NCBI GenBank assembly: GCA_951406725.2
Contig: OX597822.1
Coordinates: forward strand, 85,374,001-85,438,000
Direction: 5' to 3'
From: Octopus vulgaris
Lineage: Eukaryota
Length of the DNA stretch: 64,000 nt
The notes under the pieces were generated by a model. The model had not been told where the DNA came from, did not search any database, and saw only the letters and a program-made list of their open reading frames with translations. Shown in pieces: positions 1 through 64,000 of this stretch. Position numbers and translations under genes: made by a program. Within the stretch, counting starts at the first letter, position 1. Every line of letters begins with the position of its first letter.

Positions 1-11
1 CATTATAAATA

Positions 12-168
12 GGCACAGGGAGGGGGGGCTGTGTGGTATGTAGCCTGCTTTCCGGGTTCAGTCCCACTGCGTTGCACCTTGTGCAAGTGTCTTCTACTAT
101 AGCCTAGGGCTGACTAAAGCCTTGTGAGTGGATTTGGTAGACAGAAACTGAAAGAAGCCCGTCGTATG

Positions 169-236
<68 letters not shown>

Positions 237-530
237 TGTATGCATGCATGCATGCATGTATGTATGTATGTATGTATGTATGTTTGTATGTATGTATGTA
301 TGTATGTATGTATGTATGTATGTATGTATGAATGCGTGTGTATATGTTTATCCGTCTATCCCCCCACTATCGCTTGATAACCTATGTTGGTGTGTTTATG
401 TCCTCTTAACCGATAGAATAAGTACTAAGCTTGCAAAGAATAAGTCCTGGGGTCGATTTGTTCGACATAAAGGCGGTGCTCCAGCATGGCCGCAACCAAA
501 TGACTGTAACAAATGAAAGAATAAAAGAAT
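12..530 (+). mobile_element. tRNA-derived SINE family 1 with internal microsatellite
   Basis: Head GGCACAGG..GGCTGTGTGGTA..GGGTTCAGTCCCACTGCG (A/B-box-like), CACCTTGTGCAAGTGTCTTC core, internal (TA)n/(TATG)n, 3' end GGTGCTCCAGCATGGCCGCA..AAAGAATAAAAG; same sequence recurs >12 times in the window. Confidence 0.85.
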
Positions 531-974
531 ACACACACACACACACACACATGCGCATATACTCTTTTACTCTTTTACTTGTCTCAATCATTTGACTGTG
601 GCCATGCTGGAGCATGGTCCAGCTCGCTTCCCTTTGTTTATCAAGCAAGAAAGTGAAGACGAATGCGATAACGGATGGATGTGAACTCGGAATGTAAACA
701 CCATTTAGTTTCATGCTTTTACTGTTTCGACACGTACATATCGATTATTGATTTAACAGAAATGATTTTTACCACAGGTACATGACAGCAAATTGTGAAG
801 GACGTGAGGTGTCGGGGGTGAAGTAACAGTCGATTATCGATCTCAGCTATTTGATTGGTATTTATTTTATTCATCTAGGTAGGATGAATATCAAAGCCAA
901 CTTATAACCGCACGAAGAAATGACACTAAATGCTTGAAACCATTTATTAGGATGCTCTGCTGATTCTGTCTAGA

Positions 975-2200
975 TTTTTGAAGCTAGAACTACGTCGTAT
1001 GAGCATCGGATTGAAAGAGTGCTTGAGTCTGGTAAATGCCAGATTTTATGGGAATGTCTTATTTAACCCTTTGACATTCAGATTATTCTGTCAAATGTAA
1101 AGCTTATGTATTCACACCCTGTAAAATTAATCTTGCATCATTTCATGGCTTTGAGATTTCAATGATGTGATTGTTTATTTTTAAAATGACACAATAAGAT
1201 AGCTATGAATGACCATATCTGACTAGTTTGAACATAAAATAGGTAGAATATTTTGGCCGGATATGGCTGGTTTAAACACTAAAGTGTTAAACGGACAAGA
1301 AGCTAGAAAATGAAAAGCCAGAAGTAACAATAATAGACAAGAAGAAGCAAAGCTGATCCGTCTAGTCGGTTTGATTCCAGGAGTGTAAAGAAAGAAGACG
1401 AAAAAAATTTTTTAATTGTGTTATGTCTGGGGAGAGTCATTCTCTTTTAGTGCCTTATAATTTAACATACTCACCGGTAAAATTTCCATTCATTTCCTTC
1501 TTTACTTTTTTTCAAGTCTTCGTTGCGTCTTGCAAACTTTGCAGTAGTTTTGACTCTGTCCGCTACACTGTGTTCCTTTTAGTTTGTTTGTGCGCATGTG
1601 TGTGGGTTAGCGTGTGTGTGTGTGTGCATACACATGCATGTATGTATGTATGCATGCATGTGTGTGTATTCATGTATGTGGGTGTGTGCATATGTATATA
1701 TGTATATGTGTGTGTGCATTTGTATGTATTCTGTATATTCATGTGTTTGCGTGTCCGTGTGTGTGTGTGTGTGTATGTGTGTGTGTGTGTATGTGTGTGT
1801 GTATGTGTGTGTGTATGTGTGTGTGTGTCCGGTTACGTGTTTCAGTCTTCATTTCCTTAGAACTCATTCTATCGGTTACGGGTACATAAACACACCAACA
1901 TTTAAAGTTTGAAATTGCAAGAATTTGGAATATGAAAAACTGTAACGGTTGTGCCTATAATAATAAATGGTGCATAAGGAATTGTAGGTAAAGATATAGA
2001 CAAATGGTCGAAGGAGATTGGAATAGAATGCCCTGTAGTCCTTATGATTATCAGGAGGGTCTTAAGCACTTGAAAGACTATTGAAAACTAGTGGATGCCT
2101 AAGGTTACAGGTACTAACTTGCTACCCCCACCACCACTATAAATTCTACCAGGAATAATATCAAACCTAAATAAAATCAAAAGCAACAATAATAATAATA
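975..2200 (+). mobile_element. Degenerate R4/Dong-like non-LTR retrotransposon 3' fragment (REL endonuclease), interrupted by insertions
   Basis: Manual translation: YEHRIERVLESGKCQILWECLI (~994-1063), TDKKLENEKPEVTIIDKKKQ (1291-1350), EIARIWNMK..TVVPIII..GIVGKDIDKWSKEIGIE..IIRRVLST* (~1910-2073); ends near (AAT)n. Confidence 0.65.
1067..1286. mobile_element. piggyBac-like MITE (TTAA TSD)
   Basis: TTAA at 1063-1066 and 1287-1290; imperfect TIRs CCCTTTGACATT / AACACTAAAGTG; removing it rejoins the R4-like reading frame (WECLI*TDKKL). Confidence 0.6.
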
Positions 2201-2239
2201 GTTTAAGCAACAAGAACAACAATAATGACAGTGGTTTCA

Positions 2240-2645
2240 AATTATGGCACAAGGCCAGGAATTTCGGATGTGGAGGTTAGTCGATTACATCGATCCCAGT
2301 AATCAGCTGGTACTTATTTTAACGACCCCCGAGACAATGAAAGGCAATGTCGATGTCGGCTGAATTTGAACTCAGAACGTCAAGACGGACGAAATGTCGC
2401 TGAACATTTTGCCCGGCGTGCTAACGATTCTGCCAGCTTGTTTCTATTTGTGGGACAAGATCAGTAATTTTGAAAGAACGGAGCAATTCAATTGCATCGA
2501 CCCAAGTACTGCACTGGTACTATATTTCATCGTCTCCAAAAGGCTGTGAGTCAAACTCGAACTCGATAACATGGAAAATCAAAACGTAGACTCGCTGTTG
2601 TCAATATCGTAAAGGATTTTAAGCAATGCGCTAACGATTCGGCCA
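2240..2645 (-). mobile_element. Two tandem copies of tRNA-derived SINE family 2 (second copy diverged)
   Basis: Reverse complement of the family consensus GAGCTGGCAGAATCGTTAGCACGCCGGGC..GTTCTGAGTTCAAATT..GCCTTTCAT..GGGGTCG..AAGTACCAG. Confidence 0.75.
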
Positions 2646-3153
2646 ATCACATTGGATGACTATTGCTGTTGTTAGTTCATATGCGAGTATGTGTGTGTAT
2701 GTGTGTGTATGTGTGTGTGTGTGTGAGTGTGTGTGTGTGTGCGTGTGTGTGGATATGTGTGTGTGAGACAGTTAGTAATATATAAATATATATAAAAATA
2801 GACAGACATGTATGCGAATATATATACATACATGGATACGTGCGTGTGTGTGTGTACACGCGCGATCTTTATTACTAAAACAAGAACCCTGGACCGAGGT
2901 AACAGGTTTGTCTCAGGCCAGTGTTCAGTGATGGGGCTGTTCTCCCCCGTCACGTCTAACCGCTGAACACACATGGCGCCGTTTCTGTGTGCAAACATAT
3001 GTAAACGGTACGGAAAATGTTCGATTGATTAACAAGAGTTGAGTGGGATCTGAGAGATGGTAGGGCCTGAGAGAGTGTAGGGGCATGGCGGTGGGATGTT
3101 GTGGTCGTGCAGTGTTTGAGGGTTTGCCTATGTGTGTGTGCATACTTGCGTGT

Positions 3154-3202
<49 letters not shown>

Positions 3203-3287
3203 ACTCCAATTCGTCGCAAAATGTTAAAAAGGCGGACAGAGATCGGACATAGAAGTCAAGTAAAGAAAGACGACAGAGAAGGCTAAG

Positions 3288-3614
3288 TACATATACATAC
3301 ATACATACACACACACATACATACATACATACATACATACATACATACATACATACATACATACATACATGCATGCAGGCATGCATACATACATACATAC
3401 ATACATACATACATTCATACATGCATACATGCATACATGCATACATGCATACATACCTACATACAAGCATACATGCATACATACATACATACATACATAC
3501 ATACATACATACATACATGCATACATCCATACATGCATACATACCTACATACAAGCATACATACATACATACATACATACATACATACATACATACATAC
3601 ATACATACATACAT
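3288..3614. repeat. (TACA)n/(ATGT)n compound microsatellite
   Basis: Direct reading; TGCA/TACC variants interspersed. Confidence 0.95.
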
Positions 3615-3805
3615 GCATGGTGGCTCCCCCCTCGTTATCGAGGATGGCCATTGCACGAAGCTTAATCAATGTTGTTATCGTGCAATGCCTGTGCAAGAAG
3701 ATTTTTTTAAAGTGATGAAAGGCTGTGCACTAAGTCAATCCCACTAAGCAACAGCAGCCATAATCCGAAAAGAAGAACAAGTCAACATCATTGGTAACCA
3801 CTGAG
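3614..3805 (-). mobile_element. 3'-terminal fragment of RTE LINE within (ATGT)n
   Basis: Reverse complement AAGCTTCGTGCAATGGCCATCCTCGATAACGAGGGGGAGCCACCATG matches the 3' end of the RTE at 57342-57388; flanked on both sides by (TACA)n. Confidence 0.75.
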
Positions 3806-3873
3806 CATACATACATACATACATACATGCATACATACATACATACATACATACATATACATACATACATACA

Positions 3874-3902
<29 letters not shown>

Positions 3903-3904
<2 letters not shown>

Positions 3905-4948
3905 GGATATGTTAGCAGAAAGCTCTGTGATAATAGTAACATCGATCATCAAAGCATTTTATCATGGACCAATAGCCGGATTACTAACTCACACTTTGAA
4001 GGGTATGCATTTGCAATCTAGGAACAGGAAATATCAACCAAGTACCTGATGCACAAAAGGGACAGAGATTCAGGAAAAGCCATAAAATGTGACAACCGAT
4101 GCAGACTTTATGGGAGTTCACACTGAAGATATTACCTACATCATAAGCAGTTGTCCAAAAATGTTATCACAGTATTATCTACCGATGAGACATGACGTTG
4201 TAGCTAGGATACTCTATAATGAAATCTGTAGGAAGGATAACTCCAAGGACAAAGAAATAAGAGCCCAGAGTATGGTAGAAGCCATAGCCACTCATAATGA
4301 AAAGGAATACAGGTGGAATGTCCCAGTAAAGACCTCAATAAAATGTAAGCACAACAGACCTCATATGATTTGGGATAGAGAAGAGAAACTCTGCACAGTT
4401 GTGGAAATCAGCTGCCCAGCGGATGTTAACATAAAGCTGAAGGTCAGTGAAAAAGAGAACACCTATGATGAACTATTGAGACATCTGCAGTTACTCTATC
4501 CAGATTACAAGTTCAGGTTTATACCTGTAATTATTGGGGCCTTAAATACTAGTCTTGAGAAATTAGGTTTCTCAAAATCAGAAAGGAGAAAGCTAATTCG
4601 AGGACTACAGATCCAATCCATCACTGGGACTGTAAAAATCTGTAAAACTTTCCAGAAGTTTATCATTTAAATATATATAAGTATGTCTAGATATGTAACT
4701 ATATGCATGAGAATAAAACATGCAAATCTGCTCATACATACATTCATACATACAAACATACATACATGCATACATACATACATACATACATACATACATA
4801 CATACATACATACATACATACATACATACATACAAACAAACAAAAATAGCTTGTTGATATTGAAATTCCAATGAAGGCGCCTTGGGTCTAGGTTAGAAAC
4901 CGGTTCTTTCTCTGTTGGCAGGAAATCTTGAAATAAACTGAATAATGA
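3903..4948 (+). mobile_element. 5'-truncated R4/Dong-like non-LTR retrotransposon (CCHC knuckle remnant + REL endonuclease + 3'UTR)
   Basis: HFEGYAFAI*EQEISTKYL..CDNRCRL (frameshift) EDITYIISSCPKM..MRHDVVA..KHNRPH..VVEISCPAD..EKENTY..IPVIIGAL..TVKICKTFQKFII* (ORF 4089-4670); flanked by (TACA)n on both sides. Confidence 0.85.
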
Positions 4949-5043
4949 TATACATACATACATACATGTACACTCACATACATTCATACAGACACACATA
5001 TACATATATGAGTATATATGTATGAGTACCTATACAAATACAA

Positions 5044-5092
<49 letters not shown>

Positions 5093-5379
5093 CATCAGCT
5101 CTTGCAGCTCCAGGGAATTTCATTCACTAATTTGCATATTATAATGGTTTAACATTTTATTTTGATATCCGATGCCTGATATTATAACTTCTGGCGTGTT
5201 TTTTCAACTTTTTCTGTATATATAATTTCTTTAGGTTCCTTTCGGTTCCAGAATACCTTTTTTTTTTTATTGAAATTTAATGCTATGACTATTCTTTAAC
5301 TTATTTCTTTAAAGATTGATTCAAATTTCTTTGGTATTCTTTATCCAACCAACGACTCTCACATTTTTCGATATATATA

Positions 5380-5538
5380 AAGGGAGAATTCACCAAAAAC
5401 AACAGACAAGGACAGGTGGTGTAGACAACAAACAGATGTATTAGTATAACGCTCGGGAAGTGAAAAAGTCTTTAACGTTTCGAGCCTGCAATCTTCCACA
5501 GAAAGAAACAAGGAGAGTAAGTAACGTGTAGTGGCTAA

Positions 5539-5542
<4 letters not shown>
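5380..5542 (-). mobile_element. Short non-coding HHR-bearing element, family B
   Basis: Homologous to 14458-14668, 36885-37035 and 57462-57630; minus strand TCTTT-CTGTGGAA-GATTGCAGGCTC-GAAA-CG-TT-AAAGA; flanked by (TA)n. Confidence 0.65.
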
Positions 5543-5578
<36 letters not shown>

Positions 5579-5774
5579 ATATATATAGTCATGGTATGTT
5601 CTGTTAACAACATAGTAGAGTACAATACAAAGCTCGTCCATCGTCAGATATCACCCTGTGTTATCCAGCACTTCCAAGTTTGTGTTTAGGTATCGGTCGT
5701 ATGTGAATAGAAAATTGAAAAAATTAGCGTCAACAAGGAGTCAACAAGACTCCAATTTTTAAAATTATATAAAC

Positions 5775-5875
<101 letters not shown>

Positions 5876-5900
5876 TGCGTGTATATATATATATATATAT

Positions 5901-6216
5901 ATATAATAACTATTTAATAAATAAAACATATGCATACATACATATATGTACATACCTACATCTAACATGCATTGAGTCGAAACAGGGGCAGCTGATGAAG
6001 GGGAATATTCCTTGTATTGTTTGTCTTGTACTCTGTTTTTTCGTTGTTAAAAAAAAGTCCGTTTCCTTGTTTGATTTTATGTTTTCGTTTCTCGTTGTGT
6101 TCTACGTTTATTTGTGGTGTCCTGTACTCATATATGCATGTATATATACATATAGATGTAGGTATGTACATATATGTATGTATGCATATGTTTTATTAAT
6201 TAAATTGTTATTATAT
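5901..6216. repeat. Inverted repeat (~64-bp arms) around a ~190-bp spacer
   Basis: 5901-5964 is the near reverse complement of 6153-6216. Confidence 0.85.
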
Positions 6217-6351
6217 GATTGAACGCCATACGTCGTTTTCTTCTCCAAGTAAGTATATATTTCCCTTCTTTCCTGAGCGTCAAATAATACTTTAATTGTT
6301 CCACGTCCTCGCGTTGCTGTGTTTTTTCTGTGTTTTCTTGTTTGGATTAAC

Positions 6352-6496
<145 letters not shown>

Positions 6497-6835
6497 CATA
6501 TATATGTATGTATATGCCGGTATTATCTTATACATAAATATATTATGTTGCACAGTCAAAATTATCTTTTATTTCTCTATTGGTAATTGATATAGCAATC
6601 GTTCATAATTAATACAGCAATCGTTCGCCCTCGAAAGTAGGGAATTTTACCGTCAACTTCTCATCTTATCCATTTATTTATGTTTTCCGACAATGGCTTT
6701 TGTGGGGAAACTTTAAAATTGCCCATGATAACAATCCGACTCGCGCAAGTTAAGAAAAATTCTAATATGCTCCAGTCAACTGTTAAAATAATCGGTAATA
6801 AAAACATCGAACAGCGTCTTTTTCACCGCCCGACA

Positions 6836-7094
6836 GGGATGTAAACACACCCACATTGGTTGCCAAGCGGTGGTGGTGGGACAAACAGAGACAAAAAGAC
6901 ACACACATAGATATATACATATAAGTTGGGCTTCTTTCAGTTTCCATCTATCAAATCCACTCACAAGGCTTTGATCGGCCCGAGACTATAGTAGAAAACA
7001 CTTACTAGCCCAAGGTGCCACGCAGTGGGACTGAACTTGGAACCATGTGGTTGAGAGAAGCACGCTTCTTACCACACAACCACGCCTGCACCTA
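6836..7094 (-). mobile_element. SINE family 1 (partial)
   Basis: Reverse-complement match to the family 1 head and core. Confidence 0.8.
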
Positions 7095-7343
7095 TGAAAA
7101 ATTTTATTACACACTTAAAAATAAGACAAAAATATATAAGAATCGTAATTGAGAAGTCTGTAATTCTTCCATAATCCATTCATATAAAAAATAATCCTTT
7201 ACTGTTTTATTAGTTTCAGCTCGAGAGTTGTGGCCAAGCTGGGGTATCGCCGTTCAACTTAATGCAACATTCCACCAATAGTGTGTCCCACATCGAATAG
7301 AAAAAAATATGTAATTAACCGGTTAATATTATTCCTACTATGA

Positions 7344-7525
7344 AGGCGACCAGCTGGCAGAAACGTTAGCACGCCGGGCGAAATGCTGAGCAGTATTTCG
7401 CCCATCGCTACGTTCTGAGTTCAAATACCACCCAAGTCGACTTTGCCTTTTATCCTTTCGGGGTCGATAAATTAAGTACCAGTTGCGTACTGGAGTCGGA
7501 CCTTGTGCCTAGAGTAGAAAAGAAT
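7344..7525 (+). mobile_element. SINE family 2
   Basis: GGCGACCAGCTGGCAGAAACGTTAGCACGCCGGGCGAAATG..GAGTTCAAATAC..GCCTTTTATCCTTTCGGGGTCGATAAATTAAGTACCAG. Confidence 0.85.
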
Positions 7526-7840
7526 ATTACATCTATATATCAGATGGCGAACGGTTCGGTGTTTTGAAAATTTAGGCAATTATGAATGTATCAGCCGTGC
7601 AATTAAGCTAAATCGCCTCTTTCTTTCGCTCTCTCTTTGTCACTGTCCGTTTCATTCTTTGTCACTTTCTCTTTCTCTCTTTGTGTGTATATATATATAT
7701 AAATATATATATGTATTCATACATACTTATATTCGAATAAATTTATATAAACAAGGATAAGATCGATATTTAAATACCCATCTTATCAATGGCCAGCAAT
7801 GGGAATAAAAACCGTCAAAGGTAATAATGATTTAAAATCA

Positions 7841-8138
7841 TAATTTAGGATATCTAAGAGGTACCACCACGCTGGAAATAGTAGTCAAAACTTGACTCTA
7901 AAACCACATTAAATGTTCATACAGCACCAGGGGAGAAGACAAAGCGACAAAATAAACTAGCAAAAAAAAAAAAATACTGGATAATTCCAGATCTGGAATT
8001 ATCTAGTAATTTTTTTGCTAGTTTATTTTGTCTCTTTGTCTTCTCTCTTGGTGCTTTATGAACATTTAATATGGTTTTAGAGTCAAGTTTTGACTACTAT
8101 TTCCAGCGTGGTGGTATCTCTTAGATACCTTAAATTAT
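7841..8138. repeat. ~300-bp spacerless palindrome
   Basis: Arms mirror across centre ATAATTCCAGATCTGGAATTAT (7981-8002) with scattered mismatches. Confidence 0.9.
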
Positions 8139-8369
8139 AATTTACATATATTTGTATATATATATATATGTAAACATAATGCATAGACAGACAGAGAGAT
8201 AGAGAGATAGGCAGAGATAGATAATACACAGACAGACAGACAGACAGACACAGCTTGTAATTGTATCTTTTTGTTTGTATCAAACTTAGTTAAATGCTCA
8301 GTTTGTGTGTATAAATACATACATACGTATGTGTGTGTGTTTATATGTATTTATGTGTGTGTACATATG

Positions 8370-8582
8370 TATGTTGTCTTCTGTTTACAATTATTTCTAT
8401 TCTTCCTCTGAGGAAGGAGCTGGTTTCTAACAAACATACAAATCTCCGTCGTTGGAATGTAAATAACAAAAACAGTGTCACATTTTAAACTTTAGAAAAG
8501 TCTTGCGTATTTTGACTCTTCCACTTACATTTGTAACGTGCGAGTTGATTGGTTGATTTCTTTTTCTGAAAATCCAGGGATC
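8370..8582 (-). mobile_element. R4-like LINE 3' end (ORF C-terminus + 3'UTR)
   Basis: Minus strand encodes GFSEKEINQ..GRVKIRKTFLKFKM*, resembling the C-terminus of ORF 4089-4670; related 3' ends at ~22740-22975, 31355-31480 and 35270-35365. Confidence 0.65.
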
Positions 8583-8966
8583 TATAATATTGTGACGGAT
8601 CGTTTGAGGACTCAGATTAGTTGATCTGCTGGAAATATTAGCCAAATATCACTTGAATTACAATACTTTAGTGTCTAGAAAGGCAGAAAATACATCGAAA
8701 AATTTGTGCCGTCAATGCTAAACAACAATAACAACAACAGCAACATAGAGATTTTCTGCACAACAAGATCCAAAATAATACCATCAAAAGTCACTTTAGG
8801 CACCATTAACCAACAGACTTGGTAGTTTCTTGAATGAGATCAGAGTAACTACAAGAATTGCATTAATTCGGAAATCTGTGCCACTAGGAACAGCAGCGAA
8901 CGTTTGAAACTTTATCACTATCTAAGAAAGCAAGTTGCTACGCTGAATCAACATTTGTACATATCA

Positions 8967-9121
8967 AAGAAGAAGAAGAAGAAGAAGAAGAAGAAGAAGA
9001 AGAAGAAGAAGAAGAAGAAGAAGAAGAAGAAGAAGAAGAAGAAGAAGAAGAAGAAGAAGAAGAAGAAGAAGAAGAAGAAGAAGAAGAAGAAGAAGAAGAA
9101 GAAGAAGAAGAAGAAGAAGAA
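8967..9121. repeat. Pure (GAA)n, ~51 units
   Basis: Direct reading. Confidence 0.98.
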
Positions 9122-9614
9122 TGGTTTCATGTTTTGACGCAGGGCCAGCGATTTCGTGGGAGGAATAAGCCGATTGCAAAGTCGACCGTGGCGAAATTTG
9201 AACTCAGAGCGCAAAGACGGACGAAATACTGCTAAGTATAGTTTTTCGCTCGGCGTGCTTAACGATTCCACCAGCTCGCCGCCATATATACGCGTTTGTG
9301 TGTGTGTGAGAGAGAGAGAGAGAAGTGAGAATCTGATAGTCTAATATAAAAGTCAGGATTCTTAACTTAAAGAATTAAATTCTTCATCTTCGAAGTAGGC
9401 CAAGCTACAAAAAAGCAAATGCATGAAATCCTAAAAAGTGGTGAGCCGTATTTGATATCATAAATGATGCACGGGTGTATTGGACGCCACCCCGATGTCA
9501 GCAGCATATATGCAGGCAAAGCAAGTAACATAGGCTCAACTTTGCATATTGGACTCAGGGTGATTTTTTAAAAGACACTTGGGGTGGGGGTATCTCATTT
9601 ATATCATTAAATAT

Positions 9615-9847
9615 GTATTTCTTTACTACCCACAAGGGGCTAAACACAGAGGGGACAAACAAAGACAGAAAAACGGATTGAGTCGATTACATCGACCCCA
9701 GTGCGTAACTGGTACTTAATTTACCGACCCTGAAAGGATGAAAGGCAAAGTCAACCTCGGCGGAATTTGAACTCAGAACCTAACGGCAGACGAAATACCA
9801 CAAAGCATTTCGCCCGGCGTGCTAACGTTTCTGCCAGCTCGCCGCCT
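9615..9847 (-). mobile_element. SINE family 2
   Basis: Near full-length reverse-complement copy; an internally deleted copy lies at ~9135-9283. Confidence 0.85.
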
Positions 9848-10449
9848 TATATCATTAAATATGGTTATTCACTAACTACTTGTAGCCCAGTTTGGTCTCT
9901 TTGTTTAGACTAGTATTTATGGTCCAACATGCCGTAATTAGGGGGAGATTCTACTGCTATGTGTTGCAAGCCTTGAGATAACATAGAGGTTACCTTGCTA
10001 GCATCAACGACGATGATAACGTCGATGGCGAGTTACCAAATCATCCCAACTTACTGAAAATATCAGTGACGTTTCCTACCATTAAATCCACACTACATTG
10101 TCTTAAAAATAGGGGGGGGCGAATATATACGATATGGTCATGGAAGGAACACATGATCTTAGGATTGTTTAATCAGCGCTGAACTGGAGCTAAAATACAA
10201 CTCTCTAATAGTATCAGCCCCATGAACCCAAGAAGAATCCTGATGAGCGGCGAATGATTCAACTTCTTCCTCAAGCAATCTATTTCGTTTTACTTTCAGA
10301 TTAAGTGGAGTGAAATACTCCGGGAGATGCATAAATGACACAAATTCCTATTTACTATTTTCATATAAATTTATACCTCTTCAATTCTTTTAAAGAATCA
10401 GTGGATAATTATCAGGATTTCTCACAAAGAATTGATAATAAATTATTTC

Positions 10450-10862
10450 AAACTTTGATACGAGAACAACAATTTTAGGGAGAAAAAAAGAGTCGATTAC
10501 ATCAGCTTGATTGGTATTTACTTTATTGAGGCCGAAAGAATAAAAGGCAATGTCGACTTGGGCGGAGTTTGAACTCAGAACGTGTAGGTGCACAAAATGC
10601 CGTTTGGCATTTTGTTTGGTGTGTTAATGAAAAATGATAATAATAATCCTTTCTACTGGAAGCACAAGGCCTTAAATTCTGGGGAGGGGATTAAATCGAT
10701 TATATGAACCTCAGTACGTAACTGGTACTAATTTTACCGACCCCGAAAGGATGAAAAGCAAAGTCGACCCCCGGTAGCATTTGAACTCAGAGCATGGAGA
10801 GAAGTGAACTGCCGCTTAGCATTTCGCCCGGTGTGCTAACGAGCCTGTCAGCTCACCGCCTT
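10450..10862 (-). mobile_element. Two tandem SINE family 2 copies
   Basis: Reverse-complement matches at ~10450-10630 and ~10648-10862; adjacent (AAT)n at 10883-11025. Confidence 0.75.
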
Positions 10863-10919
10863 TAATAAGAATATAACAACAGCAATAATAATAATTATAA
10901 TAATAATAATAATAATGAC

Positions 10920-10978
<59 letters not shown>

Positions 10979-10984
10979 TAAAAA

Positions 10985-11015
<31 letters not shown>

Positions 11016-11357
11016 AATAATAATTAGTAATTTCTAACTTAGATCCCAGTTTAAGAACACTCACGATTATGTTGACCTTAAATAATAAACAATAACTATG
11101 GTAATAATGATGATGATGATGATGATGATGAGGTCAGTGGCAACTCACCCCTCCCCACAAAGAAAATAAGAAGAGAAAAGAAAACATCCAAATCGAAATA
11201 AAGCATAACAGGTGAGGCTTGCAGGTCTCCGAAAGTGAAACTGCAGTTGTGGGAGGGGAAACGTGAGGGTGTGTCGTTGTTGTAAAGTGGGCGGCACACA
11301 TGAGTGTTGATTTAACAGAAGGACCCGTCTTGGACAATGACAATAGAAACTAAACAA

Positions 11358-11391
<34 letters not shown>

Positions 11392-11433
11392 TATATATAA
11401 ATCGACAAATGCTGCACATATATATTCACACAG

Positions 11434-11477
<44 letters not shown>

Positions 11478-11606
11478 ACATATATACTTACATAGACTGT
11501 GTATGTTTATACATATCCACATACATACATGTGTATGTATATATATAGAAACACTCACATTATGTGTAACATATACATGTATATAGACACGTGTGTGTGC
11601 GTGCGT

Positions 11607-11679
<73 letters not shown>

Positions 11680-12631
11680 TATGTGTGTGTAGACAAACTC
11701 CTTGCAAGTATTTGTGCCTTGATTTCCACATTATTTTCGATCTTTTCTCCATCCTTTTAAAATCAATGTCTGTATTCCGAAGAATGGTTTTGTCCGAAAC
11801 GTCATAATTAACCTTTTCCATTTCCCATAATGTCAAACTAATAAATTTTGATCAAAAACTTATTTCGTTTTATTCTTTTCTTTCGCTTCGCGCTCACTTT
11901 CTCTTTCATCTCTATCTCTGTCTCGCCTTGCTTTATTCTCTCTCTCTCTCTCGCTCTCGCTCTCTCTCTCTCGCTCTCGCTCTCTCGCTCTCTCTTTCTG
12001 CGTACGCGTGTGTATTAGTATATCTATGTGTGTACGTGTGTGTGTGTGTGTGTGTGTTTGATTCATTTAAAGCATTGACAAATTATAAAATAAATACTTT
12101 TCATACAAACACATGAAATATATTTAATAATTAAAGTTTAGAAACACCTTTGAAAGTGTGTGGTCGATGTTGTTGTTGTTATTGTTGCTGTCGCTGTCAT
12201 CGTCGTCATTGTTGTTGTTATTGTTGCTGTCGCTTAATTCTAGCCAGCTTCAGCTTAAACAGTTCTGGAAATATCTTGTCCCTTTTATTTTACGCCGCAC
12301 AATATCAAAGTTCTTTTAAGATGTCGCGGTGTATAAAAATTGAGGAAAATTCGGTGGCTGTTACGTTATTATGCAGATGTGTGTGTGTGTGTGTGTATGT
12401 GTCTGTGTGTGTGTGTGTGCACGCGTGCTTAGAAACAACAAAGTACCAAACAAAAATGAGCTTTGACGAAATGGTTATAGAATTGGTAAAGTTACAACAC
12501 TTTAAGAATAAAATCAATGGGTCTGTTGTGCCATCGTTGAAACTAGTAGCTTGTATATACGTTTATGTGTCTATGTATGCATATATATGTGTGTGTGTGT
12601 GTGAGTGTGCGTGTGTGTATTTGCGTGCGTG

Positions 12632-12674
<43 letters not shown>

Positions 12675-12745
12675 CTGAGTATTACCATTCTGGTTGATAA
12701 CTGATGAAGAATTAGGGACACTTTATGTCTTATACGTATATATAC

Positions 12746-12857
<112 letters not shown>

Positions 12858-12900
12858 ATGTATGTATATATGTATGTATATATATGTATGTATGTATGTA

Positions 12901-12964
<64 letters not shown>

Positions 12965-13572
12965 TGTATGTATGTATGTACATGAATATTTTTCGTCACT
13001 TTATTTCTTCCTGTAAGAAAAAATAGCAAGTTTCTAACAAAAAAAAAAAGAAAAATATTTCGATGGAGTTTGGGTAAAAGGCCTACCACACCGTCTGCCA
13101 AATTCATTCACAAATGATTAGCGGGCCCATGGCTATAGTAGAAACACATACCCAAGGTGCCTGGCCTGACACACACACTGCCATGTTTGCGCTGTATCAA
13201 TCATGCATTACACTTACAGAAAACAAAGACTCGCCCGTCCGTGCATATTCACACATACATACATATTTACGCACATCTATATGAATTGACAAACGGGAGA
13301 AACAGCACTCGTCATATGTTTGTTGACTGAACCCAATTCGGTAAGGGTTAGGGTTTGGGTTAGACGTCGGAATAAAAGTAGAATAATGAGCTTGTTGATA
13401 AAATCTACTTCAGCACCCTCCCCTCAAAATGTTTGGTTTGTGCAGAAGTTCTAAAAGTTAGCGTAAACGCCAGAGTCTTAACGGATTTATGAATAAATAT
13501 ACGGAAACGAAATCTAAAATAAAATATGTACACACACACACACACGAATACACGCGCGCACATGTATGCATG

Positions 13573-13629
<57 letters not shown>

Positions 13630-14245
13630 TCTTTTACTTGTTTCAGTTATTTGACTGCGGCCATGCTGGAGCACCGCCTTTAGTCGAGCAACTCGACCCC
13701 AGGACTTATTCTTTGTAAGGCTAGTACTTATTCTATCGGTCTCTTTAGCCGAACCGCTAAGTTACGGGGACATAAACACACCAGCATCGGTTGTCAAGCG
13801 ATGTTGGGAGGACAAACACAGACACACAAACACACACACACATATATATATAGACATATACACGACAGGCTTCTTCCAGTTTCCGTCTACCAAATCTACT
13901 CACAAGGCTTTGGTCGGCCCGAGGCTATAGTAGAAGACACTTGCCCAAAGTGCCACGCAGTGGGACTGAACCCGGAACCATGTGGTTGGTAAGCAAGCTA
14001 CTTACCACACAGCCACTCCTGCGCCTCTATATATATATATTCTTTTATTGTTTTTTCTTTCAGTTATTTGACTGCGGGCATGCTGGAGCACCGTCTTTAG
14101 TCGAACAGACCGTCCCAGGACTTATTCTTTGTAAGCCTAATACTCATTCTATCGGTCTCTTTTGTTGAACCACTATGTTACGGGGGCATAAACATACCAA
14201 CATCGGATGTCAAGCGATGGTGGGGAGACAAACACAGACACACAA
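13630..14245 (-). mobile_element. SINE family 1, near-complete copy (13630-14026) plus 3' part of a second copy (14055-14245)
   Basis: Minus strand begins GGCGCAGGAGTGGCTGTGTGGTAAGTAGCTTGCTTACCAACCACATGGTTCCGGGTTCAGTCCC and ends GAAACAAGTAAAAGAG. Confidence 0.9.
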
Positions 14246-14249
14246 ACAA

Positions 14250-14414
14250 CAACGCGAGGACGTAGTACAAGTGCTGTGTTATTGGACGCTCAAGAAAGGA
14301 AAGAAAAGAAACAGGATTTCACGTTTCGAGCGGAGCTCTTCATCAGAAATATAGGGAACGTGCAAAGAAGGGAAGACGAAGAAAGAAAATCGCCAACGAT
14401 ACACTCGCGGTCAC

Positions 14415-14415
<1 letters not shown>
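14250..14415 (-). mobile_element. Short non-coding HHR-bearing element, family A
   Basis: Homologous to 24030-24245 and 36301-36506, with partial copies at 6270-6352 and 19026-19115; abuts (TA)n. Confidence 0.7.
14316..14350 (-). ncRNA. Minimal type I hammerhead ribozyme-like motif (GUG at cleavage site, probably inactive copy)
   Basis: ATTT-CTGATGA-A-GAGC(TCC)GCTC-GAAA-CG-TG-AAAT; palindromic ACGT stem III. Confidence 0.65.
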
Positions 14416-14457
<42 letters not shown>

Positions 14458-14458
<1 letters not shown>

Positions 14459-14666
14459 CGGGAAGGTTTACGAAAATAAACAAAAGACGAAGGCAGGTGG
14501 AGTACAAACAAACAAATGTATTAATATGGCGCTCAGGAATAGAAATAGAACAAGTCTTTTACGTTTCGAGCCTAAGCTCTTCGACAGAAAGATACACAGA
14601 AAAAAAACAAGGAGAGAAACAAGGAGAGAAAAAAATGCGTGTAGGAGCTAACGATCTATCATGGCG

Positions 14667-14668
<2 letters not shown>
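14458..14668 (-). mobile_element. Short non-coding HHR-bearing element, family B
   Basis: Minus strand TCTTT-CTGTCGAA-GAGC(TTAG)GCTC-GAAA-CG-TA-AAAGA at 14555-14592; flanked on both sides by (TA)n. Confidence 0.7.
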
Positions 14669-14706
<38 letters not shown>

Positions 14707-15337
14707 ACTAAGCGGAGCAGGAGGACACCTGTGGACGGAAAGCTTGGTTGAAGAGGTCACAGATGTGTGACTAAAGATTTCTAGATAATGGGCATAAGAT
14801 AGAATAAGAACAATAATAAATTAGTGAAGAACGAATATACAGTGCGTGTGTTTATTTGGCAAAAAAGTGACCGTCCTGAAATATAGCAATATATATATAT
14901 ATACTGTATGTATATATGCATAAATAGAGAGAGAGAGAGGCAGGAAAGGGGAGAGATAGGGAGAGAGAGAGAGGGAGAGAGGGGTAAGAGAGAGAAAGAA
15001 AGAAAGAGAGAGAGACAAAGACACACAAGCACGAACACACACACACATACACATACGCACACGCACACAGAGTCACGACCAGCATTTAACCTGCCGGTAC
15101 TTGTGAACACTTAACAGCCGACTGAGGAGACGTCTCTAAGTCCAGCCTCTCCTCATCGTATCCCGGGGTAGAGGGAAGAAGATTGGGTAGAGGCTGTGTT
15201 AGCCCTGATAGGTGCTAAGCCGGGTGCTTGAAGTAGATGATGGGCGTGGCCATCGACCATGACGCCACTAAACCGTGTTAACTATATCTGTTACTCCGTT
15301 AATGCTGCTCTTTACTGAGGCTAGTTAAATAATAAAA

Positions 15338-15413
<76 letters not shown>

Positions 15414-15474
15414 TATAATCCCCTTTCGTCTCTGGTTGCAGCTTTTATAAATTAAAGCGAAGGCACAAAACATA

Positions 15475-15659
15475 ATCTTTTCTACAAAAGGCACAAAGCC
15501 AGCAATTTGTAGAGGAGGATAGTCAATTACATCGACTTTGTGCCCAACTTGTACTTTATTTATCGATCCCGAAAGGATGAAAGGTAAAGTTGAACCCAGA
15601 TCGTAAAGACGGACGAGATACCGCTAAGCATTTCGTCCAATGCGCTAAAATTCTGCCAG
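15475..15659 (-). mobile_element. SINE family 2 (degenerate)
   Basis: Reverse-complement match to the family 2 core. Confidence 0.7.
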
Positions 15660-15706
15660 TAATAATAATAATAATAATAATAATAATGATAATAATAATA
15701 ATAATA

Positions 15707-15779
<73 letters not shown>

Positions 15780-15808
15780 GGATGATGATGGTGAGGATGA
15801 TGAGGATG

Positions 15809-15889
<81 letters not shown>

Positions 15890-15915
15890 GCAACAACAAC
15901 AACAACAACAACAAT
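15660..15915. repeat. Compound trinucleotide array (AAT)n(GAT)n(AAT)n(AAC)n
   Basis: Direct reading. Confidence 0.95.
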
Positions 15916-17866
15916 AATTTGGGCACAAGGCGTAGGAGATAATACAAAGAAAAGTAAAAGAGAAAGAAAATGATTCAATGATGAGTCAACAAGAAAAAAG
16001 ACAAATAAATAAATAAAAATTAGAAAAAATAAAGACTCTCTAAAATGTAACTGGTAAACACACTCCACCCCAGATTGACCAGACACAATCACCAAAGACA
16101 AGCAAGTATTTTTTGGCTGGTCTTGCTACCAATTTGCTTAAGATTTTGTCATCTCATTTCGTCTGACCAATTTCATCATTCACTCCAACTTTTCATAAAA
16201 TTTTCTGCGGTGGGGGAGCATTTTTCCTTTCTAGCAAATCTTTCCTCTCTTCAAGAGGAATTTGAAGATGTTGATGAGGATTTGCTTAAAGAGGAAATGA
16301 TCAATCATCAATTTTTTTTCAATCGCTCCCGCCTCTCAACTTCTTTTTCCAGAAAAAGGAACATCGATCCTAATGTCATAAAACAACCATGATTTAATGT
16401 TCTGGTTCTCGAAACACTCGCTTCTTATCCTGTCTTTCACCTCATAAGAATCTGGAACTTTCGACATAATTCTCCCAGACTAAAATTTTACATTGTTCTC
16501 GTCGAAGAACGAAACCCCTCCCGGCCATCACTAAACTACGTTATTGATGCCAAACGCTCAACTTCGGTCTTCATTTGACTCAGGACTTATATCTCAATTA
16601 AGCTGTGGAAAGTCGTGACGCCTGAACGATACCCTCCCTTGTTCACCGTCGTCATAGTCCAGGAATGTTCACCATTCTGGAGGAATAGCACAAGGTAACG
16701 GAAACGTAGGCTGACTGGAAGATAATGAGAGAGACCTGTCTCTTTGTCAATTCATGAAGCTTCCATTTCCAGATGTCGAAGAAGAGATAACTACTCCGAA
16801 ATGAATGCATCCATCAGTTTGATTGGGGAATGCTGTCAGCTGACTTGGGCTATCGACACCTTTCCGTCTACAGCGAGAAATGTTCACTATCACAAAATAC
16901 AGGGAATGGCTTTCTTACCGAAGGTCATTCGGTTCGAATTTGCCTCAAGCATATTTGAACTAATAAACAAGTTTATATTTGTATATATCACTGCTTAGCG
17001 CTTTTAATCTGTAACCCAGACTTGTACCAAAGTTCTCGTTATCTTCTGGTACTCTTGAAGAATGGTGCCAACCAAATCGATTTTCGATGTGTACAGCACT
17101 ATGAGACTAATGTCGTCCGTTTACTCAAGCCTGACTCTTCTTTGCTTCTTAGTTCCAGCGGTTTTCTTTTCAAAATTTCCTCCTCAGCAATGACTTCAGC
17201 ACCAAAGAGACGAGAGAGGACATCTCCGACGGACTGTGCACGTGATGCGAAGCTGTTCCGTTAGATGGCCATTTAGCTGAGCCATTGAACTGATACTGTC
17301 ATATATTGCAGTGATCCAATTTACGAAAACAGTCCTGAAATTGACCGTTCTTAAGAAGGTCACAGAATAAACGATAACCGACTCTGCTGTATGCTTTGCA
17401 CTTATCTAAATTCACCGGAACTCCACAGAAACCAAGTGTGGTATCGATTCGCTCAATAATGTATCGCCTGATTGTTGTGAATAGCTCTACCGAACATATG
17501 TTTGTGGGTGTCCGACTGGACCAATGCCGACAAGCGTCAACTCTGTCCTCAGTATAATAATTATAATAATTATAATTATTATAATTATAATTTCTAACAG
17601 AGTTGCAATTTCACAATTTCGTAGAGTCAAACGTAAGGAGGGTAGCAATCGATTACATTGTTGGTGGATCTATCATGCTTAACTGATTAATCGATCAGTG
17701 CTTAACAGATATTTAGATAATCGATATTCTAATATACTTAAAACGCATTATCAACAACAAAAAGAATTATAAACTACAAACATAAAGGGACCTTACTACA
17801 CATCGCAAGGTATTTTGTGAGCTCCCCAACTGAATCTGCAGTTTCATTTGATAGGGGGAAAAAAAC

Positions 17867-18278
17867 GATCTTTTCGGTTTGAACGGCAGTTTTTTAAAAT
17901 AATTTCCACGTAACTAAACACTTTTAAACTTCGTATACTTGTAGAATGTGTTTATAAAACATCTTTTTCTCTTGGCTTTATTGAGAAAATTCTATAGTTT
18001 GTAAGATATTTGTTGTTTTTTTTCCTTCAATTTCTGCAATTTCAACCAATCAATGACGTCTATTGAGGTGAAAACATTCTGTGCCGTATGAATATGCCCC
18101 TCGTTTAAGAGACAGATTGGGTTTATTTACATTTCTGAAGAAGAAAAAAGATACCCTTCCCCCCACCCCTAACCCTAAAACAGATTGAAATGCAATAGAT
18201 CGATACTAGGATCATAATTATGGGTGACAATTTCATATGACACCACTAGAAAAAACTGCCGTTCAAACCGAAAAGATC
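17867..18278. mobile_element. Unclassified MITE with ~28-bp TIRs
   Basis: GATCTTTTCGGTTTGAACGGCAGTTTTT ... AAAAACTGCCGTTCAAACCGAAAAGATC; A7 runs on both flanks (possible TSD); internal CCCTAACCCTAA. Confidence 0.85.
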
Positions 18279-18833
18279 CAAAAAAAGATATAGTGAGGGG
18301 GATTATGAGAAAGTTTTACTGAAAGTGAGGAACAATACCCCAAACCTATAAGGGGCCAACGAGGGAAGATCCATACGGCCAACTGACCGGCTAGAAATAG
18401 CTGTTAAGTATGCCTGAAGTAACACCTTGCTGTCTTCAAGAAGAACGACACGCTAGATAATGTAGCCTAAGGTATATTGCGTCGGAAAAAGAAAGCACGG
18501 AATGGCGAAAAAGCCCTGCCTCAAAAGGGCTCAGTCGAAGTGAAACGATAGGGGATTGTTTGGTGTAACTGTTGCCATAGAAACAATTGGAACTGCTCAC
18601 TAGAATACATTAGACAAAGAAAAGATTAAAACAAATTAGGACTGTTTGTCTCGGGCCGCGTGAAGAATCGCGCAGCAGATATTCTGCGAGGTAATGGAAC
18701 GACTCGTCTCTTTGGAACGAGTAAATAACCGCATTTAGATAGATTCAATACACGTTCTCCTGCTTCTACATACATACATATACACATACATACCTGTATA
18801 GAAACAAACATACATATATTAATATATATGATA

Positions 18834-18900
<67 letters not shown>

Positions 18901-18946
18901 AAGTAATTAAGTTAATGTCTGGTCATAGAGTGACCAATGGTTTCAC

Positions 18947-19026
<80 letters not shown>

Positions 19027-19114
19027 TTAATCCAAACATGAACAAAGAGAAAACACAACAACGCGAGGACGTGGAACAGGTATAGTGTTATTTAACGCTC
19101 ACGAAAGGAAAGAA

Positions 19115-19152
<38 letters not shown>

Positions 19153-19161
19153 GCATGTATG

Positions 19162-19211
<50 letters not shown>

Positions 19212-19736
19212 CGTGCGTGTGGTGTGGGTGTGCGTATGAACATGAGATCCAGAGATGCTCAATACAGAAAACAAAACTGCGAAATCTTTAACGGGGACTA
19301 CGTCTGCTGGGTGAAAAATAGCTGTAAGAGGAATCCAGGTAAGCAGGTATGGAGACAATGATGCAAATAGACTAATAACACACACACACACACACACACA
19401 AAACCACATGCACGCACACACATGCATGCAGGCACGCACACGCGCACACACATGCATTCACAGTCGGGAAAATATAGAGGCGAAATTTTATTGTTTGTCA
19501 GCCGTCAACAACGAAGGCAGCTCCATCGCAACACTGCTTTGCATAAATTTTGGTGGACAGTTAAAGGGAGATAACTAGTATATTTGCACCGTTCCCCATG
19601 GAACATGGCGAATCATCGGACGGGCCGCACCACTGAAAAATTCAGAGTAATTTTTCGTTACGTGTGCCATTCACAGTGTCCCACGGCCTCAGTTTGCCCG
19701 TGCCTGTGTGTATAATTATATATATGATGTTGTATA

Positions 19737-19899
19737 AAGGTGCGGAAATGGCTGTATATAAGAAGTTTGTTCCCCAACCACATGGTTCAGAGTTCAATCC
19801 CGCTGTATGGTACCTTAGGCAAGTGTCTTCTACAGGAGTCTCGGGCCGGCCATAGTCTTCTAAGTGGATTTGGTAGACGGAAACTGAAAGAAGCCCATC

Positions 19900-19994
<95 letters not shown>

Positions 19995-20195
19995 TTTGCT
20001 TGTCCCCCACTATCGCTTGACAACCTGTGTTGGTGTGTTTACATCCCGGTAACCTAGCGATTCGGCAAAAGGGTCCGATAGAATAAGTACAAGTCTTTAA
20101 AAATAAAAATAACACTAGGGTCGATTCGTTCGACTAAAATTCTTCAAAGTGGTGCCCCAACATGGCCGCAGTCTAATGACTGAAACAAGTAAAAA
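19737..20195 (+). mobile_element. SINE family 1 with internal (TA)n(GT)n
   Basis: Head, core and 3' end all present. Confidence 0.85.
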
Positions 20196-20219
20196 CCTAT
20201 GCATTAGACAATATATCAT

Positions 20220-20332
<113 letters not shown>

Positions 20333-20335
20333 CTT

Positions 20336-20600
20336 AACTGGTCCTCCGTCGGTTACGACGACAGGTGTTCCAGTTGATCCGATCAACGGAACACCTTGCT
20401 CGTGAAATGAACGTGCAAGTGGCTGAGCACTCTTCAGACACGCGTACCCTTAACGTAGTTCTCACAGAGATTCAGCGTGACACAGAATGTAACAAGGCCG
20501 GCCCTTTTGAATTACAGGTACAACGAACTTTTGCCAGCTGAGTGGATAGAAGCAACGTGAAATGGAGAGTCTTGCTCAAGGACACAACAGGGAAACCGAA
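20336..20600 (-). mobile_element. SINE family 3 (head-truncated)
   Basis: Minus strand GTTGTGTCCTTGAGCAAGACTCT..CCACTCAGCTGGCAAAAG central domain, shared with the SINE at 55945-56272. Confidence 0.65.
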
Positions 20601-20605
20601 CTTCA

Positions 20606-20644
<39 letters not shown>

Positions 20645-20746
20645 TGAATATAAATAGAGACTAGCTTAAGGTGACCCGCTCTACGCGCGGGTAAGAGTGT
20701 TACTTTCTGTTGCTTCCTTTCTGTTTTTTATCAACACATTCTCCCT

Positions 20747-20778
<32 letters not shown>

Positions 20779-21789
20779 CATACATACATACATACATGCA
20801 CACATATGTACATACATACATAAATACATACATATATACATCAAAAATGGAGTCGACGGTACTTCCCGAACCATCGGTTTATAAAGCCGGTTTTCCGGAT
20901 TCTAGGGTGTATATATTTCCCCCACCCTTGCCAGAAATAGCAGCTTATTCCTATAAATCAAACTCTACTGCCTTACAAAAAGAAGGACGAATTGACAAAG
21001 AAGATGGTATGGTCAGAACTGATCTGGAGATTAAACAACTGCGTTCGTGCCAGCGAGGCAGCTTCTGCGTGGCTGCATGCCTTGTTAGAAATAGCACCCA
21101 AATTTCCTACTCATCACGTACGAAAATATTATAATACAAAGATACATTGAATAACATAGATACAGGTGCACGATGTATTAAAATATGACTGACTCGTCAT
21201 TGTTTCATCTTTCGTAATATATATGTTAGATGAGGGCCAAATTAGGGCTTAAGAATCATTCAATAATGTAACCCATTTTGAGAAAAGACACACTTTTGAT
21301 TTTACCAACCATTGAATAATCGTCTTCACTAGTAAAATCTCTTAAGAGATAGTAACAGGAAACATTTATTTGTCTGAATCTCCACCTCCTCCTCCTCCGT
21401 GACTACAAGCATGTTTTTCAGTAGAGCTGCTTCTATCAAACACTCCATATTGTCCATTAGCTACATCCTACATACCGTCCTAACACCACACCACACACTT
21501 CATCAACAGCGATTTAAGAAGCATCTTTCAACTGATTATACATGTAGCCTCGTTTATCACCCATTTATTCATCACCGATCCGGGATAACACAGTATAATC
21601 AATTGTGAACTATGTTTCGGTTATCACGGATTGATCTCCGCTATCAGTCGAAGATTCTGCTTGTACCGTAGAGTCGTGCCCCAGCGACTCCCCACAATGC
21701 TCAGCTACCCGCAATGCACTGACTATCGCTTGTGTTTACCTGAATCTCCCGCGAGGCGACGTAGTTTTGATACGAATTTACGTATTCAT

Positions 21790-22300
21790 CATCATGGGGC
21801 CAGGGAGCAGAAAAAATTCAAAAACGCTTCATCTTAACAAACGACGGAGATGAGTTTATTCTCTACAAGAAAAGGTAGAAAAGATCAAGGAAATACATGA
21901 TTTCGGAAGCCTTACTGCCGTAGGCCGCGACCTTGGTGTCAATGAATCTACCAATCAGTCTACCGTGTGGAAATGGTAAAATGGTTCGTTTATCAGTTTT
22001 CGATTGTCGTATTTTTTTCTTCCTTTTTTTAGTGTGGCTGACGCCCCATCTCGGACAAACGAGGATATAAATAACAGATTCAGTCAATTTTTTTTACTTC
22101 ATGGCACAAAGGAGATCAATTTACTTCTGGTGCGCTTCGCACGGGAACTTTCAAAAAAGATTGTTTTAAAGTTTTGTTTCTCTCGTGAATAACATAAATA
22201 GAGCCGGCAACTTCTTTGCAAACGTCACTCTTCACAATACCAGGAGGTCTTACATTGTAATATCACTAGTGTATAGCAATGCCAAATAAAAATGCATCCC
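21790..22300 (+). pseudogene. Degenerate Tigger/pogo-like transposase N-terminus (CENP-B-type HTH)
   Basis: Manual translation RRR*VYSLQEKVEKIKEIHDFGSLTAVGRDLGVNEST (~21842-21952), resembling the HTH of pogo/Tigger transposases; stops and frameshifts. Confidence 0.55.
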
Positions 22301-23514
22301 AAACACTCCGATTTCCTTTTCAAGACTCCAAAAATATGTCAGCCCTGATTTAATATCGACAACCCATAAAACCGAAATTAACCATTAGAGTACTGATCAC
22401 ATTGGACATCGATTTCATCGAATATGTCTCTTTACATACGAAATGTGACCCAGTGTTTATATAAGAAATCAATGAGGACGTGTTTGATGTTCTTCGTATT
22501 TCAATCACACTTCGACTTTAGGTTCAACCCTCAATCAATATTTGCGATAATTATCAGTTTACTGTAAATCATTAAAATATCAGACTTGGTACAGCTCTAT
22601 TGGACGTTGACTAGTGTTGAATTTTACTCTTCGAGTTATTCAGTTCAAATCCTACAAGAGTGATTTGACCTCTTAGAACTCCGAGGTCAGATTCTGATAA
22701 GGAGAAAGCATGAAGAGGATATTTTATTTATTACTTGAGACATGAACGAACTAAACTTTATTTGTATGTGTGTTCTCTTCTATTTTTAAACAATTAAGTT
22801 CTTCCTCTGAACAAGGAGCTGCTTTCTAATAAAAATACAAGACTCCATCGTTGGAATGGAGATAACGAAAGCAATGTCACATTTTAAACTTGAGAAAAGT
22901 CTTGCATATTTTTGCTGTTCCGCTCACAGATTGTATTTGTAAGGTGAGGGTCAATTGGTGGATTTCTTGTTCAGTAGTTGTTGTTGTCGAAAGAATGGGG
23001 TACCAGAAGAAACTTCTTTTGGTCGCCTGAAAAAGCCTATTACGTTATTGTCATTATGTTGTTGTGTACCTCCATGTCAGCTCCTATGATTGAAGGCATT
23101 CCAGCCGTGACCATCGCTTTCTCCCGTCGGCGTCTACGTATGAGGTCCGACAGACAATTTTATATCTGTAAGCCTACTCACACTGATGATTTGTTTTCAG
23201 TAGTGAAGGTTTGTGTAGGACTAACCACAATTTTTGGAAATTCTGACAGTAGAAAGTTTGTGTAAATCTTTGCCTCAAACTCGATGAATAACATAATTCA
23301 AGCTTTTCTTTTCGAGCTCTCCATCTCCCGGGTTAGTTGCCTTCACAACTTAAAGCCCACCCTGCTAGGATAAATGCACACCTGGGTACCTCACCATAAA
23401 TTTCTAAGGCCTGGTGCACCTGTATGTGTGTGTGTGTCTGTATGTCTGACTAACAGACAGACACACACACAAACACACACACAAACGCACACACATACAC
23501 ACACACACACATAA

Positions 23515-23995
23515 ATTAATAAAAAAACAGCTAGGTGCAATGTAACTAAGGGTGCCGAAGCACCTACATTGCTAGAAATAAGAGTTAAATAAACTCTTAA
23601 CTCTGTAAAAAGAGCGCAAGATATACATATACTGATAGGGGAGGTAACCTCCCCATGACCGTCTCTGGAATCACCAGACTAGATCTAGTTTCGCCTATTC
23701 TTTTGGCATCGTCAGGAGTGACTGCTCATACGGCCGATGGTCGGCTAATTCTACCAGCATTTATTTACCATAAAAAATTATGGATGATTTAGCGAAATGC
23801 TAACGCGTATTATAAGAATTAATATAAACAGCTAGGCGTAATGTAATACTATAAAGGAAAACTTTAATCGTTGCTAAGTGTAACTATGGGTGCCGAAGCT
23901 CCTACATTGCTAGAAATAAGAGTTTTAAAAAACACTCTTAGCAATGTAGGTGCTTCGCCACCCTTAGTCACACTTAGTGACGATAAAATTTTTCA
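23515..23995 (-). mobile_element. Solo Penelope-like terminal repeat (pLTR) with partial tandem duplication and terminal fold-back
   Basis: Direct repeat of GTAACTA-GGGTGCCGAAGC-CCTACATTGCTAGAAATAAGAGTT at ~23542 and ~23880; inverted repeat 23857-23993; contains an HHR. Confidence 0.65.
23671..23721 (-). ncRNA. Type I hammerhead ribozyme, canonical core
   Basis: TCACTC-CTGACGA-T-GCC(AAAAGAATA)GGC-GAAA-CTAGATCTAG-TC-TGGTGA; palindromic stem III, GUC cleavage triplet. Confidence 0.8.
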
Positions 23996-24029
23996 TATAC
24001 ATACATACATATATATACATATATAATTT

Positions 24030-24245
24030 TAATCCAAACGGGAAAACAAAAAAACAACAACAATGGAACAATTACAGTATTATTATTAATAGGCGCTCAG
24101 GAAATATGGAAGCAGGAAGGTATGACGTTTCGAGCGGAGCTCTTCGTCGGAAACATAAAGAAGGAAGAGAGAGGAAAGAAAGATCCCAAAGCGGGCAACA
24201 GGAGATGGAGAAAAAAACGACTGGTGTTTACGAGTTACACATGGT
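24030..24245 (-). mobile_element. HHR-bearing element family A
   Basis: Minus strand GTTT-CCGACGA-A-GAGC(TCC)GCTC-GAAA-CG-TC-ATAC at 24120-24154. Confidence 0.65.
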
Positions 24246-24859
24246 GAAAGGCGGAAGTTTACGATAAACAAGAGCAAAGTAGGTTTTTAAAGCCAAAAGA
24301 GTGGAGACAGGGTTGGTAACGCAACAGATGTTTGTGTATGTGTGAGTGTGTGCGTGTGCGTGTGTGTATGTGTGAGTGTGTGCGTGTGCGTGTGTGTATG
24401 TGTGTGTGAGGCGAGATAAAAAAACAAAAAATATATGTATGTGTTAGTGTGTGCGTCTGTGTGTAGGCGTGTGAGGTAGGGCGAGACAGTAGTAGGCATA
24501 GCAGACAGTGGTCAGTAGTAAGAAAATGAAGGAAGGAGGAAGGGAGGGAGGGGAAGGGGTGGGGGCGTATGTAGCGTGCCAGCGTGTGTTGAGTAGTAGT
24601 GTGTGTGTGTGTCCAGTGTCGTGGTAGTATTAATGGCGAGTAGATTGAATGTGTGTAAGAGTAATGTATATATTTAAGCAATGTGTGTGTGTGAGTGGGT
24701 GTGTATATGTGTGCGCGTGTGTGTAACAAAAGGACTCCAGCTGAGGGGAAGATGGAAGAGTGGTCCCGCGGAGACGGGCGTGGGAAAACCCAACGACAAG
24801 CGACGGTCCCAGGAACGAGCGGGAGGTCTCGTCGGGTCCAAGAGCGAGGTGCATGCAGC

Positions 24860-26409
24860 GCGTATGCGTGCGCGAACCGGCGCAAGCGCGTGTGTGCGCG
24901 CGCCTGCGAGTATGCGCGTAAGTATGTATGTGTGTGGATGTGTGAGTGTGTCTGTGTGTATGTCTGGGTGTCAGTGTGTCCGATGAATGTATGTGAGTAT
25001 GTGTGTATATATGTGTGTGCATAGATGTATGTCCGTGTGTGTGTGTGTGTGTATGTGTATGAGTGTGTATGTATGTACGTGTGGGTGTGTGGAAGTGTGT
25101 GTATGTGCATGTGTGTGCGCGTACATACAGGTGTGTGTGTGAGTGTGTGTGTGTATGTATGTGTGAGTGTGTATGTATGTGTGTAGGATGCATGTATGTG
25201 CATGGGTGTATGTATGTGTATGTGTATGTATGTATGTGTACGTGCGTGTGTGTGTGTGTATGCGTGTAGGTGTGCGCGTGTGCATGCATGCATGCATGTG
25301 CGTATGTGTGTGTGTGTGCATGTGTGTGGGTATATATGTATGTGCGTATATGTGTGTGTATGTGCGTACATGTGTGTGTGTGTATGCATGTGTGTGTATG
25401 TAGGTGTGTAGGCGTGTGTGTATAGGTGTATGTATGTAAGTATGTATAGGTGTATGTATGTAAGTATGTATGGGTGTGTCCGTGTATGTGTGTGTATGTA
25501 GGTGTGTGGGCGTGTGTATATAGGTGTATGTATGTATGTCTGGGTGTGTCCGTGCATGTTTGTGTGTGTGTATGCATGTGTATGTAGGTGTGTGTGTACG
25601 TGTGTAATGTATGTGTGTATGCGTGTGTGTGCGTGTGTATGCGTGCGTGTGTGTATGTAGGTGCGTATGTATGTGTGTGGGAGTGTAGGTGTGTGTGTGC
25701 GTGTGCGTGTTTATATTGGTGTGTGCGTATGTGAGTGTGAGTGTATGGGTGTTTGTCATGCATGTGTGTGCGCGTGCAGGCGAGTGTGTGTGTAAGTATG
25801 TGTGTGTGTATGTTTGTGTGAGTGTGTATGTGTGTATGTCTGTGTGTATGTATGTGCGTATAGGAGTATGTAGGTATGTGTGTGTGTATGTGTATGGGTG
25901 TGTGTATGTATGTGTGTGTGTGTGCATGTGTATAAGTATATGTGTGTGTGCGTATGTGTGTGTATGTGTATGTGTGTGTGTTTATGTAGGTGTGTATGTA
26001 TGTGTGTAGGCGTGTGTGTGTAGATGTATGTATGGGTGTGTGTCTGTGTGTGTTTGTGTGTGTGTGTAGGTAGGTGTGTGTGTCTGAGTGAGGGTATGGC
26101 TGTGTAGGTGTGTGTGTGTATGAATGTAAGTGTGTGTGTGTACAAGTGTAATGTATGTATGTAGGTGTGTGTGTGTGTGTATGTGTACGTGTGCGTGTGT
26201 ATGTGTGTGTGTGTATGCGTGTGAGTGTGAGTGTATGGGTGTATGTCTGTGTGTGTGTATGTCTGAAGTAGGTATGTGTGTGTATGTATGTATGTGTGTG
26301 TGTGTGCGGGTATGTGTGTGTGTGTGTGTGTATGTGTGTGTGTGAGTAGGTGTGCGTGTATGTATGTGGGTAGGGATGCGTGCGAATATATATACATACA
26401 TACATACAT

Positions 26410-26415
<6 letters not shown>
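24860..26415. repeat. ~1.5-kb cryptic GT/GTAT/GTAG low-complexity tract
   Basis: Largely alternating purine-pyrimidine, non-periodic mixture of GT, GTAT, GTAG and GCGT units. Confidence 0.9.
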
Positions 26416-26462
<47 letters not shown>

Positions 26463-26591
26463 TAAAAAGAATTCCAACCTTGTCTGATTTTCACGTTTTA
26501 TTTACAATCTTATAATGATATATTATAAGATAATATATTATAATTGAATAAAATAAAATGAAATAGTAGAATGTTAAATATTCATTCTGAT

Positions 26592-26636
26592 TGAACTAGT
26601 ACTTTCATGCATTGAATTCTGCAATCTTCGGGTTCA
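26592..26636 (-). ncRNA. Minimal HHR-like motif in PLE1 3' region (U4C core)
   Basis: TGAAC-CCGAAGA-TTGCA(GAATTCAA)TGCAT-GAAA-GTAC-TA-GTTCA; palindromic AGTACT stem III, CUA triplet. Confidence 0.7.
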
Positions 26637-27130
26637 TGTAGTAGTGTTGACAGTCATGCTTCACAATTTTTGACTGTAGCAAGATGAGTGATTCTGTGCT
26701 ATAAATACAGCTGGGTAGGCTCCAGAGTGCTAGGTTTTGCAAACTGTATTCTGACCAATCAGTGTGTAGTATCACTCAATTACTTAAGCTGATTGGTTGG
26801 TTGAGCTGATTGGTTTAGGCATCACGCTTTGTTGGACAGGTCAAGAGTCCTGTATCTTGACCCTGGCCGAAGCAGCAATTGTTGGGTTATTTTTAGAAAT
26901 GTTGTAAATATCCTTTGTCAGAGATTTTTATATTTTTATATTTCAATTGTCATCATCATCATTGTCAGCACCTTAATTATTGTTGCTAGTGGTGATGGTG
27001 GTGGCAATAGAACTTTTAACCCTAAATAAGATAATTTTCCTGCTATCTTCGTCTTGATCACCTTTAGTATTGTTGTTGTTGTTAGTGGTCATGGTCGTAG
27101 CAGTGGAAGTAATACCTCTAAGTATTATTA

Positions 27131-28543
27131 TTATTGCTTATTTAGCTTGGGTTCGAATTTATCAATAAAATTCTTTTCTCTGATTTTCCTCTCGATTTCA
27201 CTTGGGCTGTGTAATTTGTAGAATGGAAATATTATATATATTTTCCGACCACATGTTGCTAGGTGGTTACTCAAAGGTATCTGACGGACCTCTGGGTCTC
27301 TAATCTGTTGCCGGTGTACACGTGAGCGTTCTAATAGTGCGTTTCCCGTCTGACCTACATATATTTCTTCACAATTTGGGCATTTGATGCAGTAAATTAA
27401 ATTTCTGCTTTTGCAGTTCATATTCGCGTTTGTGAATATTTTCCCGGTTTTTGTGTTTATATATTGACCGGTATGTATGAATTGGCATGTGCCACATCGG
27501 CTATCATTGCATTTAGATACCGTGAATGTTTGGTCTTTGTTGCTGAGGTCAAATTTTGCCTTTGTTAGTAATGTTTTCAAGTTTTTAGGCTGTCTTTTAC
27601 TAAGCACCATAGCTCGATCCTTGATTATGTCTTTTAATTCATTACTTTGGGCAATGATTGGTAGGTTTGCTTTGGCAATGTTGAAGATATTCTGGTGACA
27701 TGGGTTGTGTGTCACTATGAATGGTATGACTTGTTCTTGTTTTCCTCTTCCTTGGGTTGTCCTAAGTTGTTGTATAGGTATTTTTATAGCCCGCTGTATG
27801 CCATTTTCTATAAGTAGAGATGGGTATTTTTGTTTGAGCAAAAATTCTCTTAGTTCTATTAGGCGTTTGTTCCTGATATTTGCATCTTCTACAATAGTAC
27901 AAATTCTTCTGGCTAGGCAGTATGGGATGTTACGTTTTGTATGTGGTGGATGGCACGACTTAAAATTTAGGTATTGATGTGTGTCTGTGTGTTTATAGTA
28001 TATATCTGTGGTGATGGTGGTGTCTTTTTTAATTACCATTATATCCAGGAATGGTAATTTGGTACTACTCATCTCCTTTGTAAATTTGAGAGATGGGTGT
28101 AGGTTGTTCAGGAGGATATTGAACTCTTCCAGAGTATTTAGAGATTCTGTCCAGATTATGAAACAGTCGTCTAGGTATCTCTTCCATGCCTTTTCAATAT
28201 ACTTTCTAAATCCAGTGCCATAGTTTACCTCCACCTCTTGGTAGAGTTGTTCTTCTAAGTATCCCATTACAGAGTTGGCGTAAACGGGAGCAAACCTCGT
28301 TCCCATCGCCGTGCCTCTAATTTGGATGTAATTCTTTCCATTGAAGAAGAATGTGTTATTTTCTAGAATAAGTTTGACTGTGTCTAATATAAATGGCACT
28401 GTGAATCTGCTGGGAATCACTTCTCTATGTTTTTCTAACCAGTATTTAATCGCCTTTATTCCTAAATCGTGTGGAATATTGGTGTAGAGGCTTACCACAT
28501 CAAAACTTAGTAAAACTGAATTTGTTTCTGTTGTTTTGGGAAG
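27131..28543 (-). CDS. Penelope-like reverse transcriptase + GIY-YIG endonuclease (5'-truncated)
   Basis: Frame stays open upstream of the called start (LPKTTETNSVLLSFDVVSLYTNIP); GTAMGTRFAPVYAN, WKRYLDD, LPFLD, Cys linker CNDSRCGTC, NLIYCIKCPNCEEIYVGQT, REKNFIDKFEPKLN; no internal stops. Confidence 0.93.
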   Translation of the reverse strand, partial: LPKTTETNSVLLSFDVVSLYTNIPHDLGIKAIKYWLEKHREVIPSRFTVPFILDTVKLILENNTFFFNGKNYIQIRGTAMGTRFAPVYANSVMGYLEEQLYQEVEVNYGTGFRKYIEKAWKRYLDDCFIIWTESLNTLEEFNILLNNLHPSLKFTKEMSSTKLPFLDIMVIKKDTTITTDIYYKHTDTHQYLNFKSCHPPHTKRNIPYCLARRICTIVEDANIRNKRLIELREFLLKQKYPSLLIENGIQRAIKIPIQQLRTTQGRGKQEQVIPFIVTHNPCHQNIFNIAKANLPIIAQSNELKDIIKDRAMVLSKRQPKNLKTLLTKAKFDLSNKDQTFTVSKCNDSRCGTCQFIHTGQYINTKTGKIFTNANMNCKSRNLIYCIKCPNCEEIYVGQTGNALLERSRVHRQQIRDPEVRQIPLSNHLATCGRKIYIIFPFYKLHSPSEIERKIREKNFIDKFEPKLNKQ

Positions 28544-28799
28544 TATATATATATATATATATACTTTTTAAAGCAAGGACGCTTTAAGTGAGAAAATAAG
28601 AAAAAAGTGGAAATAACGTGAAGAAGGTTAGTACAAAAACTGGAACGAGAAGAAAGTGACGAAACCAAGAAAACTAAGATCCCCGTCCTCCCTGATTGCA
28701 GAAACCACAATACAGTAGGTATAGATCAAAATAACAGAAAATCTGCCAAAGTCTGCGAACCACCAACTAAATTTGACAATTACTCCAATTCGACAAAAG

Positions 28800-29195
28800 A
28801 AACTTGTCTATATGTCTACACCTGCTAAAAATTTCAGATCTGGAATTAAGCAGTGTTGGAATTGTTGGATCTAAGAAGAATATAAAATCTCTCTACTACG
28901 CATAAATTGCATTTCTTCGATCCATTAACATATGACTGGGACTTCTCCACGATTCTCCACGATTCTCCACTTGATTGTATGTGGTGTGGAGCTGATCATC
29001 AACTTCGTTGCGTTACTTTTGTTGATGTGGTGGAAAGAATATAAATGGTTTGCATAACGCTTTTTTAATTCGCCTTCACATAACTCGATGTAATGCTTCC
29101 TTTCAGTTGATTTATCTTGAAGCGTTGCTTTGACTTCTGCCTCGAATATGTCGGAGTTTATCATACACGTCTGGACAAGTGGACAAGTTACAATA
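28800..29195 (-). pseudogene. Degenerate GIY-YIG C-terminal fragment of a PLE related to PLE2
   Basis: IFEAEV..KHYIELCEGELKKRYANHLYSF..NATKL..IKWRIV parallels PLE2 IYEATV..KYVGLTEGNFKARFNNHTLSF..ATQL..IQWKIL. Confidence 0.7.
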
Positions 29196-29487
29196 GAAAG
29201 TGGTGATTTTTACGATTCAAGATCCTGAAGCATAAACAAAGCCTAAAAGATTGCTTGGAGATACATGGCACATTTTATAAATATGCCTAAAGTATCATAA
29301 AAGCATGAAACTATTAGTAGTTTTTTCAGTTATGTATTAAATTGATATTTCTCAATGGATGCGGTGCTTTTTTGTTGATTTTACCTATACAGGATGTGTG
29401 TGTGTGTGTATTATATTTCATAATCCTGACAGAAGCACATCATTATCGTTGATGCAATTCACACACACATACATACACATACACACA

Positions 29488-29519
<32 letters not shown>

Positions 29520-29926
29520 CACACACGCGCGCGCACAAATCTATATGGGGATGGGGTATACTGTAGATTGTTCCGCTCTCGGTCGGCTCTTGTAGCGTGG
29601 AGAAATGGTCGTAGAGAGTGGACCAAGAGAGCTTAATCACGATGCAAAGTTACCAGTAGCGAAAGAAGGTAAGGAAGAAAGGATGGGGAGAGAGGGGGGA
29701 GAAGAGAAAACTAGATTCCAGTACTGGTATTTTATTTTTCAAAACACACACACACACACACAAAAGAATAAATCGCAAGGTGGACATCAATGAGATATGA
29801 ACTTGGAGCAGAGAGAGAACAAATATGATACGGCTTCTTGGCGGACATTCTAAGGTTTCTATCAATTTATTATATATATATGGGGAGGGTGGATGTATGA
29901 GTGGGTGTTGTGGGCGGGTGCATATG

Positions 29927-29958
<32 letters not shown>

Positions 29959-30051
29959 TGTATGTATGTATGTATGTATGTATGTATGTATGTATGTATG
30001 TATGTATGTATTGTGTGTGCATATATGTATGTATGTATCTATCAGTCTATT

Positions 30052-30052
<1 letters not shown>

Positions 30053-30112
<60 letters not shown>

Positions 30113-30113
30113 G

Positions 30114-30204
<91 letters not shown>

Positions 30205-30208
30205 GGAT

Positions 30209-30287
<79 letters not shown>
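30053..30287. repeat. (GATA)n microsatellite
   Basis: Direct reading; similar (GATA)n/(GACA)n tracts at 34385-34580, 38203-38416 and 60925-61085. Confidence 0.97.
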
Positions 30288-30288
<1 letters not shown>

Positions 30289-31028
30289 CTAGTAGTACTA
30301 GCATTTACCAATTTTCTGGGCCTGGGAATCCAAGACAACAAAAATATGAACTGTATTTAATTTAGATTTAGATTAACGATGTTTTGGCGTCTTCTATTTA
30401 TTTGTAATCTAGAGAACGATTGGTAGGAAAAGCTTAATGGCTCGAGTTTCAGAAACGTATATAGATTTTCAGACAGAGATCATTAGATCTTCTTCGCAAT
30501 GCAGTACGCTACTCAAAATAATATTTTGGGAAAGGTAAAATCTGTTCGGTTCCCAGCCGATATATCCAAGTCAATTGAAACGTTTCGATAAGCGTCGGTC
30601 GGCTGTTTTCTTCAATTTTTCTTTTTTTGTCAATTCTTCTTATTTTTATTTTTAAACAATGAATGATACATTGGATTAGAGAGAATTATGGGATTTATTG
30701 TCATACAAAAGTATTGTTCTGAAAGAAAAGAAAGATTGAAATGAAGTATACCTGAGATTTTAAGAAAATTTTTCACGAATAAGAAAGTAATCGATATTTT
30801 CTTTCTTTCTTTCTTCCTGTCCTTCTTTTTCCTTTCTTTCTTTATTTCCTGTGTTTTGGAGGGAAAACGAAAAGGGAAGGAAAATTTGCAGTGTCAGTTT
30901 CCACTTAAACATATCTGATTATTGTGGCTCAGTCTGTACCTGTTCGCGCATGCGCACATACTTACACACACATACACACACACACATACACGCACACGTA
31001 AACGCACACACACACACACACACATATA

Positions 31029-31256
31029 CAGTAATCCCTCGACTATCGCGAGTGTTAAGCGACAGAACCCTCTCCCCCGTGATAAGCGAAAATCCACGAA
31101 ATAGAAACAGTACTGTACTGTATATGTTTTAAAATTATTTTTATAGTTTGTATATATTTATTTTATTATAAATGCAAAACAACACCGCGGAGGAACCGAC
31201 GTAAGATTCAATAATAAACCGCGATGGGCGAACCGCGATAAGGCGAGGGATTACTG
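31029..31256. mobile_element. Tigger/pogo-like MITE
   Basis: TIRs CAGTAATCCCTCG / CGAGGGATTACTG with TA TSD. Confidence 0.88.
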
Positions 31257-32631
31257 TATACGCACACACACACACACACACATACAAATATATATATATA
31301 TATATATATATACACAGGCATATTTATATTTATATCAATCTAATCAAGTATATATATATGTTCTCTTCTGGTTTTAATTATTTATATTCTTCCTTTGAGG
31401 GAAGAGCTTGTTTCTAACACAAAGCTCCGTCGCTGGAAAGTAGATAACCTTTTAAATTTAGGAAAAGTCCTGCATATGTCTAATGTATGTATGTACGTAC
31501 GTACGTATGCGTGTATACATGTATACATCAATGCTGCAATTAATGGAATTTATACCTAGCCATCCCTTTGCTTTTTAAATTTGCGATTAAAATCTTTGTT
31601 ATCAGAGAAAAGCAGAGCAGTTTTTATGCAAATAGAAATTAGTGAAATATACTCTTTTTTAAAAATACTGTAGGTATAGAGAATATTCCGTAGGTATAGA
31701 GAAAAATTTCTTGAACAATATTTGAATCATTTTCTGGAAGTCGCTATCAGAACAAAATATTTATGCTTCTTTTAACCCCTTAAAAACTTCAGCTAAGAAT
31801 AAATCTTGGCTGTAAGTTGCACCAACTTCTTCAAAAGCCACTTCTTACTCGATTTGACCAAGGCTATTTGCTGATTGAGCATGATTTCCCTCTATCCTAT
31901 GATTATATTTAACAATATCAGGTCAGCATTGTTCCAAATTCGAAAGAGAAATTAATTACATATTTGACTTCTCTCCATTATTTGTATTGCTTTCATAAAG
32001 GCTGTAGTTTCTCCTGGATTCTTTGACACACTTATGTTTATCATCAACCGTTCTAATTACTTGATCTTATACTTTGAAAACGGAAAGAGCTCCATAGAAA
32101 GAAAACGATTTCAAAAAGGTTTAATTGTTTGGTTTAAAGGATGACCGGAAGTCATGTCTAAAAACGGAAATGCTTGTACTCAGAATTATTCTCCTCAAAA
32201 TACTTTGTAAAGTTCAAGAAATTGTCTAGTTTCGATAATTTTCGAAGAAAAGTTAGAGCGGGGCGTAAGTATTCAATGAATTATAGAAAACTTATCCCAT
32301 GTTAATCAAAGTTTTCTGTCAGATTTAACATATAAGAGTTAAATTTCAATTTGAAAACGCCTTTCATCGTCGTTGGCGTATCAGAACGTGAACCATCCAA
32401 TGGCTTAAGTTTCAAGTGTCCAGAAATGAGACGATATTTTATATCCTGCTTTATATAAGGAGTACCGAAAAGTAATGTCATATATTTAAGTAAACAATCC
32501 GACATCATAACATAAATAGTTTACAAGCCAATCAAAGGTGTCCTTATAATCAACCAATCAGCATAGAGTTTATAACCAAATGTCAATGTAGACACATGCT
32601 GTGTGTGTGTATGTTTTATATGAAACTGGCC

Positions 32632-33650
32632 ATGGAAGACAAAGACTAGTTCGTTGCATATTTGGTATTGCATGCTTTAAGAGTTTCCTAAGGATAACAA
32701 TGCAACGCATGCCAGGAAAAACATATGTTCCGTATATAACCTGACGGTGTGAGTTTTCAGAAATGCCAAAGGTGGTTTAATAAATTTAAAAGAGAAAAAA
32801 CAATGATTTTGATCTTTTGGATGAATATCAATCAAGATCAACTGTTCTCAATAATGACACATAGAAAGCAACAATTGAAGAGGATCCACATCAAAGCATC
32901 GGGGAATTATTCCACAGGTTTAATAAGCCTTGGTCCGCTGAGCAAGATCATAAGCAAATTTGAAAAAGTTTTTAGAGAACGGAAGTGGGTACCTCAGGAG
33001 CTGTCCCCTGAGAATGTAGCAGTGTGTTCAACAATTTGCGACAATTTTCTGATCAGGAATGAACAAACACCTTCTATTAATTGAATTGTAACACGCGATG
33101 AGAAATGGATAGCTAACCCATACCGATAATAAACTTAAGAAGCAGTGACCATCACCAAAGGAAAATCCATTTTCAACATCCGAACCAAATCTTCCCCCAT
33201 AGAAGATTTTGCTGTGCGTTTGGTGGAGTACATCAGAGGTCGTTCACTTTAAATTATTGGAACAAAGAGAAAGTATCATTGCAGAACTTCGCTGTCAACA
33301 TCTTGGACGAGTCAATGGAGTTTTGCTCAAAAGGCCATCGTCTCTTGCTCAACAGAAAAATGATAATGCAAGGCCACATTTAGCGAAGATATAACCTAGG
33401 AAAAGATAAATTATCTTGGTTGGGGAACTCTATCTCACCCTTCCTATTCACCAGACCTAACTCCATCAGATTTTCACCCAATTGAGTCACTTGAATTCTT
33501 TACCATTGGAAAAACTTTCGGAAGCAAGAACGATGTTGAAACGGCATTTCTAAACAACAAGAATTTTTTTTTTTCTTTTTTTTTTTTTTCACCTATGGAA
33601 ACAGGAAAATGGTTTTGGAAACGGTGGCGATTATATTTTGACTGGATAAA
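32632..33650 (+). pseudogene. Decayed mariner (DD34D) transposase
   Basis: CQRWFNKFK, WVPQELS, IVTRDEKWI, LLCVWWSTSEVVHFKLL, DNARPH, LSHPSYSPDLTPSDFH, NGGDYI; multiple stops and frameshifts. Confidence 0.9.
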
Positions 33651-34435
33651 TGTATTTTCGATATGTTATATATTGATTCAACATTATTTTTCGGTGCCGC
33701 AAATACTATGGGGCCTTTGTCTTCCTATATTAAATTTTCTGGATACTTACCTCTTTCTATAATACCCTCTAAGTGACGTGGAAATTCGGATGTAACCTGG
33801 ATGTCAGCACATCCTGATATCAATGTTATCTGAATATTACAGAAACTTTATCGTTTCTAGAACTTTTCAAACCACCCTCATCAGTTGGCAAATTAACGAT
33901 CGTCTGCTGATGATGTTTAACAAATAAAGTAACCATGAAACTATGGCCAACTTCGGAAAACCAAGAAAGAAAACGAAATTTACAAAGGGCGAGAGTTTAA
34001 GACTGGAGTGAGAGGGTCGTTTGAGTGAGCGCGCTTACGTGAGAGTGTATTGGAGAAAGTTTCAGAGTAAGATTTTCAGAGGATAACAATTCAGTTTTGG
34101 AGATGAGAGAGAGAAAGATTCAAGGGAGAGAAGGGAGAAAGTGATAGAAAAGAAGAGAGAAAGGGAGAGGGAGAAACAAAGAAGGATTTATGAAGAGAGA
34201 GAGAGAGAGAGGGGGAGAGAGAGAGAGAGAGAGTGGCAGTTTTGACGTAGAGTATTTTTTAGACAGAAAGAGTGAATATTTCAGAGAAGGAAAGATTAAG
34301 AGCGCGAGATGGAGGCAGAATAAGCAAAAGAAAGAAACGCCAGAAGAAAGATAGGAAGGAAAGAGAAAAAAGATACATAGAGAGAGAGATAGATAGAGAG
34401 ACAGACAGACAGACAGACAGACAGGCAGGCAAACA

Positions 34436-34476
<41 letters not shown>

Positions 34477-34494
34477 ACAGACAGATAGACAGAC

Positions 34495-34581
<87 letters not shown>

Positions 34582-35203
34582 ATGAAATGGTGATAGAAAG
34601 AAATGAAATAAGAGGAAGAGAAAGAATGAGAGAAGCAATAATATAAAGGGAAGGAAAGAAAGAAAGAAAGAAAGAGTAAGAGTGAGAGAGAGAGAGAAAG
34701 ATAAGCCATATGTAGATTTTCCCAGAGTCGATTGATTTAGCGATTTGTTGGCACTTAACTGTGATGTGAGGTTAAAGAAGCAGCAGGCTAGGTGCTTCAG
34801 TATTGGAGAGAAGACGGGGAACAGGATGAATGCCACATCATTACATATACACACACACATACACATACACACACAGCAAACATTTATATACAGGTGATAA
34901 TGATAGGTGGGTGGGTGTCTGTGCACGCGAGCGTGCGTGTGTTTGTGTGTGCACACATAGACATGTCTGCACAGAAAAGTTAGGAAACGGACATAGGACA
35001 TCACAAACAGAAACACCAAATCCTACACACACACACACGCGCGCACACACACGCGCGCACACACACGCGCGCACACACACGCACACACACATGAACACAC
35101 ACTTGATGTCACAAACGTATTCGTTTTGCTTCCACTCTTTCACTTGTTTTAGTAGTGAATAGTCATGATGGGGTATCGTCCTGATATGCGCGAGTGTGTG
35201 CGT

Positions 35204-35273
<70 letters not shown>

Positions 35274-35375
35274 CAATTTTATTTCAAGATTTCTTGCCAA
35301 TGGAGAAAGAGCTGCTTTCTAATCCAGATCCAAGACTCCTTCATTGGAATTTCAGCAACAACGGCAGGGTGTCTG

Positions 35376-35407
<32 letters not shown>

Positions 35408-35440
35408 TGTATGTATGTATGTATGTATGTATGTATGTGC

Positions 35441-35474
<34 letters not shown>

Positions 35475-35672
35475 ATGTATATATGTATAATTTTGTTTGC
35501 GTCTTCTTGTTCTGAGTTTCGCCTGCTGCTCTGAGTTTCGTCTGAAGCGGCTGAGCAACCACTGGCGAAACGCAGAGTAGTAAGAGACTAACTTGACTAA
35601 GACAAAATATTAATAATCGCTGCTAATTGTGCCTTGTAGTCTTTCTTCCAACAGTCACCACTAAACGTTTGT

Positions 35673-36240
35673 ATGCCAATAGGGTGTGAGGAACGTAAGA
35701 TAACACACCCTTTTGAATTAATTGTTCCACATGAAGACAATTTAGATGCAACCCATGTTAGGAAAGCGGAGCGTTATGAGACACTACTGGAAGATTGTGC
35801 ATACGCTGGTTGGAGTGCAATACACTTTCCTGTAGGAGTTGGACGTAAGGGGTTTTATTAGGACTAGACTGAAGTGGCGGCTGCTATCAATTGGTGTCCA
35901 ATATCGTCAAACAAAAGCCGTCTTGGAGGAGATCCAGGCGACGCTTGAGTGGGCTAGCCATTGGATATTGCTGGAAAGGAATGAAAAACCTGACTGGAGA
36001 GGTTATGATCCCAAAATGGAGATGTGGTCGAATACTATTCACTCGAAACAGTGAGTGGTGCCTCACATCAATGAAGGTTGGGGTCGGTATGCTGTAAAAG
36101 CTGTTGAGAGGAAGGCCCCGAAACGGTGCATATTCTCTGCTGATAAACCCTGAAACCTACTGGCATCAAGTACTTGGCGTTTTCGACTAAATGCACCCAC
36201 ACTAGTAAGCTGTTTCCAGATAGATGTGTTAATACATACG
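35673..36240 (+). mobile_element. HERO-like non-LTR retrotransposon 3' fragment (REL endonuclease)
   Basis: ELIVPHEDNLDATHVRKAERYETLLEDCAYAGW..FPVGVGRKGF then ..ASHWILLER, matching the ELTVPWEE..ERK..KY..GW..P.EVGCRGF pattern. Confidence 0.75.
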
Positions 36241-36258
36241 CATATATTATCAGTATTC

Positions 36259-36300
<42 letters not shown>

Positions 36301-36305
<5 letters not shown>

Positions 36306-36506
36306 TCCAAACATGAAACACAAAGAGAAAACACAACGCGAGGACGTGGAACAAGTATAGTATTATTGGACGCTCAGGAAAGGAAAGAAAGAAGGAGGAT
36401 TTAACGTTTCGAGAGGAGCTCTTCGTCAGAAACATAGGAAAAGGAAATTTCCAAGGAAGGGAACACAGAGGGAAAAAAATCGCCAACGATACACACGCAG
36501 TCACAT
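36301..36506 (-). mobile_element. HHR-bearing element family A (most complete copy)
   Basis: Minus strand GTTT-CTGACGA-A-GAGC(TCC)TCTC-GAAA-CG-TT-AAAT at 36399-36433; (TA)n on both sides. Confidence 0.72.
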
Positions 36507-36884
36507 ATATAGTTATGGTTTATTCTGCTAAGAATGTAGGAGAGCGCAGTATAAAGCTTGTCCACCTTCAGATTTCACCCTATACAATTCGGTAGTAGTT
36601 GTATTATACGTACTTACAGGTTTGCGTTTGGGATTCTGTCGTGTGTGAATAGATTATTGAAAAAAATTGGAGTCAACAAGAAGGGATATGGATGGACATT
36701 TATTTTTTAATCACTACAATTGTTTCCACGCAGTGTAGTTCTCCGGACGTGCAAGTACTCGATTATGCAACCGTTTCCTCGCATTATGAGGTCTAGTTGT
36801 TTTCTCAGGCGATATATCGCCTGAGGAAACACACACATACATATATGTGTATATATATAAATATACATATACATATGTATATGA

Positions 36885-37035
36885 ATTTTTTCTATTTTCT
36901 ACTTTCTCTTCCTGTTTATTTCTTTGTTCCTTTCTGTCAAAGAGCGTAGGCTTGAAACGTAAAAGACTTTCTCACTTCCCGAGCATTAAACTAATGCACC
37001 AGTTTCTTGTTTAAACACTCGTATTCGTGTATTGT
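36885..37035 (+). mobile_element. HHR-bearing element family B
   Basis: CTTT-CTGTCAAA-GAGC(GTAG)GCTT-GAAA-CG-TA-AAAG at 36930-36966. Confidence 0.65.
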
Positions 37036-37202
37036 TTTTTTTTTTTGTTGTAAATTCTTACTACGTATACATACATACATACATACATACATACATACAT
37101 ACATACATACATACATACATACACATACACACATATATATATACATATATAAATATATATATATATATATATGTGTGTGTATATACATATATATATATAT
37201 AT

Positions 37203-37262
<60 letters not shown>

Positions 37263-37639
37263 AGTAAATGCAGGGATAAGCATGTTAGACCGATCAATAT
37301 ATAAGGTATATAAAATACGTGAAATACAAAAAAATGTATATATGTTTACATAAAAAAAGGGTTCGATATAAATGATATAGAGAATTAAAGGGGGTTAAGG
37401 GAGGTATTACAAATCCAACAGATGTTCCTGGGGGCTCGGTGGTCAAAAATATTGTTTGTAGATTGATTCCATCATAGGATGAGACGTGCCTCCGTCATCA
37501 TGGAAGAAATCTTACATTTGACGTATTCACAGAAAGCAAAAGACGAGCACAGATGAGGGACAATAAGCGGGTTTATTAGTTTGACGCTCGTGTGTCTCTC
37601 TGTCTGTGTGTATGAATGTATGTATGTGTGTATGTGCAG

Positions 37640-37990
37640 CCATATTTTTGTATCGAGCAGGCCTGATGACGCAGCAAAGAAAGCCGTATAGAAAGACCTG
37701 TTACAAACTACAACGACTTTCTTGCTGGGTCCAGCCCCACAAGCAGTGTCCGCCAGAAAGCGTGTATAAATCCGGGATTGATCCAGGCATGTGAGGGTGC
37801 CTAGAGAAAATAATCAGAATAATCAGGAACAACCAAGAGGTCAGGAATTTCTATGAATGTCGAACCTGCAACAAGTTCTGTAAGTCGCTGGCAGGATTCA
37901 AATGCCGTTGTTCTCACGAGATGTAATACAGTGATACATTTTATTTAGTCAGCGGTGGTCATACGTGTTTAACGAGCCGGCAGCCATCAT
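37640..37990 (+). mobile_element. Degenerate RTE LINE 3' end with (ATGT)n tail
   Basis: YECRTCNKFCKSLAGFK zinc-finger remnant; GGTCATACGTGTTTAACGAGCCGGCAGCCATCAT followed by (GTAT)n. Confidence 0.7.
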
Positions 37991-38253
37991 GTATGTATGT
38001 ATGTATGTATGTATGTATGTATGTATGTATGTATGTATGTATGTATGTATGTATGTATGTATGTATGTATGTATACGGATATATATCTTTATACATTTAT
38101 TTGCATGTACACGCATACAATTTTATTACGCATATTTAAGACCCCATTTCTCATTCGCTACCTATAGAATTATTGATGCATATAAGCCTACAGACAGCCA
38201 GGTAGATGATAGATAGATAAATAGATAGATAGATGGATAGCTATCTAGCTAGC

Positions 38254-38341
<88 letters not shown>

Positions 38342-38346
38342 TAGAC

Positions 38347-38417
<71 letters not shown>

Positions 38418-38622
38418 AGTCTAATAGGAAAAACAGCTAGACAATCGTGTGTTTTAAAACTTAGCATTTAAAAGAAATTATTGAATTTCTCAAAGTAGAA
38501 AGTTCCTCACCAAAGGCAAATTGAGCGACACACTTTATCCCAGAACACCTGGTTGAGTTCACACGCGGATTTATACATACATGCTACTTATAGATTTTTC
38601 TACATGTTTCTGCGTGTGTGTA

Positions 38623-38663
<41 letters not shown>

Positions 38664-39087
38664 ATATATGTCTGTTATTATATATGTAAGTATATTCTTA
38701 GCTTGCGTATCTAATACGTATATATATTTGAAATTCTAGAATCAGATTTACTGACATGTATATATAAATTTATATTTGTAATGTTAGCACACTCACACAT
38801 ACAAATACACACACATACACGCACACACACACACACCGTACGCGCTCGCGCGCACACACACATTTTGTCTATCTGAATTTATATGTAAATATGTATTTGC
38901 GTATTTGTGCATGACACACACATACACAAGCATCTATTCATACTCACAGATGGGTGTGTGTATATGTGAGTAGTTACCTGTGCATATGTATATGTGTGTA
39001 TGTCTGAGAAAGAGGGAGAGTCAGAGGGAGAGAAAGAGAGAGGGAGAGAAAGAGAGAGTGTGGGGAATGCTTTCTGAGATTCTTAAC

Positions 39088-39299
39088 ATCCTTTCTATTG
39101 GAAGCACAAGGCCTCAAATTTGGAGGAAGGGATTAAGTCGATTACATCGACCCCAGTTCGCAACTGGTACTTAATTTATCGCCCCCGAAAGGATGAAAGG
39201 ATAAGTTGACCTCGGCGGAATTTGAACCAAGAACGTAACGGCAGACGAAATACCGCTAAGCGTATCACCCGGCATGCTAACAGTTCTGCCAGCTCGCCT
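39088..39299 (-). mobile_element. SINE family 2
   Basis: Reverse-complement near full-length copy. Confidence 0.85.
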
Positions 39300-39301
39300 T
39301 G

Positions 39302-40687
<1,386 letters not shown>

Positions 40688-40708
40688 TGTGTGTGTGATA
40701 TTTTTATG

Positions 40709-40758
<50 letters not shown>

Positions 40759-40806
40759 TACATACATACATACATACATACATACATACATACATACATA
40801 CATACA

Positions 40807-41220
40807 GGCGGCGTGCTGGCAGAAATGTCAGCGCGCCGGGATAATTGCTTAGCGGTATTTCGTCTGCCGTTACGTTCTGAGTTCAAATTCCGCCGAGGTC
40901 AACTTTTCCTTTCATCCTTTCGGGGTCGATTAATTATGTACCATTTACGCACTGGGGTCGATATAATCGACTTAATCCGTTTGTCTATCCTTGTTTGTCC
41001 ACTCTATGTTTAGCTCCTTGTGGGTAGTAAAGAAATAGGTATTTCGTCCGTCTTTACATTCTGAGTTCAAATTCCGCCGAGGTCGACTTTTCCTTTAATC
41101 CTTTCGGCGTCGATTAAATAAGTACCAGTTACGCACTGGTGTCGATGGTATCGACTTAATCCCTTTGTCTGTCCTTGTTTGTTCCCTATTTGTTCAACCC
41201 CCTGTGGGCAATAAAGAAAT
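40807..41220 (+). mobile_element. Tandem SINE family 2 (full copy + 5'-truncated copy)
   Basis: GGCGGCGTGCTGGCAGAAATG.. then a second copy resuming at GGTATTTCGTCCGTC. Confidence 0.85.
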
Positions 41221-42149
41221 ATATATATATATATATTCACACACAGACACACACAAACAAACACACACATATATATAGTAAAAAACGTTGCCACACCCAA
41301 TTACTAAATGTAATCAATTTTTCTAAAGCACCTCTCCATAGGAACCAACCATAAAAATCTAATTACCACCCCTCTCAAACCCACAAACCCAAGGAAGATT
41401 TTCACTCAAATAGAGACTATATAAAGGCTATAGTAGCTCTGATGCATCACCGTCCGATGGTGGCTTAACTGGCCGATACTTCGAAGTCATTGTCAACACA
41501 TTTAGATTTTTACTCTTGTTTAAGAGTAATATATTTGTACTCTACAAAAATATAGGGTAACCCATCAGATTAATATAAATTGTTTTTATTATAACGGAAC
41601 ATCCCGGCGAAAGGGATCGACAGCCGACAGACCAGAATCCACAAACAGAGGCGATCTATGCGACCGAGTCTGTCATTCTCGCATTGGTCTCCATAGCCAC
41701 AGGAGGCGCTGCTCAAGTCGAGCGGCCCAACCTAGACAACAAATCGACGGACGTGATACCTACGGTCAGCCATGAACGAAGGTGGCCAAAAAAAAATGTG
41801 TGCATAAATATACATATATATCTTTTACTTGTTTCAGTCATTTGACTGCGGCCATGCTGGAGCACTGCCATGTATAATTTTTAGTCAATTGGATCGACCC
41901 AAGTACTTATTTTTTGTTAAGTCTGATATCCTATCGGTCTCTTTGGCCTAACCGTTAAGTTAAAGGGACGTAAAATATTTCAAGCCGGTGCCCCAGCATG
42001 GCCGTAGTCCAGTGACTGAAGCAAATAAAAAAAGTAATCGATAAAAAATGTTCCAGTAGAATACTGAATTAAATTCGATTACACTTTGATTAAAATTTGA
42101 TTTCAATCGACATCAATCAATCACCTTGACATATCAATGAGTTTTCTAT

Positions 42150-42297
42150 TGGCGTGGCTGAAGTTTGCTTTCCAACCACATGGTCCCAGGTTCAGTCCCA
42201 TTGCGTGGCAGTTTGGGCAACTATCTTCTATTATTGTCCCGGGCCGAGCAAAACCTATTGACTAGATATGGTAGACGGAAACTGAAAGAAACTCGCC

Positions 42298-42349
<52 letters not shown>

Positions 42350-42493
42350 TAATCCCTCGCGGATTTTTCTGGCTGATGTATGTAAATTTATATCTCAGAC
42401 TCCTCAGCATATCTGGGTTTCTACGGCCGATAGGTATTTATATTTTTTAGATTTTAATTATTTGGAACGTAACACCCGCGATAGTCGAGGGAT

Positions 42494-42583
<90 letters not shown>

Positions 42584-42792
42584 ATATGTATATGTTTGTG
42601 TCTGTGCTTGTTCCCCCACAATCGCTTGACAACCGATGTTGGTGTGTTCACGTCCCTGTAACTTAGCAGTTCGGCTAAAGAGACCGATAGAATAAGTACT
42701 AGGCTTAGAAAGAATAAGTGCTGGGGTCGATTTGTTCGACTAAAGGCGGTGTCCCAGCATGGCAGCAGTCTACTGACTGAAACGAGTAAAAG
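42150..42792 (+). mobile_element. SINE family 1 carrying a nested Tigger-like MITE
   Basis: SINE head and tail around internal (TA)n/(GT)n. Confidence 0.82.
42347..42498. mobile_element. Tigger-like MITE (same family as 31029-31256, opposite orientation)
   Basis: CAGTAATCCCTCG ... CGAGGGATTACT; inserted at the end of the SINE (TA)n. Confidence 0.82.
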
Positions 42793-43266
42793 ATTAACCG
42801 TACACATTGTCCACACATTGTCGTCTGTATTTCTAGAATCGCGTCAATCTTTCTCCTCTGCATTTTCTCCCCGAAGCCATCAACTTGACCTCTTTATCTT
42901 CTCCAAATAATAACACGTGTAAAAACAAATGATTATCATTTATGCTCCATCTTCACAAAATCCAACTTCAGTCAGTTCAAACTGGCTTAGTTTCCGTATT
43001 CTTTCTTTCTTCTATTTCTTGATTTCGCCATGTTTTTCAAACTTTCAAAAAACTGACCTTTCCTTTCTTTTTTCAATTTTTTTCTTCATGTTGATATTCT
43101 CTCAACTTCAACTTCTTTCTTTCCTTTGTTCTTTTTTTCTGATTATTTAAAAAAAAAAAGCTATTTTTTAATACATCACATGTCTTTTATATTTCTTCCA
43201 CATTTTCCCTTCCTTGCTGATTTCCTGGGGTGTAAATCTCTCCCTCTCTCTCTCTCTCTCTGTCTC

Positions 43267-43309
<43 letters not shown>

Positions 43310-43452
43310 ATCTATCTATCTAATTATCTATAAGTATATTTTTAGTAATTTATCTCTCGCTCAATAAATGCACACACACACGCACATACACACACACACA
43401 CATACGCACACACACACACACACGGTCGCACACACACTCGCACACGTACACG

Positions 43453-43483
<31 letters not shown>

Positions 43484-44537
43484 GCGCGCGCGCACATCTA
43501 TCCTTCCTCACACAAACTGACACACACATAGACATTATATATTTTTATTTGTTATTTATTCTCTCATACAAACACTCGCACTCACTCTCTCTCTCTCTCT
43601 CTCTGATCCACCTCTCTTCCTCTCCTTCTCTTTCTCCCTCTCACCCGCTCTCTTTCATTTCCTTATTCCTTTGTCTTTGTCAAACACACTAAACGGGTAT
43701 CTTCCCACCTGCGTGTAGTTTCGAATTGTTTGTTTGTTTGTTTTCCACCGAGGTGTCGACATTCCCGAGTTACATAACCTTTGTTTCCGCCACCGCCTCT
43801 TCTTCCGCCGCCGTCCTCCTTGCCATCGCCTCCTAATAGTCTAACAGTCACGTGTTTGGTTGTCGTTAGCGGCCGACCCCGTACCCAGCACCCACTTTCA
43901 TATCTTGCTTCGGGGCCAAATGATCTTCGCTATACGGACCACACAGTTTTTGTTGTTGTTGTTGTTGTTGTTGTATTAACTCTTGTTCCGTCTCCCAGCT
44001 GAGTCGTCGTATGGAAAACATCAAGGCTGCTTTCAAATGTCCCTTCCCAGTCGCTAAACTGTAACTAATTTGCGAAACGAAACGATGGAAGGGATACATT
44101 AAATGAGCCGCTAACCACTCGCCATAACCACGGGCAAATGTTTTGAGGTTGCGGCACCATAGATGGCGCTGTTCTGCTTAGATTTCTCTTGCGATGTGGT
44201 CTTCATAGAATGGATTTTAACGGGGAACTGAAGAGTGTGGGCAGGGATTGGTGGAGTGACATCGGCTCTGGTTACAATCGTGGGGCTCATTCATAACAGT
44301 TATGCTAGAAAGGGAGAGGGGGTCCATGTCGTATCTTTATTAAGACACAAATTCATCCATATTATAGTTTTAATCATTAATTTATTTTGTTTTTCTGTTT
44401 TTTCTGTTTTTGTTTGATGTTTGTATTTTAATTAAAGTCTTTATTTCTGGGAATCGTTTCATTCGTAAAACAGCAAGAGCGTCTGGACATTCCCAATTAA
44501 GGATGTGTGTGTGTGTGTGTTTGTGAGTGTACGTGCA

Positions 44538-44584
<47 letters not shown>

Positions 44585-44761
44585 ATGTGTATATATATGT
44601 CTGAGTATATGTGTGAGTGCCTGTGTGTGCATGTGTGTGTGAGCGTGTGTATATGTGTGTGTGAATATGTGTATGTATGTGTGCCTCTGTGTGTGCATAT
44701 ATGTGTGTGCGCGTGCGCGTGTGTGTATGTATGTGCGCGCGCGCGTGTATGTGTATGTGTG

Positions 44762-45545
44762 TGTGCAGGGATGGTTGTATGATTAAGGATCTCGCTTTCC
44801 AGACACTTGGTTTCAGGTTCAGTCCCACTGCGCGGCACCTTAACCAAATGTCCGAGAGCCAACAAATACCTTGTGAGTTAATTTGGTTGACGGAAACCGT
44901 ATGGAAGCCCGTCGTGCATATAGGTATATGTATGTGTATGTATAAACATATATATAGATATATGTATGCGTATATGTATATGTTAATATGTGTATATATG
45001 TATATGTGTATATATGTATACGTGTATATATGTATATGTATCTTCGTTTTCGTACTTGTGTTTACCTTACACCGCTTCGCAAATGGTGTTGGTTTGTTTA
45101 CGTCTCTGCAACTTAGCGATTCAGCAAAAGAGACCTGGAAAACAAGTATCAGATTGGATCTGTTCCTCTAAACAATTCACCGGGTGCTCCGGCATGGTCG
45201 CAGTCCCGTAACTGAAACAAATAAAACAAGAAAATATATGCTCGCGCGTAGGTCTGTGTGCGCGCGCGCGTAGAGACGCAGGCGTATGGTAAGAAGTTTA
45301 CTTACAAACCACATGGTTCCGGGTTCAGTCCTACTGCATGGCACCTTGAGCAAGTGCCTTCTACTATAGCTTCGGGCTGACCAAAGCCTTGTGAGTGGAT
45401 CTGGTAGATGGAAACTGAAAGAAGCCCGTCATATATATATATGTATATCTGTGTGTGTGTCGTTGTGCGTACATGTGTGTGTGTGTATGTGTCTGACTGT
45501 GTCTGTGTTTGTGCTCCCCCCCCACCACCACTTGACTACTGGTAC
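44762..45545 (+). mobile_element. Two SINE family 1 copies (44762-45230 diverged; 45275-45545 partial)
   Basis: Matches to family 1 head, core and tail. Confidence 0.75.
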
Positions 45546-45835
45546 TGGGGGAATAAAAGGCAATTTTGACGTCGATGGGAATTGAACTCAGTATCTAAAG
45601 TACTACAACAAACAGCGCAATGTATTTTTTCCTACACTCTACCGATTCTTTGAGTCCGCGAACCAAATACAGCAACAGATTTCGTCCGACGCTCTATCGA
45701 AGTTGCTCATCTATCGATCGACTTGTGACGATTCTAATAATATAAAATGTGACAATGTTCTTGCAGAATGCAACAAATACACAAACAACAGTGACTTCTA
45801 GTATCAATACAAAGCCAGAAATGCGTAGGAGAGGC

Positions 45836-45890
45836 ACAGTGGATTGAGGCACAATGGACTGAGGCACAATGGATTGAGACACGATGGATT
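45836..45890. repeat. 15-bp tandem repeat (~3.6 copies)
   Basis: CACAGTGGATTGAGG / CACAATGGACTGAGG / CACAATGGATTGAGA / CACGATGGATT. Confidence 0.85.
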
Positions 45891-46099
45891 AAATCGATCT
45901 GAGTAGCTCATAGAATGGATTAAACCGACCCAGGTACCTGAATGGTATTTTCCCTTTTTTTCCCCTGCAAAGTATAGCCAGTATTTGGTAGGACTTGGAT
46001 AGCACTAGAGATGTGCGCTTCTACTATGACTTTGTTTCCTCATAACCTTCTGGAAAATGGATATTTTTAAATAAAATTTTCAACAAACATGCCTTAGAT

Positions 46100-46628
46100 T
46101 AATGGTTCTCAACCGGGGTCTGTATGAATACATGAAATATTAGGCACAGAGTTGATTATGTGATAAGAAACTTGCTTACCAGCCACATGGTTCTGGGTTC
46201 AGTCCCACTGCATGGCACCTTGGGCCGACCAAAACCGTGTGTGTGGATTTGGTAGACGGAAACTGAAAGAAGCCCGTCATATATCTATCTGTGTGTGTAT
46301 GTGTGTGTGTATGGTTGTCCCCCACCATCGCTTGACAATCGATGTTAGTGTGTTTATGTCTCCGTAACTTAGCAGTTCGGACAAGGTGACCGATAGAATA
46401 AGTACCAGGCTTACAAAAAATATGTCCTGGGGTCGATTTCTTCGACTAAAACCCTTTAAGGTGATGCTCCAGGATGGCCGCAGTCACATGACTGAAACAA
46501 GTAAACGAATAAAGAATTCTTAATGCTATTTAATTATAAAAATTTAATGGGATTTTTTTTAAACTTCAAATAGCCATGGGGTGAACTAAAGAGGTCCATA
46601 GACGAAAAAAAATGGTTGAGAACCACTG
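46100..46628. mobile_element. hAT-like MITE with nested SINE family 1 (46142-46513)
   Basis: TIRs TAATGGTTCTCAACC / GGTTGAGAACCACTG (CAGTGGTTCTCAACC type). Confidence 0.75.
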
Positions 46629-47578
46629 TTTCGGATGGTGTGCATTACGATTCTATCGTTTTTCAATGCAAAAAACTTGGTAAGGGATCATAATTTATCC
46701 TCGTCAAAAAACACCTAATAATTTCACTCACGGCACATTCATTGGCTGATACTGCAGGCTGCAGGAGGAGATGCTTTTACATGATGCTACACGGTAAGAC
46801 CGAACCAGAAAGCATGTGGTTGCGAAACGAACAACCGCCCAGCCACATCGATATCTTTGCAAATAATACGTACCGAGTCCATGCGTTAATCGTTCATAGA
46901 AAGTATTGATGTGTCATGTAATCGCCCCAACAAGCCGCCAACATCGTTAGAACCACCACCACCACCACCACCACCACTACCACAAAACACTCACCAATTC
47001 CATCACCAACGACACCACCACCATTCAGCCACGACAACCGTCACCATTACCACCGTCACCGACAGCACCACGACAAACACCACCACTGCCTTTCAGCCAT
47101 GACAACCACCACCACCACCGCCAACAACAACAACAACAACAACAATACCACTACTACTACAAGCGGTTCAAAATATGTCTTCTGGCCAACAATGGAACTC
47201 TTTAACTTTTTAATCAATTGTCGTCAGTCTCAGAACAGAGTGCTAATGGCCTGGGAATGTAACATTTGGAAGTGTTTTCGCGAAGTGGGGGAAAATAGTA
47301 GAAGTAATAGAGAAAGGGTGAGGGAAGGAAGGGCGACAGAATGGTTGAGAGAGTGGGAGGGAGGGAGAAAGAGAATGAATAAAAGAGAAAGTGCTGGGAG
47401 GAGATGCTAAAAGAAGGGAAGAAGATTTAAAAGAAAGAGTTTAAAGTTTCTTGCTGGAGGCAAAAGTCTATTTTCGTCTTGGAAGGACTTTCTCTCAGCA
47501 ACAGTAAAACTATGTCACTGAAGCTAAACATTCATTGATGTAATTTTGGGCCCTGCTGTGGTTTTAAAACACACACAC

Positions 47579-47636
<58 letters not shown>

Positions 47637-47654
47637 CATACACACATTCATACA

Positions 47655-47995
47655 CGGCTATGTGGTAAGAAGCTTACTTCCCAATAACATGGTTCCGGGT
47701 TCAGTCCCATTGCGTGGAATCTTGGACGAGTGTCTTCCACTATAGCGTAGGGCCAACCAAAATCTTGCAAGTGGATTTGGTAGACGGAAACTGAAAGACA
47801 AACTGTGTTTGTTCCCCCATCACAGCTTGACAGCCTGTGTTGGTGTGTTTATGTCCCTATAACTTAACAGTTACCGATAAAAATAAATACCAGGCTTTAA
47901 AAATAAAGTGGTTGGGTCGATTAGTTCGAGTGAAATTCCTCAAGGTGGTGCCCCAACATGGCCACAGTCTAATGACTGGAACAAGTAAAAAAAAA
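47655..47995 (+). mobile_element. SINE family 1 lacking the internal microsatellite
   Basis: Family 1 match with the central segment deleted. Confidence 0.8.
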
Positions 47996-48012
47996 GAATA
48001 TATATATAATAT

Positions 48013-48102
<90 letters not shown>

Positions 48103-48199
48103 CTGAGAGAGAGAGAGGGAGGAGAGGACAGACAGACAGACAGATATACCTGCGTATTTCCACACACGTGTGTGTGAGAATATATTTTTAAAATGCGAA

Positions 48200-48400
48200 G
48201 GCGGCGAGCTGGTAGAATTGTTAGCACGCCGGGCGAAATGCTTAGAGGTATTTCGTCTGTCTACATTCTTAGTTCAAATTCCGCCGAGGTCGACTTTGCC
48301 TTTCATCCTTTCGGAGGTCGATAAATTAAGTACCAGTTGCGTACTGGGGTCGATCTAATCGATGGACCTCCTCCCCAAAAATTTCGGGCCTTGTGCCTTA
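48200..48400 (+). mobile_element. SINE family 2
   Basis: GGCGGCGAGCTGGTAGAATTGTTAGCACGCCGGGCGAAATG.. Confidence 0.88.
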
Positions 48401-48852
48401 AAGTATAGTTTTAAAATGCTATAAACCCTCTTTATTCTCTCTGGTTTTCTGCTTAGCTTTTCATTTCTTTTATTCATCCCAGTCCCCCCCCTCTCTCTCT
48501 CTCTCTCTCTCTTTCTCTCCCTCTCTCCCTCTATCATTCCTTCTCGCTCACTCTCATTCTCGCTCGCTCGTTTTATCTCTGTCGTATTTATCGATCAACT
48601 GAAAACTGAATTTCATTAACTTCTCTTCGTTTGTCGATAATCGAAATTCATATCTCTTTATCTTCTTATCACAATAGTTTTAACTGTCGCTTAGTTTAAT
48701 CGTCAATAATCTTGTCTCTTACTCTTTCATTTAATGGATTTTATGTACAGTTCAGTCTTTAATCATACATCACACACGCACGCACACACACACACACACA
48801 CACACATACACATATACTTACATACGTAATACACATGCATGTATATAGATAC

Positions 48853-50770
48853 ATATGATGGCCGTCCACTTGTGACCGAGGAAGACTATTGCTGACCTTC
48901 AGGAACATTGTGCGCTCTAGAACTAACTTATATTTTGCATTTGCGGATCCGTTGGTGGCTAATGAGCCCTGCTCTTGAAAAACATTGCAAACCAAGCTTT
49001 CCCTATTCATTTTCGGTACATTTTCGAACAGCATGCTTAAATTCTTCATGAAGAATACATGCTCTTTACCCGTTTCCTCCATCCAATGACAAGCATTGCT
49101 CTCCCAGACAACCTCCTACATTTCACAGGCCTTTAATGAGGACTTTACACAGTCCTTAAATCGCAGTCTTGGTTTCTGCCGGGGTCTCTTTCCACTAACA
49201 AGTTCCCCATATAGCATCTGGTTAGGGATCCTGCTATCCTTTATTCTAATAGGGTGTCCTGGCCAACGTAACCAATACTTGTGCACTATCACCTCAATAC
49301 TCAAGATATTAGCTTTCCTCGGGACCTGTGCGTCTGGAGTTTTTAAGATCCAGCCAACATTCAGAATGTCTCAGATATCTCTGATGGAAGCGTTCAAGGA
49401 CCTTTACATGACATTTGCAAAGGGTCCATATCTCACATGAGTAAAGGAGCGATGTCAGTACACATGCACGATACACAGCAATTTTTGTTTGCCGTGTGAT
49501 GCCATGCTGGGACCAGACACGAGACTGAATCAGTTGCTCTCTGCAGCCAGAAAGATATTTCATCATCCAAGGAGCAAGAACACCCGAGTGTGCTGCCCAG
49601 GTAGACAAACTTGTCTACCACTTTCAGTATTGTTCCTTCAACCAAGATAGCTGGTTCCACATATTGATTTCCTGGTGCAGGCTGGAACATTACAATAGTC
49701 TTTTCCAAGCTAATGTTGAGCCCAAATGCCTTGCAAGAAGCAGAAATACAATTCATAAGTATTTGCATGTCATCCACTGTATGAGTGACTAAGTCACAGT
49801 CATCTGCATAAAGGAGGTCACAAATAAAACTGGAAAAATTTTGAATTGGCAGCAAATCAGCGAAGATTTCTTCCTGCATCTCTCTTGTTATGAAAATCAT
49901 ATCTCTTGTCCCTCTGCCAGATCGGAAGCGACATTGACATTCAGATAGGACATCATTTACGAGACACCTATTCAGGCAGGTAAGAAGAAGAATTGCCAGA
50001 ACCTTACCAACAGCTGATAGTAGAGCAATACCTCCGTAGTTACCACACATTATTCTGGCTTCTTTTCCTTTATAGAGAGGAAGAACGACTGCATCATTCC
50101 AGTCCTTAGGTATTGCACCATCCCTCCAGACTACACTAGTACGTTCATGAAGGGACTGTGTGATGCGATCACCATCAAATCACAGGATCTCAGCACAAAA
50201 ACCATCCTCACCAGGTGACTTACCAGAATTTAACTTACTTAATGCTGTCATTACTTCATCTATTGGGGGGTATAGTATTTAAGGAGCCAATGGTAGGTCT
50301 TTGTTGCATAGTACCAATCACTGTTTCATCCACAACTGACTCATCGTTTACGAGTTTAGAGAAGTGTTCAATCCAGTGACCTGTGACTTTTGTTGATTTA
50401 GTAAATAGAGTGAAAGACTCCTTGGAGAGCAAAGGAACTGATGCAGGGCTCTTAGGCTCATAAACTTGCTTCATAAGATGGTAAAGCTTCTTGCTGTCAT
50501 TTGCATCAGTAGCAGCCTGAACATCACGAGCAAGATCCTCTCCTCTCACCTAGTGTTCTGCATCTTCCTGAGAGATCGCTGCAGTAATGATTTTACACTG
50601 CTATAGGGGGCAAATGCTAAAATTTGCTGCACAACTGAAAGTCCTCTGTGCAGCAATACATTGTGGGCATGACGCTTTACAACCAATACTCACTGAACTT
50701 CAGCATCATTTTCATCAAACCTAGTGTTTCAGCAGCACATTGAAGAAACTGGTCTCGAAAATCTTCCTAT
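48853..50770 (-). mobile_element. Degenerate RTE (BovB-like) LINE, RT region to 3' end
   Basis: CGNYGGIALLSAVGKVLA, QCRFRSGRGTRDMIF, LLYADD, FVYLGS, TKIAVYRACVLTSLLYSCEIW, RIPNQMLYGEL..RLRFKD; frameshifts and internal deletion; 3' end ..GGACGGCCATCATATGTAT. Confidence 0.9.
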
Positions 50771-51541
50771 ACTGTAGTATGCATGCATATATAAATATAT
50801 TTACATACATACATTCTGGAATGATAGCTTGTCTGTAATACTGTTATTTCCAGCAGTGAGGCCCTTGTCACCTCTTTTGAGAAAATGTCCGACCTGGAAT
50901 TGTATTTAGGTTAATATTCACAACACAAAGAAACAGTTACAACATTCTCTGAGAACATAGGAATGGAGTTTGGAAATGGCGTGTTCATATTTGATTGTCA
51001 GTCAAGGAAAGATCGACGTTGGCATAAACGGATTTGTATGAAATGGAGGAATGAGACAGGGACATAATGTCAGTAGAAAAGAATTTTTAGGAGTAGCATC
51101 GTATCACTCAGACATCATTGTTATAAAACGATAAAGGGAGAAATGAGTACATCACAGGCGTACTCAATGAAAATGAAAGTAATATAAGAGTAAGAAAAGA
51201 ATTCCTGAATAGTTGCTCTGAGTTTACATATATTCGATGTGACTCAATAGTATCTGGTATAGCCTATTCAAAGAGAAACTTGGAGGAGAAACACTCGTCA
51301 TATCAGCAGAATTCTACGAATGGATACCTATCTTAGTGTCTAGAGGACACCAACAACATTGTCAGCAATCGTAGCCTTTTCTGGACACAAAGAGTTAAAC
51401 CTAATCACCATAATCTCAACAGAGTTCGGAAGATATGGAAGTTGAAGCCATCTACCTGGTCATGTATCTGTAATCACCATCACATCTTACCTAGAAGGAC
51501 AAGACTTTGCTGTTCATGAATAAGTGACTGTATGCAAAACA

Positions 51542-51690
51542 TCATCAAGTATCGTCTGCTCTCATCAATTATCATCTGTTCTCATCAATTATCGTCTGCT
51601 CTCATCAAGTATTGTCTGCTCTCATCAATTATCATCTGTTCTCATCAATTATCGTCTGCTCTCATCAAGCATTGTCTGCTCTCAACAAGC
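51542..51690. repeat. 20-bp minisatellite with 60-bp higher-order periodicity
   Basis: Unit CTCATCAA(G/T)TAT(C/T)(G/A)TCTG(C/T)T; variant pattern recurs every third unit. Confidence 0.9.
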
Positions 51691-52024
51691 TGACTACCAC
51701 AGGTCGTTATCTTGCTCTTTCTTATGCTATCTTTATACATTTACAGTATTTCTTATTTCCTCCCTTTCTTCCCATTCATTTTACCTATCATTAACATTTT
51801 CTGAATTCTCTCTAATTAAGAGTCCAAATTATTTCAGTATCCATTCTTTGACAATTTCCTATAACATTTTCTTAGTTTTTTGCCATATTTTGTACACCAT
51901 CATTGGTTTTGTGTTCTATCTATATATTCTCAAAAGTCTCATATATGTCCACATCTTAAAGATTTGAAATCTAAAATTTAATAATATCTTCTGGTTTCGA
52001 TACTGATATTTTTTATTGTTTGTT

Positions 52025-52235
52025 AAGGCGGGAAGCTGGCAGAACCGTTAGCACGCCGGGAAAAATGCTTAGCGACATTTCGTTTGTCTTTACGTTCTGG
52101 GTTTAAATACCGCCGAGGTCGACTTTGCTTTTCATCCTTTTGGGGTTGATAAAAAATAGCAGCTGGGTACTGAGGTTGATTTAATTGACTTAACCCCTTC
52201 ACCCAATTTGTTGGCCTTATGCTAAAATGTGAAAC
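52025..52235 (+). mobile_element. SINE family 2
   Basis: Family 2 match. Confidence 0.82.
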
Positions 52236-55200
52236 CAATATTTCTAGTTGTTTGTATGCTTGGAATTTCCAAACTATTTCAATCCTTTGATTTCCGTTTC
52301 ACATTTCTATGTTTCTGATTCTATATTTCCCAGATATATCATCTCTGATATCTTTTCAAATGGATTCCCTCAATTCTAATATCTATTTTCGGTGCTTGTT
52401 ATTTCTTTTAGTTTACCATTGATTCTGTTTCTTTTACACTCATTTCTATACCATAGCTACCAAATGAAAGATCAACAGAGGACATAGAATACTCCCAAAT
52501 CGCCACTCAACAGTGGACATTACACTCACGCAACATTTTCATATTCTTCGTAGTGAGAGAAAATAGTGATAATCAGAGTGAAAAACACCAGACACGTCAC
52601 GTGGAATTGCCCCAAGCATAGCCACACAATGTACCACATTCTAATCAAACAGGACATGTTTATCGACAGGAAGGATTGTCCTGACTGTCAAAGAACAGTT
52701 AGGAACAGAATGTATTCACATAAAAAGAAGAAATGTTGGCGAGACATTCCCATAAAAACCGCTATTCTTCGCCAAAATGATAGATATGATATTGTTCTAC
52801 AGGGGAACGTCCAAAAGTCATGCGCTGTTGTTGAGATCAGCTGCTGCCCAGCCGATGTGAATGATGACTTCTCTAAAGTTGTTGACAAAGAGAACATCTA
52901 TGGTGAACTAATATGGAACGTACAGCCCTCGTATCTAAGCTCTAAATACTCATAGGCAACAGTCATCTTGAAGACATTGTGATACGGAACAGAATATTTG
53001 CCTACAACCCAGCAAACTGACACACATCTTTTCAATCCAGTTGATTAATGATGCATTAAAAATGTCTAAAACATTCCTAAAATTTTCTATTCGTGTTTTC
53101 GTAATAGCGTTTCTGAATATGACACTCGAACACACATGTTTGTATGAATGTTCACACAGGCACGAGAGCAATGTTAAACATTAGCAGATTATTCCCCCGG
53201 GTTAATTTAACTCAACCAATAAGTCGCACAGGTTTCATCTCCCGACCCGAGAAGACTGACCAATACCTTATCTGTTTGGCCAACTCACCGTTTCTAACCT
53301 TATAAATAATCTGATCGTCCACCATTAATCATGAACAATCATCAACTTGAACCTTCAAATTTGCAATAAATACAAGGTCTCGCCCTCACTAAGGGATTCT
53401 CTTATCGAAGGCAATGGCTGCTCCACAATGATTAGGTTTCTTCCTCTTCCAGGCCAGATAATACTTTATTCTTCAACCAGTTCGTGTGAAACCAATAACA
53501 GAATATTACTATCACATTTGAGATAGTGCTGATGCTTCATATACAGGCCTAGACTGCATCCTAAAGAGGCCAACCAATTCTCTTGAAGTTTCTCACCAAC
53601 AAACTCCAACCCCTAGCATATAATCCCCCCCCCCAACACATACACACACAAACATACACACTGCCTTTTCTATCTTTGAAACAATGGCTTCGGCTGCTCG
53701 GGGTGGATTGGTCTCCGGCCACTTCCCCTCGGACACTTTCTACTCATTCGTCTCCTTATTCGTGGTTCCAATCAACACCCTCCACTAATCGCTTCTGCTA
53801 CGAAGCTTTACTTCCCAGGTCGGCTTTCTACATTTCCCTTAATACACACCCTTTGTCTTAAGCCGTCAACATTAATGGTGTCCACCTCAGCGGTCTCGGA
53901 TGGTCAGTGAAAGCAGGGACAAAGCCCTTCCCCGGAGCCCGTCCCTTCCACAAGATAAAATAATAAAATATTAAATGACACGTAAACACGACACAGAAAA
54001 AAGAAACAGATAATATAATTTTCTAAGAAGCAGCCTGTTAGAAATAGTAGCCACATCTCTTTTAGATAACACTAAAGTTTATTTTAAAAGGGTGCCACAT
54101 GGGATGATATCATCCTGGAAGAACTGCAGTTGAAACTAAGAGACGTGAAGAAGATTCACTGATGAAGTTTTCGTCATAGGTCTACTCAAAATAACAACAC
54201 GTATGAATACCAGAAAGATTTAAATATTTAATGAAAGCGAAAACTCTTACAACTTGAAACTCGGGGAAAGATAAAGAGGTCGAGAAAGTTCACCCAAGAA
54301 TTCCCAGATATAAGCGTGCGTTCGCACGCATACAGACACAAACACACACACTCACACACATACACATATGTGTCTATATATATTCATGTATTTGTTTCTA
54401 TAAAAATATACTTATACGCATATGTGCGTGTGTGTACACGTATGCATATATATGTGTCTGTATGGAAAGATAGTCACTCATCTGCAACTCATTGCAACAT
54501 GAAAGAAATTGGAATTCGATGATTACTTAATGCACTTCATGTATTTATGCACAATTTTATAGGCTTAACACACAACACTCATAAAATAAACATTCACTCT
54601 TATTTTTCCATTTTCCCCATAAACAAAAAAAATACCCAGTACATATGATACAACCTTTACTTAAATTGCATATATCTGCCACGTAAATAAGCGTCAATAT
54701 TTCACGGAATTGCACTTATGCGCATGCGTTAAGTGATATAAAAACTTAGTTCAATATTTAAAAAATACACTTTTCACTATCCAATCACCACCGCCTCCAC
54801 CACCACCACCTCCATCTCCACCACCGCTGTCATCATCTCTCTTTTCCCCTCTGCCTCTCCCTCATCTCTCTCCCCTATTTCTCTCCCTTTTTTCTCTCTC
54901 TCTCTCTCCTCTTTCTGTGCCTTTCTTTAACCTCACCATCAGAACATCACCCCCTGCTAAAATTATTACATCCCCCCTACCTCACGTCATGAACGCTTCT
55001 CTCTCTCTCTCACTCTCTCTTCCCCCTCTCTCTCTCTCTCATTTTCCTTCTCTCTCTTTCTGTCTCACTCTTCGCCTTATCCTCTTATCCTCTCTCCTTT
55101 TTCTTTCTCCTCTCTTCCCCTTCGACTAATCACGTGAAAGCGTTACAATTACATTCCCTCTACCTCATGTCATGGATGCTTCTCTCTCCCTCTTTTCGCT

Positions 55201-55387
55201 CTCCCTTTTTTTCTCTCCCCTCTTTTCTTTCTACCTCCTTTTCTCTAATCACGTGAACGCGACATTGCTAAGTTACGCAATGTCAATCAAAATTATTATA
55301 AGATGCGTGCGTGTGTCTGTGTGTATGTATGTATGTATGTATGTATGTATGTATGTATGTATGTATGCACGCGCGCATCCACACATA

Positions 55388-55856
55388 CCGTTCCTCTGTG
55401 CCCTAAGTTGGGCTTTAAACTGCATCCGGCCGTGGGACTCTGGTTCAGGAGTTCCATAGTTTGAGGAATGTGGAACCACCCTTTGGCCACTACTGTTCCC
55501 AGGGTAGGAACACTCGTTAAGGTTTCAGCATATGAGGGTTGAGGCGTAGAAATACTCGGGTTGGAGTCCGAGGGTGCAGTAAGTCAAATGGGAATGAAGG
55601 ATCCCTGATCTTTGAATGAGGGATCCCTGATCTTTGTGAAGGAATCTCACTAGGAGAAGATTAACTCGTATATAAAACCTGCTGCTCTACCGTGCCGGAT
55701 ATCTTGAACTTTGCTAGTCTGTGAGTTTCTTGATATTGCTGGTGAGAGTCGTTGTGATTTTATAAAACCGCACTCGACTTAAAACTTTTGCACAGCCGTT
55801 GATGACACACTTAACAGCAATAGTCATGTTCGTCTAACGAGTAGACGGCCATCATG
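55388..55856 (+). mobile_element. Putative non-autonomous bipartite RTE derivative (5'UTR-like + 3' tail)
   Basis: GGAGAAGATTAACTCGTATATAAAACC resembles an RTE 5'UTR motif; ends AATAGTCATGTTCGTCTAACGAGTAGACGGCCATCAT followed by ATGC/ATGT repeats like the other RTE tails; no ORF. Confidence 0.5.
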
Positions 55857-55944
55857 CATGCATACATGCATGCATGTATGTATGAACGTATGCCTGTATG
55901 TATATATGTATGTATGTGTGTATGCGTGTATATATGTATCGCTG

Positions 55945-56272
55945 ATACACCTTTCGGTTATGACTGACCATGGGATTGCACCTCGAAAGTCACCCTCCCA
56001 GGTACAAGTCCAGGAAAAGTTGTTTATGGAAGACCAGCAGTCGCCCATGCATACCAGCCTCCCCTCTCCACGCCACCAGTGTTATTCAAGGGAAAGGCAA
56101 AGGCTGATACAGCTTGGCACCTGTGACGTCGCAACTCATTTCTACAGCTGAGTGAACTGGAGCAATGTGAAATTAAGTGTCTTGCTCAAGAACACAACAT
56201 GCAGCCCGGGTTTTGAACTCACAACCTCACGATCGTAAGCTCGACGCTCTAACCACTGAGCCATGCGCCTTC
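55945..56272 (-). mobile_element. tRNA-head SINE (family 3-related) with RTE/BovB-like 3' tail
   Basis: Minus strand A box TGGCTCAGTGG, B box GAGTTCAAAAC, central TGTGTTCTTGAGCAAGACAC..CACTCAGCTG, tail GGTGCAATCCCATGGTCAGTCATAACCGAAAGG. Confidence 0.8.
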
Positions 56273-56318
56273 ACAGTGTATGTATACACGCAAGTATGTA
56301 TGTATGTATGTATGTATG

Positions 56319-56352
<34 letters not shown>

Positions 56353-56373
56353 TGTATGTATGTATGTATGTAT

Positions 56374-57333
56374 GGCAATGTGGATGATGAAATTCCATAT
56401 AGAATTAGGAAAGCAAGTGTTGCTTTCGGAAGGCTAGAAAAGCGCTTCTGGAGTTGGCGAGACATATGCAGAAAGACAAAGATAAAGGTGTACAAGGCAT
56501 GTGTGCTCCCTTCTATTCTCTATGTCTGCGAGACGTGGGTCACATATCGATACCACCTTAAACAACTGGAACGTTTCCATCAGATGTGCCTCAGACGGAT
56601 CTATGGTATTAAGTGGAAGGACCGCATCAGTGATCTTGAAATACTCGAAGGCTCTCGGTGTGAAAGTATAGAAGCTCTTGTGTTAAAGCAAAGGCTCAGA
56701 TGGAGTGGTCATCTGGTCAGAATGAAGGATCCAAGGATGCCAAAACAACGCTTTTATGGGGAGTTAGCTAAAGGAGAACGACCTCCACATAAACCAAGAA
56801 AGAGGTTTAAGGACTTGCTGAAGGCTTCCTTAAGAGATGCTTGCATCTCTCCTGATACATGGGAAGGCATAGCTATTGATCGTAGCAGGTGGAGAAGGAT
56901 TGTGCATGAGGGGACTGCCACGTTTGAGAAATCTCGAGTTGCACATGAGAAAGTAAGGAGGGATGTCAGGAAGGGCATCGCTGTTACACTTCCAGAAGGG
57001 AAGGGTCTTCCTTTGATTCTGACATGCAATGTCTGTGCAAGACCTTGCCTCAGTAAAGCTGGACTCATGAGTCATCTTCGTATTCATAAAACGAGACAGA
57101 TGAGTGACAACTTGGCCACTGGTGGTGGTGTAACACACCATACTAATCATATCTGTCAGGCATGTGGAAGAGAGTGTAATTCGGCAGGAGGACTTAAACG
57201 ACATGCAAAGGTACATGAAGCCCAGTTACAACTACAGCCGGCTATTACCAGTAAAGGTTTTAGTTGTCAATATTGTACAAGACATTGTAGATCTTTAGCT
57301 GGGCTAAAAAGTTACATTCGATCACAGCACTAG
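56374..57333 (+). CDS. C-terminal part of RTE-clade ORF with three C2H2-like zinc fingers (5'-truncated)
   Basis: DDEI.YRI.KAS.AFGRL, TKIKVYKACVLPSILY.CETW, RLRWSGHLVRM.D.RMPKQ.FYGEL, RKRFKD; CNVC..HLRIH, CQAC..HAKVH, CQYC..YIRSQH; upstream part of the called ORF is microsatellite read-through. Confidence 0.88.
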   Translation, partial: GNVDDEIPYRIRKASVAFGRLEKRFWSWRDICRKTKIKVYKACVLPSILYVCETWVTYRYHLKQLERFHQMCLRRIYGIKWKDRISDLEILEGSRCESIEALVLKQRLRWSGHLVRMKDPRMPKQRFYGELAKGERPPHKPRKRFKDLLKASLRDACISPDTWEGIAIDRSRWRRIVHEGTATFEKSRVAHEKVRRDVRKGIAVTLPEGKGLPLILTCNVCARPCLSKAGLMSHLRIHKTRQMSDNLATGGGVTHHTNHICQACGRECNSAGGLKRHAKVHEAQLQLQPAITSKGFSCQYCTRHCRSLAGLKSYIRSQH

Positions 57334-57388
57334 TAACAGTTAAGCTTCGTGCAATGGCCATACTCGATAACATGGGGCAGCCATAATG
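56374..57388 (+). mobile_element. 5'-truncated RTE LINE within (ATGT)n
   Basis: (TATG)n at 56295-56373 and (ATGT)n from 57386; 3' end ATGGCCATACTCGATAACATGGGGCAGCCATAATGTATG. Confidence 0.88.
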
Positions 57389-57461
57389 TATGTATGTATG
57401 TATGTATGTATGCATGTATGTATGTATGTATGTATGTATGTATGTATGCATGTATATGTAT

Positions 57462-57630
57462 GATTGACCGCTAGCTACTAAAGCTTTCTCTTTTTATTCA
57501 ATCTCTGTTTATTTTCTCATGTTCCTTTCTGTTGAAGAGCGCAGGCTCGAAACGTAAAAGATTTTCTCACCTTCCTGAGCGTTAAATTAATACACCTGTT
57601 TGTTGTTTACACACCTGTCTTCGTTTTATA
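57462..57630 (+). mobile_element. HHR-bearing element family B
   Basis: CTTT-CTGTTGAA-GAGC(GCAG)GCTC-GAAA-CG-TA-AAAG at 57525-57561; ends in (TA)n. Confidence 0.7.
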
Positions 57631-57812
57631 TATATATCGTTTCCTCGCTTTTGCCTTCCTCCCTTTCTTTTTCTCTTTCTTTCCATCTCTAATACTTTAC
57701 TTCTTCCTTCATTGTGACTTTCTCTCTGTCTTTCTCTACAGGACATTTTCATTTCCCCTTGCATTATCCCATGTCAGTCTGTCTTGCTGCAGCACAATTT
57801 TTTGGTGTATAT

Positions 57813-58186
57813 ACTCTTTTACTCTCTTTTACTCTTTTACTTGTTTCAGTCATTTGACTGCGGCCATGCTGGAGCACCACCTTTTAGTACTTATTCTATC
57901 GGTCTCTTTTTGCCGAACCGCTAAGTGACGGGGACCTAAACTCACCAGCATCGGTTGTCAAGCAATGCTAGAGGGACAAACACAGACACACAAACACACG
58001 CATACATATATATATACATATATACAACAGGCTTCTTTCAGTTTCCGTCTACCAAATCCACTCACAAGGCATTGGTCGGCCCGGGGCTATAGCAGAAGAC
58101 ACTTGCCCAAGATGCCACGCAGTGGGACTGAACCCGCAACCGTGTGGTTGGTTAGCAAGCTTACCACACAGCCACTCCTGCGCCTA
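57813..58186 (-). mobile_element. SINE family 1
   Basis: Near full-length reverse copy with AGTAAAAG tandem tail. Confidence 0.88.
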
Positions 58187-58399
58187 TATGTATATTTTAT
58201 TTTATGTTTGTTTTTGTCATTGTCATGCACATTCGTTAGCTATTCCCAGTAGCTTTTCGCCACTGGAGCCACTAAAAGTAAATAATATCAACGTTAAAGG
58301 CGCAAAATTGTAATGATATTTTGGACGTGGACTGATGAGGAGTAAGCTACGAATTTTCTGTTATGTTTTTGCAAAATTTTCCATTTGTTGTGTTTTTGT

Positions 58400-58435
<36 letters not shown>

Positions 58436-58532
58436 ATAAAACGGTAAGATAACAAAAGAAAGAAAGAGACCTCAATATTATGTAAATAGAGGAAATTTAT
58501 CTATACAATATGTTACATTACTCGGTAGTCAA

Positions 58533-58593
58533 GATAAAACTCTGAGTTTCAGATGCCGAAGTGGAAATCCACAACACCATCTCTTCGGTTATC
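58533..58593 (-). ncRNA. HHR-like motif in PLE2 terminal repeat (U4C core)
   Basis: GATAA-CCGAAGA-GATG(...)CATC-T-GAAA-CTCAGAG-TT-TTATC. Confidence 0.7.
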
Positions 58594-58788
58594 TGGCTAT
58601 TTGAAAACGTTATGAAAAAATACCGTTAAAAATGAAGGGAAATTACTCTGTTATAACTCTGCTTTGCCTGCGTACTTATACATCGCTCGCATTTTTCGTC
58701 ATAAAAATTATATAAAAATACATAAAAATATATAAAAATATATAAAAATATATAAAATCTTCTTGGGACATAACACAGAAAGCATGTT

Positions 58789-60135
58789 CTATCCGTTTTC
58801 TTTAGGGGACCAAAAACGTAACAGAAATTTAGTCACATGTGGGCATGATCCGAAAAGCTCTGTCCTTGTATTTAGACATGTGGTAGGGTCTAAGCTGCTT
58901 TTCCAGATAAGCCATCTCTCCATGTCGCATAAACCGCACCTTCCGCTGCCGTTAGTATAGGGCTTACATCTGGCCAAAATCTTCCATTGTATGTTATAAT
59001 CGACACCTTTATCTCTTAAAGACCAAATATGATTGGATAATTGTGTCGCTTTTCTTTTGTTCCAGTGCCTAAAGCTCAAAGTGTGGTTATTGAACCTGGC
59101 CTTGAAATTACCCTCTGTCAGGCCCACGTATTTCTTCGTCGAAACGGTGTCTTTAGTGGTTATAGAGTTTACGGTAGCTTCATATATGATGGTCTTGGAC
59201 ATGCAAGCTCCATTTAGCGGGCACAATTCTTTATTCCTGCATGAACAGCTGTTTTCTTCTTGTGTTTTTTGTATGTTATGATTGTTTATGTTTTTAAAAT
59301 TGGTAGTTGAACTAAAACTAATTTTTAAATTGTGTCTATTGAAGAGTTTCCTATAAGCATGGTTAACTGGAAAATGTCTATCTATCAGTGCTAGGAAATA
59401 TTTACCTATATTGAAGGCCACCTCGGGTGAGTAAGGGGGCGTAAACCAGATGACCTTCCTATTTCTATTATTCCTTTTCCTTATTGTTGGGCTGGTGATA
59501 GGTGTATATTTTATTTTTTCGCTAAAACCACTATCTTTTAAAGCTTTATTATAAACTGGGGCAACGCTATTGAAGATGTCCTCATTAGATGAGAGGCTAG
59601 AAATCCTCTTACTAATATTTTTAACTAAATTTTTGAATACTATAGGGGGATGGCATGAACCTACATTAATATAACTTAGTCTATCATTGGGCTTCCTATA
59701 AGGCTTATAAATATCATTATTAAGATCTAAGGAAACGTCTAAGAAATTGACAACCGTCAGGTTAGTGTCTATAGTTATACTAAGTCCGAAGTGTTTCATT
59801 AACTGGATAATATCCTTCCTAAAACGATCTTGTGCTGGTCCATTTGTATTAGCTGTTAAGGCGAGGGCATCATCTTTGTAGATGGCGAAATGTACGTTAG
59901 GGAATGTCTTACTGAAGGTATCTAGGAGAAAGAGTCCAATTAGATCACAGATGCCTGCCCCATCATATGAACCCATGCTCACATCGAAAGCGCCCTCCGT
60001 GTCGGTGTTTTTTACCCACTTTGCATTCTCACTGAAAAGTAATGTCTTTCTAGCATGGAAGATTATATCCTTATCATTGGTACTAATTTCTATGAAGTCA
60101 CTAGCGAAGATTAGGGCTTTATCTAGCAGTTCTTT
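58789..60135 (-). CDS. Penelope-like RT + GIY-YIG endonuclease (5'-truncated; clade distinct from PLE1)
   Basis: Frame open upstream of the called start (SKELLDKALIFA..HARKTLLF..FDVSMGSYDGAGICDLIG), YKDD, NFLDV, CSCRNKELCPLNGAC, IIYEATV..YVGLTE..FKARFNNH, CGLCDMER. Confidence 0.92.
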   Translation of the reverse strand, partial: KELLDKALIFASDFIEISTNDKDIIFHARKTLLFSENAKWVKNTDTEGAFDVSMGSYDGAGICDLIGLFLLDTFSKTFPNVHFAIYKDDALALTANTNGPAQDRFRKDIIQLMKHFGLSITIDTNLTVVNFLDVSLDLNNDIYKPYRKPNDRLSYINVGSCHPPIVFKNLVKNISKRISSLSSNEDIFNSVAPVYNKALKDSGFSEKIKYTPITSPTIRKRNNRNRKVIWFTPPYSPEVAFNIGKYFLALIDRHFPVNHAYRKLFNRHNLKISFSSTTNFKNINNHNIQKTQEENSCSCRNKELCPLNGACMSKTIIYEATVNSITTKDTVSTKKYVGLTEGNFKARFNNHTLSFRHWNKRKATQLSNHIWSLRDKGVDYNIQWKILARCKPYTNGSGRCGLCDMERWLIWKSSLDPTTCLNTRTELFGSCPHVTKFLLRFWSPKENG

Positions 60136-60238
60136 AGAAAAATGCGAGCGATGTATAAGTACGCAGGCAAAGCAGAGTTATAACAGAGTAATTTCCCTAT
60201 TTTTAACGGTATTTTTTCATAACGTTTTCAAATAGCCA

Positions 60239-60296
60239 GATAACCGAAGAGATGGTGTTGTGATTTCCACTTCGGCATCTGAAACTCAGTTTTATC
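60239..60296 (+). ncRNA. HHR-like motif, inverted copy at PLE2 5' junction
   Basis: GATAA-CCGAAGA-GATG(...)CATC-T-GAAA-CTCAG-TT-TTATC. Confidence 0.65.
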
Positions 60297-60322
60297 GTGT
60301 ACCGAGTGTGTGTGTATTGTAT

Positions 60323-60410
<88 letters not shown>

Positions 60411-60429
60411 AATATATTTTATTTTATTC

Positions 60430-60792
60430 TTTTATTTATTTCAGTCATTTGACTGCGGCCATGCTGGAGCACTGCCTTTAGTCGAGCAAATCGCCCCCAG
60501 AACTTATTCTTTGTAAGCCTAGTACTTATTCTATCGGTCCCTTTTGCTGAACTGCTGGATTACCGGGACGTAAACACACCAGCATTGATTGTCAAGCGAT
60601 GTTGGGAGAAAAAACACAGAAACACAAACATACATACACACATGTATATGTATATATATATATACACACACACGACATGCTTCTTCCAGTTTCCGTCTAC
60701 TAAATCCACTCACAAGGCTTTGGTCGGCCCGAGGCTATAGTAGAAGACACTTGCCCAATGTGCCACGCAATGGGACTGAACCCGGAACCATG
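60430..60792 (-). mobile_element. SINE family 1 (head-truncated)
   Basis: Reverse-complement family 1 match. Confidence 0.85.
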
Positions 60793-60837
60793 GGGTTGTA
60801 TATAATTAACATGCATATACATACACGCACACACAAA

Positions 60838-60888
<51 letters not shown>

Positions 60889-60909
60889 TATATATATAGA
60901 TATAGATAC

Positions 60910-60946
<37 letters not shown>

Positions 60947-60959
60947 TAGATAGAGAGAG

Positions 60960-61020
<61 letters not shown>

Positions 61021-61047
61021 TACGCACACATACATACATACAGACAT

Positions 61048-61085
<38 letters not shown>

Positions 61086-61171
61086 TGAATCAGCTATAAT
61101 ATACAAAGCAATATAAAATATTATTTAACAGACATAACCATCAAAAGTTATGCAACATGATCGTTTACAAA

Positions 61172-61497
61172 CGGAGACAAATAATCGCAAGATAAATGGA
61201 CAACAAAATATGAAAACTTGAACCGCAAGCGAAGGACCGCCCTCCAGCCGCGAGACAAATTAACCTCAGAGAAATGATCCGCAGACAAATTAGCCCCCGT
61301 GAAATGATCACTAGAACAAAACCAATCAAAACCAATCAACGAGACCGCAGACAAATGATAAACCAGTGAAATAAACCGCAGACAAATGAACAAACAAGCA
61401 AATAATAAGCAGTCAAATGAACGCAGACAACAGAACACCAGTGAGAACAACAACAGCAGACATTCAAACAGCAGACGACAACTATGGCAGCTCTCCG
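61172..61497. repeat. Dispersed-motif array of (C)GCAGACAAATGA-like units
   Basis: About 8 degenerate GCAGACAA(ATGA) motifs; ends CGGAGA ... TCTCCG are complementary. Confidence 0.55.
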
Positions 61498-62162
61498 ACC
61501 AGTGTTCTGTCGGCATCTTCTGACTAGCTACAGTCCATAATATTACACAACACCTTCGCTTAACCACACTGCTGAATTTTTAACTTATTTTACTTAGATC
61601 CAAAACGTTTATTTTGTTTCATTTCCAACGGCCGCTTTCTTTTAATTTTTCGTTCTTTTTATTTATATAATGTTTTGTTCTTTTGTTTTGTTTCGCGCTT
61701 GTTTTCTCTCTTTGTTGTTTATTTGTTTATTCAATGCATCATTCGCTTTATTTCTTCCTTTTTCTCTGAAATTATTATATTTTGTTTTGTTTTATTGGTT
61801 AGCGGGGAGGTGAGATGAAGTGGCGGTGGGATCTAATGTTGATTTCTTTCTTTGGTGGTTGCGTTTATTTCCGGCTGGTTCTGCCGCCGACGCGTGTTCG
61901 AATGCAAATGGCACGTGGCCGTGTCATTTTTGAGTCGGGATTTAACGGCAAAACGACAGTAGGGTGGGGCAAACTGGAGGCAACAATTGCAGGTTGGAAA
62001 TGGCAGTGCGACAAACGGTAGAGGGAGCAGGGGATGGGAAAACGGGGCGAGAGAAAGCGAGAGAGAAAAGGCATTGATTTCTTACATGTAAAATTGATTT
62101 TTAGAAAAGAGAAAGAAATAAGAACTGGAAAGAGAAAGTGTTCATGTGTATGTCTTTGAATC

Positions 62163-62234
<72 letters not shown>

Positions 62235-62834
62235 GGGATATGTTTGAAGTTGGCGGAAAATTTTGAAGAAAAATTTGAAGAAAATTACGAAATAACGAAA
62301 ATTAATGAAAGAAAATTATAGTGATACAATATTGAGGACGGGAGGGTGAGATAAGAATGAAAGAGGATGGGGTGGAGACGTGTGTGTGTGTGTGAGTGTG
62401 TTTGTGGTGTGTGTGTGCAGGTGAGCTTGTGTGCAATGCTGCGAAAGTGTGTCTGAGTGTGTGAGCGGGTGTGTGTTTGTACACATGTGCGTAGGTGAGC
62501 TTGTGTGCATTCGTGTGTATATGTGTCTCTGAATATATGTGTATGTATGAGATATGTGTGGGGTGGGGGTGGGGTGAGAGTGTACTCATGTGCACAAGTG
62601 TGTGTGTGTGTGAAGCTGGAAACAGATCTGTGTTGAAAGTTCTAGAAATAATCGCAGTCGATAGCAAAATAAAATTAGAGAAAGGGCGAGAGAGAACGTG
62701 AGAGTAAGAGTGAGGGAAGGGAGGGAGAGTGTGAGAGAAGGAAGAAGAATGAGAGAGAGGGAGGGAGGGAGGTAAAGAAGGCAGAAATGGGGGAAACGAG
62801 TTGAATGGATGTGTGTGTGTGTGCGTGTGTGTGT

Positions 62835-62873
<39 letters not shown>

Positions 62874-63064
62874 GAGGACAATAAAGAATACGAAAACAAC
62901 GAAAAGTTTTGTCGTAAACGGGAGAGAGAGAGGGGGAGGAAAGGATTAACACACGTACACACATAAATATATGTATATATATATATATATGTGTATGTAT
63001 ATGCAAGAAGCGAATATGCACACACACACACACACGCACTATGTGTGCATATGTGTCTATGAGT

Positions 63065-63105
<41 letters not shown>

Positions 63106-63592
63106 GGTTCATCGCACACATACACACACACATGGTTACATGAATACACATGTAACGAGTGTCTTGCACACACACACACACACACTCACACAATTACATG
63201 TGTGTGTATAAGAAAAAGAGAGGAATGTATGTGCGTGCGTGTGTGTGCGTGCGCGTTTGTGCGTGCGTATGCGCGTCTATGTATGTAAGTGTGTGAGTGT
63301 GTTCGCGCGCGTGTATGCGTGTATGCATATAGGTGTTTGTGCGTATGTTTGTGCATTTTTGTGTGCGAGAGAGAGAGAGGAAGTGAGTGAGTGAGTGTGT
63401 GTGTGTATGTGCACGCACGCGTGCGTGCGTGCGTGTGCGTGTGTGAGAGAGAGAGTAAGTTTGTGTATGCGCGCGCGTGTACTAGTGCCAAACTGATTAT
63501 TGCTCTTTCCTTCATACTCAAACCTTTTCGCTCTGTGAAATTCTTCAGACGATGACAAAAAATTTTTAAATTATTCTTTTTGTCGCAGAAAA

Positions 63593-63625
<33 letters not shown>

Positions 63626-64000
63626 AACACGAAAAGAAAAACTGGGAAGAATGACAGAAAGTAATTAAGTTGAAGCTTTCCCTCTCTGAAGAGTCAAACA
63701 CATACATACATACATACATACATACATACATACATACATACATACATACATACATACATACACGGCACACGTACATACATACATACATACATACACACAC
63801 ACATACATACATACATACATACATACATACATACATACATACATGGCACACACACATACATACATACATGGCACACTACATACATACATACATACATACA
63901 CACACATACATACATGCATACATACATACACACACATATATACATACATATATACATACATACAAACATGCATGGCACACACTCATACATACATACATAC

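Follow-up and report, generated by a model that had tools for sequence, protein, structure and literature searches.

Background

Minimal hammerhead ribozymes (min-HHRs) are known from the pseudo-LTRs (pLTRs) of Penelope-like elements (PLEs) as type I ribozymes without a real helix III, and are defined by an extra base between positions 9 and 10.1, a G10.1-C11.1 pair and a palindrome at 15.2-16.2 (Cervera & De la Pena 2014, PMC4209133). That study describes thousands of dispersed single motifs per genome, "probably related to truncated PLEs", and reports no in vitro cleavage for single min-HHRs. Animal retrozymes are tandem repeats that give self-paired circles, and the coral study that describes them classed its minimal variants with PLEs and its retrozymes with canonical type I hammerheads (PMC7229834); up to ~126,000 motifs have been counted in axolotl (PMC7229834; 10.64898/2026.07.22.740005). 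A 2026 preprint (Li, Clavereau & Pollet, 10.64898/2026.07.22.740005) derives both retrozymes and their monomers from PLE pLTRs and reports cleavage of one of nine dimers. Among PLEs, targeting of TA has been published for Neptune, Naiad and Hydra elements, and a CX4CxxC linker marks the Neptune/Nematis type (PMC8557442). An annotation of Octopus vulgaris, its text giving no sequences, reports families of Penelope-like elements as well as 893 SINE families that are unclassified and recently active (PMC13282606), and in the literature retrieved for hammerheads, Penelope-like elements and Octopus together, Octopus appeared only for Naiads and the families described below were not found.

Here, we analyse two families of short non-coding repeats, A and B, in a 64-kb stretch of O. 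vulgaris DNA (hereafter the window, i.e., that whole stretch), which is microsatellite-rich animal DNA. Like the pLTR motifs of PMC4209133, these repeats carry a type I hammerhead without a real helix III and with a short stem I, and occur mostly as single dispersed copies of several families per genome. Unlike the motifs described in that study, they have a stem II of 4 bp (vs 7-8 bp in Schistosoma), a U at position 6 in four of four B copies, a clustered 5′ edge in A and a rough 10^4-10^5 copies per family (vs 2,000-9,000 per genome). With retrozymes, as described in PMC7229834 and 10.64898/2026.07.22.740005, they share a short non-coding unit, a type I hammerhead, a relation to PLE pLTRs and dispersed monomers, but neither tandem units (0/10 copies) nor self-paired circles (by prediction) were seen here, and the ribozyme is of the minimal PLE type. 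The putative non-autonomous PLEs of Chlamydomonas (e.g. MRC1; Craig et al. 2021, PMC8557442) are described as pLTR pairs and head-to-tail multimers from a clade mostly without hammerheads, whereas A/B units are single and carry one.

Results

Copies and family relationships

A profile search of the window located ten copies, five A-type and five B-type, seven of them with a ribozyme and three partial (Table 1). All nine copies listed by an earlier, sequence-only reading were recovered at about the coordinates it gave (profile search, blastn), and the profile search added a tenth, the partial B copy at 37526-37590. The A and B copies at 14250-14668, previously taken to lie back to back, are instead head-to-tail, both on the minus strand, where the order is (TA)17, B2, (TA)21, A1 and then a SINE copy that takes the place of the last ~30 nt of A1.

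Table 1 Repeat copies, ribozymes, adjoining tracts and coding Penelope-like elements in the window
Feature	Positions	Strand	Remarks
A1, family A	14250..14415	-	3′ ~30 nt missing where SINE copy (14061-14237) joins
A1 minimal type I hammerhead	14316..14350	-	C3 at 14346; CUGAUGA-A-GAGC/GCUC-GAAACGU; position 17 = G at 14320
(TA)n tract between B2 3′ end and A1 5′ end	14415..14457		TRF
B2, family B	14458..14668	-	TA on both sides; longest 5′ end among B
B2 minimal hammerhead	14555..14592	-	CUGUCGA (U at position 6); 5-bp stem I; position 17 = A at 14560
Common motif TTCCTGAGCG in B2	14530..14539	-	A1 counterpart 14287-14296, one mismatch
(TA)n tract at B2 5′ end	14669..14703		
A3, family A	36301..36505	-	3′ end complete; 5′ junction identical to that of A1
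A2	24029..24245	-	Ribozyme and 3′ end as in A, 5′ part different; upper boundary approximate
Partial A copy	6260..6352	+	Begins ~12 nt past predicted cut site
Partial A copy	19025..19114	-	Begins ~13 nt past predicted cut site
B1, family B	5380..5541	-	Stem II damaged
B3, family B	36884..37062	+	G8 and C11.1 mutated
B4, family B	57462..57628	+	3′-shortened at (TA)6
Partial B copy without ribozyme	37526..37590	-	
5′-truncated PLE	26460..28567	-	478-aa RT-GIY-YIG frame, open; Neptune/Nematis-type CX4CxxC linker; TA at both ends
Hydra-type PLE	58434..60320	-	462-aa open frame; CxCX5C linker; TA at both ends

Copies within each family match closely (blastn E=4e-44 for A1 vs A3 and 1e-21 for B2 vs B1). 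The two repeat families proposed earlier are thus real, but their independence is not, as A3 also matches B2 (E=2.6e-10), A and B are 51-62% identical over aligned columns, and on these alignments the two are sister lineages. A2 is 59-61% identical to A1 and A3 and therefore represents a third lineage. What A and B have in common is the ribozyme, a TTCCYGAGCG motif and a weak overall similarity; the motif, already noticed as shared, has 11 matches with at most one mismatch in the window (1.9 expected), nine of them inside copies. We considered whether this motif pairs with the 3′ strand of stem II and so acts against the ribozyme, and rejected the idea, as A and B show no compensation; the predicted pair probability was 0.49 in B1, 0.17-0.23 in A1 and A2, and at most 0.05 in the other four of the seven.

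The units are non-coding, as had been read from the letters: the longest ATG frame is 2-53 aa in the seven ribozyme copies. A tRNA search of the window found none and terminal inverted repeats were absent in the three copies tested, so that the units show neither the 5′ tRNA head of a tRNA-derived SINE nor the terminal inverted repeats of a MITE. Their sense strand is 64-68% pyrimidine.

The minimal hammerhead

The fold comprises a stem I of 3-5 bp, CUGANGA, an extra A, GAGC/GCUC and GAAACGUH, and its 27-28-nt pattern has four exact matches in the window vs none in each of 100 shuffles. The minimal type I fold that the sequence-only reading had proposed is present in seven copies, but a flawless ribozyme in none: no copy has a canonical core together with a fully paired stem II and a position 17 that permits cleavage. 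The canonical CUGANGA core occurs in two of the seven (A1 and A3), and the defects are G17 in A1, which we take to be non-cleavable by the NUH rule, U4C in A2, a broken stem II pair in A3 and U at position 6 in all four B copies, with further damage in B1 and B3. The extra A and the ACGT palindrome (15.2-16.2) are found in 7/7 copies, and the G10.1-C11.1 pair in six, B3 having G-U. In public contigs, a C at 36414 accounts for about 90% of depth and the majorities have C at 36953 and G at 36939, which restores stem II of A3 and B3; the main forms of the families would therefore have an intact stem II and G8.

Covariation, proposed as a check on the fold, was evaluated on 16 sequences (the seven window copies and nine of 67 outside ones described below, picked for differing flanks). 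Stem I covaries, three of its four pairs changing on both sides. Within the window, the pair in fourth position of stem I is intact in 7/7 copies, with four pair types (A-U, G-U, G-C, C-G). Two-sided change was found in 13 cells, a value reached by one of 500 shuffles, though kinship inflates this statistic; the count of pairs with two-sided change (3) was not above shuffles (351/500). Slid controls pair in 16-38% vs 89% for stem I. Stem II is uninformative on covariation because it is nearly invariant and fixed by the search pattern in the nine outside rows.

Rfam models gave no hammerhead at E<=10 in 14240-14680 or 35950-37060, and none among the best 150 of 357 matches over the window, from which we infer that the motif is smaller than those models can detect. 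A natural A6C hammerhead variant had low activity according to PMC3088659.

Ends, (TA)n and the 5′ edge

Targeting of (TA)n is supported: (TA)3+ lies no more than 6 nt away from 12 of the 20 copy ends vs from 3.2% of background positions, the copy ends having been partly set at the start of TA. The earlier statement that almost every copy abuts (TA)n holds as an enrichment, but the tenth, partial copy adjoins none; the A1 5′ end fails the strict 6-nt rule (9 nt) but adjoins the TRF tract in Table 1, and the B3 ends adjoin mixed TA/TACA tracts. At the 3′ end, TTTGGATTAA directly before TA terminates four of the five A copies, independently. In the four A/B copies whose 3′ ends are intact, 94-102 nt separate the cut site from the 3′ TA. 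The window's two coding PLEs have 105 and 138 nt between cut site and 3′ end, and 20 of the 67 outside loci have 81-115 nt between cut site and a conserved terminal motif. The copies therefore show a ribozyme within the repeat, a fixed 3′ end and a variable 5′ end, as a PLE pseudo-LTR does.

The 5′ ends lie 40-95 nt upstream of the core or just past the cut site. A1 and A3 have the junction near 36506 in common; the 5′ ends of the four B copies differ by about 30 nt, which counts against a fixed B edge, and A2 shows no clear 5′ limit, so that a fixed 5′ edge, as expected of an independent short unit, is suggested for A and not for B. The three partial copies begin 12-24 nt past the predicted cut site, which hints at cleavage, although three copies are too few to establish it.

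For the A edge we aligned Logan public contigs of four runs to 36291-37062 at 80% likeness. Two listed contigs of run X12 follow the A1/A3 junction into TA, and another stops 18 nt short at TA. Contig depth is 0.7-4.9 million up to 36498, and the summed depth on A3 in two DNA runs is 0.8-4.9 million over seven bins, with no steady 5′ fall; past 36506 the loose ends agree for 7 letters and then become AT-rich, with an agreement of 0.48 (76 contigs, X1) to 0.63 (32 contigs, X10). Of the X1 contigs, 76 extend beyond 36506, and an X12 contig with a depth of 165 continues for another 145 nt. As far as contigs can tell, this pattern speaks for a short A template whose end lies some 80 nt before the core; a long parent could still escape notice, given that Logan contigs are interrupted within repeats.

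Abundance and neighbouring repeats

Eight long pieces listed for X1 have a depth of 37-59, and the depth ratio gives roughly 3.6x10^4 (A) and 5x10^4 (B), values to be read as an order of magnitude only since depth is no copy number. Public contig depth thus suggests 10^4-10^5 copies per family and, at that level, bears out the very large genome-wide population expected earlier; the repeats probably sit in tens of thousands of places.

Several other repeats adjoin or resemble these units. A family that we term C (5588-5740 and 36512-36683), in which no hammerhead was found, is about 100-fold rarer than A in DNA contigs; the ratio of A to C was ~1900 in X10, ~23 in X12 and 86-105 in the DNA runs, and the X10 and X12 ratios, from runs only guessed to be RNA, were excluded from the evidence. 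Each of the two C copies is separated by a TA tract from the 5′ end of a co-oriented A/B copy, and the C contigs listed continue ~800-900 nt beyond, so C may be the end of a longer element. A repeated piece at 36690-36830 (depth peak 36707-36732) ends in a near-perfect hairpin, CTCAGGCGATATATCGCCTGAG, by a microsatellite. The TA-flanked stretch 5905-6130 has GAAAC followed by CTGATGA-A and a GGAATATTCC hairpin, and is perhaps a decayed hammerhead of another PLE end. Before A2, a GC-rich patch and a 1.4-kb CA-rich tract (24245-26370) lead to the TA end of a coding PLE in the same orientation, and a longer element whose 3′ region is CA-rich could terminate in A2. The commonest interspersed repeat of the window covers 23 merged intervals and a second family 12 (13630-14237 and about 20 places); both look like SINEs and the source of many CA/TA tails.

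Penelope-like elements outside and inside the window

The link to PLEs drawn in the sequence-only reading is supported by outside loci in which the ribozyme stands behind PLE frames. Metagenomes contain a near-identical 28-nt ribozyme at 67 loci, of which 56 are distinct, and a single MAG contig has it as well, apparently all in animal host DNA; viral contigs gave no match to the motif. Remains of PLE RT/GIY-YIG lie upstream on the same strand in four unrelated animal-type loci, L005 (whose linker is CX4CxxC), L033, L052 and L068; in L055 they are on the other strand. As in A/B, the ribozyme of this Neptune/Nematis-type family (L005, L033, L052, L055, L068) is about 100 nt from the 3′ end and most copies are ORF-less. 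Since 52 of 56 loci lack PLE protein although coding parents exist, the lack of an ORF is no proof of non-autonomy, and since 41 of 55 copies end within 22 nt of the ribozyme start (14 of 55 extend 64-689 nt upstream), a clustered 5′ edge can arise there too. Unlike A/B, the outside family is near (TA)3 in only 3 of 56 loci, its 5′ ends cluster at the ribozyme start, and many of its loci carry inverted 5′ copies, which were seen in 0/10 A/B copies. Homology of the A/B 5′ parts to the outside 3′ UTR, plausible by eye, was rejected (9-212 of 300 shuffles gave equal scores), and since A/B have no significant similarity to these loci beyond the ribozyme, we treat them as structural analogues and not as parents.

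Many outside copies (L001-L067) have their start ~6 nt before the ribozyme, often with an inverted copy joined, and roughly 25-30 nt downstream of a CCAAT and a TATA-like motif, which looks like a transcription start at the ribozyme. PLE sequences also occur in records filed as bacterial genomes or symbionts (L068; proteins P0012, P0016 and P0061), which are likely host DNA contamination.

The window itself holds two coding PLEs (Table 1), and one retroelement protein of the window has its best named relatives in bivalve molluscs (50-59% identity). The 5′-truncated element at 26460-28567 has its own minimal hammerhead (C3 at 26631) with a CCGAAGA core and an AGTACT palindrome, upstream of which CCAAT-like and TATA-like words occur; it is a possible source of the enzymes for A/B, not their sequence parent. 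The Hydra-type element, in which Pfam recognised no family, has a hammerhead at 58588 whose loop II is long, and carries at its 5′ end a terminal copy in inverted orientation (60137-60307). Both were rejected as sequence parents of A/B (best E=0.11). Neither the window nor the public contigs examined yielded a parent carrying an A/B terminal repeat, and a PLE protein profile found no remains upstream of any of the ten A/B copies.

Discussion

We consider it very probable that A and B derive from PLEs, and, with odds that we put slightly better than even, that they are short PLE pseudo-LTR (3′ terminal) units that move by enzymes supplied in trans and whose ribozyme mostly remains uncut. The earlier wording, "retrozyme-like or solo pLTR", holds in its second half, a solo or non-autonomous pLTR unit fitting the data, and is weaker in its first. 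Under such a mechanism, the RT and GIY-YIG endonuclease of a coding PLE would copy the non-coding units into (TA)n in trans. A short RNA, transcribed from a master copy or from a promoter in the pLTR, would begin some 80 nt before the ribozyme and run into the flanking (UA)n; the TA-targeting endonuclease would nick (TA)n, reverse transcription would be primed at the nick, and the 5′ junction would be closed by AT microhomology at, or short of, the RNA 5′ end. Because helix III, an ACGU palindrome, would require a partner copy, we propose that the ribozyme of a single copy mostly stays uncut and the unit is therefore copied whole; the U6 of B would weaken the ribozyme further, and an occasional cut would give the partial copies that begin just past the cut site.

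A somewhat unlikely alternative, though one to be taken seriously, is that no short unit moved alone and the copies are 5′-truncated, dead-on-arrival ends of long autonomous PLE families (at least three subfamilies). Constant 3′ ends with the variable 5′ ends given above are what truncation leaves, the 52 of 56 ORF-less outside loci show it happening where parents exist, and the three diverged lineages resemble successive waves; published accounts agree in so far as most PLE insertions are described as 5′-truncated with a single terminal repeat (10.64898/2026.07.22.740005) and single min-HHRs are ascribed to truncated PLEs (PMC4209133). Against truncation, A1, A3 and the two listed X12 contigs stop at the same base, contig depth lacks a steady 5′ decay and the loose ends disagree after 7 letters, the profile found no PLE protein remains upstream of 10/10 copies, and none of six A1, A3 and B copies exceeds about 81 nt upstream, compared with 14 of 55 outside (small numbers). 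A bolder version of the short-unit reading, which we regard as improbable, makes A (perhaps B) a stand-alone ~210-nt "PLE-SINE", i.e., a pLTR with a silenced hammerhead whose monomers would have reached ~10^5 via TA tracts only; read-through of head-to-tail B2-(TA)n-A1 would then give mixed double hammerheads and chimeric unit RNAs, and microsatellites would be the birthplace of retrozymes.

True non-LTR retrozymes, with tandem masters giving circular unit RNAs and monomers being permuted copies opened at an internal (UA)n, appear very doubtful to us. Same-family tandems occur in 0/10 window copies, and the sole pair is the mixed B2-(TA)n-A1. Its two members share an orientation, their cut sites are separated by 240 nt and they could form a 4-bp ACGU/ACGU helix, but the double-hammerhead fold lies 26 kcal/mol above the minimum with stems I of only 3 bp and would have to cut at G17 and use a U6 core. 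The unit size (160-215 nt) is within the retrozyme range, monomers are common in some retrozyme families, and TA on both sides is compatible with opening at (UA)n; yet no go-back joint occurs among the 15 joints listed (39 more existed, and contigs break at TA), three of three units folded as circles are predicted to be no stabler than shuffles (z -0.6, +0.9 and +2.0), and the units are pyrimidine-rich. The published coral retrozymes, in addition, carry canonical type I hammerheads (PMC7229834).

The probability that the units are a tRNA-derived SINE on the opposite strand, with a coincidental hammerhead, is in our view close to negligible, and this reading is already largely refuted. It rests on GCTCAG and TTCGAG(C/G) as A and B boxes, the reverse strand showing by eye CGCTCAGG about 27-35 nt before TTTCGAGC. 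The boxes, however, would start about 70 nt inside the element, and partial copies would retain the head and lose the tail, the opposite of SINE truncation; no tRNA was called, stem I covaries, and the same motif stands behind PLE frames.

Conclusions

The kind of element described here is already known, and A and B themselves, how densely they occur and the U6 core may be new to the literature, although the repeat library of PMC13282606 or the supplements of the papers cited may hold A and B. If the copies are only truncated ends, the result is routine repeat annotation. A very abundant and easily misfiled repeat of the octopus genome (likely "unknown" or SINE) is probably to be assigned to a Penelope origin, and the families supply a large natural collection of variants of the minimal hammerhead, among them a core with A6U throughout one family. 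Whether a PLE hammerhead has to cut for transposition is called unclear in PMC8557442, and if the units move by themselves, they would offer a clean test of whether it must.
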